Positions 1-64,000 of a stretch of DNA of 64,000 nt are shown in pieces. Position 1 is the first letter of the stretch. The number at the start of each line of letters is the position of its first letter. The translations under genes were made by a program, and so were the position numbers. Under the pieces are notes generated by a model, which saw nothing but the letters and a program-made list of their open reading frames with translations, was not told the origin of the DNA and searched no databases. This DNA comes from Deltaproteobacteria bacterium (GTDB lineage: Bacteria; Desulfobacterota; Desulfomonilia; UBA1062). The stretch covers positions 240,104 through 304,103 of the forward strand of contig JAKPDW010000025.1 in NCBI GenBank assembly GCA_029552245.1, given 5' to 3'.

Positions 1-765
1 GCGAGCTTGTTCTTCACGACCTTGACACGGGTCCTGCTCCCCACGACCCTGTCGCCGTCCTTGATCGGCGCCACGTTCTTTATCTGCAGGCGCACGCTCG
101 CGTAGAACTTGAGCGCGTTGCCGCCCGTCGTCGTCTCGGGGTTGCCGTAGAGCACGCCTATCTTCTGTCGAGTCTGGTTGATGAACACGGCCGTGGTGTT
201 GGTCTTGCTGATGGCGCCGGAGAGCTTGCGCAGGGCCTGCGACATGAGGCGCGCCTGCAGACCCATGTGCGCGTCGCCCATGTCGCCCTCGATCTCGGCC
301 TTGGGCACGAGCGCGGCGACGGAGTCTATGACGACGATGTCCACCGCGTTGGAGCGCACGAGGGTCTCCGCGATCTCGAGGGCCTGCTCTCCCGAGTCGG
401 GCTGGGAGACGAGGAGGTTGTCGATGTCCACGCCGAGCTTCTGGGCGTAGGTGACGTCGAGGGCGTGCTCGGCGTCGATGAACGCGGCGACGCCCCCCGA
501 GGCCTGGGCCGAGGCTATGCAGTGGAGCGACAGGGTGGTCTTCCCGGAGGACTCCGCGCCGTAGATCTCGGTCACCCTGCCCCTGGGGATGCCGCCTATG
601 GCCAGCGCCTCGAAGTCCAGCAGGAGGGACCCGGTGGAGATGACCGGCACGCCCTTGCCTATGGCGTCCGATCCCATGCGCATGATGGAGCCCTTGCCGA
701 AGGACCTCTCTATCTTGCTTATCGCGTCTTCCAGCGCCCGCTTCCTTCCCTCGTCCATGTCAACC
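1..765 (-). CDS. recA: recombinase RecA (C-terminus cut by window edge)
   Basis: Minus-strand translation from ATG (complement of 763-765) reads [29 protein letters not shown]...[35 protein letters not shown]... (Walker A GAESSGKT, RecA core). The ORF has no stop inside the window, so it is absent from the ORF track. Confidence 0.9.
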
Positions 766-1317
766 TCCCGTGCCTTTCAGCCTGCTTTTGTGCAGCGGCG
801 TGTAGCGCGCGCCGCCCGGGGACAGCTCGCTGCGATACAGGACGATCTCCTCGGCCACGAACGCGCCCTGCACCGGTTCGACCCTGAGATCTACCACAGA
901 AGGAACCCTGAGTCTACCGAGGGTGATGTGGCCTGCAAACGGCCTTCGCTCCCTGGGGATTCCGTGAGAGGCGCAGGCCTCGTCCACCCTTTTCGCGAGC
1001 GACCCCAGGGCCTCGGTGTCACCGCTGACGCCCACCCAGACCACCCGGGCCTTCTTGGGGCCGGGAAACGCGCCGAACCCCGACAGGCGGAGCCTCAGCG
1101 GGGAACAAGGGCCGGCGGCGACGTCCAGGTCGCCGGCGATGGGCTGCACATCGGTTTCAGGGATGTCGCCCAGGAACTTGAGCGTGAGATGCATGCCCTC
1201 GGGTCTCACCCACCTCACGCCCCGGTTGCGTTCCGTGAGGCGCTCGACGGCCGCCGCGAGAGTGCCTTTCAGTTCATACGGCAGGTCTAGGGCCACGAAC
1301 GCCCTGATCATGGACAA
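760..1317 (-). CDS. thpR: RNA 2',3'-cyclic phosphodiesterase ThpR/LigT (2H phosphoesterase)
   Basis: 185-aa ORF with two H-x-T-x motifs ([14 protein letters not shown]). Sits between cinA and recA as in the common cinA-ligT-recA arrangement. Its 5' end overlaps the cinA 3' end by about 44 nt, so the true start may be the Met at 1311. Confidence 0.75.
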
Positions 1318-2380
1318 GGTTCCTCAGCATGAAGAGGGCGGTCTTGGCAGCGGCCATCTTGTTGCCCGCCCGGTTGAAGGGGAATTCGTACCGCACGGCG
1401 TCGGCAAAGCCCCTGGTGCCGGCGCAGATCCACACCGTGCCCACGGGCTTGTCCGGTGACCCGCCCTCGGGGCCGGCGATGCCGGTGGTGGCGACGCCGA
1501 CGTCCGCGCCCGTGAGCCTGAGAACGCCCGAAAGCATTTCCCGTGCCGTCTCGCCGCTCACCGCGCCGAAGCTCTCGAGCGTCTCGCGCGCCACGCCGAG
1601 CGTGGAGGCCTTGACCTCGTCGGCGTACGAGACCACCGAGCCCAGAAAGTATGCAGAGCTGCCCGGCACCTGGGTGACGAGGTGGCCCACGAGCCCGCCA
1701 GTGCAGGACTCCGCCGCGGCCATGGTCAGCCCCCTCGATGCCAGGAGCGATCCGAGGTCTGCGGCGAGCCCGTCCGGTGCGAGGGCGTTGTTCCCCAGGA
1801 TGGATCTCACCTCGGGCTCGATGCGTCCCGGGACGACGAGCCTCACCTCCATCTCTGCGGGCAGGAAGGAACACTCCTGCGCGAGGGGGCCCAAGGCCTG
1901 GGCGATGGCGGTCTCCCTCATGCCGAAGACCGGGATCTCCACCAGGACGTCGCCTGAGGCGTCGCGCCCGCCGATCGCGAGGGGCACCATGGCGAGGGCC
2001 TCTTGCGGCACGCCGGGCAGGAAGACCACCCGGCACCCGTCGAACCTGATGTCCACGCCGGGTGCGCTGCCGACGGGGTTCGGTATCTGGGACCGGACGG
2101 CCTCGGGATGCGCCTTGAGGAGGATGCTCACCGCCTCGTGCGTCGTGTCGTCCGGGGTGAGGCCGAGCCCGCCCGTGACGATCACCATGTCCGCCCCTTC
2201 CATGAGCGCGCCCACGGTGTGGGCCACCCTTCCTGCATCGTCCGGCACGAATCTCGCCTCGACCATGGTCCACCCCCTGGCGCAGGCCATGGCCGCGATC
2301 GGGGCGAGGAGGGCGTCGGACCGCCTCCCGGTGAGGATCTCGGTTCCGGTGACGGCAACACAGAGCCTCACGCCAGCCAT
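1274..2380 (-). CDS. cinA: competence/damage-inducible protein CinA
   Basis: Internal Met (complement 2378-2380) of the 542-aa ORF gives MAGVRLCVAVTGTEILTGRRSDALL... (MoCF-binding N-domain) and C-terminal LTMAAAESCTGGLVGHLVTQVPGSSAYFLGSVVSYADEVK (CinA C-domain). The upstream 174 codons of the track ORF are an Arg/Gly-rich artefact over pgpA. Confidence 0.8.
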   Translation of the reverse strand: MAGVRLCVAVTGTEILTGRRSDALLAPIAAMACARGWTMVEARFVPDDAGRVAHTVGALMEGADMVIVTGGLGLTPDDTTHEAVSILLKAHPEAVRSQIPNPVGSAPGVDIRFDGCRVVFLPGVPQEALAMVPLAIGGRDASGDVLVEIPVFGMRETAIAQALGPLAQECSFLPAEMEVRLVVPGRIEPEVRSILGNNALAPDGLAADLGSLLASRGLTMAAAESCTGGLVGHLVTQVPGSSAYFLGSVVSYADEVKASTLGVARETLESFGAVSGETAREMLSGVLRLTGADVGVATTGIAGPEGGSPDKPVGTVWICAGTRGFADAVRYEFPFNRAGNKMAAAKTALFMLRNLVHDQGVRGPRPAV

Positions 2381-2886
2381 CCTTTCCTGCGGACGAGGGC
2401 GAGGGCCGCAGCCGCGAGCAGCCCAGCAGCCACGTCGTCGGCCATGACGCCGATGCCTCCCTTGAGCCTCTTGTCGAGTATGCCCACGGGAGGCGGCTTG
2501 AGGATGTCGAAGAAGCGGAAGAGCGCAGTGCCCACAAGGATCTCCGTTATCCTGCCGGGCCTCGAGACGAGGGCGACGAGCAGCCCGACCACCTCGTCGA
2601 TCACCACCCTCGAGGGGTCTCGTCCCCAGATGCGTTCCATCTCTGCCGAGGCGACGGCCCCCGCGAGGAAGAGCTTCGCGGCGAAGGCGAGGTAGAGCGG
2701 GAGGCTGAGTCTCCTCAGGGCGAGATAGAGGGGCAATGCCGCGAGGGTGCCCACGGTGCCGGGCGCCTTCGGCGAGAACCCGGCCCCGAAGAAGGTCGCG
2801 AGGAGCATGGAGATCAAGGTCCTGGGTTCCGTGCGGGCGAGGTCCATCACCGTGGACGTGGATGGCTTGCCTCCTGCCGTGGTCAT
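2368..2886 (-). CDS. pgpA: phosphatidylglycerophosphatase A
   Basis: Internal Met (complement 2884-2886) gives MTTAGGKPSTSTVMDLARTEPRTLISMLLATFFGAGFSPKAPGTVGTLAALPLYLAL...FDILKPPPVGILDKRLKGGIGVMADDVAAG, PgpA family, 172 aa. Overlaps the cinA start by 13 nt. Confidence 0.75.
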   Translation of the reverse strand: MTTAGGKPSTSTVMDLARTEPRTLISMLLATFFGAGFSPKAPGTVGTLAALPLYLALRRLSLPLYLAFAAKLFLAGAVASAEMERIWGRDPSRVVIDEVVGLLVALVSRPGRITEILVGTALFRFFDILKPPPVGILDKRLKGGIGVMADDVAAGLLAAAALALVRRKGWLA

Positions 2887-3013
2887 GGCCAGAGGATAGC
2901 ACGATCGCGCCCGGGAGAGAAGGGAGACCTCGCCGGTGAATGCTCGGGGCAAGCGCCTCGACACCCCGGGGAGACGCCCTGAATGATCTTGACCTTCGGC
3001 GCGCGAGGGCCTA

Positions 3014-3568
3014 TTGGGGCACGTGAGAGGGGTGCAGGCGGTGGCGGCGAGGCAGGAAGCGAGGGTCCCCAGGGAGATGCGTTCACACCCGGACCTCCCG
3101 AAGGTGGTCGAAGCCCTGTCTCGCTCGTACAGGCCCTTGTGGAGGGAATCCTCTGTCGAGGTGCCCGTGGTGCCTTTCTCTGAAGGTCTCGCCGCAGCCT
3201 TGAGACGGGCGTCGCAGAAGGGGTTTCTGGTGAGGGGCCTCGAGACCGCGTCGGAGGTGCTCGGGAACGAGAAGCGGGGTATCGATCGTTCGTCCTCGGA
3301 AGGGGGGTCCAGCGCCGCAACCGGTATATCACGCCTGATCGTGGCCGCCACCGACGGGTCCGAGCGCTTTTACAGGGCGGTGGAGTCCCTCCTCGTCGCC
3401 CACCGGCCGAGGGTCTTGGCCGTCCTCGCCGAGGCCGACGCTTACAGGTTCGGGGAGGAGGTCTTCAGGACGGGGAGGTTGTGCAGGCTCGTTCTCGTCA
3501 CCCGCAGGAAGGCCGTGGCCGATGTCCTCCTCGCACTGGCTCATGCGGAGACGGCGTGTGGAGGGTGA
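3014..3568 (+). CDS. hypothetical protein (weak L7Ae/L30e-like C-terminal stretch ISRLIVAATDGSERFYRAVESLLVAHRPRVLAVLAE); start uncertain
   Basis: 184-aa ORF divergent from pgpA with no strong motif. May start at an internal Met (MRSHPDLPK, about 3077). Confidence 0.3.
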   Translation: MGHVRGVQAVAARQEARVPREMRSHPDLPKVVEALSRSYRPLWRESSVEVPVVPFSEGLAAALRRASQKGFLVRGLETASEVLGNEKRGIDRSSSEGGSSAATGISRLIVAATDGSERFYRAVESLLVAHRPRVLAVLAEADAYRFGEEVFRTGRLCRLVLVTRRKAVADVLLALAHAETACGG

Positions 3569-3721
3569 GCGGGCGGGCTTCAGGCCGACTCGGGCGCGGA
3601 CATTCCACGGGCGATCCGTTGAGAACCATTGACAAGGCGGGGGAAACGAATTATCTTGATTTTACGTGAACTGTTCCCCCAGCAGGAATATTCCCACAGA
3701 GAGAACGAGGAGGAGGTAGTT

Positions 3722-4762
3722 ATGAAAGTGAAGAGGCTCTTCTTGGCTGAAGCAATCGTGGCATTAGCCCTGTTCGCGAGCGCGACGGGTGCCTTTGCGG
3801 AGAACCGTGAAGGCGCCGTGAACGTGACTCCATGGATCGGAGGCTACAATCTCGACGGCGATCTGCCCTTTGACAACGGTACGGTGTTCGGTCTCGGTCT
3901 CGGGTACAACTTCACCGAGAAGATCGGCGCCGAGCTTTCCCTCTACTATGTGGAGACCGATTACGACGGCCCCCCTCTCATCGACGGCGGGATCGACTTC
4001 AATGACGACGACGCCTCGATCTACCTCGGCAAGCTCGATGCCCTGTACCACATCACCGGCATGCTGCCGGACATGGTGGTCCCGTATCTCGCCGCGGGCA
4101 TCGGCGTGAACACGTACGACAGCGACATGAAGGGCGTGGACTCTGACACGGACCTCATCCTCAACTACGGCGCCGGACTGAAGTTTTTCCTGAAGAGGGA
4201 CATCGCGCTCAGGGCTGACGCCCGCCATGTCCTCGACTTCGACGGCGGCGACACGTACAACAACTTCCTCTATACGTTCGGCCTGTGCTTCGAATTCGGC
4301 GGCAAGACCAAGGAGGCAGAGGTGGTGACCGTGGAGCCCGAGCCGGCCCCCGCGCCCGCCCCGGCCCCTGCGCCCGAGCCCGCCCCTGCGGTCGCCCCCA
4401 CGCCGCCCCCGGTGGAGAAGCAGGGCGCCATCGTCTTCAGGAACATCCAGTTCGACCTCAACAAGGCGACCCTCAAGGAAGAGAGCTACCCGATCCTCGA
4501 CGAGGTCGCTGACTACCTGAAGGCCAATCCTTCCGTGAAGATGGAAGTCCAGGGCCACACCTGCAACCTCGGCAAGGCCGAATACAACCTCAAGCTCTCC
4601 GACCAGAGGGCCAAGGCCGTGAAGGATTACCTGGTCGGCAAGGGTATCGCGGCGGACAGGCTGGATGCGAAGGGTTACGGCCTGACGAAGCCCGCATTCC
4701 CCAACGACTCCGAGGAGAACAGGTCGAAGAACAGGAGGGTCGAGTTCAAGCCCATCCAGTAA
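3722..4762 (+). CDS. OmpA-family outer-membrane protein (beta-barrel N-domain, PA-rich linker, OmpA C-domain)
   Basis: Start ATG 3722 preceded by GGAGGAGG SD. Signal-like MKVKRLFLAEAIVALALFASATGAFA, proline/alanine linker PEPAPAPAPAPAPEPAPAVAPTPPP, and OmpA-like C-domain (NIQFDLNKATL...QGHTCNLGKAEYNLKLSDQRAKAV...RRVEF). Confidence 0.85.
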   Translation: MKVKRLFLAEAIVALALFASATGAFAENREGAVNVTPWIGGYNLDGDLPFDNGTVFGLGLGYNFTEKIGAELSLYYVETDYDGPPLIDGGIDFNDDDASIYLGKLDALYHITGMLPDMVVPYLAAGIGVNTYDSDMKGVDSDTDLILNYGAGLKFFLKRDIALRADARHVLDFDGGDTYNNFLYTFGLCFEFGGKTKEAEVVTVEPEPAPAPAPAPAPEPAPAVAPTPPPVEKQGAIVFRNIQFDLNKATLKEESYPILDEVADYLKANPSVKMEVQGHTCNLGKAEYNLKLSDQRAKAVKDYLVGKGIAADRLDAKGYGLTKPAFPNDSEENRSKNRRVEFKPIQ

Positions 4763-4865
4763 CAGGAAGCATCGTTCCGATCTGGTTCAGGCTGCAGACG
4801 ACGTGGCCCGGGCCTCCGTGCGGGGGCTCCGGCCCGTGTCATCAGGAGAGGGCAAGGGGGTGCAC

Positions 4866-5390
4866 ATGGAGAGTCGGCGGTCCGAGACGCTTGTCATGGC
4901 GCTCTCCAACGAGCGCAGGGAACGTGCGTTCTACCTCGCGCAGGCCGAGAGGACCCGTAACCGTCTCGGCCGGTCCATGTTCCTGAGGATCGCGGACGAC
5001 GAGCTCGAACACGCCGTGCGGCTGGAGAGGATACACGAAGAACTCGCCCGCGGTGGCGCCTGGCCTGAAGGGGTCGAGCTGGGTCTCAAACTGGGCGAGG
5101 TCGGGAGGTCTCTCGATGCCCTCGTCGGCGAACTCGGTCAGGCCGCAGGCGAGGCGGACGCGGACGACCTCGAGGCCGTCGAGACCGCGTGCAGGTTCGA
5201 GGCGGAGGGTGAGAGGCTCTATGCCCAGCTCGCCGGGGCGGCCTCCGAGAAGAGAGAGAAAGCTTTCTTCGAACTCCTCTCGTCCATGGAGCGGGAGCAC
5301 TTCCGGGCCCTGAAGGAGGTGGAGGAGTATCTCCGGGACCCCGCGTCCTACTTCACCGTGAAGGAGCGTCACGGCCTGGACGGGGCTTGA
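4866..5390 (+). CDS. ferritin-like/rubrerythrin-family diiron protein
   Basis: Internal Met with AGGGGG SD. Two E-x-x-H-containing helices (DELEHAVRLE, EREHFRALKE) typical of the rubrerythrin/ferritin-like fold. Confidence 0.55.
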   Translation: MESRRSETLVMALSNERRERAFYLAQAERTRNRLGRSMFLRIADDELEHAVRLERIHEELARGGAWPEGVELGLKLGEVGRSLDALVGELGQAAGEADADDLEAVETACRFEAEGERLYAQLAGAASEKREKAFFELLSSMEREHFRALKEVEEYLRDPASYFTVKERHGLDGA

Positions 5391-5613
5391 AAAGAACAGT
5401 GATTCTCTTGACGTGCAGGCCTTGCCGTGGTATTGCCACCGGTGAAGGCAGGGAGGCGAAGTGTGCTGTTCCCGGCGCGTCGGACAAGCGGGCAGAGGTT
5501 TCCCGGCCTGGTTCGATGCCCGGGGGCTGGACGATGGAATGAGCTGATCGCGCCTCGTGCTCCACGACGGGGTGTGCGCAGGATGGGGATTACCATGTGC
5601 GGGGAGGTGCCTG

Positions 5614-6684
5614 ATGAGGATCATCGCTGTCATCAACCAGAAGGGCGGGTGCGGAAAGACGACCACGGCCATCAACCTGGGGGCGTGCCTTGCCGGTTTG
5701 TCGAGGAGGGTTCTGGTGGTCGACCTCGACCCCCAGGCCCACGCCACCCTCGGGTTCGGGGTCGACCAGGGGGAGTTCCGCCTGAGCAGCTACGATCTCC
5801 TCATGGAAGGCCGAGACGGGCTTCTCTCTTCTGACATGATCATAAGCCTGAACGAGCGTCTCGACCTCATCCCCTCCGACGTCATGCTCAGCGCGGCCGA
5901 ACCCGTACTGCTGCAGCGCGACGGGAGGGAGCACGTGCTGGAGTCCGTCCTCGCACCACTGGACGGGCGCTACGATTTCGTCGTGCTGGACTGCCCGCCG
6001 AACATCGGCGTGCTCACCTTCAACGCCCTGTATGCGTGCACCGAGGCCATCATACCCATGGAGAGCGGCCTGTTCGCGCTTCACGGGCTGGCCAAGCTGC
6101 TCGAGACCATCGATGTGGTCAACGGCAACCGGGAGGTTCCCATCGAGGTTCACGCGCTCGCCACCATGTTCGACAGGAGGACGAGGATCGCCCACGAGTC
6201 CCTGGAGGAACTCAGGAAGCACATGAGGGGCCGCGTCTTCAGGACGGTCGTGAACTTCAACGTGAAGCTCAAGGAGGCCTCCGGCTACGGCATGCACATC
6301 CTCGAGTACGACCCGGACTCCCAGGGCGCGAAGGACTACCTCGCGCTCGCCAGGGAGGTCCTCTCGGCACGGCCCTCGGCGCGCAAGAGGAGGAAGAAGG
6401 AGGGGTTCCTCAAGCCGGTGGTCACCGAGGACGGGGTGCTCTTCACGTACTACTCGCCCGAGGCCACGTCGGTCCACGTGGTTGCGGACTTCAACGGCTG
6501 GGACACGTCGGGTCTCCCCATGGAGAACGTGGCGGGCACGGGCATGTGGCAACGCTTCGTTCCCCTGAAGAAGGGCAGGTACGAATACAAGTTCCTCGTC
6601 GACGGCAGGTGGGTCAGCGACCCTGACAACCCGAGAAGGGCCGCGAACGAGTTCGGCGAGAACTCGATCCTCGAGATAGCGTGA
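5614..6684 (+). CDS. ParA/Soj-type P-loop ATPase fused to C-terminal CBM48/AMPK-beta glycogen-binding (E-set) domain
   Basis: GGGAGGTG SD then ATG 5614. MRIIAVINQKGGCGKTTTAINLG (deviant Walker A KGGxGKT), VVDLDPQ, LDCPP (Walker B). C-terminal 90 aa FTYYSPEATSVHVVADFNGWDTSGLPMENVAGTGMWQRFVPLKKGRYEYKFLVDGRWVSDPDNP matches the AMPK1_CBM/CBM48 pattern (F.W..V.V.G.FN.W...YKF.VDG.W..DP). Confidence 0.8.
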   Translation: MRIIAVINQKGGCGKTTTAINLGACLAGLSRRVLVVDLDPQAHATLGFGVDQGEFRLSSYDLLMEGRDGLLSSDMIISLNERLDLIPSDVMLSAAEPVLLQRDGREHVLESVLAPLDGRYDFVVLDCPPNIGVLTFNALYACTEAIIPMESGLFALHGLAKLLETIDVVNGNREVPIEVHALATMFDRRTRIAHESLEELRKHMRGRVFRTVVNFNVKLKEASGYGMHILEYDPDSQGAKDYLALAREVLSARPSARKRRKKEGFLKPVVTEDGVLFTYYSPEATSVHVVADFNGWDTSGLPMENVAGTGMWQRFVPLKKGRYEYKFLVDGRWVSDPDNPRRAANEFGENSILEIA

Positions 6685-7538
6685 GCATGCGCGACAGGCC
6701 GAGACTGGGCAGGGGCCTGAAAGACGTGTCGAGGTACTTCCTCGCGGACTCGCATCCCCGCGGCGGTCCCGACCCCGTACCTACGAGCGAGGACGCCCGG
6801 CCGATAAGCGTCTTCGTGTTCCACGCGTCGTCCCCCGAGGTCCAGTCTCTGCTCACCCTCGCCCTCGCCATGGAGACCGCCAGGCTCGGGCGAGGCGCCC
6901 TCATATGGGATGGTATGGCCCAAGGGGCGCAGGGGGTCAAGCGCCTGGCAGGGGGGCTCCTGGCCCGGCCCGGCGGCCGGGATAAGGGCGGGGGCTGCTG
7001 CATAAGGCTCTACGGCCTGGGCGCGATCCCGATACACGATGCGGCCTGCCCGGTCTGGTCGCAGGCGGAGGCCAGTTGCCTTGACCTGCCCGGTGACGGC
7101 GATACCGCCCGAGGGGAGCTCCTCGTGTTCGTCAACGCCTCGCCCGACATGGGTTTCTTCACTCGGGGTGACCTCCCCGACCACACGGTCATCGCGGCCC
7201 GTACCGACGAGCGCAGCCTGCTCAAGGCCTACGCGTGCATGAGGGTGATGGACAGGAGGGCCCCTGGGTCGAGGATGTACCTGGTCCTCGAGGCCCACGG
7301 GGGGGAGCCGGCCAACCAGTGCGACCGGACGTTCGAGAAGCTCGCCTCGTTCGCAAGGGAGAACTCGAAGGCGGCCATCGCATACCTCGGGTGCCTGATC
7401 GCCGACGACGAGACGGCCAGGTCCATCCACGAGGCGGACCCGCTCGCGCTCATGATGTCGCAGTCTCCGGCCGGGGCCTCGCTGAGGGGCGTGTGTTCCC
7501 GCTTCCTGGATCTCGTGCTCGCAGGGGAAACGCCGTGA
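6681..7538 (+). CDS. ParA/MinD-fold paralogue lacking canonical Walker A (pseudo-ATPase partner)
   Basis: GTG start overlaps the upstream stop (GTGA). Architecture parallels MinD (ISVFVFHASSPEVQSLLTLALAMETARLGRGALIWD ... ELLVFVNASPDMGFFT ... HTVIAARTDERSLLKAY), but KGGxGK[ST] is replaced by HASSPEVQS. Confidence 0.5.
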   Translation: MSMRDRPRLGRGLKDVSRYFLADSHPRGGPDPVPTSEDARPISVFVFHASSPEVQSLLTLALAMETARLGRGALIWDGMAQGAQGVKRLAGGLLARPGGRDKGGGCCIRLYGLGAIPIHDAACPVWSQAEASCLDLPGDGDTARGELLVFVNASPDMGFFTRGDLPDHTVIAARTDERSLLKAYACMRVMDRRAPGSRMYLVLEAHGGEPANQCDRTFEKLASFARENSKAAIAYLGCLIADDETARSIHEADPLALMMSQSPAGASLRGVCSRFLDLVLAGETP

Positions 7539-8122
7539 GCCCACCCCCAAGGACGCTCCCGCCCCTTGTCGTCACCGACCCGGCCGAGGTCTCGAGGCTC
7601 TGTGCGCGATGGATCACGGACGTGCTCGGGTGCACGATCGTGGACTTCGGCATCGGGAACAGGTTCATCGGGAGCATCGACGTCCTGGCGGTATCGCACG
7701 ACGTGGTCCATCTGGTGACGGTCGACACGGGGAGCTTCGCCGACGCCCTCCTCGGTGCGTTCACGGGGTACTGGTGGTTCGTCGAGAACAGGGCGTTCTT
7801 GGACAGGATCTACGGCTCGGAAGACACCCCGCTTATGGGCGACGTGGTGCTCGTGATCCTCTCCCGCGACCCTCCGCGGGGGATCCAGAGGATCCTGCCC
7901 TCCCTGCTCAAGGTCAAGCTGCGCCTCTTTCGGTATGCGACCATGGGGACCGCCGAAGAGCCCTTCCTGTGCGTGGAGGAGCTCACCCTCGACGAGGACT
8001 CGGGCGGAGAGACCCACGAGGCCGGTGACGTCGAGGCGCTCGTCCGTGAACTGGGCATCGAGGAGGCGGGGCTCGACGGCGACGAGATCCGGCGCCTCAT
8101 TGCTGCGTTGCGGGCTGCTTGA
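7535..8122 (+). CDS. hypothetical protein, third gene of the ParA-CBM48 operon
   Basis: GTG 7535 overlaps the upstream stop (GTGA) in the same frame as the track ORF 7235..8122. 196 aa with no recognised domain and an acidic C-terminus. Confidence 0.45.
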   Translation: MSPPPRTLPPLVVTDPAEVSRLCARWITDVLGCTIVDFGIGNRFIGSIDVLAVSHDVVHLVTVDTGSFADALLGAFTGYWWFVENRAFLDRIYGSEDTPLMGDVVLVILSRDPPRGIQRILPSLLKVKLRLFRYATMGTAEEPFLCVEELTLDEDSGGETHEAGDVEALVRELGIEEAGLDGDEIRRLIAALRAA

Positions 8123-8978
8123 GGCCCGCCACCCCTTCCGTCCCTCCCCGCACAGGGAGTTCCTTCACCCACCTGGCAAAGATCTTTTCGAGGACGCCCT
8201 TTTCCTTGAGCCTTCCCAGTCCCTTGTTGAGGAGCCCGAGGAGCTTCGTGTCGCCCTTCCTCACCGCGATGGCGTACTCCTCTTCAGGGGCCTGGCAGCC
8301 GCCAAAGGCGGGGACGTCGGCCACCCTGAACCTGCCCTTGAACCTCTTGTCGTCGAGGACGTAGTGGGATGCGACCGGCGCCTCGGCCAGGACGCCCGCT
8401 ATGAATCCGTCTGCGAGGTCCACGAACGCCCGGTCTGTCTCGGCCATGGTGTAGTAGGCGATGGAGCACCTCTGGTAGAGTCTCAACGCCTCTGCCTTCG
8501 GGCACAGCCTGAACACGCCCAGCGATTTCCCCTCCAGAGGTTCGGCCGCGCCCTCAGAGCGCACCACGAGCACCTTGCGGCCCGTGAGGTAGGGTTCCGA
8601 GAAATCGAAGCGCTGCTTCCTGGCGTCCGTGACGGCGATCTGTGCGATCACCGCGTCGCACCTGCCCCGTTCGAGCTCGTCGAGGAGTTTCGACCATGGC
8701 CTTTCCACGAATTTCACCTTCAGGCCCGCCTCCTTGGCGACGGCCTCCATGAGATCCACCTCGTAGCCCACCACCCTGCCCTTGGGGCCCTTCATCTCCA
8801 TGGGCGGACACGTCCCCGTGGTTGCGACGGTGATCACCCCGGGCTTCGCCGCGTGTGCGCCCGGCTCAACCCAAGGCGTCAGCACGGAGAACACGAGGCA
8901 GAGGACGACCACGGCGGTGGACACCCCCTGTCTTGAGGCGTCCCGATCGCGTGACTCGATGCGCGAGCATGGCTTCAT
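8097..8978 (-). CDS. periplasmic polar amino-acid ABC transporter substrate-binding protein (family 3 SBP)
   Basis: C-terminal 293 aa of the 721-aa track ORF starting MKPCSRIES... Signal-like TAVVVLCLVFSVLTPWVEPGAHA, SBP_bac_3-like KVLVVRSEGAAEPLEGKSLG...EEEYAIAVRKGDTKLLGLLNKGL. The upstream 428 codons are a GC artefact opposite the DUF362 gene. Confidence 0.7.
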   Translation of the reverse strand: MKPCSRIESRDRDASRQGVSTAVVVLCLVFSVLTPWVEPGAHAAKPGVITVATTGTCPPMEMKGPKGRVVGYEVDLMEAVAKEAGLKVKFVERPWSKLLDELERGRCDAVIAQIAVTDARKQRFDFSEPYLTGRKVLVVRSEGAAEPLEGKSLGVFRLCPKAEALRLYQRCSIAYYTMAETDRAFVDLADGFIAGVLAEAPVASHYVLDDKRFKGRFRVADVPAFGGCQAPEEEYAIAVRKGDTKLLGLLNKGLGRLKEKGVLEKIFARWVKELPVRGGTEGVAGLKQPATQQ

Positions 8979-9191
8979 GGATGCCGGATGGTACCAGGAA
9001 CGAGGGCGCAGGGCAACAGGGTTGCACAGGGGCCCGGTCACTGCAGGGCCACTTCGGGGTGCGTGAGAAGGGGGCCGATCATGGATGGAGCTGCATGCAG
9101 GCGGGCTTGGGGCCGCGCGCGCTTCCCTTCGGGGCCCGCTCGGGCTATGATAGGTCTTGAGGGAGGCCTCTGTCGTTGCCGGGAGGGCGTC

Positions 9192-10169
9192 ATGGACATC
9201 CTCGATCTCGTGATGAAGTGGTGTGCAGAAAACGGCCGCATGGGCGGGGTGGCCTGGTTGAGCAGGCGCGAGTTCATGAGGCGCCAGGGCCTGCTCGCGG
9301 CATCCCTGGCCTTTTCCGGCCTCGCCCCGAAGGTGTCGTGGGCCGCGTCCGACAGGCCGTATCTCAGCGTCGTCACGGGCGCACCCGGGCCGGCCGCGAG
9401 GATGGCCATCGAGCTCTTGGGCGGCATGGGCTCTTTCGTGAAGAGGGGGCAGAAGGTTGTCATCAAGCCGAACATGAGCTTTTCCGGGGGGGTGAGGGAC
9501 GGCGTCACCACGCACCCCGAGGTGGTCAGGGAGATCGTGGCCATGTGCAGCGAATGCCGGGCAGGCCGTATCCTCGTCCTGGACCACACGCTCAGGCCGC
9601 CCGAACGCTGCATCGGCGAGATAAGGAACGCGTGCAGGCCCTTCGGCGGGGACATCGTCCACGGCCTCGACTCGAGGGACTTCTATCGCCAGGCCGCCAT
9701 ACCGCAAGGCGTCGACCTGAAGGGCGCCGAGGTGATGAAGGACGTTCTCGACGCCGACGTCCTCATCGCGGTCCCCGTGGCCAAGTCGCACTCGAGCACC
9801 GGCGTGAGCCTTTCCATGAAGGGGATGATGGGGCTCGTGTGGAACCGGACCGTCATGCACTGGCGTCACGACCTCGACGAGTCGATCGTGGACTTGTGCA
9901 CGCTCTTGAAACCCTCGCTGGTCGTGATCGACGCGACCAGGGTCCTTTCCACGAACGGGCCGTCCGGTCCGGGCGAGGTGATCTTCGCGGACACCGTGAT
10001 CGCATCCAGGGACATGGTCGCGGCGGACGCCTACACCGTTGCAGCCTTCCCCTGGTATGGGAGGAGGCTCCCCCCGGAGAAGGTCAGGCACGTGAGGATC
10101 GCATCCGCCAGGGGACTGGGGCGGATGGACGTGGGGAACCTGGAGGTGAAGAAGGTGACGTTGCGGTGA
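9192..10169 (+). CDS. DUF362-domain protein with twin-arginine (Tat) signal
   Basis: GGGAGGGCG SD then ATG 9192. SRREFMRRQGLLAASLAFSGLAP is a Tat motif. DUF362 hallmarks KVVIKPNMSF, ILVLDHT, LIAVPVAKSHSSTGVSLSMKGMMG. Confidence 0.75.
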   Translation: MDILDLVMKWCAENGRMGGVAWLSRREFMRRQGLLAASLAFSGLAPKVSWAASDRPYLSVVTGAPGPAARMAIELLGGMGSFVKRGQKVVIKPNMSFSGGVRDGVTTHPEVVREIVAMCSECRAGRILVLDHTLRPPERCIGEIRNACRPFGGDIVHGLDSRDFYRQAAIPQGVDLKGAEVMKDVLDADVLIAVPVAKSHSSTGVSLSMKGMMGLVWNRTVMHWRHDLDESIVDLCTLLKPSLVVIDATRVLSTNGPSGPGEVIFADTVIASRDMVAADAYTVAAFPWYGRRLPPEKVRHVRIASARGLGRMDVGNLEVKKVTLR

Positions 10170-11776
10170 GACCGAAACGCCTTGCCCAGGCAGCCTCGCT
10201 CGCGATCTTCTCGGCGCTCGTGGTATGCGCCTCCGAGTCCCTTGTGTGCGGCGTCGCCGCACGGTGGTTCCTGGGGATGGACCCTGCGGGCGTGGTCCAG
10301 GTGGCCTCCGCTGAAAGGGACATTCCCGCAGGGTATGTGCCCGCCCTCTGCGTGCTGGCCCTCACCCTCCTCGCCGGAAGGTTCTTCTGCTCCATGGTAT
10401 GCCCCCTCGGGGCCTTGGTCGACGTGACGGACTCGGTTTTCGGTGCACAAGGAAGGGTGGCGAGGCCAAAGACTGCGGGCATGAGGGGGGGCAAGTACCT
10501 GGTCCTCGGAATCCTCGCCGCATCGGCGGCCTTCGGGCTGGCCCTTGCGGCGTTTCTCTCCCCCCTCTCCATCATGGCGAGACTTGTGGGCCTTGTCCTC
10601 CACCCCCTGGGGATGGACGCGGCAGGCGCCTTCGTGAGGGCGGCTCGGCCCCTTGCGGAAGATCTCGGCATGACGCGGATAGCGTATGCGGCGGTGACGC
10701 CCAGGGACTACGGGCTCGAGGCCTTGAGCGCGGGCGTCGCGGGCATAGCGCTCGCCGGGGTGGTCTTGGGGCCCCGCTTCTGGTGCAGGTGCCTCTGCCC
10801 TGCCGGAGCGGTGTTCGCGCTCTTCTCGGTGAGGCCCCTCTTGGTCAGGAGGAGGGTGAACGAGGGATGCACGTCGTGCATGAGGTGCGTGGAGCGTTGC
10901 CCCATGCTGGCCATCGGCCCGGACCCGAGAAAGACCGACCACGCGGAGTGCATCGCCTGCATGCGCTGCGCGAGGGTGTGCCCGGTCTCGGCGGTCGGGT
11001 TCCTCCCCGGCGGTGGGAGGACGCAGGGTCGGGGAGCGGGTTTCTCGCGCAGCCGGAGGTTCGTGCTCCTCGGTGTCCTGTTCGCTGCGGCATCCGGCGC
11101 CGTCCTCGCGAGGTTCCTGAACCCCGTGGGCCTCGGGGGAAGCCGGGTCGCACGAGCGGGTTTCGGCGTCTTGAGGCCACCCGGTTCCGTCCCCGGCGGG
11201 GGGTTCGAACTGAGGTGCGTCGGGTGCGGGCTGTGCATGACGGTCTGCCCCACCAACATCCTGAGGCCTTCTGGCGCCTTGGCGGGTGCAGGCGCGGCGT
11301 TCAGCCCGACCGTGGACTTCTCGTCCGGGCCGTGCGACACCTCATGCACCAGCTGCACGCAGGTATGCCCGACGGGCGCCATACGACCCCTGTCGCCGGC
11401 CGAGAAGAAGACCGTGAAGGTGGGCACCGCCCGTATCGACACGACGACCTGTATCGCGTGGGCATCCGCGAAGGCGTGCCTCGTGTGCGACGAAGTATGC
11501 CCCGTAGGTGCCGTGGAGTTGAGGCGGGAGCCTCATGCGGCCCTCGCGGTGCCCGTGGTCAGGGAGGATCTGTGCATCGGGTGCGGGTATTGCGAGCATC
11601 ACTGCCCGGTGAGGCCTGAGAGGGCGATCGTGGTGACGGCGGATGGCGCGGGGCTCAGGGTCGAGGGACTCGGCTTGGGGGGTGCGGAGAAGAAGGTGGA
11701 TGGGGGCATCGGGGGTCAGGGCGGGGACGAAGCGCTTCCCGGCGGCAAGCTCTTGCCGCCTGGGTTCTCGGACTGA
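10166..11776 (+). CDS. membrane polyferredoxin, NapH/MauN/CcoG-like (multiple TM segments, about four 4Fe-4S C-x2-C-x2-C-x3-CP motifs)
   Basis: GTG 10166 overlaps the DUF362 stop (GTGA). FFCSMVCPLGAL (NapH-type motif), CTSCMRCVERCP, CIACMRCARVCP, CVGCGLCMTVCP, CTSCTQVCP, CLVCDEVCP, CIGCGYCEHHCP, interleaved with hydrophobic helices. The 5' kilobase of track ORF 9176..11776 is an artefact. Confidence 0.7.
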   Translation: MRPKRLAQAASLAIFSALVVCASESLVCGVAARWFLGMDPAGVVQVASAERDIPAGYVPALCVLALTLLAGRFFCSMVCPLGALVDVTDSVFGAQGRVARPKTAGMRGGKYLVLGILAASAAFGLALAAFLSPLSIMARLVGLVLHPLGMDAAGAFVRAARPLAEDLGMTRIAYAAVTPRDYGLEALSAGVAGIALAGVVLGPRFWCRCLCPAGAVFALFSVRPLLVRRRVNEGCTSCMRCVERCPMLAIGPDPRKTDHAECIACMRCARVCPVSAVGFLPGGGRTQGRGAGFSRSRRFVLLGVLFAAASGAVLARFLNPVGLGGSRVARAGFGVLRPPGSVPGGGFELRCVGCGLCMTVCPTNILRPSGALAGAGAAFSPTVDFSSGPCDTSCTSCTQVCPTGAIRPLSPAEKKTVKVGTARIDTTTCIAWASAKACLVCDEVCPVGAVELRREPHAALAVPVVREDLCIGCGYCEHHCPVRPERAIVVTADGAGLRVEGLGLGGAEKKVDGGIGGQGGDEALPGGKLLPPGFSD

Positions 11777-11985
11777 TGGGAAGCCCGGCCCCGTATCGGC
11801 GGCGTCCTGGGGGGACGGCGGGGTCATACGGGTCAGGTCGCCCTTGCAGGGGGGTTCGGCAAAGGACCGGTTCGCCGGTCGTGAGGCCCGGTGCGCCACC
11901 TGTGTGCCGGGGACACGACACGCACCGGTTACGGTTGACCGCTTCGGTAACGATTCGCTAACGACCGGCACCGGACGGGGAGGCT

Positions 11986-13398
11986 ATGGGAACGTTCACT
12001 GAGGATCGGAAGGGGAAGTGGGCTCGATGCGTCCTGGCCGTCATGGTCGCAGTGACGGTCGTGGGGTCCGGGTGCGCGAGGAAGGTCGTGGTCGTGAACT
12101 ACCTCGGGTCTCCCGCGCTGGCGCCCGGGACCGATCCGGCGATGAACACGGCGGGTTTCTGGATAGACAGGTGCGACGCGGTGGACGAGGTGATCATGGA
12201 TGCTCGTTCCATCGCCCTGTTCAACGAGCAGACCCGGCAGCGTACCCGGGCGGTGACCGACGTGACGAGGCTCTCGGACAAGAGGTCGGGAAAGGCCCTC
12301 AGGGACTCGCTGGAGCGCATGTACGCATCGATCCTCCTCAGGGGGTACGTCGATGCGGACGGCAAGAAGGCCTTGGGCATGCTCGAGGAGATCAAGGGGA
12401 ACATGGCCCTCGACTCGATCCCCGAGACCGTGGACGTCAGGTGGGCCTTGGTCGCCCGGTTCACCGACCAGAGGCTCCTGCCCACCACTGATGCGTTGTA
12501 CAAGGATGCGTCGGACAGATCCATAGACCGCCTCCAGAACAACACCCTCGACCTCGCAAGCGAGGTGGCCGTGTGTCACGAGAGCAAAGACGGCGGGTGG
12601 ACGTACGTCATCGGGCCTTACAGCGAAGGGTGGGTGAGGAGCTCGGACATCGCGGTGTGCGAGAGGGGCCTCATCGAGCGCTACCGCGCGTGGGAGCCCT
12701 TCGTCGTGACTCTCCAGCCCAAGACGGACCTCTTCCTCGACCCCATGCTCAGGCGAAGGGCGGCATGGGTGCAGATGGGGACGAGGCTCCCCCTCCTCGA
12801 GCGCGTAAACGGAGAGGTCTCCAAGGTCCTCGTGCCCGTTCGCGGTCAGGACGGCACGTGCGTCTTCGACGCGGCGTACGTGGCGACGAGGGACACAAGC
12901 GAGGGATACCTGCCCTACACGCCGAGAAACGCCCTCGTCCAGGCCTTCAGGCTCCTCAACGCCCCGTACGGGTGGGGGGGCATGTACGGTGAACAGGACT
13001 GCTCCCGGCTCGTTCAGCAGGTCTTCGCGACCTTCGGGATCCTCATGCCCAGGAACTCGTCCCAGCAGGCAAGGGTGGGCAAGGTGATCGCCGACCTCTC
13101 GGGGGAGGCCGATCCTGCTCAGAGACGGGCTGCGATCACCCAGCTCGCAACCCCGGGCATAACCACGCTGCAGTTCCCTGGCCACATCATGCTCTACATC
13201 GGGCACGTCTCGGGCATCCCCTACGCCATCCACGACCTCCACGCGTACACGGAAAAGGTCGACGGCGAGGAGAGGACCATAGCGCTCGCGCGGGTGTGCG
13301 TGACGAGCCTCGATCTCGGCGGGACCTCCTCCAGGGGGTCGTTCCTCATGCGCATCGCGAACGTGCGGGAAATCGCGCTTGAAGGTCTCACGCCCTGA
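11986..13398 (+). CDS. NlpC/P60-family cell-wall endopeptidase lipoprotein with SH3b-like domains (YkfC/DPP VI-like)
   Basis: Lipobox VVGSGC. C-terminal NlpC/P60 catalytic region YGWGGMYGEQDCSRLVQQVF...GHIMLYIGH (Cys-His). Confidence 0.7.
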   Translation: MGTFTEDRKGKWARCVLAVMVAVTVVGSGCARKVVVVNYLGSPALAPGTDPAMNTAGFWIDRCDAVDEVIMDARSIALFNEQTRQRTRAVTDVTRLSDKRSGKALRDSLERMYASILLRGYVDADGKKALGMLEEIKGNMALDSIPETVDVRWALVARFTDQRLLPTTDALYKDASDRSIDRLQNNTLDLASEVAVCHESKDGGWTYVIGPYSEGWVRSSDIAVCERGLIERYRAWEPFVVTLQPKTDLFLDPMLRRRAAWVQMGTRLPLLERVNGEVSKVLVPVRGQDGTCVFDAAYVATRDTSEGYLPYTPRNALVQAFRLLNAPYGWGGMYGEQDCSRLVQQVFATFGILMPRNSSQQARVGKVIADLSGEADPAQRRAAITQLATPGITTLQFPGHIMLYIGHVSGIPYAIHDLHAYTEKVDGEERTIALARVCVTSLDLGGTSSRGSFLMRIANVREIALEGLTP

Positions 13399-13597
13399 CG
13401 CGGCCCGTGTCGTCGTTGCCCGCCCACCACCTTGTTTTCATGGTGGACGCGCTCGATGGGTTCATGCAGTGGCGCATGCGCCGTCCAGTTCCCGGCAGGG
13501 CTTGAACCTGCTTTTCCCCCGGCAATTTTCACATGTTCAGGCAGCCCGAAAGGACCTCGGCGGCGACAACGTTTCCGTCCACGGTCAAGAAATGAGA

Positions 13598-13626
13598 TTT
13601 CATTTCACATTGATGCTTGCTATAAT
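13598..13626 (+). promoter_or_regulatory. sigma-70-type promoter candidate for the MMPL gene (-35 TTTCAT, 17-bp spacer, perfect -10 TATAAT at 13621-13626)
   Basis: AT-rich island in GC-rich DNA with a perfect TATAAT about 150 nt upstream of the MMPL start. Confidence 0.4.
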
Positions 13627-13776
13627 ACATTGACGCCTGCATGCCGTCTGGCTCGGCCGAAGGTGGGGGGACTACGGTGTATCCCGATGGGCTCGGTACC
13701 CGGGTGTGTCTGAACGATCGCCTGCGTGCGTGGGCGGAGATGCGGCATACTATGGAATGAAGCGGGGGGTTCACCA

Positions 13777-16740
13777 ATGAACAGGCTTCTCGGAAGGATG
13801 AGCGAATTCATCGTCAGGCAGAGGGTCGCGGTCCTCGCCGTGACGGTGGCGGTCACCTGCGTCATGGTCTTCATGATAGCGACCAGGATCACCGTGAACA
13901 ACGACCATGACACCTGGCTGCCGAAGCACAACGAGGTCGCGAAGCTGTTGCGCCAGGCGGACGAGGATTTCTCGTCGAACGTGATGCTGTTCGCCGTGAT
14001 CGAGTTCAAGGACGGGGTGTTCAAGCCCGAGAACCTGGCGGTCGTGGACCGCATCACGAAGGAGCTCGAGAAGATGGACGAGCTCTTCAACGTCACCAGC
14101 GTGACCAACATCATCGACATCAAGAAGACGCAAGACGGCATCGAGGTGTCCGACCTCGTCAGGAGCGTGCCGAAAGACGGCGGGGAGGCGCTGGGGCTGA
14201 GGGATTACGTGATGTCCAAGGAGACCTACGTGAACACCGTGGTATCCGCGGACGAACGGTTCACCTGCGTCATGACCAACATCAAGAGCGACCTGGACGA
14301 GGTCAAGGTGGCGGAGAAGATCTACCGGACCATCGACACCATCGCCGGCGGGCACGTGCGCTATTACGGCGGCGACCCATCGGTGAACTACTACCTGAAT
14401 TACTACATGGTCGAGGACCTGAAGAAGCTGTTGCCGCTCGGCGTGATCGTGGTCATGACCGTGATCTTCCTGGGCCTGAGGAGGGTGTCGGGCGTCGTGC
14501 TCCCCATGACCATCGTCGCGTTCGCCATCGTGTGGACCTTCGGCCTCCAGGCGATCTTCTCCTTCCCCGTGAACATCCTGAGCCCTGCGGTCGTCGTCCT
14601 GCTGATCGCGCTCGGGACCGACTACGCGGTACACTACTACAACCACCACATGAAGCGCGGCGACGTGCGCACCTCCACGGCGGAGATATCGCTGCCCGTG
14701 ACCATGAGCGCGTTCACCACCATCGTGAGTCTCCTCACCTTCGCCACCACGCGCATAGAGGTCTTCAAGAACTTCGGGCTCGAGCTCGCCTTCGGCCTGG
14801 CCGCGGCGTGGATCCTCTCCATCGTGCTCATGGCCGTGTTCATTGCGATCTTCAAGGTCAACCCCCAGCAGGGCGCTGACGATGAAGGCCCCAGGCAGAC
14901 GACCTTCACGCGGGCGACCGACAGCCTGGGGGCCTTCGTGCAGAGGCACGCGAAGGCCATCCTGGTGGTGGTCGGCCTGGCGAGCGTCGGCATGGCGTTC
15001 GGCGTGCCGAGGATAAGCACGAACGTCGACTTCATCGGCCAGCTCCCCAAGGACAGTCCGCCGAGGAGGGGATGTGACATCCTGCAGGAGCACTTCAGCG
15101 GCATGTACCCGTTCAACCTCTACGTGCGCGCCGACATCCAAGACCCCGCCGTCATGAACCGCATGCAATACCTGGAAAACTGCATGCGTACCGAGAATGG
15201 CGCCTCGGGTTTCACCTCCATCAACGCCCTCATAGCGCAGGAGAACTGGCTGCTGAACGGTGTGTACGCCATCCCCGAGACGAGGGAGGGGATAGCGAAC
15301 CTGTGGTTCATGCTCGAGGGTCACGACGTCCTCAAAACCTTCGTCACCGAGGGCAGGGACAAGGCCCTGGTGAACTCCATCGTGAACGAGTCGTCCACCG
15401 AGGACATGCGCTTCGTGGCCGACCGCCTGGATGCCATCCTGCAAGGCCGCTTGTCCGAGGAGATCGTCACGGTGGACCCGTCCAGGCTCACCGAAGAGGG
15501 GCGAGGCGCGCTGGAGAAGGTCATGATCAGGGATGCGGCCGAGCAGGTCGCGTGGCTCGCCAGGTATTACGACAAGAAGACCGTCGTTGACCCGCTCATG
15601 GTGGAGGAGGCCCTCACGAAGGCCCTGCACGGTATCGAAGGGCTCGTGGATGTCGAGGCCGTGAGGAGGGACGTCGAGGCCTTCCTCAAGACAGAGACCG
15701 TGGAGATCCTGCCGGAGGCCCTGGTCGCCGGGATCATGGAGAGGGTCGGCGGACTCGTGGGCGCGGGCCTTACCCGCGAAGCGGCCGACGACATCGAGGG
15801 CATGATCGTCGCGTCCGGCGCCATGGGTGCGGAAGACGCGAAGACCACGGTCGAGGGTATGTCGAGACGCCTCGACTCGAGCCTGAGGATCCAGAAGGCG
15901 GTGGCGCTCGCCAAGGCGCTGACCAGCCTGATACCCGAGGGGATCCGCGGGAACGAGAACTTCGTGAAGAGGACGGAGGGCGTCCTCTGGGGCCTCTTCA
16001 GCCCCCGTCCGGTGATGTTCTCGAGGCAGGTGGAGTCTGTACCGGGCATCTCCGGGGCGATAGCGGGCTCGGTGAGGGCGAAGATCGACCAGGCGGGGAT
16101 GCCCGCGACGGTGAGACTCGTACACCACCTCCTCATCTCAAGCCAGGTCCAGAGCTTGGTCCTGGCCATCTGCGCGGTGCTCGTCATGGTCTCCCTGGCC
16201 CATCGCTCGCTGAGGCGCGGGCTGGCGTCCATGCTGACGGTCCTCGTGCCGCTCGTGTTCATCCTCGGGTTCATGGGGCTCGTGGGCATGCCCCTCGACA
16301 TCGGCACCGTGCTCTGTGGGTCACTCATCGTGGGGCTCGGGATCGACGGGTCGATCCATTTCCTGCACTACTACAGCAGGCTCCACGAGCAGGGCACGCC
16401 CAAGGACACCGCCATACGCATGACCATGGGGCACGTGGGCAAGGCGGTGTGCACGGCGAACGGGACCACGCTGGCCGGTTTTCTCGTGTGCCTGATCTCG
16501 GACGTGACCGCGGTGAGGAACTTCGCCACGTTGAACTCGATCGCCATCGTGTTCGTCACCGCATCGGTCATGACCCTCCTGCCGGCGCTCGTCACCATCC
16601 TTCACCTGGACAGGATGGACGACGTGGAGGAGGGCTCGAGGACCGGGACCACGACGGTGTTCAGGCTCAGGAGGCCCGCCTGCAAAGGGATGGAGAAAGG
16701 GGAAGAGGAACGAAAGGCCGCCCGGGCGGCAGGCGGATGA
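13777..16740 (+). CDS. MMPL/RND-superfamily exporter (two 6-TM sterol-sensing-like bundles with large periplasmic domains)
   Basis: 987 aa. N-terminal TM then large soluble loop, twice. MMPL-typical GLxxxFxLELAFG, LGIDGSIHFLHYY. Confidence 0.75.
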   Translation: MNRLLGRMSEFIVRQRVAVLAVTVAVTCVMVFMIATRITVNNDHDTWLPKHNEVAKLLRQADEDFSSNVMLFAVIEFKDGVFKPENLAVVDRITKELEKMDELFNVTSVTNIIDIKKTQDGIEVSDLVRSVPKDGGEALGLRDYVMSKETYVNTVVSADERFTCVMTNIKSDLDEVKVAEKIYRTIDTIAGGHVRYYGGDPSVNYYLNYYMVEDLKKLLPLGVIVVMTVIFLGLRRVSGVVLPMTIVAFAIVWTFGLQAIFSFPVNILSPAVVVLLIALGTDYAVHYYNHHMKRGDVRTSTAEISLPVTMSAFTTIVSLLTFATTRIEVFKNFGLELAFGLAAAWILSIVLMAVFIAIFKVNPQQGADDEGPRQTTFTRATDSLGAFVQRHAKAILVVVGLASVGMAFGVPRISTNVDFIGQLPKDSPPRRGCDILQEHFSGMYPFNLYVRADIQDPAVMNRMQYLENCMRTENGASGFTSINALIAQENWLLNGVYAIPETREGIANLWFMLEGHDVLKTFVTEGRDKALVNSIVNESSTEDMRFVADRLDAILQGRLSEEIVTVDPSRLTEEGRGALEKVMIRDAAEQVAWLARYYDKKTVVDPLMVEEALTKALHGIEGLVDVEAVRRDVEAFLKTETVEILPEALVAGIMERVGGLVGAGLTREAADDIEGMIVASGAMGAEDAKTTVEGMSRRLDSSLRIQKAVALAKALTSLIPEGIRGNENFVKRTEGVLWGLFSPRPVMFSRQVESVPGISGAIAGSVRAKIDQAGMPATVRLVHHLLISSQVQSLVLAICAVLVMVSLAHRSLRRGLASMLTVLVPLVFILGFMGLVGMPLDIGTVLCGSLIVGLGIDGSIHFLHYYSRLHEQGTPKDTAIRMTMGHVGKAVCTANGTTLAGFLVCLISDVTAVRNFATLNSIAIVFVTASVMTLLPALVTILHLDRMDDVEEGSRTGTTTVFRLRRPACKGMEKGEEERKAARAAGG

Positions 16741-17079
16741 GGGGAGATGCGGGAGGTGAACCGCCCTTTTCTCTCGCGGATCTTCACGGGGACCGCAGGC
16801 CAGGGGGGACGGGGGTGCGGCCTTGGAAGACCGGACTCTTGTTCCCGCGGCTCATCCCGTCGATGGCCGAAGGCGATGGGCGACCCGAGGCCAAAGCGCT
16901 TGTTCTCGATGCCCGATGACGGGAGTCGTTGCAGCATGCGGGGTGGCCCACGAGCAAGGCGGTCAACGATCGAGGGCCTAAGCTGTCTCCACGAAGGGCG
17001 GATGCAGGGGTGACCTGCGGGCTCGGGTGCGGCCGGAGCGTCCGTGCACGGACGACGGGTGACCGCGCCCGGCGCCTCA

Positions 17080-17114
17080 TTGACAGGAAGAAAGAACGTC
17101 TTATTCTTTTCTTC
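17080..17114 (+). promoter_or_regulatory. TTGACA -35 plus 10/11-bp inverted repeat GAAGAAAGAA-N7-TTCTTTTCTTC (operator-like) upstream of histidine kinase gene
   Basis: Seen directly: TTGACA 17080-85; inverted repeat 17087-96 / 17104-14 overlapping the spacer/-10 region (TATTCT). Confidence 0.3.
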
Positions 17115-17158
17115 CAGGGACGCCGAGTACGACGTGCCCCAGGGGGAGAGGAAGGGAT

Positions 17159-20100
17159 ATGGATGCAAGAAGGAAGGGCCGGGGGGCGCCCGGTACGGAC
17201 GGTCCCCGTGTTGCGTCGAAAAGCCATAGGTCCGGGCCCCTGACCTCACGTGTGCTCGCAGCCCTCTTCTCGTCGAACCCCACCGCCATGGCGGTGTCCG
17301 AACTGCCAACGGGAAAGATCGTCGAGGTGAACGAGGCCTTCGTGAGCCTGACCCTCTTCGCCAGGGAAGAACTCGTCGGCCGCGAGGTTACAGGCCTCGG
17401 CATCTGGGCGGACCCACAGGAGAGGGAGCGCTACCTGGAACTCCTGCGCACCGAGGGCGCGGCACGGGAATTCAGGTGCAGGCTCAGGCGCAAGGACGGC
17501 GAGCTGCGAGATGTGGTCCTCAACGGCTCCATGGTCCGCGGCCATCGCTCCGGAGGGATCGTGGTGAGCTTCCTCAGGGACGTGACCGACCAGCTCAGGC
17601 TCCAGAAGGAAATCGCACAGAGCGAGGAGCGATACCGTCGCATCACCTCCGCGGTCACGGATTACATCTACACGGTGCACATCGAGGGCGGCAACGTGGT
17701 GCGCACGGTGCACGGCGCGGCCTGCGAGGCGGTCACCGGGTACACTCCCGAGGACTTCGAGCGAGACCCGTTCCTGTGGTACACCATGATCTTCGAGGAT
17801 GACAGGGAGGCCGTGAGGGAACACTTCAACAGGGTGACGACCGGAGAGCGCTGCCAGCCCATCGAGCACCGCATAAGGCGCAAGGACGGCACGGTCAGGT
17901 GGGTGAGCAACATACCCGTCATCCACAGGGACGCATCCGGGAACATCGTGGGCTACGACGGTGTCTTGAGCGACATCACCGAGCGCAAGCTCGCGGAGAA
18001 GGAGCTCAAAGAGAGCGAGGAGCGGTTCAAGGCCCTGCACGAGGCATCCTTCGGGGGCATCGGGATCCATGACAGGGGCCTCATCCTCGACTGCAACAGG
18101 GGCCTCGAGGTCATCACGGGTTACAGCCGCGAGGAGCTCATAGGCATGAACGGGCTCATGCTCATCGCCCCCTCCTGGCGTGAGCACGTCATGGAGAAGA
18201 TCGTCTCGGGCTACGAGAGGCCCTACGACGTGGAGGGGATCCGCAAGGACGGCACGATCTACCCGCTCGAGATCCAGGGGAAGCAGATCCCCTACCACGG
18301 GAAGACGGTGAGGGTCACGGAGTTCAGGGACATCACCTGGCGAAAGCGGATCGAGGACGAGATCAGGGTGCGCCAGGCCAGGATCGACAGCATCTTCAGG
18401 GCTGCGCCCGTCGGTATCGGGATGGTGGTCGACAGGGTGATACAGGAGGTGAACGACCGCGTATGCGAGATGACCGGGTACAGCAGGGAGGAACTCACCG
18501 GGGTCTCTGCTCGCGTCCTGTACCCGGACGATGACGAGTTCGAGCGCGTGGGCAGGGAGAAGTACGCCCAGCTGGAAAAGGCCGGGGTGGGAACCGTCGA
18601 GACGAGGTGGAAGAGGAAGGACGGGTCCATCATCCACATCATCCTCAGCTCTGCGCCCATTGACCCCCGAGATCCCGGCACAGGGTACACCTTCACCGCC
18701 CTCGACATCACCATGCGGAAGCTCGCCGAAGACAGGCTCAAGGAGAGCGAGGAGCGATACCGCCTCATGGCCGAGCTCACCGGAAAGCTGGTCTACGACG
18801 TCGACCTCGACGCCGGCAGGCACACCTGGGACGGCGCCGTGGAGGTGATCTCCGGGTACACGAGGGAGGAGTTCGCATCGGTGGACATGGCGGGCTGGAC
18901 GCGCATGATCCACCCCGAGGACAGGCCCGGAGTGATCATGGCGTTCGAGAGGGCGCTCAACACGCGCAAGCCCTTCAGGGCCGAGTACCGCATCCTCAGG
19001 AAAGACGACAAGACCATATACGTCGAGGACAACGGCGTGTTCGTGACCGACAAGTCCGGGAGGCCCTACCGCATGCTCGGGAGCATAGGGGACATCACGG
19101 CCCGCAGGCTCTCCGAGCTGGCGCTCAAGGAGAGCGAGGAGCGCTACCGCAACATGTTCGACAACTCGCACGCCGTCATGCTCCTTGTAGACCCGGCGAG
19201 CGGCGCCATCGTGGACGCGAACCCTGCTGCGTGCTCGTACTACGGGTATTCCAAAAACGAGCTCGTCTCGATGAAGATCACGGACATAAACACGCTCAGC
19301 CCAAGGGAGATCTTCGCCGAGATGGAGCGGGCGCGCTCCAGCAGGAAGCGGTACTTCAACTTCAAGCACCGCCTTGCGGACGGAGTCGTTCGGGACGTGG
19401 AGGTCTTCAGCGGGCCCATCACGGTCGAGGGCCGAACCCTCCTGTTCTCCATCGTTCACGACGTGACCGACCGGAGGCTCGCCGAAGAGGCCCTCAGGCG
19501 GAACGAGGAACGGTTCCGGCAGATCCTTCAGAACATAGCGGACATCATCGTGATCCTCGACAGCCAGGGCCGCATCACCTACGAGACCCCTTCCCTGGCG
19601 CGCGTGCTCGGTTACGCGCCGGGCCATCTCGTGGGCGCATCCCCCCTCGACCTCGTCCATCCCGAAGACAAGGAACTCGTGGCCCGCGATCTCACAGGGG
19701 TCTACGAGGGGACGAACAACGGCATCCCCACCGAGTTCCGCATATTGAAAGCGGACGGGACGTGGATCTACCTGGAGGCAATAGGCAGCAGGCTCGAGGG
19801 TGAGAGCCGGCAGGGCAGCGTGATCATCACGGCGCGCGACGTGACCGACCGCAAGAAGGCCGAGGGTGCGAAGATGGAGATGGAGAGGCGGATGCTCCAC
19901 GCGCAGAGGCTCGAGAGCCTCGGCGTGCTGGCCGGCGGCATAGCACACGACTTCAACAACCTCCTCATGGCCATCCTGGGGAATATCGACCTGGCACGGA
20001 TAGACGTCCCCCCCGGGTCCAGGGCGATGACCTTCCTGGACAACGCCATGATGGCGTCCAGGAGGGCCGCGGACCTCACGAACCAGATGCTCGCCTACTC

Positions 20101-21070
20101 GGGCAGGGGCAGGTCGGAGTTCGAGGAGATCGAACTGAGCGGGTTCATTCAGGGGATGACGGACCTCATCAGGGCGTCCATCTCCAAGGGGGCAGTCCTC
20201 ACGGTGAGGGCCGCCGAGGGACTCCCCCCCGTCAAGGCCGACCCGGACCAGATCCGGCAGGTCGTCATGAACCTCGTCGTGAACGCCTCCGAGGCCATCG
20301 GTGATGCACCGGGCTCCATAACCGTTTCAACGGACCTCGTGTACTGCTCCGAGGGCGACCTGAGCCTGAGCCGCCTTCCTGACAAGCCTGCTGCAGGGGA
20401 ATACGTGGTGTTGGAGGTCCGCGACACCGGCTGCGGCATGGACGAGAACACCCTGGAGCTCTTGTTCGACCCCTTCTTTTCCACCAAGTTCACGGGAAGG
20501 GGCCTCGGCATGGCCGCTGTGAGCGGCATCGTGAAGGCACACAAGGGCGCGATCACGGTGGAGTCCGAGCCGGGCAAGGGTACCACCTTCAGGGTGTACC
20601 TGCCTGTGGCCCCCGGAAAGGGGGAGCCCAGAGGGGGGGCGTCGGAAAGGGGCGGGGCGACGGACGGGGATACTGCCCGTGAGGGCATGGCAGGCCCCTC
20701 GGAGGGCTTTCTCGTGCTCGTGGTGGACGACGAGGACCTGGTGAGGGAAACCTGCGCCTCCATGATCTCCCGGCTCGGCCACCGGGTGCTCACGGCATCA
20801 GACGGCATGCAGGCCCTCGAGATCTACAAGGAGAAGCGTGACAAGATCGCCTGCGTCGTGCTCGACCTCACCATGCCGGTCATGGACGGCATAGAGACCC
20901 TCGCCGCACTCAGGCGCATGGACGAGGGGGTGAAGGTCATCCTGTCGAGCGGCTACGACGTCGCGGAGGCGGGCAGGATGTTCGAGGGCCTAGGGGCGAC
21001 CGGTTTCATCAAGAAGCCGTATAGCATGGAACAGCTCAGGCGGGTGCTCGAGGGGGTGAAGCCGGACTGA
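17159..21070 (+). CDS. hybrid sensor histidine kinase with about 6-7 PAS/PAC domains, HisKA-HATPase core and C-terminal receiver domain
   Basis: AGGAAGGG SD. Repeated PAS modules separated by conserved linkers ([72 protein letters not shown]). H-box [23 protein letters not shown]. G-box [18 protein letters not shown]. Receiver DDEDLVRE...[12 protein letters not shown]. Confidence 0.9.
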   Translation: [1303 protein letters not shown]

Positions 21071-21584
21071 GCCCGTGTCGTGACACTATGACGGCGAGGG
21101 GCCTCCTGCGGGGTGGAAACCGGTGAACCTTGCATCCGCAGGGCATGCGAAGGGCGGATGATGCCCTCGGCAGGGGTCGAAGCCCTGCCGGAGGGCGCCT
21201 GAGGCGTGCAGGCCCCGCAGGTGCCGGCCTCCTGGAGAGGCCCGCTTCCCCGCCCTGGCGCTTTGTGCTCCCTCGGCAGCGGAGCCTGCGGGGACGCAGG
21301 CCGGCGATGCCCCCCTCGCGTGTCTGAGGGCGCGAGGGATCCCGAGGGACCCCTGCTTCCGCGCGACCTCGACGGCCAGACCAAGACCGATGAACTCGTC
21401 GAAGAGATTGTATCCCCAGGAACCCCCGCTTCCGGACGACCTCCCCGAGGGAGACCCGACCGTGGTGGACGCCGGTGCAAGAGTCCCTCGTGGAGAAGGC
21501 TCTTCGTTTGCCTAGGCCCAAGCGTCTTGACTGCGCGCCGGGAGGGACCCGAGGCTGCCTGCCGGAGCAGTCCACGGCGCCATG

Positions 21585-22601
21585 TCACTGGGCGCGGTCC
21601 GCTCCGGGTATGAACTCCCTGGGCCTCACCTCGACGAGCTGAATGGCATCCAGAGGGCACGAGTTCGCGCACAGGCCGCAGCCGATGCACGCGGCCTCAT
21701 CCACGACGGCCGTCCCCCCTTCCGGCACACCCATGGCGCCCACGGGGCAGACCTCGGCGCATGCCCCGCACGACGAGCACGTCCCGGCGTCCACCCGGGG
21801 CCTGAATCTGCTCGGCGCCACCACGCCCTTCGTCCTTGTGTCGGTCGCGAACCTGAGCATCTCGCAGCAGCAGCTGCAGCAGTTGCAAAGGACGTTCGAC
21901 CTGCCGGCCGTGTTCTCGGTCATGTGGACGAGGCCGGCGTCCCGGGCGCGCGCGAGGATCTCGAGGGCCTCCCCGACGTCCACGCGCCTGCCCGTGCCCC
22001 GCTTGATGGTGTATTCCGCCCCGCGGTCCAGCTGCAGGCACACCTCGAGGGGCGCGTCGCACCTCCCCATGAGCTTGCGGCACACGCAGGTGGTCACCGC
22101 TATCTCCCGGGCGGACCCCAGCATGGCCGCCGCGTCCTCGAAAGCGAGCACCTGGTTGCGCGCCTCGACGGTCTCGCCGATGGGGATCACCCGCATGAAG
22201 GACGGCAGCTTGAGGCTGGTGACGAGTTCCAGGAGGCCGGGATAGTCGGTCTCCGAGAAGGAGCGCCAGAGGTCGAACAGCTCAGGGGGGGCGTCAGGCC
22301 ACAGGATCGTGGCGTCGTGGAACTGGACGATGTGGCGGGGCCCCCGGTACATCGTGACCCCGTCCTTGACGTAGTCGAAGACGGCGCCCCTGGCGAAGAG
22401 ACCGTCGATGACGGCCTGCATCTCTTCCCTGCCCTTCCCGAACGCCTCGCAGAGCTCGTCCACGGTCGCGGGCATACGGGCGATGATCGCCGCCTCTTCC
22501 TCGGAGCACACGATACGCCAGATCTCGCGCACCGTCTCGGAGTTCTCCATCATGAGCCTTTTAGCGAGTTCCCTGTACACGTCTTGTTCGGCCATGCCCA
22601 C
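21585..22601 (-). CDS. iron-sulfur protein: N-terminal helical domain plus Cys-rich region (CNCCSCCC) and 2x4Fe-4S ferredoxin motifs
   Basis: 338 aa. CVCRKLMGRC, NVLCNCCSCCCE, CSSCGACAEVCP, CIGCGLCANSCP. Confidence 0.6.
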   Translation of the reverse strand: MGMAEQDVYRELAKRLMMENSETVREIWRIVCSEEEAAIIARMPATVDELCEAFGKGREEMQAVIDGLFARGAVFDYVKDGVTMYRGPRHIVQFHDATILWPDAPPELFDLWRSFSETDYPGLLELVTSLKLPSFMRVIPIGETVEARNQVLAFEDAAAMLGSAREIAVTTCVCRKLMGRCDAPLEVCLQLDRGAEYTIKRGTGRRVDVGEALEILARARDAGLVHMTENTAGRSNVLCNCCSCCCEMLRFATDTRTKGVVAPSRFRPRVDAGTCSSCGACAEVCPVGAMGVPEGGTAVVDEAACIGCGLCANSCPLDAIQLVEVRPREFIPGADRAQ

Positions 22602-22659
22602 CTCCTTATAGTTTCATCATAGCCCTGCCGATGAAGTCCATGCAAGGCTGTCGTATGGT

Positions 22660-23565
22660 ATGACATGCATCGAGCGGGTTGTCGGAGGGACGGAAGGCAT
22701 GCACCAGCTCTTCTCGGAAGAAGAGATCAGGAAGACCTACGAGGAGCTCCTCTGGCACAAGAGGAGCAGGGACATCATCCTCGAGTACGCTCTGAACAGG
22801 TCCGACGTGAGGGAGGAGGCGCTGAGGGGGCTCGATCTGGGCGGTGCCAGGGAGGTGATCGACCTCGGGTGCGGCTACGGGTTCTTCACCGAGGCACTCG
22901 GGGGGAGGCTCCACAGGAAGGCCCGCGTCATAGGTGTCGACGTGGTGAATCACCGCAACCGAGAGGCCTTCGTCGACACGGTGACCTGCATGGGGTACGA
23001 GGCGGCGTTCATCCAGGGCAGCGCCGACATCGTGGCTGACCTCGAGACGGCCAGGTTCGATCTTGCGATAGCGAGCTATTCGCTCTACTTCTTCCCCCAC
23101 CTCGTGCCCGAGATCTCGCGCATCCTCAAGGACACGGGGGTCTTCATCGCCGTGACCCACAGCGAGACCTCTCTCGGCGAGATCATCTCCCACGTGGTGC
23201 GGTCGATGGAAGAACACGGGATAGCCCCGGCAGGCGATCTCAGGATCAACAAACTCTTCAAGGCCTTCTCCGTTGAGGGGGGGCGTCAACTCCTCGAGCC
23301 CCACTTCCATCAGGTGGAGTGTATCCCCTTCGCCAACGCGCTGGCGTTTCCCCTGGACCGCTTCGAGGCCTGCATCGACTACCTCGACACCAAGAAGCAC
23401 CTCCTCCTCAAGGAGGTGGCGGACCATAGGCCGGAGGCGCTCGAGGCGGTGATGGACGCGCTCGTGAGGAACCTGTTCGACCACGCGAGATCTCACGGAA
23501 AGGTCGTCGTGAGCAAGGACGACGGCATCTTCAGGTGCCGGAGGCCTGTGAGGAGGGGGCCATGA
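22660..23565 (+). CDS. class I SAM-dependent methyltransferase
   Basis: Motif [16 protein letters not shown], motif post-I RVIGVD. About 300 aa. Stop overlaps the downstream NUDIX start (ATGA). Confidence 0.65.
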
Positions 23566-24571
23566 GGAGAAGCAGGGCGTACTGCGCGTATTGCGGCGCC
23601 TCTCTCGTGAGGCGCGACATCGAGGGGAGGGAGAGGGACGGGTGCCCGGCATGCGGCGCGGTGTTCTACGAGAACCCCCTGCCCGTGGCGAGCGCCATCG
23701 TGGTGGACGATGACCGGCGGATCCTCCTCGTCAGGAGGAACAACGAGCCCTACAGGGGCATGTGGTGCCTTCCCATCGGGTTCGCGGAGGCCGGGGAGGA
23801 GGTCAAGGACGCAGCCCTCCGGGAGCTCGAGGAGGAGACGGGCGTGAGAGGGACGGTCGTGAGGCTCATCGACGTGGACACGGTCGAGAACGACTACTAC
23901 GGGAGCCTCGCCATCGTCACCTACGAGGTCAGGGCCACGGGCGGGAGGCTCAGGCCGGGGGACGAGCCTCGGACGCCGCCTATTTCCCCATCTTCGATCT
24001 CCCGCCGCTGGCGTGGTCGTCCAACGAGAAGGCGGTGGGCCGGTACATAGAGTTGTACAGGGACACCTGGGCCATGATGGACTCGTTCATGCAGCTCTTC
24101 CCTGACCTCGGGCCCGCTCACCCCGCGAGGATGGACGGGCATGGCAGCGGGCCCATCCTGTCGGACGTGCTGGTGAAGGTGATCGAGAAGGACCGCGAGG
24201 CGATCGTCAAGGCCTGGGCCGACGAGGTCAAATCCTCGATCCCCGCACTCGCGCCCGCCATCGACGAGATCGAGAGGCTCAACCGAGCGGTGCTCGAGGG
24301 GGTCCGCTTGGGGCTCAGGGGGCAGAGACACCCCTTCGACCGGGACATGCTCAGGCGGGAGGGCAGGTCCCTCAGGGAGAAGGGGCTGCCCCTGCCCGAG
24401 ATCCTCGACGCCCTGGCGCTCAGCAGGAAGAACATCTGGGTGCACGTGATCGGGAAGCGTATCCTGTCGACCCCGCTGGAGATCTACAGCACCCTGGAGC
24501 TCAACAACCGCATCATCTTCCTCTACGACAAGGTCTACCACCACCTCACCGAGGGTTACACCTCGCCGTGA
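23562..24571 (+). pseudogene. Zn-ribbon NUDIX hydrolase interrupted by an apparent 1-nt frameshift at the G5 run 23957-23961; downstream frame continues the NUDIX fold and adds a roughly 200-aa C-terminal domain
   Basis: Frame 0 (23562..24050): CAYCGASL...CPACGAV zinc ribbon and Nudix box [29 protein letters not shown], then junk ([27 protein letters not shown]). Frame +2 across the same DNA reads [32 protein letters not shown] (canonical NUDIX C-terminal helix) and stays open to 24571. One extra G in CCGGGGGAC restores one ORF. Confidence 0.55.
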
Positions 24572-24742
24572 GCGGGTCCCGGCGGCGTGGCGGGCGGGCC
24601 CTTTCCCGTCGGAAACCTCGGGGCAGGTCTCCCAGGCCCCGGGTATGCGCCGGGGACCGGGTGCTCCGGGTCATCTCTTCTCCGCTGGAAGCCGCCGCAC
24701 CGCTCGTTATGGCCGCTCGGCAGTTCCCGGTCGGCCGTGCGC

Positions 24743-24851
24743 GCCACCGGTCACGCTCGGGGTGGGCCCTGTTCGGACGTTGTGTCAGACCCAAAGGGCT
24801 AAATAATACAGACAGGCCACCGGTCACGCTCGGGGTGGGCCCTGTTCGGAC
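24743..24851. repeat. two perfect 36-bp direct repeats (GCCACCGGTCACGCTCGGGGTGGGCCCTGTTCGGAC) separated by a 37-bp AT-rich spacer; period 73 bp
   Basis: Copies at 24743-24778 and 24816-24851, identical. Spacer gttgtgtcagacccaaagggctaaataatacagacag is far below local GC. The second copy overlaps the last codons of the 2-hydroxyacid dehydrogenase ORF. Confidence 0.6.
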
Positions 24852-25855
24852 CCCAGGGGGTGACCTCCCCGGGGTACGTTCCAGATGAACGTGCCGTGCT
24901 CGAGGAAGTGCAACGCCTGCCGCACGGTCTGGGCCGCCTTTCTCTCCACCGACTCCTGCGTGTTGAACGCGTTGTGCGGGGTGCACAAGACGTCCTTCCT
25001 CATGGCGAGCCTCGAGACCGCATCCGCCCCGGGGTGAACCCCGGGCGCGCCCGATCTCATCGCCTGGGCGAGGGCGCTCTCGTCTGCGTACACGTCGAGG
25101 CCCACACCCGAAAGGTGACCTTCCTCCAAGAGCTTGAGGAGATCGGACTCGCGCACGAACTCCCCCCTTGCCACGTTGATGAACACGGCGCCGGGCTTCG
25201 CCCTCTTGAGGACATCGTAGGAGAAGTATCCTGCGTTGTCGGCGGTCAGGTTCATGGAGCAGACGATGACGTCCGCCCTGGCGAGGGCGTCCTCGAGGTT
25301 CGTGTACCTGACCCAGCCATGCCTCCTGACGATGTCCACACCCAGGACCTCCATGCCCAGCGCGCCGGCGAGGCGGCACACTTCCGAACCGATGGATCCC
25401 ACGCCCACCACCGCGACCGTCTTGCCGAGGCACTCCCACCCGGTGAGACCGTCCCTGTCGAAGCGGGTGAGGTTCTCGATCTGCGCAGGGAGCCTGCGCA
25501 TGAGGGCCATCCACATCATGAGGGCGTGCTCCGCCACGGCCCGGCTGCAGTAGTGGGGGAGGTACCCGGCAGGGATGTCCCTGTGCGATGCCTCGAGAAA
25601 GGAGAGCACGTGGTCGTAACCGGTGCTCCTGGTGAGGATCGCCTGTATATCCCTCTCCCACGCACGGGGGATGACCGACTGCGTCCGTATGCACAGGATT
25701 CCCCCGGGAAGCGTTGTGTGGCCTGACTCCTGGATGGTGAGGGGGAAAAACGCCGCCTTCGTGTTCCCGGGCAGATGCCGCTTGAGGGCCTCGCGCTCCT
25801 CCTTGAAGACCTCGTAGAAGACGATGTCCACCCCCTTCCTGTACCTCAGCCGCAT
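24824..25855 (-). CDS. D-isomer-specific 2-hydroxyacid dehydrogenase family protein (NAD-binding)
   Basis: Internal Met (complement 25853-25855) of the 746-aa track ORF gives MRLRYRKGVDIVFYEV... with Rossmann GKTVAVVGVGSIGSEV and catalytic region ...INVARGEFV...LDVY...CTPHNAF. The upstream 400 codons are an artefact. Confidence 0.75.
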   Translation of the reverse strand: MRLRYRKGVDIVFYEVFKEEREALKRHLPGNTKAAFFPLTIQESGHTTLPGGILCIRTQSVIPRAWERDIQAILTRSTGYDHVLSFLEASHRDIPAGYLPHYCSRAVAEHALMMWMALMRRLPAQIENLTRFDRDGLTGWECLGKTVAVVGVGSIGSEVCRLAGALGMEVLGVDIVRRHGWVRYTNLEDALARADVIVCSMNLTADNAGYFSYDVLKRAKPGAVFINVARGEFVRESDLLKLLEEGHLSGVGLDVYADESALAQAMRSGAPGVHPGADAVSRLAMRKDVLCTPHNAFNTQESVERKAAQTVRQALHFLEHGTFIWNVPRGGHPLGSEQGPPRA

Positions 25856-25993
25856 GCCCCATGGCAACAGGCGCTCGCGGAGGAAGGACCCTTGAAGGGG
25901 GTGAGTCGGTCCGGGCCGCTCAAGTTCGCCACTTGTGCTACCGTAACGATGCACGTGGGCCACCAGAGGCGGCCCGGCGCATGGGTGAGGGAC

Positions 25994-27208
25994 ATGAGGA
26001 AGGTCATGACATTCTTGGTTCCAGGCGGCGTGCTCGCGCTCGCATCCCTCCTCCTCGTCAGGCTCGACGCGATGGAGGGCTGCCTCGACGAGGTCTCCCG
26101 GCTCTACCCTGTCCTCGCCACGGCCCTCGGCGTCGCCTACGGGCTCAGGTTCGACCGCTCCTCGCTCGTCCTCGGTGCGCTGTGTCCCGCAATGGCGCTC
26201 TGGTCGCTCTCTTTCTTCGGGTCCATCCACGATCCCACGGACATGCACTGGCGCGTTGCGTATGTGTCGTGCAGCGTGCTTTTGCCCGTGAACCTGTGCG
26301 TGCTCTGCCTGCTCAAGGAGAGGGGAACGCTGACCGCAAGGGGGATCGCGAGGCTCCTCGCGATCCTTGCGCAGCCCCTCGTCGTGGGGGCGGTCGCGGG
26401 TAGGGACCCCTCCAGGTTCGTGAACGTGCTCGAGCGCGGGGTGATCCCGTGGGGGTTCGCGGAAGCCCTCCCTCTCCCCCAGGTATCGGCGCTTGCGGGC
26501 GCGGTGTGCCTGATCTTGACCGCGGTCCTCTTCGTGGTCAGGGGCGGGGCCAGGGAGGCGGGGTTCTTCTGGGCGCAACTCGCGAGCATCGCGGCCTTGG
26601 CCTCGGGGCCGGACCGAGAGGTCGCGGCCTTTCACCTGGGGAGCGCATCGCTGATACTCCTTGTCTCCATGGTGGAGATCTCCCACGCCATGGCGTTCAA
26701 GGACGAGCTCACCGGGCTGCCCGGGAGAAGGGCGCTCAAGGAAGAGCTCCTGAAGCTCGGCTCCGAGTACTGCCTTGCCATGGTGGACATCGACCACTTC
26801 AAGAAGTTCAACGATACCTACGGTCACGACGCCGGAGACCAGGTGCTGAAGATGGTCGCCTCGCGGCTGGGACATGTGGGTGGTGGGGGCAGGGCGTTCC
26901 GTTACGGCGGGGAGGAGTTCACGATCGTGTTTTCCGGGAGGAATGCCCAGGATGCACTCGAGCACCTGGAGGAGTTGAGGAAGGACGTGGCGTCTTTCCC
27001 GTTCGTGATCCGGTCGGCGCTGAGGCCGATCAGGAGCCCGGACCGAAGGGGTGTCCGTTCGCACGGGCGCAAGAACGTCACGATCACCATAAGCGTGGGC
27101 GCGGCCTGGCCGGGGGGCTCTGCCTCGAAGCCCGAAGAGGTGCTCGAGGCCGCGGACAAGGCCTTGTACAGGGCGAAGAAGAGGGGAAGGAACAGGGTGG
27201 AGTCTTGA
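25994..27208 (+). CDS. membrane-anchored diguanylate cyclase (GGDEF)
   Basis: About 6 N-terminal TM helices then GGDEF domain with RYGGEEF active site and inhibitory-site-like KELLKLGSEY. Start chosen at Met 25994; Met 26006 is also possible. Confidence 0.75.
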   Translation: MRKVMTFLVPGGVLALASLLLVRLDAMEGCLDEVSRLYPVLATALGVAYGLRFDRSSLVLGALCPAMALWSLSFFGSIHDPTDMHWRVAYVSCSVLLPVNLCVLCLLKERGTLTARGIARLLAILAQPLVVGAVAGRDPSRFVNVLERGVIPWGFAEALPLPQVSALAGAVCLILTAVLFVVRGGAREAGFFWAQLASIAALASGPDREVAAFHLGSASLILLVSMVEISHAMAFKDELTGLPGRRALKEELLKLGSEYCLAMVDIDHFKKFNDTYGHDAGDQVLKMVASRLGHVGGGGRAFRYGGEEFTIVFSGRNAQDALEHLEELRKDVASFPFVIRSALRPIRSPDRRGVRSHGRKNVTITISVGAAWPGGSASKPEEVLEAADKALYRAKKRGRNRVES

Positions 27209-27891
27209 TCCCGAGGCCTCGGGCCGGCCTTCAGGGGTGCACGTTTCGGCCGTCTTTCCCGTCAGGTATCCTGGAAAAGGTACTCCTCGACCTCCACGCG
27301 CCTTGAAAGACGTACCCGTCAGTCATCCAGGCAGGGAAGAGGTCTCTCCGAACTCCTGGCAACAACGCGCTCAGGTCCTGCCTTGCCGGGCCGTCGTCCT
27401 TGCCCGGGAAGGGCGCGACCGGGGATCGGGGCGAAGAACCGGCGCGGCTCGGCCGGGCCGGCGCAAGGTGCGCCCAGCCGTGGAGAGCCGCCTGATTCCT
27501 CGGGGGGTGACCGGGGGTGATCCTGTAGGTACCCAAGAAAAACCGTTCCTGGCGGTGACCTGGGGAACATGGAGGTGGTCGGGGTTCCGCCGGTTTCCCC
27601 CTTGCAGGACGGTCGACGAAAGACACCCGATAGAGAGACGGGCTCAGGTTTCATCTTCCTGAAGCGGACAAGCGTTGTTCAACGGCACTCAGCCCTGCCG
27701 ACCGGTGAGGCATCGTAAGCGGGACCTGGGGCGATCCGGTGCCCCCCTGTGTGCCTGGCGCCGAGAGCAGGCCGAGGGCAAGAAAACGACAAGAGTGAGG
27801 AAAAACAATTCCCTCTTGTGGGCCGGCTCGCTTGTGGCTTTATAACATACTGGAATGCCTAATAAAAACTATAAATGAACAGCCGTTAGCC

Positions 27892-27907
27892 TGGCACGGG
27901 TATTGCT
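27892..27907 (+). promoter_or_regulatory. sigma-54 (RpoN) promoter: TGGCAC-gggta-TTGCT
   Basis: TGGCAC at 27892-97 and TTGC at 27903-06 with the canonical 10-nt GG-to-GC spacing, in an AT-rich island (aataaaaactataaatgaac just upstream, IHF-like), 60 nt upstream of the ATG at 27967. Confidence 0.6.
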
Positions 27908-27966
27908 GTCATGAGGGGTAGATTGTTTCATATTATAGCAATAAAAGTGGCGTGGGAGGTGACGGT

Positions 27967-28296
27967 ATGGCAGGTGACGTGAACTTCAAGGACACGAGGG
28001 CCGGCAGGAGGACCTCGGATGCGAGGTGTGCAAGGGCGGCCCAGGCCATCATGGAGATCCTCAAGTACCAGTGCCAGGGGTTCATCCTCCCACCCCCGGA
28101 GGTCAGGCACCTCCTGGGCCTCGATCCCGAAGACAGGGCATGGCACCTGAACGAGCGCGTCGCATTGCTCAAGAAGGAGCTCGCAAGGCGCTTCGTGGCC
28201 ATGGACGTGAGTCCCATCGTGGGTGCCACGATCCAGCTCTACCGCGTGCCCCCCGTGAACGGGGCGCCGTATCCTTCGCGTTACCTGAGGCAGTGA
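27967..28296 (+). CDS. small hypothetical protein (109 aa) downstream of sigma-54 promoter
   Basis: GGGAGGTGA SD then ATG 27967 (internal Met of track ORF 27952). No recognised domain. Confidence 0.45.
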   Translation: MAGDVNFKDTRAGRRTSDARCARAAQAIMEILKYQCQGFILPPPEVRHLLGLDPEDRAWHLNERVALLKKELARRFVAMDVSPIVGATIQLYRVPPVNGAPYPSRYLRQ

Positions 28297-28436
28297 CAGC
28301 CTGCTTCTCGGGCCCAGGCGCCCGTATCTGCCACGGGCCCTGCCTTCCTGCCCGAGGTCTCTTCCACAGTCACATCGCCCTCGGGGTTCGCCCTTGCGCA
28401 GGCCAACGGGCGAGCCGACCTCGGGCATCCCCACCC

Positions 28437-28525
28437 CGCACCCTGCCGCGAACGGGCACGCGGGTGTTCCCGACACTTCATGCCTGTCCCGTGCAGCCCG
28501 CACCCTGCCGTGAACGGCCACGCGT
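28437..28525. repeat. two 27-bp direct repeats (CCGCACCCTGCCGYGAACGGSCACGCG) with 62-bp period, upstream of the DUF362-ferredoxin gene
   Basis: Copies at 28437-28463 and 28499-28525 with 25/27 identical and a 35-bp spacer. Confidence 0.5.
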
Positions 28526-28614
28526 CCTGATGCAAGCGGGGAGGTGAGATGTTGACATGGGGCGGGAATCGGGCACATTGGATATGACGCACAACACAGA
28601 CGCACGAGGTGATC

Positions 28615-29634
28615 ATGGGTATAACCTACGTACCTGCAGAGGCTACCGGCCGGGCAGCGATCGATGCCCTGGATACCCTGCTAGGGATGCTCGATGTCCC
28701 CTTTTCGCGCGGGTCCAGGGTGGGCGTGAAGCTCCACTGGGGGGAAAGGGGCAACAAGAGCTATCTCGAGCCCGCCTACGCGCGCGGGATCGTGCGGTGG
28801 CTCAAAGACCTCGGCATGGACCCTTTCGTGTTCGATACCACCGTGCTCTACTCAGGGGGCAGGAGGAACGCGGCCGACTCCCTCGAGACAGCCGCTTCCC
28901 ACGGATTCACGAGGGATTTCCTGGGATGCGACGTGGTCATAGCCGACGGCATGGACGGCCGGAACGTGGTGGACATCCCTGCCGGCTACAAGCACTTCAA
29001 GACGGTGCAGGTGGCATCCATCGTCCATGAGGCCGACGGCTTCGTGATCTTCTCCCACTTCAAGGGGCACCTCGCAGCCGGCTTCGGCGGCGCCGTGAAG
29101 AACGTGTCCATGGGGTTCGCGTCCCGCGCCCAGAAGCAGCGCATGCACGCGGACGTGAAGCCCGTGCTGAACCAGAAGAGGTGCACGAAGTGCGGGGTGT
29201 GCGCGAGCGTGTGCCCCACGGGGGCCGCGTCCATGCAAGGTGACGGCTACCCGAGCTATGACCTCGAGGTGTGCATCGGGTGCGCCCAGTGCATCGCCCA
29301 GTGCCCCGAGGTGGCGCTGAAGATCCTGTGGGGAGGCGATCACGAGGCCTTCCAGGAGAAGCTCGTCGAGACGGCCAAGGCCGTCTGGGACGTCATAGGC
29401 CGAAGGACGACGGTCATAAACGCGCTCGTGAAGATAAGCGCCGAGTGCGACTGCCTGCCGGGCAAGGTCGAGATCATCTCCGAAGACAAGGGTTTCGTCG
29501 CAGGAACCCACCCCGTGGAGGTCGACGCCGACTGCGTCAGGCGCGTGGGTGAGGACGTGATCACGAAGGCCCACAGCTACCTGCCCTGGCAGAGGCAGTT
29601 TTCCTACGCGAGAGAGATAGGGTTTGTGTATTGA
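28615..29634 (+). CDS. DUF362-domain protein with inserted 2x[4Fe-4S] ferredoxin module
   Basis: GAGGTGA SD then ATG 28615. DUF362 hallmarks VGVKLHWGE, VIADGMDGRN, FSHFKGHLAAGFGGAVKNVSMG. Ferredoxin insert CTKCGVCASVCP / CIGCAQCIAQCP. C-terminal ECDCLPG. Confidence 0.7.
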   Translation: MGITYVPAEATGRAAIDALDTLLGMLDVPFSRGSRVGVKLHWGERGNKSYLEPAYARGIVRWLKDLGMDPFVFDTTVLYSGGRRNAADSLETAASHGFTRDFLGCDVVIADGMDGRNVVDIPAGYKHFKTVQVASIVHEADGFVIFSHFKGHLAAGFGGAVKNVSMGFASRAQKQRMHADVKPVLNQKRCTKCGVCASVCPTGAASMQGDGYPSYDLEVCIGCAQCIAQCPEVALKILWGGDHEAFQEKLVETAKAVWDVIGRRTTVINALVKISAECDCLPGKVEIISEDKGFVAGTHPVEVDADCVRRVGEDVITKAHSYLPWQRQFSYAREIGFVY

Positions 29635-29995
29635 TCCCCGAGACCCAAGGAAGCACCGCGCGGCTGCAGGTGGGAAACGCGCCCTTTTGGGCGTGCTCGC
29701 CTCGTGTGCGCTCTGCGGGTGCGTGATCACCGACGACGGTTGCTGCACCGTCGTCGAGGTGCTCTACAACGAGGGCGGTCTCCAGGTCCACGTAACCCTC
29801 GGGCGTCCCGTCGATCTCCCCCTCGACGAGGACGATGCGACCTACATCATGGTGACGTGCCCCTGCCCCTGCAGGGGAGAGCTTACGAGGGTTGGGGATT
29901 ACTGGCAGTACCCCGGGCGTGATACGGGCGAAGGCTGCCTCATCCGCATCCACGTCCTTACGGGTGAGGTCGAGTGCTTCCCGCAGGATGGGTGA
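29624..29995 (+). CDS. small Cys-rich putative lipoprotein (CPCPC motif); start uncertain (TTG/GTG)
   Basis: Signal-like KRALLGVLASC (lipobox LASC). 11 Cys in about 100 residues, including DDGCCTV and VTCPCPCRGE, ending ECFPQDG. No ATG start; the track ORF begins at TTG overlapping the upstream stop. Confidence 0.3.
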   Translation: MCIDPRDPRKHRAAAGGKRALLGVLASCALCGCVITDDGCCTVVEVLYNEGGLQVHVTLGRPVDLPLDEDDATYIMVTCPCPCRGELTRVGDYWQYPGRDTGEGCLIRIHVLTGEVECFPQDG

Positions 29996-30478
29996 GCAGA
30001 AGGCGGCAGGCGTCGAGACCATGCGCTTCCCGTCGCCGTCTTTTCTCTCCCGGCTTTTTGGGGATACGCCGATCGAGGCGTCGGGGCCGAACCCGGTATA
30101 AGCGGCGGCAACAGGATGGCGGTGGACCGTGCTCGTGGGGAATGCGGGCGTGAAGAGGCGGGACGTGTCGTGCGCGGGGATCGATGGCGCCACATCCACG
30201 GTTTGGGCTCGAGACGAGACGGTCTTAGGTCTCCGGGTAGGCCGTGGGCGCCCATGGGGAAGGGGGAGGGTCTTGAGACGACCCTTCTCGATGCCGTCCG
30301 GTCGGTCTTCGCACTCGGGCGTATCCGCGTTCTGCGACCAAGCGGCGCGGGTCCGGGCATGGCGATGGGTTGATGGGAGAGGCCGCACGCTTTTGGGGCG
30401 CCGTCGAGCCGCTCCGGCTTGATGGAATCCTGTGTGGCGGCTAGAATCCGTGTCTGCAACGCGTGATCGGGGGGATGC

Positions 30479-31405
30479 ATGTCTCTGCGCAAGCTGTCCG
30501 ACATCTTCAGTCTCGAAGAGGTTCTCACCCTGGACATGGCGGTGTTGTTCGCCTTGGCCGCGCTCGCGGCCGGAGGTCCAGCCGGGACGAAAGGCATCTT
30601 GGCGACGAACTGCGTCATCGTGGCATGCATCGTTTCCGCTGCCGTGCTCTGCAGGAACAGCGGCAAGAGGGCGCTCACGGTCTTCAGGGACTGGTACGTT
30701 CTCGTCTTCCTGATCACGATCTACCTGGAGAACAGGACGCTCATCCCGCTGGTCAACCCACGCGAGTACGACGCGCTGGTCATGGCCGCAGACAGACTGG
30801 TGTTTCTCGGAGAAGACCCCACCGTGCTCCTCGAGAAGGTGATGCATCCCTTGCTCACCGAGTTCCTGCAGCTCGTCTACGCGAGCTTCTACCTCCTCCC
30901 GCTCACCCTGTGCATGGCCCTGTACGCATCGCGCACCACCAGGAACGAGTTCCATGTCGCCGCCTCGACCATCCTCATGGGGTTCTACCTGTCGTATCTC
31001 GGGTACTACCTCATGCCTGTGGCGGGCCCCAGGTTCTTCATGGAAGGGCTCCACACGAAGGAGCTGGAAGGGCTCTGGACGTTCGAGTTCGTCAGGGAGG
31101 CCCTCGCCCGGGCCGAGGGGCGGATGCTGGACTGCATGCCGAGCGGCCACGCACTCGTCTCGGTGCTCACGACGTTGCTCGCATACCGGTATGTGCGCTC
31201 TTTTGCGCCGTGGTCCCTCGTTTGGACCGTACTGCTCCTCTTCTCCACCGTCTACCTGCGTTACCACTACGTCCTGGACCTCGCCGTCGGGTCGATGCTC
31301 GGGATCCTGGTCTTTACGATAGGGCCCCGCCTGGCGATAGCCTACCAGGAGGGCTCGGGCTCAAGACGATGCGTCGCAGGCGGGCTGGAGATCCGTGAGG
31401 GTTGA
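30479..31405 (+). CDS. PAP2-superfamily integral membrane phosphatase/phosphotransferase-like protein
   Basis: Six predicted TM helices. PAP2 motifs CMPSGHALVSV (PSGH) and YLRYHYVLDLAVG (SRx5Hx3D-type, His/Asp retained). Confidence 0.6.
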   Translation: MSLRKLSDIFSLEEVLTLDMAVLFALAALAAGGPAGTKGILATNCVIVACIVSAAVLCRNSGKRALTVFRDWYVLVFLITIYLENRTLIPLVNPREYDALVMAADRLVFLGEDPTVLLEKVMHPLLTEFLQLVYASFYLLPLTLCMALYASRTTRNEFHVAASTILMGFYLSYLGYYLMPVAGPRFFMEGLHTKELEGLWTFEFVREALARAEGRMLDCMPSGHALVSVLTTLLAYRYVRSFAPWSLVWTVLLLFSTVYLRYHYVLDLAVGSMLGILVFTIGPRLAIAYQEGSGSRRCVAGGLEIREG

Positions 31406-31692
31406 GGGGGCTCGGGCCTTAGGCATCAGGGTCGCTGGCTGCGGGCATGGTGGTTTTTTTCGCTGATGGTGATCCCAAAGGCTTGAGGGGGCTCGAAAGG
31501 CCGGCGCCAGGGACCGATCGATCGACTCCGGGTGGTCGGCGAAGCCGCCTGTCTCGGCCATGTGCCCGGCGGGCGAGGCGCCGGATGACGTGCGTGGGCG
31601 GGGGTGGTGAACACCATGGCCCCTCTCCCCATCGACCCCGCCTGGGGCGGCATCGCAGTCTGGGGTGAGGGTGGTGCGACGTGGGCCGAGGG

Positions 31693-32862
31693 TCAGTCCA
31701 GGCGCTTCTCGTAGATGCGGTACGTCTTGTACGGCGAGGGCGCCAGGGGCTTCAGTGCGTTGATCATGCGCGTGTTCGTCTCCACGATGAGCGAGCAGTC
31801 GGACTCCGTGTACCCGAGCCTGATCCCGTCCTCGATGGTCATGAGGTAGAAGATGTCGTCTATGTGTTTGCCCCTGTGCTCGGGCAGCACGCCCATGATG
31901 ATCGTGCGGATGCGCTTCGTCTTTCTCGCCTCGAGGAGAAACCTGACGATCCGCCATGGGTAGAGCCTGCCGTTAAGCAGCCTGAGCGCAGGGTTCACGT
32001 CGGGCAGCGACACGATGAACCCGACCGTCTCGCCGTCCTTCTCGGCGAAGATCGCGAGCTCTTCCTTGGCGATCAGCTTCAGATCGGACGCGATCATCTT
32101 CACCTGGGCGTCGGTCAGGGGGAGGTGGCCCCAGTTGCCCTCCCACGCGATGTTGAAGATGCGCTGGATCTCCTTTATCCTCCTGTCCATGTCGCGCTTG
32201 TCGAGCCTCTTGAACGTGAACTCGCTCGAAGAGAGGAGCCTGTCCTTCACGTCCCTGAGGTACGGGGCGTAGACGTCGTAGTCCGATTTCTTCACGAGGA
32301 AACAGTGCCAGTCGATGCACTTCTTCAAGCCGCAGGCCTCGGCGAGTTCCCGGTAGTAGGGCGCGAAGTGGAAGAGGCCCACCGTGGGCATGCGGTGGGC
32401 GCCCTCGACCTCGAAGCCGACCGAGTCATAGATGGAAAAGCTCTGGGGCCCGTTCATGACCTTCTTGCCCCGCGACGTGAGCCAGGCCTCGGCCGTGTCG
32501 AACAGTGCCCGGGCGACCCCGACGTCGTCGATCGACTCGAAGAAGCCGAAGAACCCGGTGTCCCTGTCGTATCGCTGCTCGTAGAGGCGGTTCACGTGGG
32601 CGCTGATCCGACCCACGGGCCTGCCGTCTTGGTAGGCGATGAAGAGCTCCGCCTCGCCGATCTGATAGAAGTAGCCTTTCCTGGGGTCGAGCATGGTGTA
32701 CATGTCGTGGAGCAGGGGGGGGACCCACGCCGGGTCTTTCTCGTAGATACGCGCGCTCCAAGGGAGCATCACGAATTCCTTGAGCATGCCCCTGCCCGTC
32801 ACCCTCCTCACCTCGATCATGGCACCCTTCCCGTGGATGGAGAATACTTGATACGCCATCAT
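31693..32862 (-). CDS. GNAT-fold N-acyltransferase (FemAB/Acetyltransf_6-like, 389 aa)
   Basis: Internal Met pair (complement 32857-32862) of the 541-aa track ORF. Family-typical regions GFFGFFESIDD, GKKVMNGPQSF, GFIVSLPDVNPALR, IIMGVLPEHRGKHID. Confidence 0.5.
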   Translation of the reverse strand: MMAYQVFSIHGKGAMIEVRRVTGRGMLKEFVMLPWSARIYEKDPAWVPPLLHDMYTMLDPRKGYFYQIGEAELFIAYQDGRPVGRISAHVNRLYEQRYDRDTGFFGFFESIDDVGVARALFDTAEAWLTSRGKKVMNGPQSFSIYDSVGFEVEGAHRMPTVGLFHFAPYYRELAEACGLKKCIDWHCFLVKKSDYDVYAPYLRDVKDRLLSSSEFTFKRLDKRDMDRRIKEIQRIFNIAWEGNWGHLPLTDAQVKMIASDLKLIAKEELAIFAEKDGETVGFIVSLPDVNPALRLLNGRLYPWRIVRFLLEARKTKRIRTIIMGVLPEHRGKHIDDIFYLMTIEDGIRLGYTESDCSLIVETNTRMINALKPLAPSPYKTYRIYEKRLD

Positions 32863-33418
32863 CGCACCATTTATCCCCGCTTGCAAGAAGACGCGTTTCG
32901 CGGCCCGCACGAGATGCGAACGAGGCGTCTTCCCACAGGGCTCCCAGCTTGGTGTGGGTAGGGATTGCAGGGACGATGCCTTTGATCCGCAGTGCAAGGC
33001 CACCAGTCCCGGACCTCCACGCTTCTCAGGGGAGGGGTCGCAGGCGCGCCTGTTCCCTGCTGGGATGTCGTCACCGGGGGACCTTCTGCAGGGATCACCG
33101 GGATGTCGAGCACGAGCGCCTGGATCTCCTCGGGCCGCGCCCTGGCGACGAGGCAGGTGGGTATCGATGAGTCGCCGGAGAACCAGGCCGGGACTCGGGC
33201 GGTGGGTCCCTGCCCCTGGCTCGCTCGCCATTGGAGACCCTCGACGAGCACAGGAGGTGCCGCGGAGGATGCCCCCGCGTCTTTTCGGGGGAGGCAGGGC
33301 AAGCCCCCGTGTCCGCATCGCCGGAAGGCATCCTTGTGGCCGTTCCTTGTCTCTTCCGGATCGGATTGACCTGGATGGCCGGTCCTGATACAGGATTGGC
33401 CTCGGGGGACACGGACAG

Positions 33419-34294
33419 ATGGAAGATTACCTCGTGAGGGGCATGACCGAAGGCGGGAACGTGATCGGCCTTGCCTGCGTCACCACGAACCTCGTAGAGG
33501 ATGCCAGGAGAAGGCACAAGACGTGCCCCACGGCGACGGCGGCCCTGGGCAGGGCGCTGACCGGGGGTGGGTTGCTGGGCGCTCTCCTGGACGAGGGGCA
33601 GCGCGTGGCCATCAAGTTCACGGGCGACGGACCGCTCAAGAAGATCGTGGTGGAGGCCGAGGGGGACGGGACGGTGCGAGGCTATGTCCAGGTGCCTCGC
33701 GTCGATCTCCCTCCCGTGGACGGCAAGCTCGACGTGGGAGGCGCCATCGGCAGGCGCGGTTTTCTAACCGTGACAAGGGACTTGAGGATCAGGGCCCCCT
33801 ACAGCGGCATCGTGGAACTCCACACCGGGGAGATCGCGTCCGACATAGCCTACTACCTCAGCGAGTCCGAGCAGGTGCCGTCCGCGGTGGGGCTCGGCGT
33901 GTACGTGGAGGCCGACGAGCGCGTGGGCGCTTCCGGCGGGTTCCTCGTGCAGTCCCTGCCGCCCAGGGACGACGCCCTGATCTCCTCCATCGAGCGCACC
34001 ATCCAGTCCCTGCCGGGGGTGACCACGCTCCTCATGCAGGGGAAAACGCCGGAGGACATCCTGGGCATGATCTTCACCCAGACCCCCTTCAGGATCATCG
34101 AGACGAGGCGGGTGTCTTTCGCCTGTTCATGCTCGGTGGGTCGCATCGAACAGGCGCTCGTCACCCTGGGGAAGAGACAGATCGAGGAAATAGCTGCCAC
34201 CGAGGAGATGTTCGACATCTTCTGCCACTTCTGCAACAAGACCTACGTGTTCACCCGGGAGCACCTCCTGCGCCTCGCACGGGAGATGCACTGA
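33419..34294 (+). CDS. hslO: redox-regulated chaperone Hsp33
   Basis: 291 aa with C-terminal zinc centre CSCS...CHFC. Confidence 0.85.
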   Translation: MEDYLVRGMTEGGNVIGLACVTTNLVEDARRRHKTCPTATAALGRALTGGGLLGALLDEGQRVAIKFTGDGPLKKIVVEAEGDGTVRGYVQVPRVDLPPVDGKLDVGGAIGRRGFLTVTRDLRIRAPYSGIVELHTGEIASDIAYYLSESEQVPSAVGLGVYVEADERVGASGGFLVQSLPPRDDALISSIERTIQSLPGVTTLLMQGKTPEDILGMIFTQTPFRIIETRRVSFACSCSVGRIEQALVTLGKRQIEEIAATEEMFDIFCHFCNKTYVFTREHLLRLAREMH

Positions 34295-34637
34295 TGTCAC
34301 GACGGCCCCGAAACCAGCAGGGACACCTGCCCCACCAAACCCTTGCCGGTGACCTTCGTGCACTCACGGCGTATCACACCCCCAGGCACGAACGCCTTCC
34401 TTGAAGGCTGCCTGGAGCCCTCACCCTTTAGCGCCCGTGACGCCGAGGGCGTCGTCGTGGCTCCAGCCTTCTTGCGTCTGCGCCCGCACCTGTTCCCCCT
34501 TGACATTGGTGTTGCGTGCGAACAAAATTGAATAGTTATGCGTTCGAGCGCCGGGCGTCGAGAGAGAGCCTTGAAAGGCCCGGCGAGGGCTCTTCAAGAG
34601 ACGAAGGCCCGAGCACGCCAGGAAGGAGGACCGATCC

Positions 34638-34775
34638 ATGGGCAAGGGTGACCAGCGGAGCAAGAGGGGAAAGATCTTCAGGGGCACCTTCGGGAAGACC
34701 CGGCCGAAGAGGAAGAAGGCGCCGGAAGCGCCTGCGGCGCGGGGCGCCAAGACGGCCAGGAAGGCCGCAAAGTAG
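34638..34775 (+). CDS. 30S ribosomal protein bTHX
   Basis: GGAAGGAGGA SD then ATG 34638. [45 protein letters not shown] (45 aa) closely matches Thermus THX ([26 protein letters not shown]). Too short for the ORF track. Confidence 0.7.
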
Positions 34776-34883
34776 GCGCGGTCCCCCGGACGCAGCCGTT
34801 TTTTCGTTTCGACACGGCTGCCTGTGGACCTGCGCCGGGTCACCACCCCTGAGGAGGGGCGAGGCAAGGCAGGCTCTCCCGAC

Positions 34884-36146
34884 ATGGAAAGATCGACGCA
34901 CCCCCGCATGCGGAGCGACATCCAGCCCGTATTCGTCACGGTAGAAGGGCGCGAGATGGTCGTATTCATGGATCCCTTGAGGATGGCCGACGAGGGGTTC
35001 GCCGTGGACAGGCGTGCGCTGAGCGTGTTGGCCATGATGGACGGCACGAGGGATCTCCTGGACATCCAGGCGGAGCTCATGCGCGTCTCTGGAGGGTCCA
35101 TCGTGCCCATGGAACACATCGAGGCTTTCCTGGAGAGGCTTGATGAGGCTTTGCTGCTGGACAGCCGGCGCTTCAGGGACAGGAGGAGGGCCGTCGAGGA
35201 GGAGTTCCTGCGCGCGGGCATCCGCCGTACGATACTCGACGGCAGGTCTTACGAGGCGGACCCTGAGGCGCTCGCAGCGTCGATAGAGGAGCTCGAGAGG
35301 AGCCTCCCCCCGCTGCCGGCGGGCACGAAGGACGGGATATCGGGCGTCGTGGCGCCGCACATCGACCTCAAGGTCGCCTTCAGGACGTACGTGGACGTGT
35401 ATCGCAGGCTGAGGGACGCCTCGTTCGACACGGTGGTCGTCCTCGGGGTGAACCACTACGGTTCGGACGGCCTCTACTGCCTCACGGAAAAGGACTTCGA
35501 GACCCCCTTCGGCGTCCTCAAGACCCACAGGGAGATCGTGAGGAGGCTTTCCAGGGGCATGCCGCCGGGCGGCGTCGCGCCCACCGACCTCGATCACAAG
35601 TCAGAGCACTCCATCGAGTTCCAGGCCCTCTTCATCGCCTACTACCTGGGGGTGTCGCGAACGAGGATCGTGCCCGTTCTGTGCGGATCTTTCCACGAGT
35701 TCGTCAGATCGGGCCGCGACCCCGCCGAGGACCCGCGCTTCATCGCGTTCAGGGACGCCCTCTGCGAGGTCGTCTCGGCGGACCCCGGGAGGGTGCTCGT
35801 CGTTGCCGGGGTGGACTTCTCGCACGTGGGGCTCAAGTTCGGCCACGACCAGAGGGCGGATCGTCTCCTGGATAAGGCCATGGAGCACGACCGTGCGCTC
35901 TTGGGGTGTCTCATGGAGGGGGATGCGTCCGGCCTCTTCGGCCGCGCCGCATCCTGCCGCGACGCCTACAACGTGTGCGGTCTGCCGGCCTTGGTCCTCA
36001 TGTCATCGGTCTTGGGAAAGAGGGGGTGCGAGCTCGTGGCGCACGAGGTGTACGACGAGCGGGTCACAGGCAGCGCGGTGACGTATGCCGCCCTCGCCTT
36101 TTCCGGCGCACGGGACACGGCTCAGCGCGTCGGGGAGAGCGGTTGA
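34884..36146 (+). CDS. MEMO1-family protein (AmmeMemoRadiSam system protein B-like) with about 140-aa N-terminal extension
   Basis: Memo-like core GVVAPHIDLKVAFRTY...VVVLGVNHYG...AGVDFSHVG...CGLPALVLM. N-terminal domain of unknown function (PVFVTVEGREMVVFMDPLRMADEGFAVDRRALSVL...). Confidence 0.6.
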   Translation: MERSTHPRMRSDIQPVFVTVEGREMVVFMDPLRMADEGFAVDRRALSVLAMMDGTRDLLDIQAELMRVSGGSIVPMEHIEAFLERLDEALLLDSRRFRDRRRAVEEEFLRAGIRRTILDGRSYEADPEALAASIEELERSLPPLPAGTKDGISGVVAPHIDLKVAFRTYVDVYRRLRDASFDTVVVLGVNHYGSDGLYCLTEKDFETPFGVLKTHREIVRRLSRGMPPGGVAPTDLDHKSEHSIEFQALFIAYYLGVSRTRIVPVLCGSFHEFVRSGRDPAEDPRFIAFRDALCEVVSADPGRVLVVAGVDFSHVGLKFGHDQRADRLLDKAMEHDRALLGCLMEGDASGLFGRAASCRDAYNVCGLPALVLMSSVLGKRGCELVAHEVYDERVTGSAVTYAALAFSGARDTAQRVGESG

Positions 36147-36279
36147 CGCACGCAGGCCCCCGGACGCCCCTTGGGGGCGCACCCGCCAGGCGAGGGCCTC
36201 GTGCATTCCATGAAACGAAGGCCTTCCTTGCAGCGGTCTGCCGCCTTCGAGGTCGATATCGAGAGGAGGTCACGAGACG

Positions 36280-37023
36280 ATGGACATCCCCATGGGACAC
36301 AACCCCTTGTTCGGCAAGTGGTTCCTGACCGACGTGATCCATGCCCTCGAGCGTTACGGGCTCATCGTCGAGGGGGACAAGGTCTGCGTTGCGCTCTCCG
36401 GGGGGAAGGACAGCGTCACCCTCACCTACGTGCTGTGGTACCTGAAAAACTACTCCCACCTCCAGTTCGACGTGTGCGCCGTTCACGTCAAGATCGACGA
36501 GTACGACACCGCACCCCTGAGGGAGTACTGCGAGAAGCTGTCGGTGGAGTACATCGAGACCCCGCTCAAGGTCGATCTCAGGGCGTACCCCCGATCGCCC
36601 TGCCACGTATGTTCATCCTTCAAGAGGGGCGCCATCGGGGAGGCCCTGGAGGGCAGGGGGGTGAGGAAGGTGGCGTTCGGGCACCACGCCGACGACGCCG
36701 CGGAGACGTTCCTCATGAACATCGCCTACAACCGGAGGCTCGCGAGCCTCACCCCCAAGGTGATGGTCCCTGAGGGCTCGTTCGAGATCATCCGGCCCAT
36801 GGTGTACCTTCCCGGACCCACGGTCAAGAGGCTGCACAACCACCTGAGGCTGCCCGTCCTGGACTACCTCTGCCCCCACGGCGAGAAATCCGCGAGAGAG
36901 GTCATGCGAACCGCCATCGCGCGTATCGAGGAGACGGCCGAGCTCCGGGAGTTTTCCCGCATGGTCGTGGACGCACTCGAGAACGTGGACTACTCGTCGC
37001 TCTGGCCCTCGCTCAGGGTGTGA
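36280..37023 (+). CDS. PP-loop ATPase, TtcA-like tRNA 2-thiocytidine synthetase family
   Basis: PP-loop VALSGGKDS. Cys motifs CHVC and LCPHG. 247 aa. Confidence 0.65.
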   Translation: MDIPMGHNPLFGKWFLTDVIHALERYGLIVEGDKVCVALSGGKDSVTLTYVLWYLKNYSHLQFDVCAVHVKIDEYDTAPLREYCEKLSVEYIETPLKVDLRAYPRSPCHVCSSFKRGAIGEALEGRGVRKVAFGHHADDAAETFLMNIAYNRRLASLTPKVMVPEGSFEIIRPMVYLPGPTVKRLHNHLRLPVLDYLCPHGEKSAREVMRTAIARIEETAELREFSRMVVDALENVDYSSLWPSLRV

Positions 37024-37487
37024 CCCGTGTTGCTCGCACGCGAACCCCGGGTCTCTCGCCGGCCTCCGTGTCCCGACTGCGGGGGTGCTCGTTTCTCGTA
37101 CGTTGGCCCGAGTTTCTCCCTGGGGCCCACGGCCGGGCGGGAGGCCCCGGTCACGAAGATGCCAGTACACACACGAACTCGGGTTGTCACCGCTTTGTGC
37201 GACACCGAAAGCGCAGGCGTCAGGCCGCCCGGTCTTTTCTCGCGCGTGCCCCGGGTTCCTTTCCACGACCTGGGCACAGGTGTCCTTTGCTCCCCAGGGT
37301 GCCAGGCACCAGGCGGCCTTCGGTTCGGTCGGTCGTGCACCCTCTTGTGGTGGGCTCCTTGGGTCCGATCGGGCGGCGGTCGGATAGTGCCGGCCGCACG
37401 TCTCACGGGAGAGGGCCCTGGGGGTGTCACCGGCCTGTGGCGTCTGGGATGCCCAGGGGCATGCCGAGGCGCACAGACGGACGCGCG

Positions 37488-37583
37488 CGCCTTCAACGTC
37501 TGGGGAAGACAGAAGGAGATCGATGTCGCCGAGACAGGCGCGATCGCCCACGGAGGCTCACGCCTTCAACGTCTCTGGAAGAC
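37488..37583. repeat. two 23-bp direct repeats (CGCCTTCAACGTCTSKGGAAGAC), period 73 bp
   Basis: Copies at 37488-37510 and 37561-37583 with 21/23 identical. The second overlaps the stop region of the small minus-strand ORF 37566..37967. Confidence 0.5.
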
Positions 37584-37967
37584 GCCGTTCTCGATGGAGA
37601 TCGCCCCCGTGTCGGGGAAGAAGCAGACGCCGTGGGACGAGCTGTATCGCTTCATGACCTCCATGAGCAGCGGGCTCGGAAGGTTCGGGCAGACACTGAT
37701 GCTGAAGGAGGTGGAGCGATCGTTGAACGGGCGGTCTCCCGCCGACCTCGTCCTCTGCGCGCCGCCTATGCCGTCTTCGTCGCCCCAGGCGATCGCGTCG
37801 ATGTGAATGCTGATCGTGACATCCACGAAGATGCTCACGCCGCTCTGGCCGGAGACGAGATCGAGGTCCTCGTCGTTCATGGGTGTCATGGCGAGGCCGG
37901 AAAGGGGGATGGCGGCGCACAAGAGGGCCGCGATGAGCGTCGTTCTCGCCATGAACGCCCTTGCCAT
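37566..37967 (-). CDS. small secreted hypothetical protein (133 aa, signal peptide)
   Basis: C-terminal part of track ORF 37566..38456 from MARAFMARTTLIAALLCAAIPLSGLAMTP (signal-like), then DEDLDLVSGQSGVSIFVDVTISIHIDAIAWGDEDG. Weak evidence in a region otherwise filled by Arg-rich artefact ORFs. Confidence 0.3.
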   Translation of the reverse strand: MARAFMARTTLIAALLCAAIPLSGLAMTPMNDEDLDLVSGQSGVSIFVDVTISIHIDAIAWGDEDGIGGAQRTRSAGDRPFNDRSTSFSISVCPNLPSPLLMEVMKRYSSSHGVCFFPDTGAISIENGVFQRR

Positions 37968-38377
37968 GCCGCTTGCCTCCCGAGCCCCGAGCCGCCCGAG
38001 ACACACGGGACGGCTTGTGGGTTTCCCCGATACTACAGTATTCCTCACCGAAAGTCCACCCGTTCCATACGGAAACCCGGCCGCGACAAACCATGGGGTG
38101 AGACCACGACCGTCGGCCCCGTAGGGCGTCCGGTCGAAGGCGGCATCCTGCCGGTCGCGCATCGCACTGCGCCGGCCCCCAGGCGGCCTCAGGGACCCCG
38201 GTACGGCCCGTGAGCCATTCCGGTTGCACCGCCCGCACAGACCCCTGGGGGGGTCTGCCGCGGCGACACGGCCCTTGTCACGGGCATGGCCGCATGGCCT
38301 CGAGGTCTTCGGGGAACGGGGTCGCCTGTCGAATGCGGCCTGCCGGTCACCCGGGAGACCGCCGCATGCAGAGCCCC

Positions 38378-39079
38378 TCACCCCGTCTCGTAGGGGCCTG
38401 TGCCCATGCATGCGGGGCAACGCTGGCCGAGGTCGGCCATGTAGGCCTCCCCGCACGAAGGGCAGAGGGACACCGGCCTATGCCTTCTGGTCCTGGATGC
38501 GAGGAAGTCCCGCTTCACGCGCACGTGCTCGATGCCGTAGATGCTCCTCCCCGCCTTCTTGATCTCCTCGACGATCTCGGCCTGGTCCTGCTCGGCCTTC
38601 GCTTTCTCCTTGAGGAACCAGGCGCGAAGGGCAGGCCACGGACCGAGGGCGGAGGCGTCAAGGAACACGCGGACGCCCTCTCCCGTGTACTTGTCGAAGA
38701 ACGCGAGCGCGTAGCGCGAGGTCTCGCATACCTTGAGCCAGCCGTTCCCCAGGGTGCACGGCGTCAGGAGCTGGACCGCGTCCGGCAGGCACTTCGCGCT
38801 CTCGCAGACGACGTCGTAGAGCTTGCCCTGGGGAAGGTGTTCCCTGGCGATGTCCACCATGACGCCGCCCGCTATGACGCCCGGCGCGGCGCTGCCGTGA
38901 AACTCCCTCACCTTGTCCACGAACTCGTCGAATGCGTACTGTCCGATCTTCACCGCCGCCTCCCTGTCTCGAACGTCCCGAGGGCCCGCCTGTGGTTCAG
39001 CGAGGGCCGCATGCGCGGTGCCCGTCTTTCGGTACAGGCGCCGCATCGACATCTGGGATCGCGAACAGCACCTGGACAC
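38378..39079 (-). CDS. FmdE/FwdE-domain protein with C-terminal C4 zinc ribbon
   Basis: FwdE-family core FHGSAAPGVIAGGVMVDIA...PCTLGNGW and C-terminal CPSCGE...CPAC. Start may be the Met at 39052. Confidence 0.6.
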   Translation of the reverse strand: MSRCCSRSQMSMRRLYRKTGTAHAALAEPQAGPRDVRDREAAVKIGQYAFDEFVDKVREFHGSAAPGVIAGGVMVDIAREHLPQGKLYDVVCESAKCLPDAVQLLTPCTLGNGWLKVCETSRYALAFFDKYTGEGVRVFLDASALGPWPALRAWFLKEKAKAEQDQAEIVEEIKKAGRSIYGIEHVRVKRDFLASRTRRHRPVSLCPSCGEAYMADLGQRCPACMGTGPYETG

Positions 39080-39521
39080 GAGGGGTCCCTTGACGTGCCC
39101 TCGGGCGCCGGGGACGTGCGCCCCTGTACGAAGGCGCCCCCAGGTTCTTCCCTTTTCTCTCGCCCGCTTTCTTCCTGGCAGGGGGAAACCGGCCGATCCG
39201 GATGTCTACCGGGTCGTCTCCCGGCTCTGCCACGAAAGCGGCGCCGTGCGCTCATGGAGAGAACCGCCCGGTCCCGTCGGGCATGCCCGCCTCGGCCTCC
39301 TGGTGCGTCGTCGTCCCGCAAGCGGTACACACAGCCTGTCTCTTTCCCGTCACCCCCGATCGTAGCCGCCCGGCCCCGGCGCGTCAAGGAGGACCCTGAC
39401 GGGCCTGATCCCCGCTCGGGCGCATGCCCGGGAAAACGCCGTGCGCGCCGCCGTGCCGGATCCAAAGTCCTCGTGTTCGTGAATGCACGCACGGTCCTCT
39501 CGCCGGCCCGCCCCTTGCGGC

Positions 39522-40766
39522 TCACGGTGCATCAGGGCTCACGAGCCTCGCCCGTCTGCCGAGGCGCCAGAGCACGGTTCCCGCGATCAGCCCTATCACG
39601 TACCCGTAGGGGAGCCCGGCTGCCACCAGGCCCACGAGAACGGTGACGGGGAAGCCGTTCGCCTCGCCCACGACGTCCCGGATGAGCCAGATGAGGGCGA
39701 GGGCCTCGAAGAGCAGCAGCACGCCGAGCATGGGCAGGGGGAACGCCTTCACGACGTGGTCGAAGCCGGTCCCCAGAAAGAGCCCGCACGTGACGAGCAG
39801 GGCGCCGTAGATGACCACCGACCCGCCGGTGCGCCCGCCGAAGGCGAAGTGGCCGGCCATGCCGCCGGAGCCGTGGCAGGTGGGCACGCCGCCGAACCAC
39901 GGGTTGACGAGGTTCATGACGGCGTAGGTGAGCCCGATCCTCTTGATCGACAGGGGGCGCTCCGGGAAGAGGTCGACGGCGAGCTGGCGCGTGGCGAGCA
40001 CCGAGTTGCACAGCGACAGGGGGATCTGGGGCAGGGCGAGCACCACGAAGCCGGTCGCCATGTCCGCGGGGCTGAACGAGGCGAGCGATGGCAGGTGGAA
40101 GCCGAGGCTCGAGGCCAGGGCGTCGCCCTCGAGATTGAAGGCGAAGGCGTAGACGAGCCCCATGACGACCACCGCGAGCGCGGCCGGGAAGCGCCTGTTC
40201 CCGAGGAGCGCCACGGTGGCGACGAAGGCGGCCAACGCCAACACATAACCCATGGCACCGTCCGACAGCACGAACTTGCCGAGCGCCACGCCTGCCAGCT
40301 GGAGCCCGAGCCCGAGCTGGATACCCCTGATCACGCACTTGGGTACCACCCTCCCCAACCAGTCGAGCATCCCGGTGAGCGCGAGCAGGAGCATGACGAG
40401 GCCGATGGCAAGCCCCGCGCCGTGGAGCTGGGCGGCCGTGACCTGCTGGGATATCACTATGGCTGCCATGGCCTTCAGGGGTTGAACCGGCATGGGCATC
40501 CTGTAGGAAAGCCCCGTGAAGACCTGCATCAGGCCGAACATGACGAGCACGCTCGTCGCGTCCAGCCCGCAGGCAAGCGTCACCCCGATGAGCAGGGGGA
40601 TGTCCGTGCCCATGTCCCCGAACGCGCCCGCGAGCTCGTTCCTGTTGAACCGTATCCTGGCGCCGGCGGCACCACCGCTCACGTGGGGGCGGTCCACCGG
40701 TGCGGCCTGCAGGGGCTGCGTCACCCGGGCCTTGGGGTCGGGCGCGGTGCCCGGTTGCGTGTTCAT
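39522..40766 (-). CDS. polytopic anion transporter, putative molybdate/sulfate transporter (MOT1/SulP-like, 414 aa)
   Basis: C-terminal part of the 873-aa track ORF from MNTQPG... About 11 TM helices with a two-repeat organisation (MFGLMQVFTGLSYRMPMPVQPLKAMAA ... TCHGSGGMAGHFAFGGRTG). ATG overlaps the stop of the upstream molybdoenzyme gene (ATGA). Family assignment is tentative. Confidence 0.5.
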   Translation of the reverse strand: MNTQPGTAPDPKARVTQPLQAAPVDRPHVSGGAAGARIRFNRNELAGAFGDMGTDIPLLIGVTLACGLDATSVLVMFGLMQVFTGLSYRMPMPVQPLKAMAAIVISQQVTAAQLHGAGLAIGLVMLLLALTGMLDWLGRVVPKCVIRGIQLGLGLQLAGVALGKFVLSDGAMGYVLALAAFVATVALLGNRRFPAALAVVVMGLVYAFAFNLEGDALASSLGFHLPSLASFSPADMATGFVVLALPQIPLSLCNSVLATRQLAVDLFPERPLSIKRIGLTYAVMNLVNPWFGGVPTCHGSGGMAGHFAFGGRTGGSVVIYGALLVTCGLFLGTGFDHVVKAFPLPMLGVLLLFEALALIWLIRDVVGEANGFPVTVLVGLVAAGLPYGYVIGLIAGTVLWRLGRRARLVSPDAP

Positions 40767-43000
40767 GCGGGCTCTATCCTGCAGGGCACGTACCTGTGGA
40801 TGGGCGTGGCTGCGAACCTGTCGCGGTTCGTGGTCTTCGTGAGCCGGTTCACGTTGGCTCCGTAGGCCCTGCCCTGGTAGACGAGCCCGAACCCGTGGGG
40901 TATGAGGACCTGTCCCTTCCTCGTCGCCTCGGTCACCTCGGCCTCCACCTCGACCTCGCCGGCCTCGGTGATCACGCGCACGATCTGGCCGTCCGAGATG
41001 CCGATCCTGCCGGCGTCCTCCGGGTGGACGCTCACGGTGCAGGCACGTCTGCCCTCGTTCCATGCAGGGTCGCGCATGAGGGTGTTCGCGTTTGCGCTCA
41101 TGTGTCTGCCGGCCTGGAGGATGAGGGGGTAGTCTGGGTGGGGCGCCAGCGCCTCTTCTTCGCGGCCGGGCTCGATCTCCCTCACCCAGGGGTCCATCTC
41201 CGGGATGGAGACGTGGAGTTTCTTGTCCTCGTGGGCGATCATCGAGAAGTTGTCCTCCTTGTCGGCGAGCCCCAGGATCAACCCCTCCGGGTGGTCGAGG
41301 ATCGCCTGGAAGATCTCCTCCCCCATCGTGATGCCGGGCGTGAACCCGGCCCTCGCAGCCGCCTTCCTGAAGGACTTGGGCGCCGTCTGGAGGAGTCCCC
41401 ACAGGGCGGCCAGGTTGGGTGAGCCGAGCCGCTCTCCCAGGGTCTTCGCGAGGATGAACGGCATGTTCGCAAGCGCCCTCGGCTCGGCGGTCGCGTAGTT
41501 CATGAGCTCCGCGCCGAAGGTGAGACGGTCCTTGGAGGCGGCCTCGACGAGAGAGTCGGGTATGGGAGGGACGATGCCGAGTTTCTCGGCGAGCATCGTG
41601 TGGATGCTGCTCAGCTCCAGCCTCTCGCCCTCGGGCTCGACCACGGGCCGCCTCATCTGGAAGTAGATCTCGGGGAAGGTCCAGGCGAAGAAGGTCCCGT
41701 CCCACGACTCGTAGCCCGAGCGCGCGGGCAGGACGTAGTGGGACAGGCGCGCCGTCTCGGTCATGGAGAGCTCGCAGGTGACGAGCAGGTCGAGCCTTCC
41801 GAACGCCTTCTCGTACATGGTGGTGTCCGCGAACGACCTCAGCGGGTTCGACTGGCAGCACAGCACCGCCCTGAGCCGCTCCGGGTGGTCCGAGAGGATC
41901 TCCTCGGGCATGACGTTGGGGGGGTACACGCCCATGAGCGCAGGGAACCCCGTGGTCACGGTCTTCCAGTTCTTCGGGTCGCGCTCGTCGGTGTGCGCGC
42001 CGATGGGCATGAGGTGGCCGGGGATCACGTTGCCGCCCGGCACGCAGAGCCTGCCGCAGACGGCGAGCAGGAGGAGCAGGAGGTAGGTGGTCGCCGTGCT
42101 GTGGCGGTTCATGTACACGCCGAGGTCCGTGTGCATGCACCACCTGCGCGTGGTCATGAGTCTGCAGAGCCCACGCACGGCGTCATAGTCGAGCTCGCAG
42201 ACCCTCACCGCGTCGCGGGCGTCGAACCCCCTGAACCAGGGCTCGATCTCCTCGAAGCCCTGGACATGCAGCTCGAGGTACTCCCTGTCCTGCCAGCCCT
42301 CCTCGAGGATGATCGAGATCATGGCCCTGGCGAGGAGCGCGTCCGTCCCGGGCCTCACGGGAAGGTGGATGTCGGCGATCTCGGCCGTCTCGGACCTGCG
42401 CGGGTCGATGACCACGAGCAGCTTGTCCGGGTTCTTGGAGAACTCCCTCAAGACCAGGGGCGCGCGCGGCATCTGGTGGCTCTGCATGCCGTTCCACCCC
42501 ACGGCCACGAGCATGTCCGCTTCCTCCTCGTGGGGGATGGCGTAGAGGTACTGCCTGCCCGCGAGCCTGCCCGAGGCCCAGAAGATGCCGGTAAGCTCCT
42601 GGGCGAGGGCGTTGTAGTGGTAACGGGAGCCGAGCGCCCGCATGAGCCTCACACCGAATGCGGCCTCGAAGTGGCAGCCCTGTCCCCCTCCGCCCATGTA
42701 TGCGAGGCTCCTCGGGCCGTGGGTCTCGACGATCGCCTTGAGCCTCTCGGCGATCTCCCCGATCGCCTGGTCCCAGGAGATGCGCTCGAAGCGGTCGCCC
42801 ACCCTCTTGAGGGGAGAGGAGATCCTGTCCGCGTGGTGCTGGTGGAAGGCGATGTTGGCGCCCTTGCGGCACAGGTAGCCCTTGGAGCGGGGGTTGTCCC
42901 TGTCGCCCCTCGCCTTGACGATGCGGTTGTTCTCCACGTACACCTCGAGCCCGCAGTTCTGCGCGCAGAGCACGCACCCCGTCTTCTTCCATTCACCCAT
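40763..43000 (-). CDS. molybdopterin-dependent oxidoreductase (formate-dehydrogenase-like, MopB superfamily) with N-terminal 4Fe-4S
   Basis: 745 aa. N-terminal CVLCAQNCGL...CRKG cluster motif and MopB-type domains. No in-frame TGA, so a Cys rather than Sec form, if homologous to Sec enzymes at all. Confidence 0.8.
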   Translation of the reverse strand: MGEWKKTGCVLCAQNCGLEVYVENNRIVKARGDRDNPRSKGYLCRKGANIAFHQHHADRISSPLKRVGDRFERISWDQAIGEIAERLKAIVETHGPRSLAYMGGGGQGCHFEAAFGVRLMRALGSRYHYNALAQELTGIFWASGRLAGRQYLYAIPHEEEADMLVAVGWNGMQSHQMPRAPLVLREFSKNPDKLLVVIDPRRSETAEIADIHLPVRPGTDALLARAMISIILEEGWQDREYLELHVQGFEEIEPWFRGFDARDAVRVCELDYDAVRGLCRLMTTRRWCMHTDLGVYMNRHSTATTYLLLLLLAVCGRLCVPGGNVIPGHLMPIGAHTDERDPKNWKTVTTGFPALMGVYPPNVMPEEILSDHPERLRAVLCCQSNPLRSFADTTMYEKAFGRLDLLVTCELSMTETARLSHYVLPARSGYESWDGTFFAWTFPEIYFQMRRPVVEPEGERLELSSIHTMLAEKLGIVPPIPDSLVEAASKDRLTFGAELMNYATAEPRALANMPFILAKTLGERLGSPNLAALWGLLQTAPKSFRKAAARAGFTPGITMGEEIFQAILDHPEGLILGLADKEDNFSMIAHEDKKLHVSIPEMDPWVREIEPGREEEALAPHPDYPLILQAGRHMSANANTLMRDPAWNEGRRACTVSVHPEDAGRIGISDGQIVRVITEAGEVEVEAEVTEATRKGQVLIPHGFGLVYQGRAYGANVNRLTKTTNRDRFAATPIHRYVPCRIEPA

Positions 43001-43619
43001 GCCTTTTCCCTCCTCTCTTGCGCGCGTGCGCGTCAGCCCCGGCCAGGATGCGCTCGAAGACCATGCGCCTGCATATCCTCAAGGGGCGGGTCGACTTCGC
43101 GAGCTTCATGTGCATGATGGCGCCCTCCCAGCTGTCGAGGATGAACCATGCCGTCTCTTCCGTGTCCAGGTGCCCGGCCACCTGGCCCAGGCCCTTCGCC
43201 TCGTCGAGGACCGCCTGTATGGCGGCGTGCATGCCCTCGTAGGCCCGTGCGACCCTCTCCCTGAATGCCTCGCTCACGTCGCTCATCTCCTGCATGAGGT
43301 TGCCGATGGGGCAGCCGCGGCTGAACCCCATCTTCTCGAACATGTTCTCGTAGGCGTCCATGAAGCGAGCGAGCCTTTCCAGGGGGGGAGTCCCCTGGTC
43401 GCCGAGGAGTTTCTCGCCCGCCGACTCGATGAGGCTCTGGAAGTGGTCCACGAGGGCGAGCCCGAAGTCCTCCTTGCTTTTGAAATGGAAGTAGAACGAT
43501 CCCTTGGGCACGCCCGCGGCATCCAGTATCTCCTTGAGCCCGGCCGCCCTGAAACCCCGGGCGTGCACGATGCGCGCGCCTTCTTCGATGATGGTCTGCC
43601 TCGAGGGGGTGCGGGCCAT
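42993..43619 (-). CDS. TetR/AcrR-family transcriptional regulator
   Basis: Internal Met (complement 43617-19). HTH region GFRAAGLKEILDAAGVPKGSFYFHFKSKEDF. Overlaps the oxidoreductase start by 8 nt. Confidence 0.7.
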   Translation of the reverse strand: MARTPSRQTIIEEGARIVHARGFRAAGLKEILDAAGVPKGSFYFHFKSKEDFGLALVDHFQSLIESAGEKLLGDQGTPPLERLARFMDAYENMFEKMGFSRGCPIGNLMQEMSDVSEAFRERVARAYEGMHAAIQAVLDEAKGLGQVAGHLDTEETAWFILDSWEGAIMHMKLAKSTRPLRICRRMVFERILAGADAHARKRGGKRHG

Positions 43620-43625
43620 GGGGGA

Positions 43626-43645
43626 TATAATAGACCGGTCGTCTA
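43626..43645. promoter_or_regulatory. TATAAT box abutting perfect palindrome TAGAC-CGGTC-GTCTA in the TetR/pgm divergent region (candidate TetR operator)
   Basis: Seen directly at 43626-43631 (TATAAT) and 43631-43645 (palindrome). Confidence 0.35.
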
Positions 43646-43771
43646 CATCCGTCAACCCCGTTTCTCGCCCGAGGTTTACCGGTGAGCACAATTCGGGTAC
43701 AATGGCGGGGTCGTTGCCGGATGTCCCGCGTTCGGACGTTTTTCGATCCACGATTGACAGGAGGGTGAGTC

Positions 43772-45439
43772 ATGGCCGTCCATGACCTGGCAGGGAAGCC
43801 CGTGCCAAGATCGATGCTCGTGGACACCGCCTCGCTGGTGGATGCGTACTACCGCACCAGGCCCGACCCGGCCCACCCGGGGTGCCGCGTGTCGTTCGGC
43901 ACCTCGGGACACAGGGGGTCGTCGATCGCCGCCAGCTTCAACGAGGACCACATCCTGGCCATCACGCAGGCCATCTGCGATTACAAGAGGGAATTCGGGA
44001 TCACGGGCCCCGTGTTCGTGGGCAGGGACACCCACGCGCTGTCGGAGCCGGCCTTCAAGACCGCGATCGAGGTGCTTGCAGCCAACGCTCTCACGGCGAT
44101 GGTGGACGAGGACCTGGGGTTCACCCCCACGCCGTCGGTGTCCAGGGCCGTCATCGAGTACAACCGCTCGAGGTCATCGGACCCCGCGGACGGGATCGTG
44201 ATCACCCCTTCGCACAACGGCCCCGAGGACGGCGGGTTCAAGTACAACCCGCCGGAGGGAGGCCCCGCGGACACCAAGACCACGGGGTGGATCGAGAAAC
44301 GCGCGAACGCCCTGTTGGAGGGCCGCCTGGCCGGTGTCAGGCGGATCCCCTACGAACGGGCGCTGTCAGCCCCCACCACCACCAGGTACGACTTCACCGG
44401 GCCGTATGTCGAGGGGCTCGCCTCGGTCATCGACATGGGATCCATCGCATCTTCCGGCCTCAGGCTCTGCGCCGACGCCCTGGGCGGTTCGGGCGCGTCC
44501 TACTGGCACCGGATAGCCGAGCGCTACGCCCTGTCCATAGATGTCCTGCACGACACCGCGGATGCGACCTTCGGCTTCATGACCCTCGATCACGACGGCC
44601 GGATCCGCATGGACTGTTCGTCGCCGTACGCCATGGCGTCCCTCGTGGCGCTGAAAGACCGCTACGACCTCGCCTTCGGCAACGACCCGGACTTCGACAG
44701 GCACGGGATCGTGACCGGGAAGGCCGGGCTCATGAACCCGAACCACTTCCTGGCGGCGGCCGTGGTGCACCTCTTTTCCTCGAGGCCCTCCTGGCTGCCG
44801 TCCTCGGGCGTGGGCAAGACGCTCGTGAGCAGCGCCATGATTGACAGGGCCGCGGAGCTCGTCCGAAGGGAGCTCTTCGAGACCCCGGTAGGGTTCAAGT
44901 GGTTCGTCGAGCCCCTGATCGGGGGCCGCGTGGCCTTCGCGGGAGAGGAGAGCGCAGGCGCGTCGCTCGTGTGCATGGACGGCTCGGTGTGGACCACGGA
45001 CAAGGACGGCATCGCCATGGCGCTCGTCGCGGCGGAGATGCTCGCGCGCACGGGCAAGGACCCCTCGGATCTCTACCGGGAACTCGAAGAACGCTTCGGC
45101 GTGTACCACTACGAGAGGATCGACGTGCCTGCGGGCCCGAGGGAGAAGGCGGCGCTCTCGGGAATCACCCCGGACATGGTCGAGGCGAGGGTGCTGGCCG
45201 GCGATGCGGTGACAGCCGTCCTCACGAGGGCGCCGGCGAACGGCGCGGCCATCGGCGGCATAAAGGTCGTAACGGCCTCGGGCTGGTTCGCTGCTCGGCC
45301 CTCGGGCACGGAGGACGTCTACAAGATCTACGCAGAGAGCTTCAGGGGTCCCGACCATCTGGCCCTCATCCAGGAAGAGGCGCGCTCGCTCGTAAGCACC
45401 GTCTTCGGCCGCCAGGCCTCCACGGGGGGTGGGGCGTGA
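43772..45439 (+). CDS. pgm: phosphoglucomutase (alpha-D-glucose phosphate-specific)
   Basis: 555 aa. GTSGHRG, Ser-loop region, SHNGPEDGGFKYN, GEESAG motifs. Confidence 0.9.
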   Translation: MAVHDLAGKPVPRSMLVDTASLVDAYYRTRPDPAHPGCRVSFGTSGHRGSSIAASFNEDHILAITQAICDYKREFGITGPVFVGRDTHALSEPAFKTAIEVLAANALTAMVDEDLGFTPTPSVSRAVIEYNRSRSSDPADGIVITPSHNGPEDGGFKYNPPEGGPADTKTTGWIEKRANALLEGRLAGVRRIPYERALSAPTTTRYDFTGPYVEGLASVIDMGSIASSGLRLCADALGGSGASYWHRIAERYALSIDVLHDTADATFGFMTLDHDGRIRMDCSSPYAMASLVALKDRYDLAFGNDPDFDRHGIVTGKAGLMNPNHFLAAAVVHLFSSRPSWLPSSGVGKTLVSSAMIDRAAELVRRELFETPVGFKWFVEPLIGGRVAFAGEESAGASLVCMDGSVWTTDKDGIAMALVAAEMLARTGKDPSDLYRELEERFGVYHYERIDVPAGPREKAALSGITPDMVEARVLAGDAVTAVLTRAPANGAAIGGIKVVTASGWFAARPSGTEDVYKIYAESFRGPDHLALIQEEARSLVSTVFGRQASTGGGA

Positions 45440-46260
45440 GGGGACCCGGGACCGCGGCCCGACCACCCGGCACAACCGCCAAACGGTTCGGGCTCGCCGG
45501 GGACCTCGCCTGGTACCTCGCCTTCGTAGGGGTCGTCGCGTTGATTGTGGGGAAGGGGATTGCCTCGTCGGGGTACACCTGGCAGTGGTACCGGGTCCCG
45601 AGGTTCTTCGTGGAGTTCACGGCGGCGGGTGTCGTGCTCGGGCCGCTTTCGAGGGGACTGCTCGTGACCTTCAAGATCACCCTGGCCAGCCTCGTGCTCG
45701 CCTTCGCCTTCGGGGTGGCGGCCGCCCTCATGAGGCTCTCGGGGTCCGTGGCGGCCCGGGCGGCCGCCCGGGTGTACCTCGAGCTCGTGAGGAACACGCC
45801 GCTCATCATCCAGATCTTCTTCATGTACTTCGTCGTCTCTCCCCTGGTGGGACTCGACTCGTTCCTCACCGCGGTGCTGGCGCTCAGCCTGTTCGAGGGG
45901 GCGTACCTGTGCGAGATCTTCCGCGCCGGGATCCTGTCGGTCGCGAGGGGCCAGTGGGAGGCGGCGCAGAGCCTCGGGTTGAGCGCGGCCGAGACGTACC
46001 GCCACGTGATCCTGCCCCAGGCCGTACGCAAGATCGTCCCCACGGTGACCGGCCAGACCGTGTCCCTCGTGAAGGACTCCGCGCTCGTGAGCACCATCGC
46101 CGTGTACGACCTCGCCATGCAGGCGCAGGCGATCGTCGCGGAGACCTTTCTCGTGTTCGAGGTGTGGCTTGCGGTGGCCGCGGTCTACCTGGCCGTCACG
46201 ATGAGCCTGTCGGCCGCGGCGCACGCAGTGGAGGAGAGGTTCAGGCGGTTCGGGGCGTGA
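45436..46260 (+). CDS. polar amino-acid ABC transporter permease
   Basis: GTG overlaps the pgm stop (GTGA). EAA-like loop EGAYLCEIFRAGILSVARGQWEAAQSLGLS. Five TM helices. Confidence 0.7.
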   Translation: MRGPGTAARPPGTTAKRFGLAGDLAWYLAFVGVVALIVGKGIASSGYTWQWYRVPRFFVEFTAAGVVLGPLSRGLLVTFKITLASLVLAFAFGVAAALMRLSGSVAARAAARVYLELVRNTPLIIQIFFMYFVVSPLVGLDSFLTAVLALSLFEGAYLCEIFRAGILSVARGQWEAAQSLGLSAAETYRHVILPQAVRKIVPTVTGQTVSLVKDSALVSTIAVYDLAMQAQAIVAETFLVFEVWLAVAAVYLAVTMSLSAAAHAVEERFRRFGA

Positions 46261-46290
46261 CCCCCGCATCGGGAATCAGGGAGGTGAACC

Positions 46291-47121
46291 ATGATGAAAC
46301 GGTTGACGGTCGTATGCACGATCCTGGCGTTCGGACTCGGATGCGCTCTGTCGCCCGCCTACGCGAAGAGCCTCAGGGAGGATCTCGCAGGCCAGAGCAC
46401 CATCGAGCAGGTGCTGAAGAGGGGGGTCCTCAGGGTGGGCATGTCCACCTTCGTCCCCTGGGCCATGAACGACAAGAAGGGCAACCTCATCGGCTTCGAG
46501 ATCGACGTGGCCAAGAGGCTCGCCGCCGACATGGGGGTGAAGGTCGAGTTCGTGCCCACCAAGTGGTCGGGCATCATCCCCGCCCTGCTCACGGGCAAGT
46601 TCGACATCATCATCGGGGGCATGGGCATCACCCCGGAGCGTAACCTCAAGGTGAACTTCTCGAGACCATACGACTACACGGGCATGTCCATCGTGGCCAA
46701 CAAAAAGCTCGCCAAGGGCTTCTCGAGGCTCGAGGACTTCGACAAGCCCTCGGTCGCAATCGCCGCCCGCACCGGCACCACGGCGGCCGCGGCGGTGAAG
46801 AAGTACCTGCCGAAGGCCTCGCTCAGGCTCTTCGACGACGAGTCCCAGGCCGTGCAGGAGCTCTTGAACGGCCGCGTGCACGCGCTCGTCGCCTCGGCCC
46901 CGCTGCCGGCCTTCAAGGCGCTCGAATACCCCGACAGGCTCTTTATGCCGGTGAAGGGGGACTTCACCAGGGAGCCCATCGGGTTCGCGGTGGTCAAGGG
47001 GGACGTGGACACCCTGAACTTCCTGGACAATTGGATCACCGTGGTGGAGGCCGAGGGCTGGTTCAAGGAGAGGAAGCACTACTGGTTCGAGACCAAAGAC
47101 TGGAAAGGCCTCGTGGAGTGA
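46291..47121 (+). CDS. polar amino-acid ABC transporter substrate-binding protein (family 3)
   Basis: Signal peptide then SBP_bac_3-like LRVGMSTFVPWAM...GFEIDVAKRLAADMGVKVEFV...DIIIGGMGITPER. Confidence 0.8.
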   Translation: MMKRLTVVCTILAFGLGCALSPAYAKSLREDLAGQSTIEQVLKRGVLRVGMSTFVPWAMNDKKGNLIGFEIDVAKRLAADMGVKVEFVPTKWSGIIPALLTGKFDIIIGGMGITPERNLKVNFSRPYDYTGMSIVANKKLAKGFSRLEDFDKPSVAIAARTGTTAAAAVKKYLPKASLRLFDDESQAVQELLNGRVHALVASAPLPAFKALEYPDRLFMPVKGDFTREPIGFAVVKGDVDTLNFLDNWITVVEAEGWFKERKHYWFETKDWKGLVE

Positions 47122-47145
47122 CGGACCGCAGGGGGGCGTCTCGAG

Positions 47146-48027
47146 GTGAGCAGGAGGCCCGTGGGTTGGATCGATGTGGTCGTCGGGGCGGCGTGTGCCG
47201 CCTTGGTGCTGTGGCTCGGCTACCTCATGGGATCCAGGGTCAGGTACAACTGGAACTGGTCCGTGATCCCCCAGTTCTTCTTCTACTACGACGAGGCCGG
47301 CTCGCGCTGGGTTCCGAACCTCATCGTGAAGGGGTTCCTCATGACCATCAAGCTCAGCGTGTGGGCGACCCTGCTCGCCACGCCCCTGGGCGTCCTGACG
47401 GCGCTTCTCAGGATCGGCAGGAACCTGGTCGGGAGACTCCTGGGCAGGACCTACGTCGAGCTCGTCAGGAACATGCCGCCCCTTGTGCTCGTCTACATCG
47501 TGTACTACTTCGTGAGCGACCAGCTCGTCCGGGCGCTCGGCGTCGAGACGCTCCTCTTGTCGCTCGGTCCCGGCATGCAGGGATTCCTCGAGGGCTGCTG
47601 CGCCCCGGTGACCAAGATGCCCGTGTTCGCCTCGGCGGTCTTCATGCTCGCCATCTACGAGGGAGCATACATCGCCGAGATCGTCCGGGCAGGGGTCCAG
47701 TCCATCGACAGGGGCCAGTGGGAGGCATCGAGCGCCCTCGGGTTCACTAGGCTCCAGCAGCTCCGCCACGTGATCTTCCCCCAGGCCCTGGCGCGCACGC
47801 TGCCCCCCTATGCCGGCCAGGTGATCTCCACGATCAAGGACTCGGCCATCGTCTCGGTCATCTCGATCCCGGAGCTCACCTTCCAGGGCCTGGAGATCAT
47901 GGCGTCCACCTACCGGACCTTCGAGATCTGGATCACGATCACCGCCTTGTACTTCGTCCTGACCTTCACCTGCTCGCTGGGTGTGCAGAGGCTCGAGGCG
48001 GCGCTCGGCGCCCGCAGGGGCTATTGA
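47146..48027 (+). CDS. polar amino-acid ABC transporter permease (second copy)
   Basis: EGAYIAEIVRAGVQSIDRGQWEASSALGFT EAA loop. No ATPase gene adjacent. Confidence 0.75.
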   Translation: MSRRPVGWIDVVVGAACAALVLWLGYLMGSRVRYNWNWSVIPQFFFYYDEAGSRWVPNLIVKGFLMTIKLSVWATLLATPLGVLTALLRIGRNLVGRLLGRTYVELVRNMPPLVLVYIVYYFVSDQLVRALGVETLLLSLGPGMQGFLEGCCAPVTKMPVFASAVFMLAIYEGAYIAEIVRAGVQSIDRGQWEASSALGFTRLQQLRHVIFPQALARTLPPYAGQVISTIKDSAIVSVISIPELTFQGLEIMASTYRTFEIWITITALYFVLTFTCSLGVQRLEAALGARRGY

Positions 48028-48391
48028 TGCCGGGCGGGGTGATGGGCGGCCCCGGCAAGCGGACACCCTTTGATGGGGCCGCTTCGAGTCGGCCCTCGCA
48101 TCCGGCGGGGCAGGGGATAGGTCGGTGTGCCCGAGCCTGCACGAAAGAGACGGGGGCCTCGAGGGCCCCAGGTGGGGTCGCAAGCGGGGTACCGAAGACC
48201 GTGCTCGACCCGTCGGGAAAAGAGAGAGCCCGCGGCCGCGCAAAGAAGGCTGAGGCCGCCTTGCTCCCCACGTCCACCTGCCCCTGGGTCTTGGGCCCAG
48301 GGTGTGGTTGTCGAGAGGGGGAAGGCGGGCCCGGTCTCCGCTGCCTTTTCCCGTGCAGGCCAGGATACCTGAGGTGCCCGCCGTAGACGCG

Positions 48392-49051
48392 TCAGCGGTG
48401 GGAAATGATCGGCCAGTTCCTCTTCAGGGCCTCGACCCTGAGCCTTTGGGTCGGCTCCACGGCGACGGGGTGTCCCACGAGTTCCAGCATGGCGAGGTCG
48501 GCCTCGTGGTCGCCGTATGCGTAGGACGCACGCAGGTCGATACCCTCCCTTTCGGCCAGGCGCCTCACGAGTTCGCCCTTGACCGCTCCCGAACAGATAG
48601 GGCCGACGGTCCCGCCGGTGAACGAGCCGTCCGGACCCTTTTCGAGCTCCGTGCAGAGGAGGTGGTCGAAGCCCAGCTCGGCCGCAACCGGCGTGAGCAG
48701 GTACCTGAGCCCCGCCGAGACGAGGACGGTCACGTGCCCCGAAGCCTGGTGCTCCCTCAGCCTGTGCACTACGGCGGGGGCGAGGTGCGGCCTGATCACC
48801 TCGCGCCAGTAGCCTTGGGCCCCCTCCTCGAAGGGCGCAGGCTGCCTGCCCTTGTAGAAGCCGATGAGGATCCTCGCCATGGCATGGTCGCTGATCGCAC
48901 CCCTCTTGTACAGGAGGTTCGCGCATGCGACCTTGAGGAGGAAGGCGGGCCCGATCAGGCGGTGCCGCCTGAGGTAGAGGATGCCGAGCCTCGGGCTCTC
49001 GACGTCGATGAGCGTCCTGTCGAAGTCGAAGAATGCGCCTGTGGATCCCAT
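48392..49051 (-). CDS. HAD-IB family hydrolase (phosphoserine-phosphatase-like)
   Basis: Internal Met (complement 49049-51). Motif I FFDFDRTLI, motif IV YGDHEADLAML. Confidence 0.65.
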   Translation of the reverse strand: MGSTGAFFDFDRTLIDVESPRLGILYLRRHRLIGPAFLLKVACANLLYKRGAISDHAMARILIGFYKGRQPAPFEEGAQGYWREVIRPHLAPAVVHRLREHQASGHVTVLVSAGLRYLLTPVAAELGFDHLLCTELEKGPDGSFTGGTVGPICSGAVKGELVRRLAEREGIDLRASYAYGDHEADLAMLELVGHPVAVEPTQRLRVEALKRNWPIISHR

Positions 49052-49402
49052 GGGTGTTTCCCTGTCACAACGTACAGGAAACCGGCCGACCTGTGCAACG
49101 GCGACGAGCGGCGTGAAGTGCTCGATGACGTTCCAGCGCCTCGCGGCATGGAGGCCTTTCCCTCCAGGGGCGCTCTTTTCGGTGTCGCGAGGTGAAGCTG
49201 GGCATCCAGCCCCCACCCGGTCGTCTTCGCGAGGCGCCTCCCCCTCTCAGGGGGCCCCGGTCTCTCTCGCGTCCGCCGACTTGGTCCGGGGGCTCCCCTC
49301 GAAATGAGGCATCCGGCAGCTTGAAGCCTGGGTATGATCCTGCGCCGAGGTTGACTTCATGGGGCATGGCCCGTAGAATGCCCCAAAGGACGCGAAGGGG
49401 GC

Positions 49403-50185
49403 TTGGCGATGGCATCCATAGAAGAACTTCTGCGCGACAAGGGGTTGCAGCCGCCCAAGGCGACGAGGAGGGGCGACAACAGGGCCCCGGACGAGATGAG
49501 GCGCGCCGTCATCACGAGGCATTATTGCAAGCACGCCCTGGGCTCGTGCCTCATCGAGATAGGCGACACGAGGGTGGTGTGCACCGCGAGCGTGGAGAAC
49601 AAGGTGCCACCCCACCTCAAGAACACGGGTCTGGGATGGATCACGGCCGAGTACGGGATGCTCCCCGCCTCGACGAGCACGAGGACCGCCCGCGAGGCCG
49701 CGCGCGGGAGGCCCGCCGGGAGGACCCACGAGATCCAGCGGCTCATCGGCCGCTCGCTCAGGGCTGCCGCGTCCCTTGCCGACCTCGGCGAGCGGACCGT
49801 GTGGATAGACTGCGACGTGCTCCAGGCCGACGGCGGGACCAGGACAGCGGCCATCACCGGCGCCTACGTGGCGCTCCACGACGCCGTGGCGTGCATGCTG
49901 AAAGACCAGCTCATCGCGAGGAGCCCCCTCCTCGAGCAGGTGGCCGCCGTGTCCGTGGGCATCGTGAACGGGCAGGTCCTCCTCGACCTCACCTACGAGG
50001 AGGATTCGAACGCGAGCGTCGACATGAACGTGGTCATGACGAGGTCGGGAAGGATCATCGAGGTCCAGGGGACTGCCGAGAAGACGCCGTTCACCTTGGA
50101 CGAGCTCATGGCTCTCATCGGTATGGCGAAAAAGGGGATCGGCGAGCTCATCGAGAGCCAGGAGCTCGCGCTCAAGGGCACGTGA
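49403..50185 (+). CDS. rph: ribonuclease PH
   Basis: [30 protein letters not shown]...[14 protein letters not shown]...[13 protein letters not shown] aligns with RNase PH. Start may be the second Met (49409). Confidence 0.85.
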
Positions 50186-50799
50186 AGATCCTGGCTGCCA
50201 CCTCCAACCCGGGAAAGATCTCGGAGATCAGGCGTATCCTGGGGGCCGGCGGCATCACCGTGGTGACCCCCGGCGAGATGGGCATCGAGATCGACGTGGA
50301 GGAGAACGGGGACACCTTCGAGGACAACGCCGTGGCGAAGGCCGTGGCCTACCTCAGGGCGAGCGGCATGCCCAGCCTCGCCGACGACTCGGGGTTGTGC
50401 GTGGAGGCCTTGGGCGGCAGGCCCGGGGTGAGATCCGCGCGTTTCGCGGGACAGGGGGCCTCCGACAGGGAAAACTACGAGCTCCTGCTCAGGCTCATGG
50501 AGGGCGTGAGCGACAGGAGGGCGGCCTTCGTGTGCACGGCGGCCCTCGCGCTCGAAGACGGCCGCATCGTAACGGCCACGGGCAGGTGCGAGGGCCTGAT
50601 CCTCGAAGCGCCCAGGGGCGCCTCGGGCTTCGGGTACGACCCGGTGTTCCTCGAGCCCGCAAGCGGGAAGACCTTCGCCGAGCTCGCGGAAGACGAGAAG
50701 AACGCGATCAGCCACCGGGGAAGAGCGCTCGTCGCCCTCATGGCGACCCTCGAGGAGATGGGCCTGCTTCCGGGCAAGGATCCCGCATCGTGTGCATAG
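50182..50799 (+). CDS. rdgB: dITP/XTP pyrophosphatase RdgB (Ham1 family)
   Basis: GTG overlaps the rph stop. [20 protein letters not shown]...EDNAVAKA...SGFGYDPVF. Classic rph-rdgB pair. Confidence 0.85.
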
Positions 50800-50919
50800 G
50801 GTGGCCGGGCTCGGCGAAAGCCTGGTGAGCCTGGGGCGGGGAGCGCACCGCGGCCGCCCGCTCTCCCGGGTCCACCCCTTCCTGCCGGGCGGGGCCCGGG
50901 TTCTCAGCGAACCCTGAGA

Positions 50920-51133
50920 CTGGACCCCGTTCGCATGTGGGTGAATCGGGGGGGCCCACCAGAAAAAGACCACCCCTAGGCCTGGACATCGTGCGCACGA
51001 GGGTGAATCCGCCCTCCAGTACCGGGAAGCGAGCGACGACAGGGCTGGACCCCGTGCGCATGAGGGTGAATCTTCCCCGCCCGCAGGTCGTGGAGGCGCG
51101 CTGGACTGGGCCTTGTGCGCATGAGGGTGAATC
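50920..51133. repeat. CRISPR-like degenerate direct-repeat array: four 28-bp repeats (consensus CTGGACCCCGTGCGCATGAGGGTGAATC) with 33-35-bp spacers, period 61-63 bp, plus more-degenerate copies to about 51290
   Basis: Repeat ends at 50947, 51009, 51072 and 51133. Copies differ at 2-4 positions. Spacers are unrelated GC-rich sequence. A 62-bp period is not a multiple of 3 and the region has no credible ORF. Sits between rdgB and archease. No cas gene in the window. Confidence 0.5.
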
Positions 51134-51401
51134 TCGGGCGGACTTTTACGGTCCGTCTGTGCAATCCGCATCTTCCATGGGGAGCGTCCCTGCGGCTTTG
51201 TGCAACGAGCGCAACGTGAGGGCGCGGGGCGACCCCGTCCTTTCAAGCGCTCTCCCCAGGTTTCGTGCAACCGCAGGCCCGCCTTCGAGGGGGATGCACC
51301 GCCTGCCGTTCGGGCATGGGAGGTCGATCGCGTCTTTTGCCTGCGGGCATGCTGGATGTGTACAAGCAGCCCCTGTTGTGATAGCATTTTCTTTTCCGGC
51401 C

Positions 51402-51803
51402 ATGCCGTACGCTCTCGTGGACCATACCGCGGATATGGCGCTTCGGGTCAGGGCCCCGTCTATCGAGGCCCTCTTCGCCGAGGCCGCCCTCGGCCTCTGC
51501 GAGGTGCTCGACGCCCGTACCTCGTATCCCGAGGAGACCCTGCGCGTGGAACTCGAGGGCATGGACATGGAGGACCTCCTCGTGAGGTGGTTGCAGGAGG
51601 TGCTCTACCTGGTGGGGGTGAAGGGGTTCAGGGTGTACACCGTGGGCCGCATCGCCGTTGCGGGAACTTGCCTGGCGGCGGAGCTCGAAGGCGCGTTCGG
51701 GTGCGGGACTCTCGCCCTCGAGGTGAAGGCCGTGACCTACCACGGGCTCTCGATCGAGCGCGACGGGGGGGACGTCACGGCCACCGTCGTTCTCGACGTG
51801 TAA
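51402..51803 (+). CDS. archease (RtcB activator)
   Basis: MPYALVDHTADMALRVRAPSIEALFAEAA... 133 aa, archease signature. Confidence 0.8.
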   Translation: MPYALVDHTADMALRVRAPSIEALFAEAALGLCEVLDARTSYPEETLRVELEGMDMEDLLVRWLQEVLYLVGVKGFRVYTVGRIAVAGTCLAAELEGAFGCGTLALEVKAVTYHGLSIERDGGDVTATVVLDV

Positions 51804-51814
51804 TGGGGGGATCC

Positions 51815-53257
51815 ATGCCTCAACCGGTCAAACGCCGCATCGACGAGTACCGCATCGAGATCGAGCGTGTCCCGCCCATGAGGAGCAGGGGGCTCGTGTA
51901 CGCCAACAGGGCGATCGAGCGCACGATCGAGCACGACAACGTGCTGCAGCAGGTGGTGAACGTGGCGTGCCTGCCGGGCATCATCGGGCCCTCGATCGCC
52001 ATGCCCGACATCCACTGGGGCTACGGGTTCCCCATCGGCGGGGTGGCCGCCTTCTCCCTTGACGAGGGGGTCATCTCCCCGGGAGGGGTGGGCTACGACA
52101 TCAATTGCGGTGTGGGGTGCATCCTCACCGGGCTCGAGGAGAAGGACGCCGCCTTGCATACGGAGGTCCTGCTGGCGGCGCTCTTCAACGAGGTCCCCTC
52201 GGGAGTGGGGTCCAAAGGCGGCATCACCGGCGTCACCGAGAAGGAGTTCAGGAGGGTGCTCGAGCAGGGGGCCGGCTGGGCCGTGAGGAAAGGGTACTTG
52301 CCGGCCGAAGACCTCGACGCCTTCGAGGACGGGGGGTGCATCCCCGGCGCCGACCCCGATGCAGCCTCTGCCAGGGCCTACGAGAGGGGCATGCCCCAGC
52401 TCGGGACCCTGGGTTCCGGAAACCACTTCCTGGAACTGGACGTGGTCCAGGAGATCCATGACCGGAAAACCGCCGAAGCCTTCGGGCTCTTCGAGGGACA
52501 GGTCGTGGTGCTCGTGCACACGGGGTCGCGGGGGTTCGGGCACCAGGTCTGCGACGAGTACGTGCGGGACATGATAGCGGCGTCCGCCAGGTACGGCATA
52601 GACCTGCCGGACCGCCAGCTCGCCTGCGCGCCCGTGCGGAGCAGGGAGGGCAGGGAGTATCTCGGGGCCATGGCCGCCTCGGCCAACTTCGCCTTCGCGA
52701 ACCGGGCGATCGTGGCGTATCTCGTGAGGCGCGCGTTCGAGCGCGTCTTCGGCCTCTCCTTCGAGAGGCTCGGCATGCGCATGCTCGTGGACTGCTGCCA
52801 CAACGTGGCCAAGGTCGAGCGGGTGGAGTGGGAGGGCCGGGTGGTGGAGGCCTGTATCCACCGCAAGGGCGCCACGAGGGCCCTGCCCGCAGGCGATGTG
52901 AGGCTGCCCGCGAGGTACGCGGTCACGGGCCAGCCCGTGCTCGTTCCCGGCGACATGGGCAGGATGTCCTTCATCCTGTGCGCCCTCGACGGCGCCAGGG
53001 AGACCTTCTTCAGCGCCTGCCACGGCGCCGGGAGGCTGCTGTCGAGGCACGAGGCGAAGAGGGTATCCAGGGGCAGGAAGATCCTGGACGAGCTCAGGCA
53101 CAAAGGGATCCGGGCCATGGCGGCCTCGAAGGCCACGCTCGCGGAAGAGATCCCGGACGCCTACAAGGACGTTTCCGATGTCGTGGACACGGTCTCGGGC
53201 GCGGGCATCGCCAGGCCCGTGGCCCGGCTCAGGCCGTTCGCCATGGTCAAGGGGTGA
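51815..53257 (+). CDS. rtcB: RNA-splicing ligase RtcB (3'-phosphate/5'-hydroxy nucleic acid ligase)
   Basis: GGGGGGA SD. RtcB motifs PDIHWGYGFPIGGV, GYDINCG, GSGNHF, HTGSRGFGHQV, CHNVA, ACHGAGR. An alternative ATG at 51803 overlaps the archease TAA. Confidence 0.9.
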   Translation: MPQPVKRRIDEYRIEIERVPPMRSRGLVYANRAIERTIEHDNVLQQVVNVACLPGIIGPSIAMPDIHWGYGFPIGGVAAFSLDEGVISPGGVGYDINCGVGCILTGLEEKDAALHTEVLLAALFNEVPSGVGSKGGITGVTEKEFRRVLEQGAGWAVRKGYLPAEDLDAFEDGGCIPGADPDAASARAYERGMPQLGTLGSGNHFLELDVVQEIHDRKTAEAFGLFEGQVVVLVHTGSRGFGHQVCDEYVRDMIAASARYGIDLPDRQLACAPVRSREGREYLGAMAASANFAFANRAIVAYLVRRAFERVFGLSFERLGMRMLVDCCHNVAKVERVEWEGRVVEACIHRKGATRALPAGDVRLPARYAVTGQPVLVPGDMGRMSFILCALDGARETFFSACHGAGRLLSRHEAKRVSRGRKILDELRHKGIRAMAASKATLAEEIPDAYKDVSDVVDTVSGAGIARPVARLRPFAMVKG

Positions 53258-53258
53258 G

Positions 53259-53897
53259 TCAGCCCTCCTGGGCTGCTTCGGTCCCCTCGGCGGCCTCCGC
53301 CTCCACGGTCTCCGGCGCGGCCTCGGCGACGCGCGCCGAGACGAGCGATGCGATCACCTTGCGGTCGCTCACGCCGTGGCCGAGGTGGACGCCCTCTGGG
53401 AGCTTGAGGTCGGCCGCGTGTATCACGTCGTGCTTGCTCTTGATGACCGAAACGTCCACCTCGATGGACTCCGGGATCCTGTCCGGGGCGCACCTGAGGT
53501 GGATGGAGGTCTCCTCGTGGGTGATCTTGCCCAGCCCGGACTTCTCGGCAGGGGAGACCCCGACGAAGACGAGCGGTACCTCGACGGTGACCTGCCTCTT
53601 CAAGTCCACCTTGAGGAACTCCACGTGCAGGGGCCTGCCGGTGATCTTGTCCCGGTGTATGGAGTGGATCAGGACGTCGGTCTTCTTCCCGTCGACGTCG
53701 ACGGTCACGATGGAGGTCTTGTGGGCCTTGCGGTACAGCAGCTCGAAGTCGTGCTCGTCGACCTGCACATGGAGGGGTTCCACGTCCTTGCCGAAGATCA
53801 CCCCGGGCAAGACGCCCTGCCTTCTCAGCGCCCTCACCTTCTTCTTTCTCAGCTCCCGCGTCTTACCTTCGAGCGTGAACCTTTCCTGTGCAGTCAT
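53259..53897 (-). CDS. rplY: 50S ribosomal protein L25 (general stress protein Ctc form)
   Basis: 212 aa. L25 N-domain plus Ctc C-terminal extension with acidic tail. Confidence 0.8.
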   Translation of the reverse strand: MTAQERFTLEGKTRELRKKKVRALRRQGVLPGVIFGKDVEPLHVQVDEHDFELLYRKAHKTSIVTVDVDGKKTDVLIHSIHRDKITGRPLHVEFLKVDLKRQVTVEVPLVFVGVSPAEKSGLGKITHEETSIHLRCAPDRIPESIEVDVSVIKSKHDVIHAADLKLPEGVHLGHGVSDRKVIASLVSARVAEAAPETVEAEAAEGTEAAQEG

Positions 53898-54155
53898 GGT
53901 CTCCTCCGGGAATGCAGTAGAGTGTCCCTATAGCGGCAAACGCCACGCCAAGTCAATGCCCAACTCCCTTGCCCCACCCCCCGGGACCCCGCCGTGCCAT
54001 GCGTGGTGGGTGCGCCGCGCACGAGGAAACCCCTTCCCTGGGATCCGCTCGCGTCCCCGGAAGTCACCGCAGAGCACAGGCCCCCGGGAGAGTGCCGCGC
54101 CCCTTCCCCGTGCCCGGTACGTGGGCTGCCCCGTCACCACCCGGCCCGTTTTCCC

Positions 54156-54185
54156 TTGACACACAGGCCGCCTTTTGTCGATAAT
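54156..54185 (+). promoter_or_regulatory. sigma-70 promoter for greA (TTGACA-18-GATAAT)
   Basis: TTGACA 54156-61, GATAAT 54180-85. Confidence 0.45.
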
Positions 54186-54194
54186 CCCGTCATC

Positions 54195-54230
54195 GATACT
54201 GGTAGTGCCCTACCGGTATCTTTTTCTTTT
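54195..54230 (+). terminator. intrinsic terminator/attenuator in greA leader (GraL-like): 11-bp stem, 4-nt loop, T tract
   Basis: GATACTGGTAG-tgcc-CTACCGGTATC followed by TTTTTCTTTT, located between the -10 box and the greA SD (GAGGAAG) and ATG. Confidence 0.5.
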
Positions 54231-54244
54231 GTGAGGAAGCGAAC

Positions 54245-54724
54245 ATGGCCATGAAACGCAACCCCATAACCCGGGAAGGATACGCGGCGCTTAGGGAGGA
54301 GCTCGAGAGGCTCAAGAAGCACGAGAGGCCCAAGATCATCGCGGCCATAGAGGAGGCACGCGGCCACGGCGACCTGTCCGAGAACGCAGAGTACATCTAC
54401 GCCAAGGAACGCCAGGCCTTCATCGAGGCGCGGATGCAGGATCTCGAGAACAAGCTCGGCAACGCGGAGATCGTCGACACGAGCAGGCTTCCCACGGACC
54501 GCATCGTGTTCGGGTCCACCTTCGTGCTCGTCAACGTCGACACGGGCGAGGAGAGCCGCTACCAGATCGTGGGGGTGGACGAGTCCGACATCTCGAAGGG
54601 GAAGATCTCGGTCGAGTCCCCCATGGCAAAGGCCCTCATCGGCAAGAGGGTGTCGGACGAGGTGGTGGTGGAGACGCCCGCCGGCAGGCGCGAGTTCGAG
54701 GTCGTGGAGATCGTCAGCGGCTGA
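54245..54724 (+). CDS. greA: transcription elongation factor GreA
   Basis: 159 aa, typical GreA N-terminal coiled coil and C-terminal FKBP-like domain. Confidence 0.9.
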   Translation: MAMKRNPITREGYAALREELERLKKHERPKIIAAIEEARGHGDLSENAEYIYAKERQAFIEARMQDLENKLGNAEIVDTSRLPTDRIVFGSTFVLVNVDTGEESRYQIVGVDESDISKGKISVESPMAKALIGKRVSDEVVVETPAGRREFEVVEIVSG

Positions 54725-55439
54725 CGACCGGCTCCGCCTCGCGCTTCCCGAAGAGGTACGTCACCGCGACGCTCAGTTCGAACAGCGCGTAGAGCGGCAC
54801 ACCCAAGAGGGCCATGCTGAGCACGTCCGGCGGGGTCAGCACCGCAGCCGCTATGGCGATGATCAGGATCGCGTACTTGCGGTTCTTCGTCAGCGTCCTG
54901 TGGGTGACGACACCCATCCTCGCCAGGAAGAACATGACCACCGGCAGCTCGAAGGTGACCCCGAAGGCGATGATGAGGCTCATGCACAGGCTCAGGTACT
55001 CCTTCATCGAGGGCAGCGCCCGGATGTGGTCCGTGGAAAAGCTGAGGAAGAACCTGAAGCCGAAGGGGAAGGCCACGAAGAACGCGAAGGACGCCCCCAA
55101 GAGAAAGAACAAGATCGCCGCGGCCATGAAGGGGTGCACGTACCTCCGCTCGTTCGGGTAGAGCCCTGGCATCACGAACTTCCACGCCTGGTAGAAGACC
55201 ACCGGCGCCGCGAGGAAGAGACCGGCGAAGAAGGACACCTTGAGGTAGGTGACGAACGCCTCCTGGAGCGAGGTGTAGATGAGGGTGCTCCCTTCGGGCA
55301 TGGCCTGCACGAGCGGCCAGGTGAGCAGGTCGAAGATCCGGCTCGCGAAGGAGTAGGACAGGGCGAAGCCGACGCCGATCGCGGCCAGGCACTTGAGGAT
55401 CCTCCGCCTGAGCTCCTCGAGGTGCTCGGTGATGGGCAT
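54714..55439 (-). CDS. tatC: twin-arginine translocase subunit TatC
   Basis: Internal Met (complement 55437-39) gives MPITEHLEELRRRILK... with 6 TM helices. The upstream 74 codons of the track ORF are an Arg-rich artefact. Confidence 0.85.
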   Translation of the reverse strand: MPITEHLEELRRRILKCLAAIGVGFALSYSFASRIFDLLTWPLVQAMPEGSTLIYTSLQEAFVTYLKVSFFAGLFLAAPVVFYQAWKFVMPGLYPNERRYVHPFMAAAILFFLLGASFAFFVAFPFGFRFFLSFSTDHIRALPSMKEYLSLCMSLIIAFGVTFELPVVMFFLARMGVVTHRTLTKNRKYAILIIAIAAAVLTPPDVLSMALLGVPLYALFELSVAVTYLFGKREAEPVVSR

Positions 55440-55476
55440 CCGTTCCTCGTCCACGCGCCTTCTCCCCGAGCCCCGC

Positions 55477-55719
55477 TCACTCGGCGGCCTTCTGTGGGTC
55501 GTCCCTCTCCGGCCGTCTCTCGTCGTCCTTCTTCGCTTCCGGCGAGGGCCTCTCGGTGAGGCTCGACTCGAACTCCCGCTTGATGTCGTCCGTGGCCCTC
55601 TGGAACTGGCCGAACGCCCTGCCCAGGGTGCGTGCGATCTCCGGGAGGTTCTTGGGGCCAAGCACGATGAGCGCTATCACGAGTATCACGAGGAGTTCCT
55701 GGCCGCCTATGCCGAACAT
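55477..55719 (-). CDS. tatA: twin-arginine translocase TatA/TatB-family subunit
   Basis: MFGIGGQELLVILVIALIVLGPKNLPEIARTLGRAFGQF... 80 aa. C-terminal end of the 732-aa track ORF, the rest of which is an artefact. Confidence 0.8.
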   Translation of the reverse strand: MFGIGGQELLVILVIALIVLGPKNLPEIARTLGRAFGQFQRATDDIKREFESSLTERPSPEAKKDDERRPERDDPQKAAE

Positions 55720-56337
55720 GTCCCACCGTCTAACCCATGGGCAGGCCAAAGTCAAACGGGTGCTCGCAGGCAGGGCGGCCCGGCGCCCGGCGATCGCCGG
55801 GACCACAACCGTGCGGCGGAAGCGGGCCCTGGTCCGGGGAAGACGGCAGGGCATGGGGGGCGGGGTCCTTGAAGGGCGCCGAGCGCGGGGTCTCGCGCGT
55901 GCCTGCCGAGGACTCGGTGCGTGCAGGCTGACCCCTCGGGACATCCGGCGCCTTCGCCGTGGGCCGCGAAGAGGGCCGCGCCCGTGTGCACCGGAGGTCT
56001 GTTCAGGGCCGTGTATCCCGAGCAGGATGTGGACCCTCTCGCCCGCGCACACCGGGGGTCTGGTGGGAGATTTGATTCCATAGGCAGGCTGGACGCCGTC
56101 ACGCACGTACTCACCGGAATTGGGAGGAAGGTCCCTCCGGAACGAGGCCCACGAACAGGCGTCGCGCCCCCGCACATCGGGGTTGGGTGGGTGGCCTGTC
56201 TCCAGTCGATCTACGTCCTCAGTCTGGCCCGTGCACACCTGCGGTCTGGCCCCGGAGCGGTCTTTCCCCGGGGCAAGGCTGCCGGCCTTGACCCCGGATG
56301 TTCCGGGGGTTACTATGCCCAGCGGGATACCGAGAGC

Positions 56338-57453
56338 ATGAGGCGCCTGATCGTAGTCTTCGTAGCGACCATCCTGGCGCTGGAGGTGTGCGCCGTCCCC
56401 GGCGCGCGCGCGGAGACGCCGGTGGTGGGGCTCGTCGTCCCGCTGAGCGGGAGGTGGGAGGCGGTCGGCCAGAAGATTCTCCGCGGGGTCATGTGCGCCT
56501 CCGGGGTCTTCGGGGGCGAAGGGCTGGGCATCGAGTTCGTGGTGAAGGACTACGGGGACGACATGGGCAAGCTCGCATCCATCGTGGACGGGCTCGCCTC
56601 TGACGACAGGGTCCTGGCCGTCATCGGGCCGGTGGGCGAGAAGGCGGTCGAGGTCGCCTGCTCGCATGCCACGCCGGCCGGCCTGCCTGTGATCTCGTTC
56701 ACGCAGGCGGAGCCGGCGGGGTCGAAAGGCACGGTGTGCTTCAGGAACTTCCTCACGGTCGAGACGCAGGCGCATGCGCTGCTGGCCGCCGCCGCCTCGC
56801 TCGGGGTCACGAGGTTCGCGGTCTTCGGCCCGGACGACCAGTTCGGCAAGACCCTCGCGCACCACTTTACCCGACTCGCGCCCACCTACGGCGTGCGCGT
56901 CCTTGCCGCAAGGACCTACCCTCCCACGCACCCCGACTTCCAGCTCGAGCTCAGGGAGCTGTTCAAGGGCATGGGCGAAGGGGCACGCCAGGTGCAGGCG
57001 TTGCTCGTGCCGGACGAGGCCGCGAACGCGGGCATGATCGCCTCGTACCTCGCCTACCTCAAGAGGCAGGGCATAAGGCTCTTCGGCCCCAGCCTGTGGG
57101 ACAGCCCCGACCTCATGCGGGCAGGTGGGGCGAACGTCGAGGGCGCGGTCTTCTTGAGCGGGTTCTTCCCGCACGGCTACTCGTCCGCCGCGAGGGATTT
57201 CGCGGAGGCGTTCAGGCCGTACGGCGCGAACCCCGGGGTGTGGGAGGCGAGCGCCTACGACACGGCGCGCATCGTCTCGAACATCCTGCAGGAAGGGGTG
57301 CGTTCCCGCAAGGGCGTCGCCGCGCGGCTCGCTTCCGTCAGGCGGTACGACGGCGCGAGCGGCCTCACGAGCCTGTTCCCCGACGGGTCGCTCGAGAAAC
57401 AGCCGAGGGTGCTCTCGGTGCGGGGCGGCGCCGTGGTGGAGATCTTCCCGTGA
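56338..57453 (+). CDS. periplasmic ligand-binding protein, type 1 PBP (LivK/branched-chain amino-acid binding-like)
   Basis: Internal Met at 56338 with signal peptide MRRLIVVFVATILALEVCAVPGARA. Leu/Ile/Val-BP-like fold. No cognate permease or ATPase adjacent. Confidence 0.6.
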   Translation: MRRLIVVFVATILALEVCAVPGARAETPVVGLVVPLSGRWEAVGQKILRGVMCASGVFGGEGLGIEFVVKDYGDDMGKLASIVDGLASDDRVLAVIGPVGEKAVEVACSHATPAGLPVISFTQAEPAGSKGTVCFRNFLTVETQAHALLAAAASLGVTRFAVFGPDDQFGKTLAHHFTRLAPTYGVRVLAARTYPPTHPDFQLELRELFKGMGEGARQVQALLVPDEAANAGMIASYLAYLKRQGIRLFGPSLWDSPDLMRAGGANVEGAVFLSGFFPHGYSSAARDFAEAFRPYGANPGVWEASAYDTARIVSNILQEGVRSRKGVAARLASVRRYDGASGLTSLFPDGSLEKQPRVLSVRGGAVVEIFP

Positions 57454-58017
57454 TCTCGCATCCGTAAGCCTGCCCCTGGGGGAGCCGGGCCAAAGGACGC
57501 CTTTTTGGGTCGTGGAGGGGGCCTTCTCTCGGCGCCCATGTCTGCGTGGGGGGCGCGGGAGGCCGGCGCCGCCACGGTGCAGGCGTCGCCGCCTTCGCCC
57601 GTTGCTTGGCGGCGGGCTGTGCATCGGGCTTGCGCGGGCCGAAAGCGGGTGGGCCCTCGTGATGCGGCGGCGCATGGTTTCTGAAAGAGGAGCAGCCCCG
57701 TCGCCCTCGCCCGTGGCGGTGTGATCGTGGGCGCCATGCGACAGGGCCTGAGGCCGTTTTTAGGCAAATCCTGTGAAGGGCTGCCCTGCATGCCGCGCCT
57801 TGGGGGCGAGGCAGCTGGGACGACACCTCGCACGTCCCACGGGGCGGCCATGCGCGCGTCGATCGAGCGCGTATCCAGAAAAAGGCGTCGTACTCGGAAA
57901 CCACGTGCGGGGGTGCGTGCGGGCCCGTCCCGGGCTCGTCCTTGACTGAGGCCGGCCGGGCGTGAGGCCAAAAATCCCTTGATCGCCCACGTGATCTGTC
58001 CTAGTCTTGGTGGCCGT

Positions 58018-58695
58018 ATGGGCCGAACGGCAGCGCTGATCGTGATCGTCGCCATCCTTGCCTGTGTGTCGGGGTGCGCCCACGAGCCCGAGGGCAAGAG
58101 GCCCGCCTCCGAGCTCTTCGAGGAAGGGGCTTCCCTTGCGAGGGAGGGCAAGGTGGAGAAGGCGGCCGAGGCCTTCATGAAGGTGAGGACGTACTACCCG
58201 TCAGACGAGCTCGCGCGCAGGGCGCTCCTGGCCACCGCAGACCTCTACTTCGACACCGGGGACTATGCTTCGGCCCTCAAGTCGTACCAGGAGTACAGGC
58301 TCCTCTACCCCACGGACGCCCAGGCCGGGTACTGCCTCTTCCGCATCGGCATGTGCCACTTCAACCAGATGTCCACCTACGACCGTGACCAGACCGAGAC
58401 CAACAGGGCGGTGACCGCCTTCGAGTCGTTCCTCGCCGCCTACCCGTCTTCCCCCCACGTCGAGATGGCCAGGGCATGCCTGGGGGAGGCAAGGGCGAGG
58501 CTCGGCCAGAACATGCTCTCGGTGGGGAGGTTCTACCTCAGGAAGGGCAACCTCGAGGCCGCATGCGCGAGGTTCAGGGCGGTGAGGGAGAAATACCCCG
58601 AGGCCGCTCCCCGAGACGAGCTGGACGAGCTCGTCGCCCGGGCCTGCTCGAGTGGCCCTGCGCGGGCGGACAACCCCGCCGACAAGCGTCAATAA
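58018..58695 (+). CDS. bamD: outer-membrane protein assembly factor BamD (TPR lipoprotein)
   Basis: Lipobox LACVSGC then TPR-like repeats typical of BamD/YfiO. Confidence 0.75.
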   Translation: MGRTAALIVIVAILACVSGCAHEPEGKRPASELFEEGASLAREGKVEKAAEAFMKVRTYYPSDELARRALLATADLYFDTGDYASALKSYQEYRLLYPTDAQAGYCLFRIGMCHFNQMSTYDRDQTETNRAVTAFESFLAAYPSSPHVEMARACLGEARARLGQNMLSVGRFYLRKGNLEAACARFRAVREKYPEAAPRDELDELVARACSSGPARADNPADKRQ

Positions 58696-58778
58696 ATCGA
58701 CATATCAAGGGTCTCCCGGGCCGCCATCTCCCCTGTCAAATCTCATAGTGTACCGAAATTATTGTTCTATGTAATTTC

Positions 58779-58794
58779 TGGCACGGAAATGGCA
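58779..58794 (+). promoter_or_regulatory. sigma-54-like promoter element TGGCAC-ggaaa-TGGCA (1 mismatch in -12 box)
   Basis: Correct 10-nt GG-to-GC spacing, in an AT-rich patch 42 nt upstream of a small ORF. Confidence 0.35.
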
Positions 58795-58835
58795 TTCCTC
58801 CGTATGTGGCCAGGAAATTGACGGAGGAATGCCCC

Positions 58836-58943
58836 ATGACGAAGAGGGAGATCATTCGCGCGCTCGTGTTGAGCCCGCTGTACTGGAAGCTCAAGCTCAG
58901 GGACAGGGCGTTCCTCGTCCGCAAGCTGATGCCGAGGAAGTGA
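58836..58943 (+). CDS. small basic ORF (35 aa) with strong SD; SD lies in 3' arm of a perfect 13-bp hairpin
   Basis: ACGGAGGAATGCC (58821-33) pairs with GGCATTCCTCCGT (58791-803). ORF MTKREIIRALVLSPLYWKLKLRDRAFLVRKLMPRK. Confidence 0.3.
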   Translation: MTKREIIRALVLSPLYWKLKLRDRAFLVRKLMPRK

Positions 58944-59043
58944 GGCCCTGGGGCAGGGTCCTGATCCCGGGTTTGACGCCCCCGGTGAAAGCGCGGGGCT
59001 CGCCCGCCGGGCGTGGCTTGCGGCCGTTCCCCTCGAAGCCGCC

Positions 59044-60918
59044 TCACGTGTTCGGCGCCGATGCGAGCCTTCGCACATCCCCCACCCTGAGGGTGAAGCG
59101 GATGCGGTCCAGGTACTCGAGGTAGGGGATTGCGTATTTCCTGGACACGCCCAGGACATCCTTCATGTCCACCGGCGTCATGGATCCGCGCTCTTCGAGG
59201 AACTCCCGCACCCGGCGCCTGAGGGTCTCCTCGTTCCTCCTCGAGATGTGGATGTCGTCCTTGACCTTCACCACGAGGCCTTCCCTCGAGAGGAACCCCA
59301 CGATCTCCTGCACCTCCTTCAGGGCTATGTCCAGCGACTGGGCAAGCTCCTGGAGGCGTGGCGGCTCGAAGCCGGCCTCGTCGATGATACCGGCGATCTT
59401 CCTGCCGAGGTCAGTGCGCCGTGACTCGAGGCCCGGCCTGAACCCCGAGCGGGCGAGCACCGGCCCGTCCTGCGCGACCGCCCCCTTCTTGGCGAGGTTC
59501 AAGATCGCCTTGTGGAAGAGCTTCGCGTCCGCCCCGGGGGCGACCGAGCTGCGCAGGTGCTCGCGCGGCATGCCCGGCGAGGCGGGGAACTCCGCGTGGA
59601 AGCGGTCGAGCTCGGCCGTTATCTGCTCCTCGAGCCGGTCGAGGTACCTTCGGTGGACGTACAGATCGGCGGTCGCGTCGTACCTCACGATCCTGCCCGA
59701 GGACGCAAGGGCCTCGACCCCGCGGACGGCCTGCTCGGGGTCCCGGGCGAAGGCGGCCTCGATCTCCTGTTTGGACAGGCCCCTGACCCCCGCGTCCACG
59801 GCCAGGCCTTCCACCTGTCGCTGGATGTCGTCCGAGCAGAGGGCCTCCATGACCTCGAGGGAGAACCTCCTCTTCGGGTGCGGGTTCAGCACCACCCCGC
59901 CTGCCACGGTGAGGGCGCCGTTTCCCGATCTCAGGATGAACCGGTCCCCGAAAGCGGCCACGACCGGCCTCTTCAGCCGTACCCGCGCGTAGACGGCCTC
60001 TCCGGATGCGTGGACGCTCATGGTGCCCTGCACCTCCGCGGTGCCGATGTGCATGCGGATGCCGCTCTTGGGCGGCCGGCCCACCAGGGTGACCCTTGCG
60101 TCCACGGCCTTTGTCGGCCTGAAGACGCCGGAGGGCGCGACCCACTGGCCGCGCTCGATCTCGGAGGTGGACACGCCCTGGAGGTTCACGGCCGTGCGCA
60201 GCCCCGCCAGAGCCTCCTGGACGTCGGTATCGTGCACCTGGATGTTCCTGATCTTCGCGGAAGTGCCCGACGGGAGGATCTCCACGTCCATGCCCGGGGC
60301 CAGCGATCCCCTCGCGAGCGTGCCGGTGACGACGGTGCCGAACCCCTTGACGGTGAAGACGCGGTCCACGGGGAGCACGGGTATGCCCGTCGCGCGCCGC
60401 TCCGAGGCGAGCCCCACCTGCTCCTCGATGGTCCTCATGAGCTCGGGGATCCCCTCGAGCGTCACCGAGCTCACGGCCACGACAGGTGCGTCTCTCAGGG
60501 ACGTGGCGGAGAGGAAGTCGCGGACCTCGGATGCGGCGAGCTCGAGCAGGTCGTTCTCCACCAGGTCCTTCTTGGTGAGCGCCACGACCCCCCGCTCTAT
60601 GCCCAAAAGCTCCAGGATCTGCACGTGCTCGCGCGTCTGGGGCATGACGCCCTCGTCGGCCGCGATCACGAGGAGCACGAGGTCGATGCCCGAGGCGCCC
60701 GAGAGCATGTGCCTGATGAAGCGCACGTGGCCCGGCACGTCCACCACGCCGACGCGCTCGCCGGAGGGCAGGGTCATGGAGGCGAACCCGAGCTCGATGG
60801 TGAGCCCGCGCTCCTTCTCCTCCTTGAGCCTGTCGCAGTCTATGCCCGTGATGGCCTTTATGAGCGAGGTCTTGCCGTGGTCCACGTGCCCCGCGGTCCC
60901 GATGACGACCCTCTTCAT
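59044..60918 (-). CDS. selB: selenocysteine-specific translation elongation factor SelB
   Basis: GTP-binding G1-G4 (AGHVDHGKTSL, DVPGH, TKKD) plus long C-terminal winged-helix SECIS-binding extension. 624 aa. Confidence 0.85.
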   Translation of the reverse strand: MKRVVIGTAGHVDHGKTSLIKAITGIDCDRLKEEKERGLTIELGFASMTLPSGERVGVVDVPGHVRFIRHMLSGASGIDLVLLVIAADEGVMPQTREHVQILELLGIERGVVALTKKDLVENDLLELAASEVRDFLSATSLRDAPVVAVSSVTLEGIPELMRTIEEQVGLASERRATGIPVLPVDRVFTVKGFGTVVTGTLARGSLAPGMDVEILPSGTSAKIRNIQVHDTDVQEALAGLRTAVNLQGVSTSEIERGQWVAPSGVFRPTKAVDARVTLVGRPPKSGIRMHIGTAEVQGTMSVHASGEAVYARVRLKRPVVAAFGDRFILRSGNGALTVAGGVVLNPHPKRRFSLEVMEALCSDDIQRQVEGLAVDAGVRGLSKQEIEAAFARDPEQAVRGVEALASSGRIVRYDATADLYVHRRYLDRLEEQITAELDRFHAEFPASPGMPREHLRSSVAPGADAKLFHKAILNLAKKGAVAQDGPVLARSGFRPGLESRRTDLGRKIAGIIDEAGFEPPRLQELAQSLDIALKEVQEIVGFLSREGLVVKVKDDIHISRRNEETLRRRVREFLEERGSMTPVDMKDVLGVSRKYAIPYLEYLDRIRFTLRVGDVRRLASAPNT

Positions 60919-61172
60919 GGCAGGCAGTATAGCCGCATCACGCGCTCCCGGTCAATTCCGGCAGGCGGGCTCGGTGGGGAACAGAGGGGTTTTGTGCCGT
61001 CCGGGTGGTCGAGGGTGCTCGGGGCCGCTTAAGACCCGTCAGGGGCGGATAACCCGTGCGGCGGAGCCCGCCGCCGAGTCCCAAGTGCGGGTGAGCGTCA
61101 GGGGAGTGAGGGGGCGGACCCTTGCCCGGGTTTCTTGCAACACGGGTGTGTTTCCTTCTATATGTGGGAGAC

Positions 61173-61772
61173 ATGGACAGGGCCGTAAGGGCGATCGTGC
61201 TCGTGTGCGCGGTGGAGGCGGCCTTCCGCCTCGCCTCGCCGCTCGTACCCATCGATGTCCTTGCCTGGACGCTCGTCGCGAGGGTCGTGGAGGCGGCCTG
61301 CATCCTGGCCACGGCATTCGGCGAGAGCGGCATCAAGGCAGCCTCCATCCCCTTCGAGCTCGCCGTCGGCCTGGGGGCCTCGGCCGCCTTCGGCTGCCTC
61401 GTGTTGCTCGCGGATGCCGCCTGGCTCGCCCTCTTCGGGGTCAGGCCGCTTGCGGCTCTCCGTGCGGGAGGTCCCGCAACGTTTACGCCCGTTTACCTGT
61501 CGGCCGCCTGCCTCGCGGGGCCGTTCACCGAGGAGCTCTTCTTCAGGGGGCTCGTCTACGGCCGGCTGAGGAAGGTGTTTCCCGCATGGGCGTGCGTGCC
61601 CGTGACCGCCGCCGCCTTCGCCTCGCTCCACGGCGGGCTGCCCCTGGTCCCGTTCACGGGGGGTGTCGTGTTCGCCCTCCTGTTCGAGTGGAGGCAAAAC
61701 GTCTGGCCCGGCTTCGTCGTGCACGCGGCGGGAAACGCGGCGCTGTGGCTGTTGCCGCTGGTGTGGCCATAG
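61173..61772 (+). CDS. CPBP-family (CAAX/Abi) intramembrane metalloprotease
   Basis: Motif 1 EELFFRG, motif 2 FASLHG, motif 3 HAAGN, in a polytopic membrane protein. Confidence 0.7.
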   Translation: MDRAVRAIVLVCAVEAAFRLASPLVPIDVLAWTLVARVVEAACILATAFGESGIKAASIPFELAVGLGASAAFGCLVLLADAAWLALFGVRPLAALRAGGPATFTPVYLSAACLAGPFTEELFFRGLVYGRLRKVFPAWACVPVTAAAFASLHGGLPLVPFTGGVVFALLFEWRQNVWPGFVVHAAGNAALWLLPLVWP

Positions 61773-61995
61773 CGCTGACCCCTCGAGGGCGGCTTCGCCG
61801 TGGCGTCCGGCGCCCGTGAGCGGACCCGCTCGGCGTGTGTCTTGCGGGTGGGAGGCCGACCGTGTTCGCGGGCGCACCCGTGGCATCGGCGGACAGCGAG
61901 GCGCTCCGGCCGTGCCGCTGGAGCGGCCTTCTCGCAGAGGGGGGCTTCACAGCGGCGACAGGCTCCCCGGGCAGGCGCGCACTGCGCATGTCCGG

Positions 61996-62103
61996 CCGGG
62001 TGGTATGGCGGAGCCGCGCTGAATGCCGCTTCCCCACCCTGAGAGAAATCCCCGAGTGAACGGACTATCCAGGGTGGTATGGCGCAGGCGCGCTGAAGGC
62101 CGC
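61996..62103. repeat. two 34/35-bp imperfect direct repeats (GGGTGGTATGGCGSAGSCGCGCTGAAKGCCGC), period about 73 bp, in about 750 bp of non-coding DNA
   Basis: Copies at 61996-62029 and 62069-62103, about 31/34 identical. Confidence 0.45.
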
Positions 62104-62542
62104 CCCGGCCGGCGGCGCCATGGGCGCTCGGCCTCTCGGCGGCTCTGCGGCCGAGCCCCTTCTCTCGGGGGATGCCCGTGGCGCCATCGATACCTTGAAG
62201 GACCGGCCGTGGGCGGGTGCGCGGGGAGGGCCGGGCTGCCCGACGTGCCCGCGGCTTGAATGCATTGACGTCTCGAGCAGCCGGTTCCGTGGACGCGCGC
62301 ACGGGCACGCACGCTTTGCCCCAGGCATCCAAGGACAGGGCCGCATCGTGCCTGTGCCACAGTCTCGGCCTGCCTTCGGTGCAGGCGGAAAGCGCAATGG
62401 TCTGCATCTCAGGCCCGCCGCGATGCCTGGGGGCGTCTTGCTTCGTCTTGCCCTCGGGACGCTTCGTGCCGGAAGCGGCGGGAGGGATCCCCGAAGTTCA
62501 CCTGCGCCTGCGGGCCCTGCCCACGGGGGATAAGGAAAGGCG

Positions 62543-62630
62543 TGGTGCCGGAGAAGGGAATCGAACCCCCACGGACGTAACGTCCATCGGATTTTGAGTC
62601 CGACGCGTCTACCAGTTCCACCACTCCGGC
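62543..62630 (-). tRNA. tRNA-Leu (anticodon CAA), type II with long variable arm, CCA encoded
   Basis: Reverse complement folds as GCCGGAG (acceptor) / D-arm / anticodon stem TCGGA-CTCAAAA-TCCGA (anticodon CAA) / long variable arm TGGACGTTACGTCCG / T-arm GGGGGTTCGATTCCC...CTCCGGC ACCA. Confidence 0.8.
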
Positions 62631-62898
62631 ACACCGAGCGTTTTACCAGAGCCCGGCTCCGCGCGCAAGGGCGTCGGGTGTGTACGCGCCGCGTCGCACT
62701 GTGTCGGATTTCCCACAGGCCGGCGCGCGTCCTTGCAGATAACATAACGGTTTTACTCGTATATCTGGAAGGCATGCATGTTGCATCCAGAATGCACGAT
62801 GCAAATGTGTTGCTGTGTAGCCACGTCACGGGTGCATGGTGGGTCGAGAGGTGCGTGCATCGCGTGCGTTCTCGGCGGAAACCCGAAAGATTTCCTTG

Positions 62899-62926
62899 TT
62901 GACAAACAGGGTCCGCCATTTATAAT
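62899..62926 (+). promoter_or_regulatory. near-consensus sigma-70 promoter TTGACA-16-TATAAT for the downstream lipoprotein gene
   Basis: TTGACA 62899-904, TATAAT 62921-26, in an AT-rich patch; ATG at 63008 with GGAGGAAGA SD. Confidence 0.5.
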
Positions 62927-63007
62927 AGACCCTGATGTGGCATGGCGGCGATGACGCGTAGTGTGTGAGGCTGGTCCCAGAGAAAATAAATTAAGTAGAG
63001 GAGGAAG

Positions 63008-64000
63008 ATATGGCTAAGAGGTTCCTGACTTTGGTCGCACTGCTCATGCTCGGCTTCTATGTGGCAGGCTGTGCGGAGGGCGATGAGAGCGCGAGCGTGG
63101 TGAACCCGAATCCTTCGGTCTTCACGCCCACGGGCTCCATCTCGGGCGTCGTGGTAGACGCGTGCACCGGGGCTCTCATAGAGGGTGCCACCGTGTCCGT
63201 GGCCTACAACGGCAAGGTCTACAAGGTGAAGACGAGCGCGCAGGGTCAGTTCACGTTCAACAACGTCCCGGCGAACTACAAGGGGCCCTACTTCGTGAGC
63301 TGCGACCTGGGCACCGTGACCGGTGACCCGTACGACGGCGCTTCGTTCATCGAGTATGCATACGTCGGCTACTCGGACCTGAACGACGGCGACAACGACA
63401 GTGATGTCGAGGAGAGCGGCAGCGGCGCGGACACGCCGGTCGACAAGCTCAATTCCTCCATCGTGTTCGAGGTGAGCAACCCGACCAACTCCGTGGCGGG
63501 CGTGGTCTATGACAAGACCTACGGCACCAACCCCCTCGCCGACGCCACCGTGGCGCTGTTCGACGATGACAGCAACCTGATCAGCTACGCCACCACCGCC
63601 GCGAACGGCACGTTCACCATCTCCAACGTCCCGGCGGGCGATGGCTACTACCTCCAGGTCATCAAGTCCGGCTACGTCTACAGGAACGTTACCGCTGCCT
63701 CGGATTGCGAGGGACCCGACTGCAGCAAGCTCTGGCTGCCCTGTGAGGTCGGCTGCAGCTCGATCCCGGTCAACGCCGGCGCGATCTTCGTCATGCAGAG
63801 CGTGGTCAGGGACAACATCATCCCCTTCATCTCCAACATCGACGTCCAGATCGGCACCTTCGCGGCGAGCGGCGCCTTCAGCGGCGACAAGTTCATGTAT
63901 GACGACGAGGGCGACGTCCTCTCCCCGCTCGTCACCTCTTTCGGCATCACCTTCAGCGAGCCCATGCTCACCGGGCACTCCAGCATCTATGACGCAGTCC
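63008..64000 (+). CDS. large secreted lipoprotein with carboxypeptidase-regulatory-like/Ig-like beta-sandwich repeats (partial; continues past window end)
   Basis: Lipobox YVAGC. Repeated GxVxD..TG.P..GATV... modules (GSISGVVVDACTGALIEGATVSV, VAGVVYDKTYGTNPLADATVALF). No stop before the window end. Confidence 0.55.

What the first reader, a model, noticed from the sequence alone, without database searches (positions are those of the whole stretch)
50920..51300. CRISPR-like degenerate repeat array (28-bp repeat, ~34-bp spacer, 62-bp period) immediately upstream of archease-rtcB
Seen in sequence:
- Four units ending at 50947, 51009, 51072 and 51133 share CTGGACCCCGTGCGCATGAGGGTGAATC with 2-4 substitutions each.
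- They are separated by unrelated 33-35-bp GC-rich spacers.
- Weaker copies of the GTGCRC...GTGAGGG core follow, to about 51290.
- The 62-bp period is incompatible with coding, and the only ORFs here are reflections of the repeat.

The geometry matches a CRISPR array. The inter-repeat divergence and the absence of any cas gene in 64 kb argue for an orphan, decaying array or a different class of interspersed repeat.

The position is notable. The array lies in the leader of the RNA-repair operon archease-rtcB, whose regulator in other bacteria (RtcR) carries a CARF domain of CRISPR ancestry. That link is established knowledge but only circumstantial here.
Basis: partly seen in the sequence, partly recalled or inferred. 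Interest (0 to 1): 0.6.

Follow-up and report, generated by a model that had tools for sequence, protein, structure and literature searches.

The report
Orphan CRISPR-like mini-array, one of several
Four decaying copies of a 28-base repeat, separated by unrelated 33-35-base inserts, really do sit before the archease-rtcB RNA-repair genes, but they lie outside that operon's transcript, show no sign of working as CRISPR immunity, and are one of at least three such mini-arrays in this bacterium's unusually long intergenic regions.

Summary
The four 28-nt repeats (starts 50920, 50982, 51045, 51106; period 62/63/61) and their three unrelated 33-35-nt spacers are real and far beyond chance. The "weaker copies" to 51290 are not supported, apart from one gapped candidate near 51205.

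Every CRISPR function test I could run failed. There are no cas genes in about 73 kb and no AT-rich leader. Ten metagenome contigs show no spacer turnover. Spacers have no phage or plasmid matches. The repeat is absent from 185,579 species genomes, IMG/VR, Rfam and protein space.

The region is specific to this lineage: syntenic relatives have only 76-316 nt there. It evolves about four times faster than third codon positions. A promoter conserved with relatives (51359-51387) lies between the array and archease, so the array is not in the operon leader. No RtcR gene or sigma-54 promoter is present.

Two more mini-arrays occur nearby (55976-56249, and one just beyond the window). They share the core CCCGYGCRCAY. 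Five two-copy units were also found. All periods fall at 60-63 or 73-74.

Best reading: orphan arrays built in situ by CRISPR-integrase-type duplication-insertion, now decaying. Main rival: a STAR-like non-CRISPR repeat family.

The parts
50800..50919 (+). Lineage-specific 5' flank of the array. It is 77.5% G+C with a chain of GC-rich hairpins, and has neither an AT-rich leader nor a terminator-like U tract.
   Evidence: absent from relatives
50920..50947 (+). Repeat 1, CTGGACCCCGTTCGCATGTGGGTGAATC (2 substitutions from the consensus)
50948..50981 (+). Spacer 1 (34 nt), unrelated to the other spacers
50982..51009 (+). Repeat 2, CTGGACATCGTGCGCACGAGGGTGAATC (3 substitutions; contains the 12-nt perfect palindrome TCGTGCGCACGA)
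51010..51044 (+). Spacer 2 (35 nt)
51045..51072 (+). Repeat 3, which equals the consensus CTGGACCCCGTGCGCATGAGGGTGAATC
51073..51105 (+). Spacer 3 (33 nt)
51106..51133 (+). Repeat 4, CTGGGCCTTGTGCGCATGAGGGTGAATC (3 substitutions)
51199..51228 (+). Possible degenerate terminal copy, GTGCAACGAGCGCAACGTGAGGGCGCGGGG. It is about 92 nt after the core of repeat 4, matches only with gaps, and is weakly supported.
51347..51388 (+). Context, not part of the array: the conserved archease-rtcB promoter block. The -35 TGTACA is at 51359-51364, followed by a 17-nt spacer containing TGTG, then the -10 TAGCAT at 51382-51387. It ends 14 nt before the ATG at 51402.
55976..56249 (+). Sister mini-array A2 in the tatA to periplasmic-binding-protein intergenic region. 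Five slots start at 55976, 56037, about 56099 (degenerate), 56162 and 56223, with period 61-63. Each copy is about 27 nt with the core CCCGYGCACAY followed by CGGGG.
28431..28525 (+). Two-copy unit, period 62 (repeat about 31 nt, 90% identity; insert about 31 nt), intergenic
21339..21443 (+). Two-copy unit, period 73 (repeat about 32 nt, 84% identity), intergenic
24743..24851 (+). Two-copy unit, period 73. Two 36-nt repeats, 100% identical, flank an unrelated 37-nt insert of 43% G+C. The second copy overlaps the last codons and the stop of a minus-strand 2-hydroxyacid dehydrogenase gene.
37477..37583 (+). Two-copy unit, period 73 (repeat 34 nt, 85% identity; insert 39 nt). The second copy overlaps the 3' end of a minus-strand DUF6160 gene.
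61996..62103 (+). Two-copy unit, period 74 (repeat 34 nt, 88% identity; insert 40 nt), intergenic

Best explanation
The feature is an orphan, non-coding mini-array with CRISPR geometry. Four diverged copies of a 28-bp repeat with a short palindrome are separated by three unrelated 33-35-bp inserts.

Shown:
- It is specific to this species and absent from the same site in syntenic relatives.
- It lies upstream of, not within, the archease-rtcB transcription unit.
- It is identical in structure in all sampled populations.
- It diverges between strains at least as fast as third codon positions.
- It is one of at least three mini-arrays that share the core CCCGYGCRCAY followed by a G-run, plus five two-copy repeat-insert-repeat units. 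All lie in this organism's enlarged intergenic regions, with periods only at 60-63 or 73-74 bp.

Inferred:
- These structures were built in place by repeated events that each duplicate a fixed-length target (about 28 or about 34-36 bp) and insert a fixed-length piece of unrelated DNA between the copies.
- The only enzyme known to make that product is the CRISPR adaptation integrase Cas1-Cas2, acting at its own arrays or off-target ('neo-CRISPR').
- The array is therefore most likely a relic of such integrations. It now decays neutrally and has no role in rtcB expression or in current immunity.
For: - Geometry and significance of the repeats.
- Spacers are unrelated and Tandem Repeats Finder is negative. 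This excludes a neutrally diverged tandem duplication (for the sister arrays).
- In-situ origin. Relatives with the same rph-rdgB-archease-rtcB-L25-greA-tatC order have only 76-316 nt at this site. They share only the promoter block 51347-51388.
- Neutral decay. The diverged strain L022 differs at 20 of 602 intergenic positions: repeats 2/112, spacers 4/102, flanks 14/388. Third codon positions of the flanking genes differ at 10 of about 1160. Both repeat changes hit otherwise conserved positions.
- Family. Array A2 lies at 55976-56249 and array A3 at L175:516-663, with an A1-like terminal copy near L175:731. All share CCCGYGCRCAY followed by a G-run and are co-oriented with the next gene. I estimate the chance of A3's exact core match at about 1e-3 from the background frequencies.
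- Quantised periods. All eight non-coding spaced repeats fall at 60-63 or 73-74. None of that kind occurs in 55.8 kb of relatives or 193 kb of unrelated controls. In a Monte Carlo test, none of 2,000,000 uniform draws was as tightly clustered.
- The 24743/24816 pair is a perfect 36-nt duplication around an unrelated 37-nt insert of 43% G+C. Divergence cannot produce that.
- Off-target Cas1-Cas2 integration that seeds new arrays has been reported in E. coli (Nivala et al. 2018, as cited in 10.1101/148544, PMC7054753 and PMC11788318).
- Orphan arrays with a private repeat and no spacer turnover are read as defunct in Zhang and Ye 2017 (PMC5294841).
Against: - No cas1 or cas2, or any other cas gene, in the 64-kb window. 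None in the gene calls of about 9 kb beyond its ends. The rest of the genome could not be examined.
- No AT-rich leader on either side.
- No spacer or insert matches any phage, plasmid or IMG/VR sequence.
- The repeat matches no Rfam CRISPR-DR family. It matches no array in 185,579 species genomes.
- The three arrays share only a core of about 11 nt, not the whole repeat. Functional arrays of one CRISPR system do not look like this.
- Eight such structures in about 71 kb would be an unprecedented density of off-target integrations.
- Within array A1, all 8 substitutions fall in positions 5-19, while the tails CTGG and GGGTGAATC are invariant ((15/28)^8 = 0.007). This hints at past constraint of some other kind.
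- Periods of 62 and 73.5 bp also equal 6 and 7 helical turns, which a protein-phasing model would predict.
Confidence: 0.45

Rival explanations
1. This is a non-CRISPR dispersed intergenic repeat family, analogous to the STAR elements of staphylococci. A short GC-rich palindromic signature (CCCGYGCRCAY followed by GGG) recurs every six helical turns in several intergenic regions. It is spread by an unknown mechanism and may be bound by a dimeric DNA-binding or nucleoid protein. In current classification it would be a 'false-CRISPR' of the unknown class.
For: - Three arrays share only the core signature and have array-specific tails. This is how STAR-like elements are defined, by a signature inside direct repeats separated by spacers at many intergenic loci (PMC5294841).
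- There are no cas genes, no spacer diversity and no leader.
- Periods of 62 and 73.5 bp equal 6 and 7 turns of 10.4-10.5 bp.
- The tails of the A1 repeat are invariant while its centre varies.
- All three arrays lie upstream of, and co-oriented with, a gene.
Against: - No known mechanism other than a ruler-type integrase creates a conserved 28-36-bp repeat around unrelated inserts of fixed length. The perfect 36-nt pair at 24743 cannot be explained by selection on diverging duplicates.
- The two-copy units have unrelated sequences and lack the core, so each would need its own binding protein.
- Two of those units sit between convergent gene ends, not near promoters.
- Strain comparison shows no present constraint on the repeats.
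- The STAR signature itself is absent.
- The core 11-mer is not enriched outside the arrays.
Confidence: 0.33
2. This is a functional orphan CRISPR array. It is transcribed and processed, and used in trans by cas genes located elsewhere in the genome, as reported for some isolated arrays.
For: - The repeat has CRISPR-like architecture: 28 nt with a possible 6-bp hairpin and GCGC loop, leaving a 7-nt 3' tail. That hairpin is 89% paired across copies.
- Spacer lengths are uniform.
- Isolated arrays that work with distant cas loci are known (PMC5294841).
Against: - Repeats are only 86-93% identical to the consensus, and the putative stem carries mismatches in 3 of 4 copies with no compensatory change.
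- Spacer content is identical in ten contigs from different samples, including a strain about 3% diverged.
- No protospacer match was found.
- There is no leader or promoter-like site.
- The sister arrays carry different repeats, which one Cas6/Cascade set would not serve.
- The region evolves without detectable constraint.
Confidence: 0.07
3. This is a cis-regulatory element of the archease-rtcB operon. It would act either as a structured 5' leader RNA or as an array of operator or enhancer sites.
For: - The array lies in the intergenic region before archease-rtcB and is co-oriented with it.
- The whole 601-nt region folds somewhat better than shuffles (z = -3.0 with 20 shuffles, one of which folded as well).
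Against: - The promoter conserved in four relatives lies downstream of the array, 14 nt before the ATG. Relatives run the same operon with 76-127 nt of intergenic DNA and no array.
- There is no sigma-54 motif in this region and no RtcR-like gene in the window.
- The units share no fold, with z-scores from -0.84 to +1.68, and Rfam gives no match.
- Sister arrays precede unrelated genes.
- There is no sequence constraint between strains.
Confidence: 0.04
4. This is a chance resemblance, or an ordinary tandem duplication of a 62-bp unit that has drifted.
For: The array is small (four copies), the repeats are degenerate, and the genome is G+C-rich, which inflates chance similarity.
Against: - The core occurs 4 times against 0.01 expected.
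- Shuffled windows give no spaced repeats at all.
- The spacers are no more alike than shuffles while the repeats are about 90% alike. Neutral drift of a whole-unit duplication cannot do that.
Confidence: 0.02

Closest known systems
Orphan (isolated) CRISPR arrays judged defunct, such as the isolated Streptococcus pyogenes array described by Zhang and Ye 2017 (PMC5294841)
   Same: There are no nearby cas genes. The repeat is not shared with any functional system. The same spacers occur in every isolate or contig, with no turnover. The array is short.
   Different: Here the repeats are more degenerate (86-93% identity) and there is no recognisable leader. The genome carries at least three such arrays with only a shared core, plus two-copy units. 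Whether cas genes exist elsewhere in the genome is unknown.
Neo-CRISPR arrays from off-target Cas1-Cas2 integration (Nivala, Shipman and Church 2018, Nat Microbiol; known to me only through citing papers)
   Same: A repeat-length genomic target is duplicated around a spacer-length insert at a non-CRISPR site. The repeats are site-specific rather than canonical. The arrays can arise inside otherwise conserved housekeeping neighbourhoods.
   Different: That work used E. coli overproducing Cas1-Cas2, and natural cases were only circumstantial. Here no Cas1-Cas2 has been seen. The density (eight loci in about 71 kb) is far beyond anything reported. Two size classes would need two adaptation modules.
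STAR-like elements and other 'false-CRISPRs' (Cramton 2000; Purves 2012; Zhang and Ye 2017, PMC5294841)
   Same: A GC-rich signature sits inside short direct repeats separated by spacers. The elements occur at several intergenic loci of one genome, have no cas genes or spacer diversity, and are mistaken for CRISPR by geometry-based finders.
   Different: The STAR signature T[GAT]TGTTG[GT]GGCCC[CA] is absent. Here the repeat is 27-28 nt with a palindromic core and a strict 60-63 period. The host is a G+C-rich Desulfobacterota-type MAG, not a staphylococcus.
Listeria monocytogenes RliB-type cas-less CRISPR (from my own knowledge: Sesto et al. 2014; L. monocytogenes isolated CRISPRs are also mentioned in PMC5294841)
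   Same: It is a small array with about 29-nt repeats, 35-36-nt spacers and no adjacent cas genes.
   Different: RliB is conserved across strains, expressed as a stable RNA and processed by PNPase. No expression data exist here, and the sequence shows no constraint.
RtcR-controlled rtcBA operons of Enterobacteria (established knowledge)
   Same: An RtcB RNA ligase operon lies downstream.
   Different: There is no RtcR and no sigma-54 promoter here. The operon partner is archease rather than RtcA, and the promoter is a conserved sigma-70-type one next to the start codon.

Membership tests
Bona fide CRISPR array | Three or more direct repeats of 23-50 bp that are nearly identical | tested here: inconclusive
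   Four repeats of 28 bp, but with 2-3 substitutions each relative to the consensus (mean column identity 92%).
Bona fide CRISPR array | Unique spacers of similar length between the repeats | tested here: met
   Spacers of 34, 35 and 33 nt. Pairwise alignments are no better than shuffles, and Tandem Repeats Finder is negative.
Bona fide CRISPR array | cas genes adjacent or elsewhere in the genome | tested here: not met
   No Cas family among about 45 ORFs of the 64-kb window (Pfam). None in the gene calls of about 9 kb beyond its ends. The rest of the genome could not be tested with these tools.
Bona fide CRISPR array | AT-rich leader with a promoter next to the first repeat | tested here: not met
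   The 5' flank is 77.5% G+C and the 3' flank 66%. No promoter-like site was found.
Bona fide CRISPR array | Spacer content varies between strains or populations | tested here: not met
   Ten contigs from different samples carry the same array. The only diverged strain (L022) differs by point changes only.
Bona fide CRISPR array | Spacers match mobile elements (protospacers) | tested here: not met
   Phage and plasmid blastn gave only hits with E >= 0.6. IMG/VR exact scans of 21-nt spacer cores gave 0 hits. These databases may not hold this organism's phages.
Bona fide CRISPR array | The repeat belongs to a known repeat family or recurs in other arrays | tested here: inconclusive
   No Rfam match at E <= 10. 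Only chance singletons in GTDB genomes and IMG/VR. No hits in protein space. However, two further mini-arrays in the same genome share the 11-nt core. The metagenome scan was uninformative.
Bona fide CRISPR array | Transcribed and processed into crRNAs | not testable with these tools
   No expression data. The putative 6-bp hairpin is 89% paired but shows no compensatory change.
False-CRISPR in the sense of Zhang and Ye 2017 | Repeat-spacer structure, isolated from cas genes, no spacer diversity across genomes | tested here: met
   criteria from PMC5294841. It would fall in their 'unknown' class, because it is neither a tandem repeat nor a simple repeat.
STAR-like element | Signature T[G/A/T]TGTTG[G/T]GGCCC[C/A] within the repeats | tested here: not met
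   There are 3 matches with 2 mismatches in the window (3.1 expected), and none lies in any array.
Neo-CRISPR (off-target Cas1-Cas2 integration) | Duplication of a fixed-length target flanking a fixed-length unrelated insert at a non-CRISPR site | tested here: met
   A1 has 28 + 33-35 nt. A2 and A3 have about 27 + about 34 nt. The two-copy units fit about 34-36 + 37-40 nt. The 24743 pair is a perfect 36-nt duplication around 37 nt.
Neo-CRISPR (off-target Cas1-Cas2 integration) | Array absent from the orthologous site of relatives (origin in place) | tested here: met
   Five syntenic loci (L027, L157, L158, L161, L162) lack it.
Neo-CRISPR (off-target Cas1-Cas2 integration) | A Cas1-Cas2 module in the same genome whose canonical repeat length and sequence anchors match the neo-repeats | not testable with these tools
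Tandem repeat (VNTR/MIRU type) | The whole unit is conserved head to tail | tested here: not met
   Tandem Repeats Finder is negative for all three arrays, and the spacers are unrelated.
RtcR/sigma-54-regulated rtcB operon | Adjacent rtcR gene and a sigma-54 promoter (TGGCAC-N5-TTGCW) upstream of rtcB | tested here: not met
   No sigma-54 activator domain was found among the window ORFs, and no motif with up to 2 mismatches lies in 50800-51401. A conserved sigma-70-type promoter is present instead.

The most novel reading that the evidence does not exclude
The enlarged intergenic regions of this uncultured Desulfobacterota-type bacterium record frequent natural off-target spacer integration by one or two CRISPR adaptation modules. 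Each event duplicated a target of about 28 bp (or about 34-36 bp) and inserted about 34 bp (or about 37-40 bp) of captured DNA. Sites carrying a CCCG-YGCRCAY-(C)GGG hairpin-like anchor were hit repeatedly and grew into neo-CRISPR mini-arrays. The one before archease-rtcB is an example. It would be the first dense, natural example of CRISPR arrays being born de novo, and of Cas1-Cas2 acting as a mutagen that lengthens intergenic DNA.
Probability: 0.25. Interest if true: 0.8.

Novelty: new member of a known kind. Interest (0 to 1): 0.4.

Why it matters
As first stated, an orphan CRISPR in the leader of an RNA-repair operon would have suggested a functional tie between CRISPR-like RNA and RtcB. 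That tie is not there. The array lies upstream of the operon's conserved promoter, is missing from relatives that have the same operon, and evolves without constraint.

What remains of interest is the pattern behind it. If a CRISPR integrase made them, they show how new arrays arise in nature and how adaptation enzymes scar their own genome. If not, they point to an unknown ruler-like duplication-insertion process, or to a new STAR-like repeat family.

Either way, the case is a useful warning for CRISPR finders that rely on geometry alone.

Tried and rejected
1. RNA structure. A shared GCCC(N)CCAG motif in the spacers seemed to pair with CTGG and GAGGG. The spacers proved no more alike than shuffles. 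The units have no common fold or favourable z-score. Strain L022 breaks the CCAG.
2. Self-cleaving ribozyme, tRNA-like or Y-RNA-like element next to rtcB. Rfam shows nothing at E <= 10.
3. Coding repeat. The period is not a multiple of 3, and only repeats 2 and 3 share a reading frame.
4. XerC/dif-like or DnaA-box reading of GTGCGCAT and TGTGGGTGA. The similarity covers only 7-9 nt and the second arm is missing. I rejected this by eye.
5. Transposon-end (TnsB/MuA-type) binding-site array. There are no inverted partner copies and no transposase or integrase in the window.
6. Metagenome scan with a paired 10-mer pattern. 
7. Searching for spurious ORFs over similar arrays. A six-frame repeat-peptide word search and a phmmer search against 1.84 billion representative proteins both gave nothing.
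8. Presence/absence polymorphism of the other repeat units. All other contigs are at least 99.9% identical to the window, so the test was uninformative.
9. Homology between the A1 and A2 repeats by alignment score. The result was p = 0.013, but the reverse-complement control scored the same. The family link therefore rests on the shared core and its independent recurrence in A3.
10. The original Nivala et al. paper could not be read.
Full report
**Observation**

The region 50920-51133 holds four direct copies of a 28-nt sequence, consensus CTGGACCCCGTGCGCATGAGGGTGAATC. They lie at 50920, 50982, 51045 and 51106, with start-to-start spacing 62, 63 and 61. The 19-nt core with up to three mismatches occurs four times in the window against 0.01 expected from shuffles, and nowhere else in the 64 kb.

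The three intervening stretches (34, 35 and 33 nt) are no more similar to one another than shuffled sequences: p = 0.35-0.99. Tandem Repeats Finder sees no period-62 repeat.

The claimed weaker copies out to 51290 are not supported. A weight matrix of the four copies finds nothing in 51134-51400 above the 1-3% background level. Only a gapped match, GCGCA(ACG)TGAGGG at 51209, is suggestive.

**Context**

Gene calls on ten public contigs that carry the identical archease give this order: RNase PH, Ham1/RdgB (ends at 50799), a 602-nt gap, archease (51402-51803), RtcB (51815-53257), then L25, GreA, TatC and TatA. RtcB homologues name the lineage as Desulfomonilia or 'Deltaproteobacteria bacterium' MAGs.

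Five syntenic loci from relatives (RtcB 74-78% identical; one found through its 59%-identical archease) keep the same gene order. Their rdgB-archease gaps are only 76, 96, 103, 127 and 316 nt.

The only part of the 602-nt gap that aligns with the relatives is 51347-51388. That block is a sigma-70-type promoter, TGTACA-N17(TGTG)-TAGCAT. It is present at the same distance (14 nt) from the ATG in L157, L158 and L161. The array therefore lies 225-470 bp upstream of the promoter, not in the leader of the operon.

There is no sigma-54 motif in the gap. No RtcR-like gene, cas gene, transposase or integrase was found among about 45 ORFs scanned against Pfam. The RtcR/CARF association therefore does not apply here.

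**CRISPR membership tests**

- The repeat matches no Rfam family at E <= 10, and Rfam includes the CRISPR-DR families.
- Its 18-mer occurs only as chance singletons in 185,579 species genomes and in IMG/VR.
- No predicted protein in two very large collections looks like a spurious ORF over a similar array.
- Both flanks are G+C-rich (77.5% and 66%), so there is no leader.
- A 6-bp hairpin with a GCGC loop is possible (89% of cells paired), but no compensatory change supports it. The 62-nt units have no common fold.
- The spacers have no significant match in phage or plasmid collections or in IMG/VR, and none in the window itself.
- Ten contigs from different metagenomes carry the same array. 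The single diverged strain (L022) differs only by point changes.

In that strain the intergenic region differs at 20 of 602 positions (3.3%). The repeats differ at 2 of 112, the spacers at 4 of 102 and the flanks at 14 of 388. Third codon positions of the flanking genes differ at 10 of about 1160 (0.86%), and the L25-greA gap at 2 of 347.

The array thus evolves at least as fast as third codon positions, and both repeat changes hit conserved repeat positions. By the criteria of Zhang and Ye 2017 (PMC5294841), this is an orphan or 'false' CRISPR: isolated from cas genes, with a private repeat and no spacer turnover.

**Wider pattern**

A scan of the window for spaced direct repeats changed the picture. 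All non-coding hits fall at distances 61-63 or 73-74.

- The 61-63 class comprises the array itself, a second array at 55976-56249 and a pair at 28431.
- The 73-74 class comprises pairs at 21339, 24743, 37477 and 61996.

The second array (A2) has five slots with period 61-63. It lies in the 618-nt gap between tatA and a periplasmic-binding-protein gene, a gap that is 133 nt in relative L157. Tandem Repeats Finder is again negative.

In 55.8 kb of relatives and 193 kb of unrelated control loci, the same scan finds only in-frame coding repeats or true tandem arrays.

As a prospective test I fetched 6.9 kb beyond the right end of the window. It contains a third array (A3, L175:516/576/637, period 60-61), followed at about L175:731 by CCCGTGTGCATCTGAGGGAGATC. 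That sequence closely resembles the repeat of the first array.

Anchored alignment shows that all three arrays share the core CCCGYGCRCAY followed by a G-run, with array-specific tails. All three are co-oriented with the next gene.

In a Monte Carlo test, eight loci drawn uniformly from distances 30-150 never clustered as tightly as observed in 2,000,000 trials.

The pair at 24743/24816 is a perfect 36-nt duplication around an unrelated 37-nt insert of 43% G+C. It is present in independent assemblies.

**Interpretation**

A conserved repeat next to unrelated inserts of fixed length cannot arise from neutral drift of a tandem duplication. Selection on diverging copies cannot explain a perfect young pair either.

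The structures look like products of a process that duplicates a target of fixed length and inserts a fragment of fixed length. The known enzyme that does this is the Cas1-Cas2 integrase. In E. coli it has been reported to integrate off-target and seed new arrays (Nivala et al. 2018, as cited; I could not read the paper itself).

I therefore favour, at about 0.45, an in-situ origin by CRISPR-type integration followed by neutral decay.

The main rival, at about 0.33, is a non-CRISPR, STAR-like dispersed repeat family, possibly protein-bound and phased at six or seven helical turns. In its favour:

- only the core is shared between the arrays;
- the tails of the first array's repeat are invariant while its centre varies;
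- no cas gene is in reach.

Against it:

- no mechanism is known that would generate the structures;
- the two-copy units are unrelated in sequence;
- no present constraint is detectable.

The STAR signature itself is absent. A functional trans-served CRISPR (0.07), a regulatory role for rtcB (0.04) and chance or simple duplication (0.02) are unlikely, for the reasons given above.

**Limits**

- Only about 73 kb of one genome could be examined.
- The metagenome scan was wasted on a poorly chosen pattern.
- The constraint analysis rests on one diverged strain with 20 differences.
- The family link between arrays rests on an 11-nt core.
- The integrase itself has not been seen.

The decisive test is to check the complete MAG for cas1/cas2 and for canonical arrays of matching repeat lengths.

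Noticed in passing
window 55976-56249: A second CRISPR-like mini-array (A2) lies 4.8 kb downstream, between tatA and a periplasmic-binding-protein gene whose real start is near 56338. It has five slots of about 27 nt with period 61-63, and the copies are 74-85% alike. It shares the core CCCGYGCRCAY followed by a G-run with the reported array. The gap is 618 nt here against 133 nt in relative L157.
   Followed up: partly
L175:516-663 and about 731-753 (about 6.2-6.4 kb beyond the right end of the window, reverse orientation): A third mini-array (A3) has copies TCGTGCCCGCGCACATACGG... at 516, 576 and 637 (period 60-61). A terminal copy, CCCGTGTGCATCTGAGGGAGATC, resembles the A1 repeat. The array lies upstream of, and co-oriented with, an FGGY-family kinase gene.
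   Followed up: partly
window 21339-21443, 24743-24851, 37477-37583, 61996-62103 (period 73-74); 28431-28525 (period 62): Five two-copy repeat-insert-repeat units have mutually unrelated repeat sequences (31-36 nt, 84-100% identity) around unrelated inserts of 31-41 nt. All are non-coding or overlap only the last codons of a gene. The 24743 pair is perfect (36/36) around a 37-nt insert of 43% G+C. No such units were found in relatives or controls.
   Followed up: partly
window-wide, for example 50800-51401, 55720-56337, 53898-54244, 49217-49402: Intergenic regions of this species are systematically longer than in syntenic relatives. rdgB-archease is 602 nt against 76-127 nt. HAD-rph is 357 against 123. 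L25-greA is 347 against 178. The gap after tatA is called as 471 nt (618 nt with the corrected gene start) against 133.
   Followed up: partly
window 51359-51401: The archease-rtcB promoter, TGTACA-N17-TAGCAT with a TGTG extended -10, is conserved in relatives. It ends only 14 nt before the ATG and there is no Shine-Dalgarno sequence. This implies a nearly leaderless mRNA.
   Followed up: partly
window 50800-51401 compared with L022: This intergenic region is a divergence hot spot between strains: 3.3% against 0.86% at third codon positions and 0.58% in the L25-greA gap.
   Followed up: partly
window 27892-27907 (+): A perfect sigma-54 promoter consensus, TGGCACGGGTATTGCT, lies 45 nt upstream of a small ORF at 27952-28296 that has no Pfam match.
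   Followed up: no
window 760-1317 (-): A LigT/ThpR-type 2',5' RNA ligase / 2',3'-cyclic phosphodiesterase gene sits in the pgpA-cinA-ligT-recA cluster. It is a second RNA-end-healing enzyme in the window and is unrelated to the array.
   Followed up: no
L162:3471-3530 (rdgB-archease gap of a relative): This relative's 316-nt gap holds a long, near-perfect inverted repeat (CCTTTTCATTTTGGCGATTTCATC...GATGAAATCGCCAAAATGAAAAGG). A different insertion has occurred at the same site in another lineage.
   Followed up: no
window 44118-44145 (-): The best off-array match to the repeat weight matrix is CTGGACACCGACGGCGTGGGGGTGAACC (19 bits), inside a coding region. It is probably chance (about 0.2 expected).
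   Followed up: no
window 31386-31495 and 61201-61320: Two further spaced repeats have periods 81 and 75 (83% and 71% identity). They lie at a gene end and inside an Rce1-like ORF, and do not fit the two period classes.
   Followed up: no
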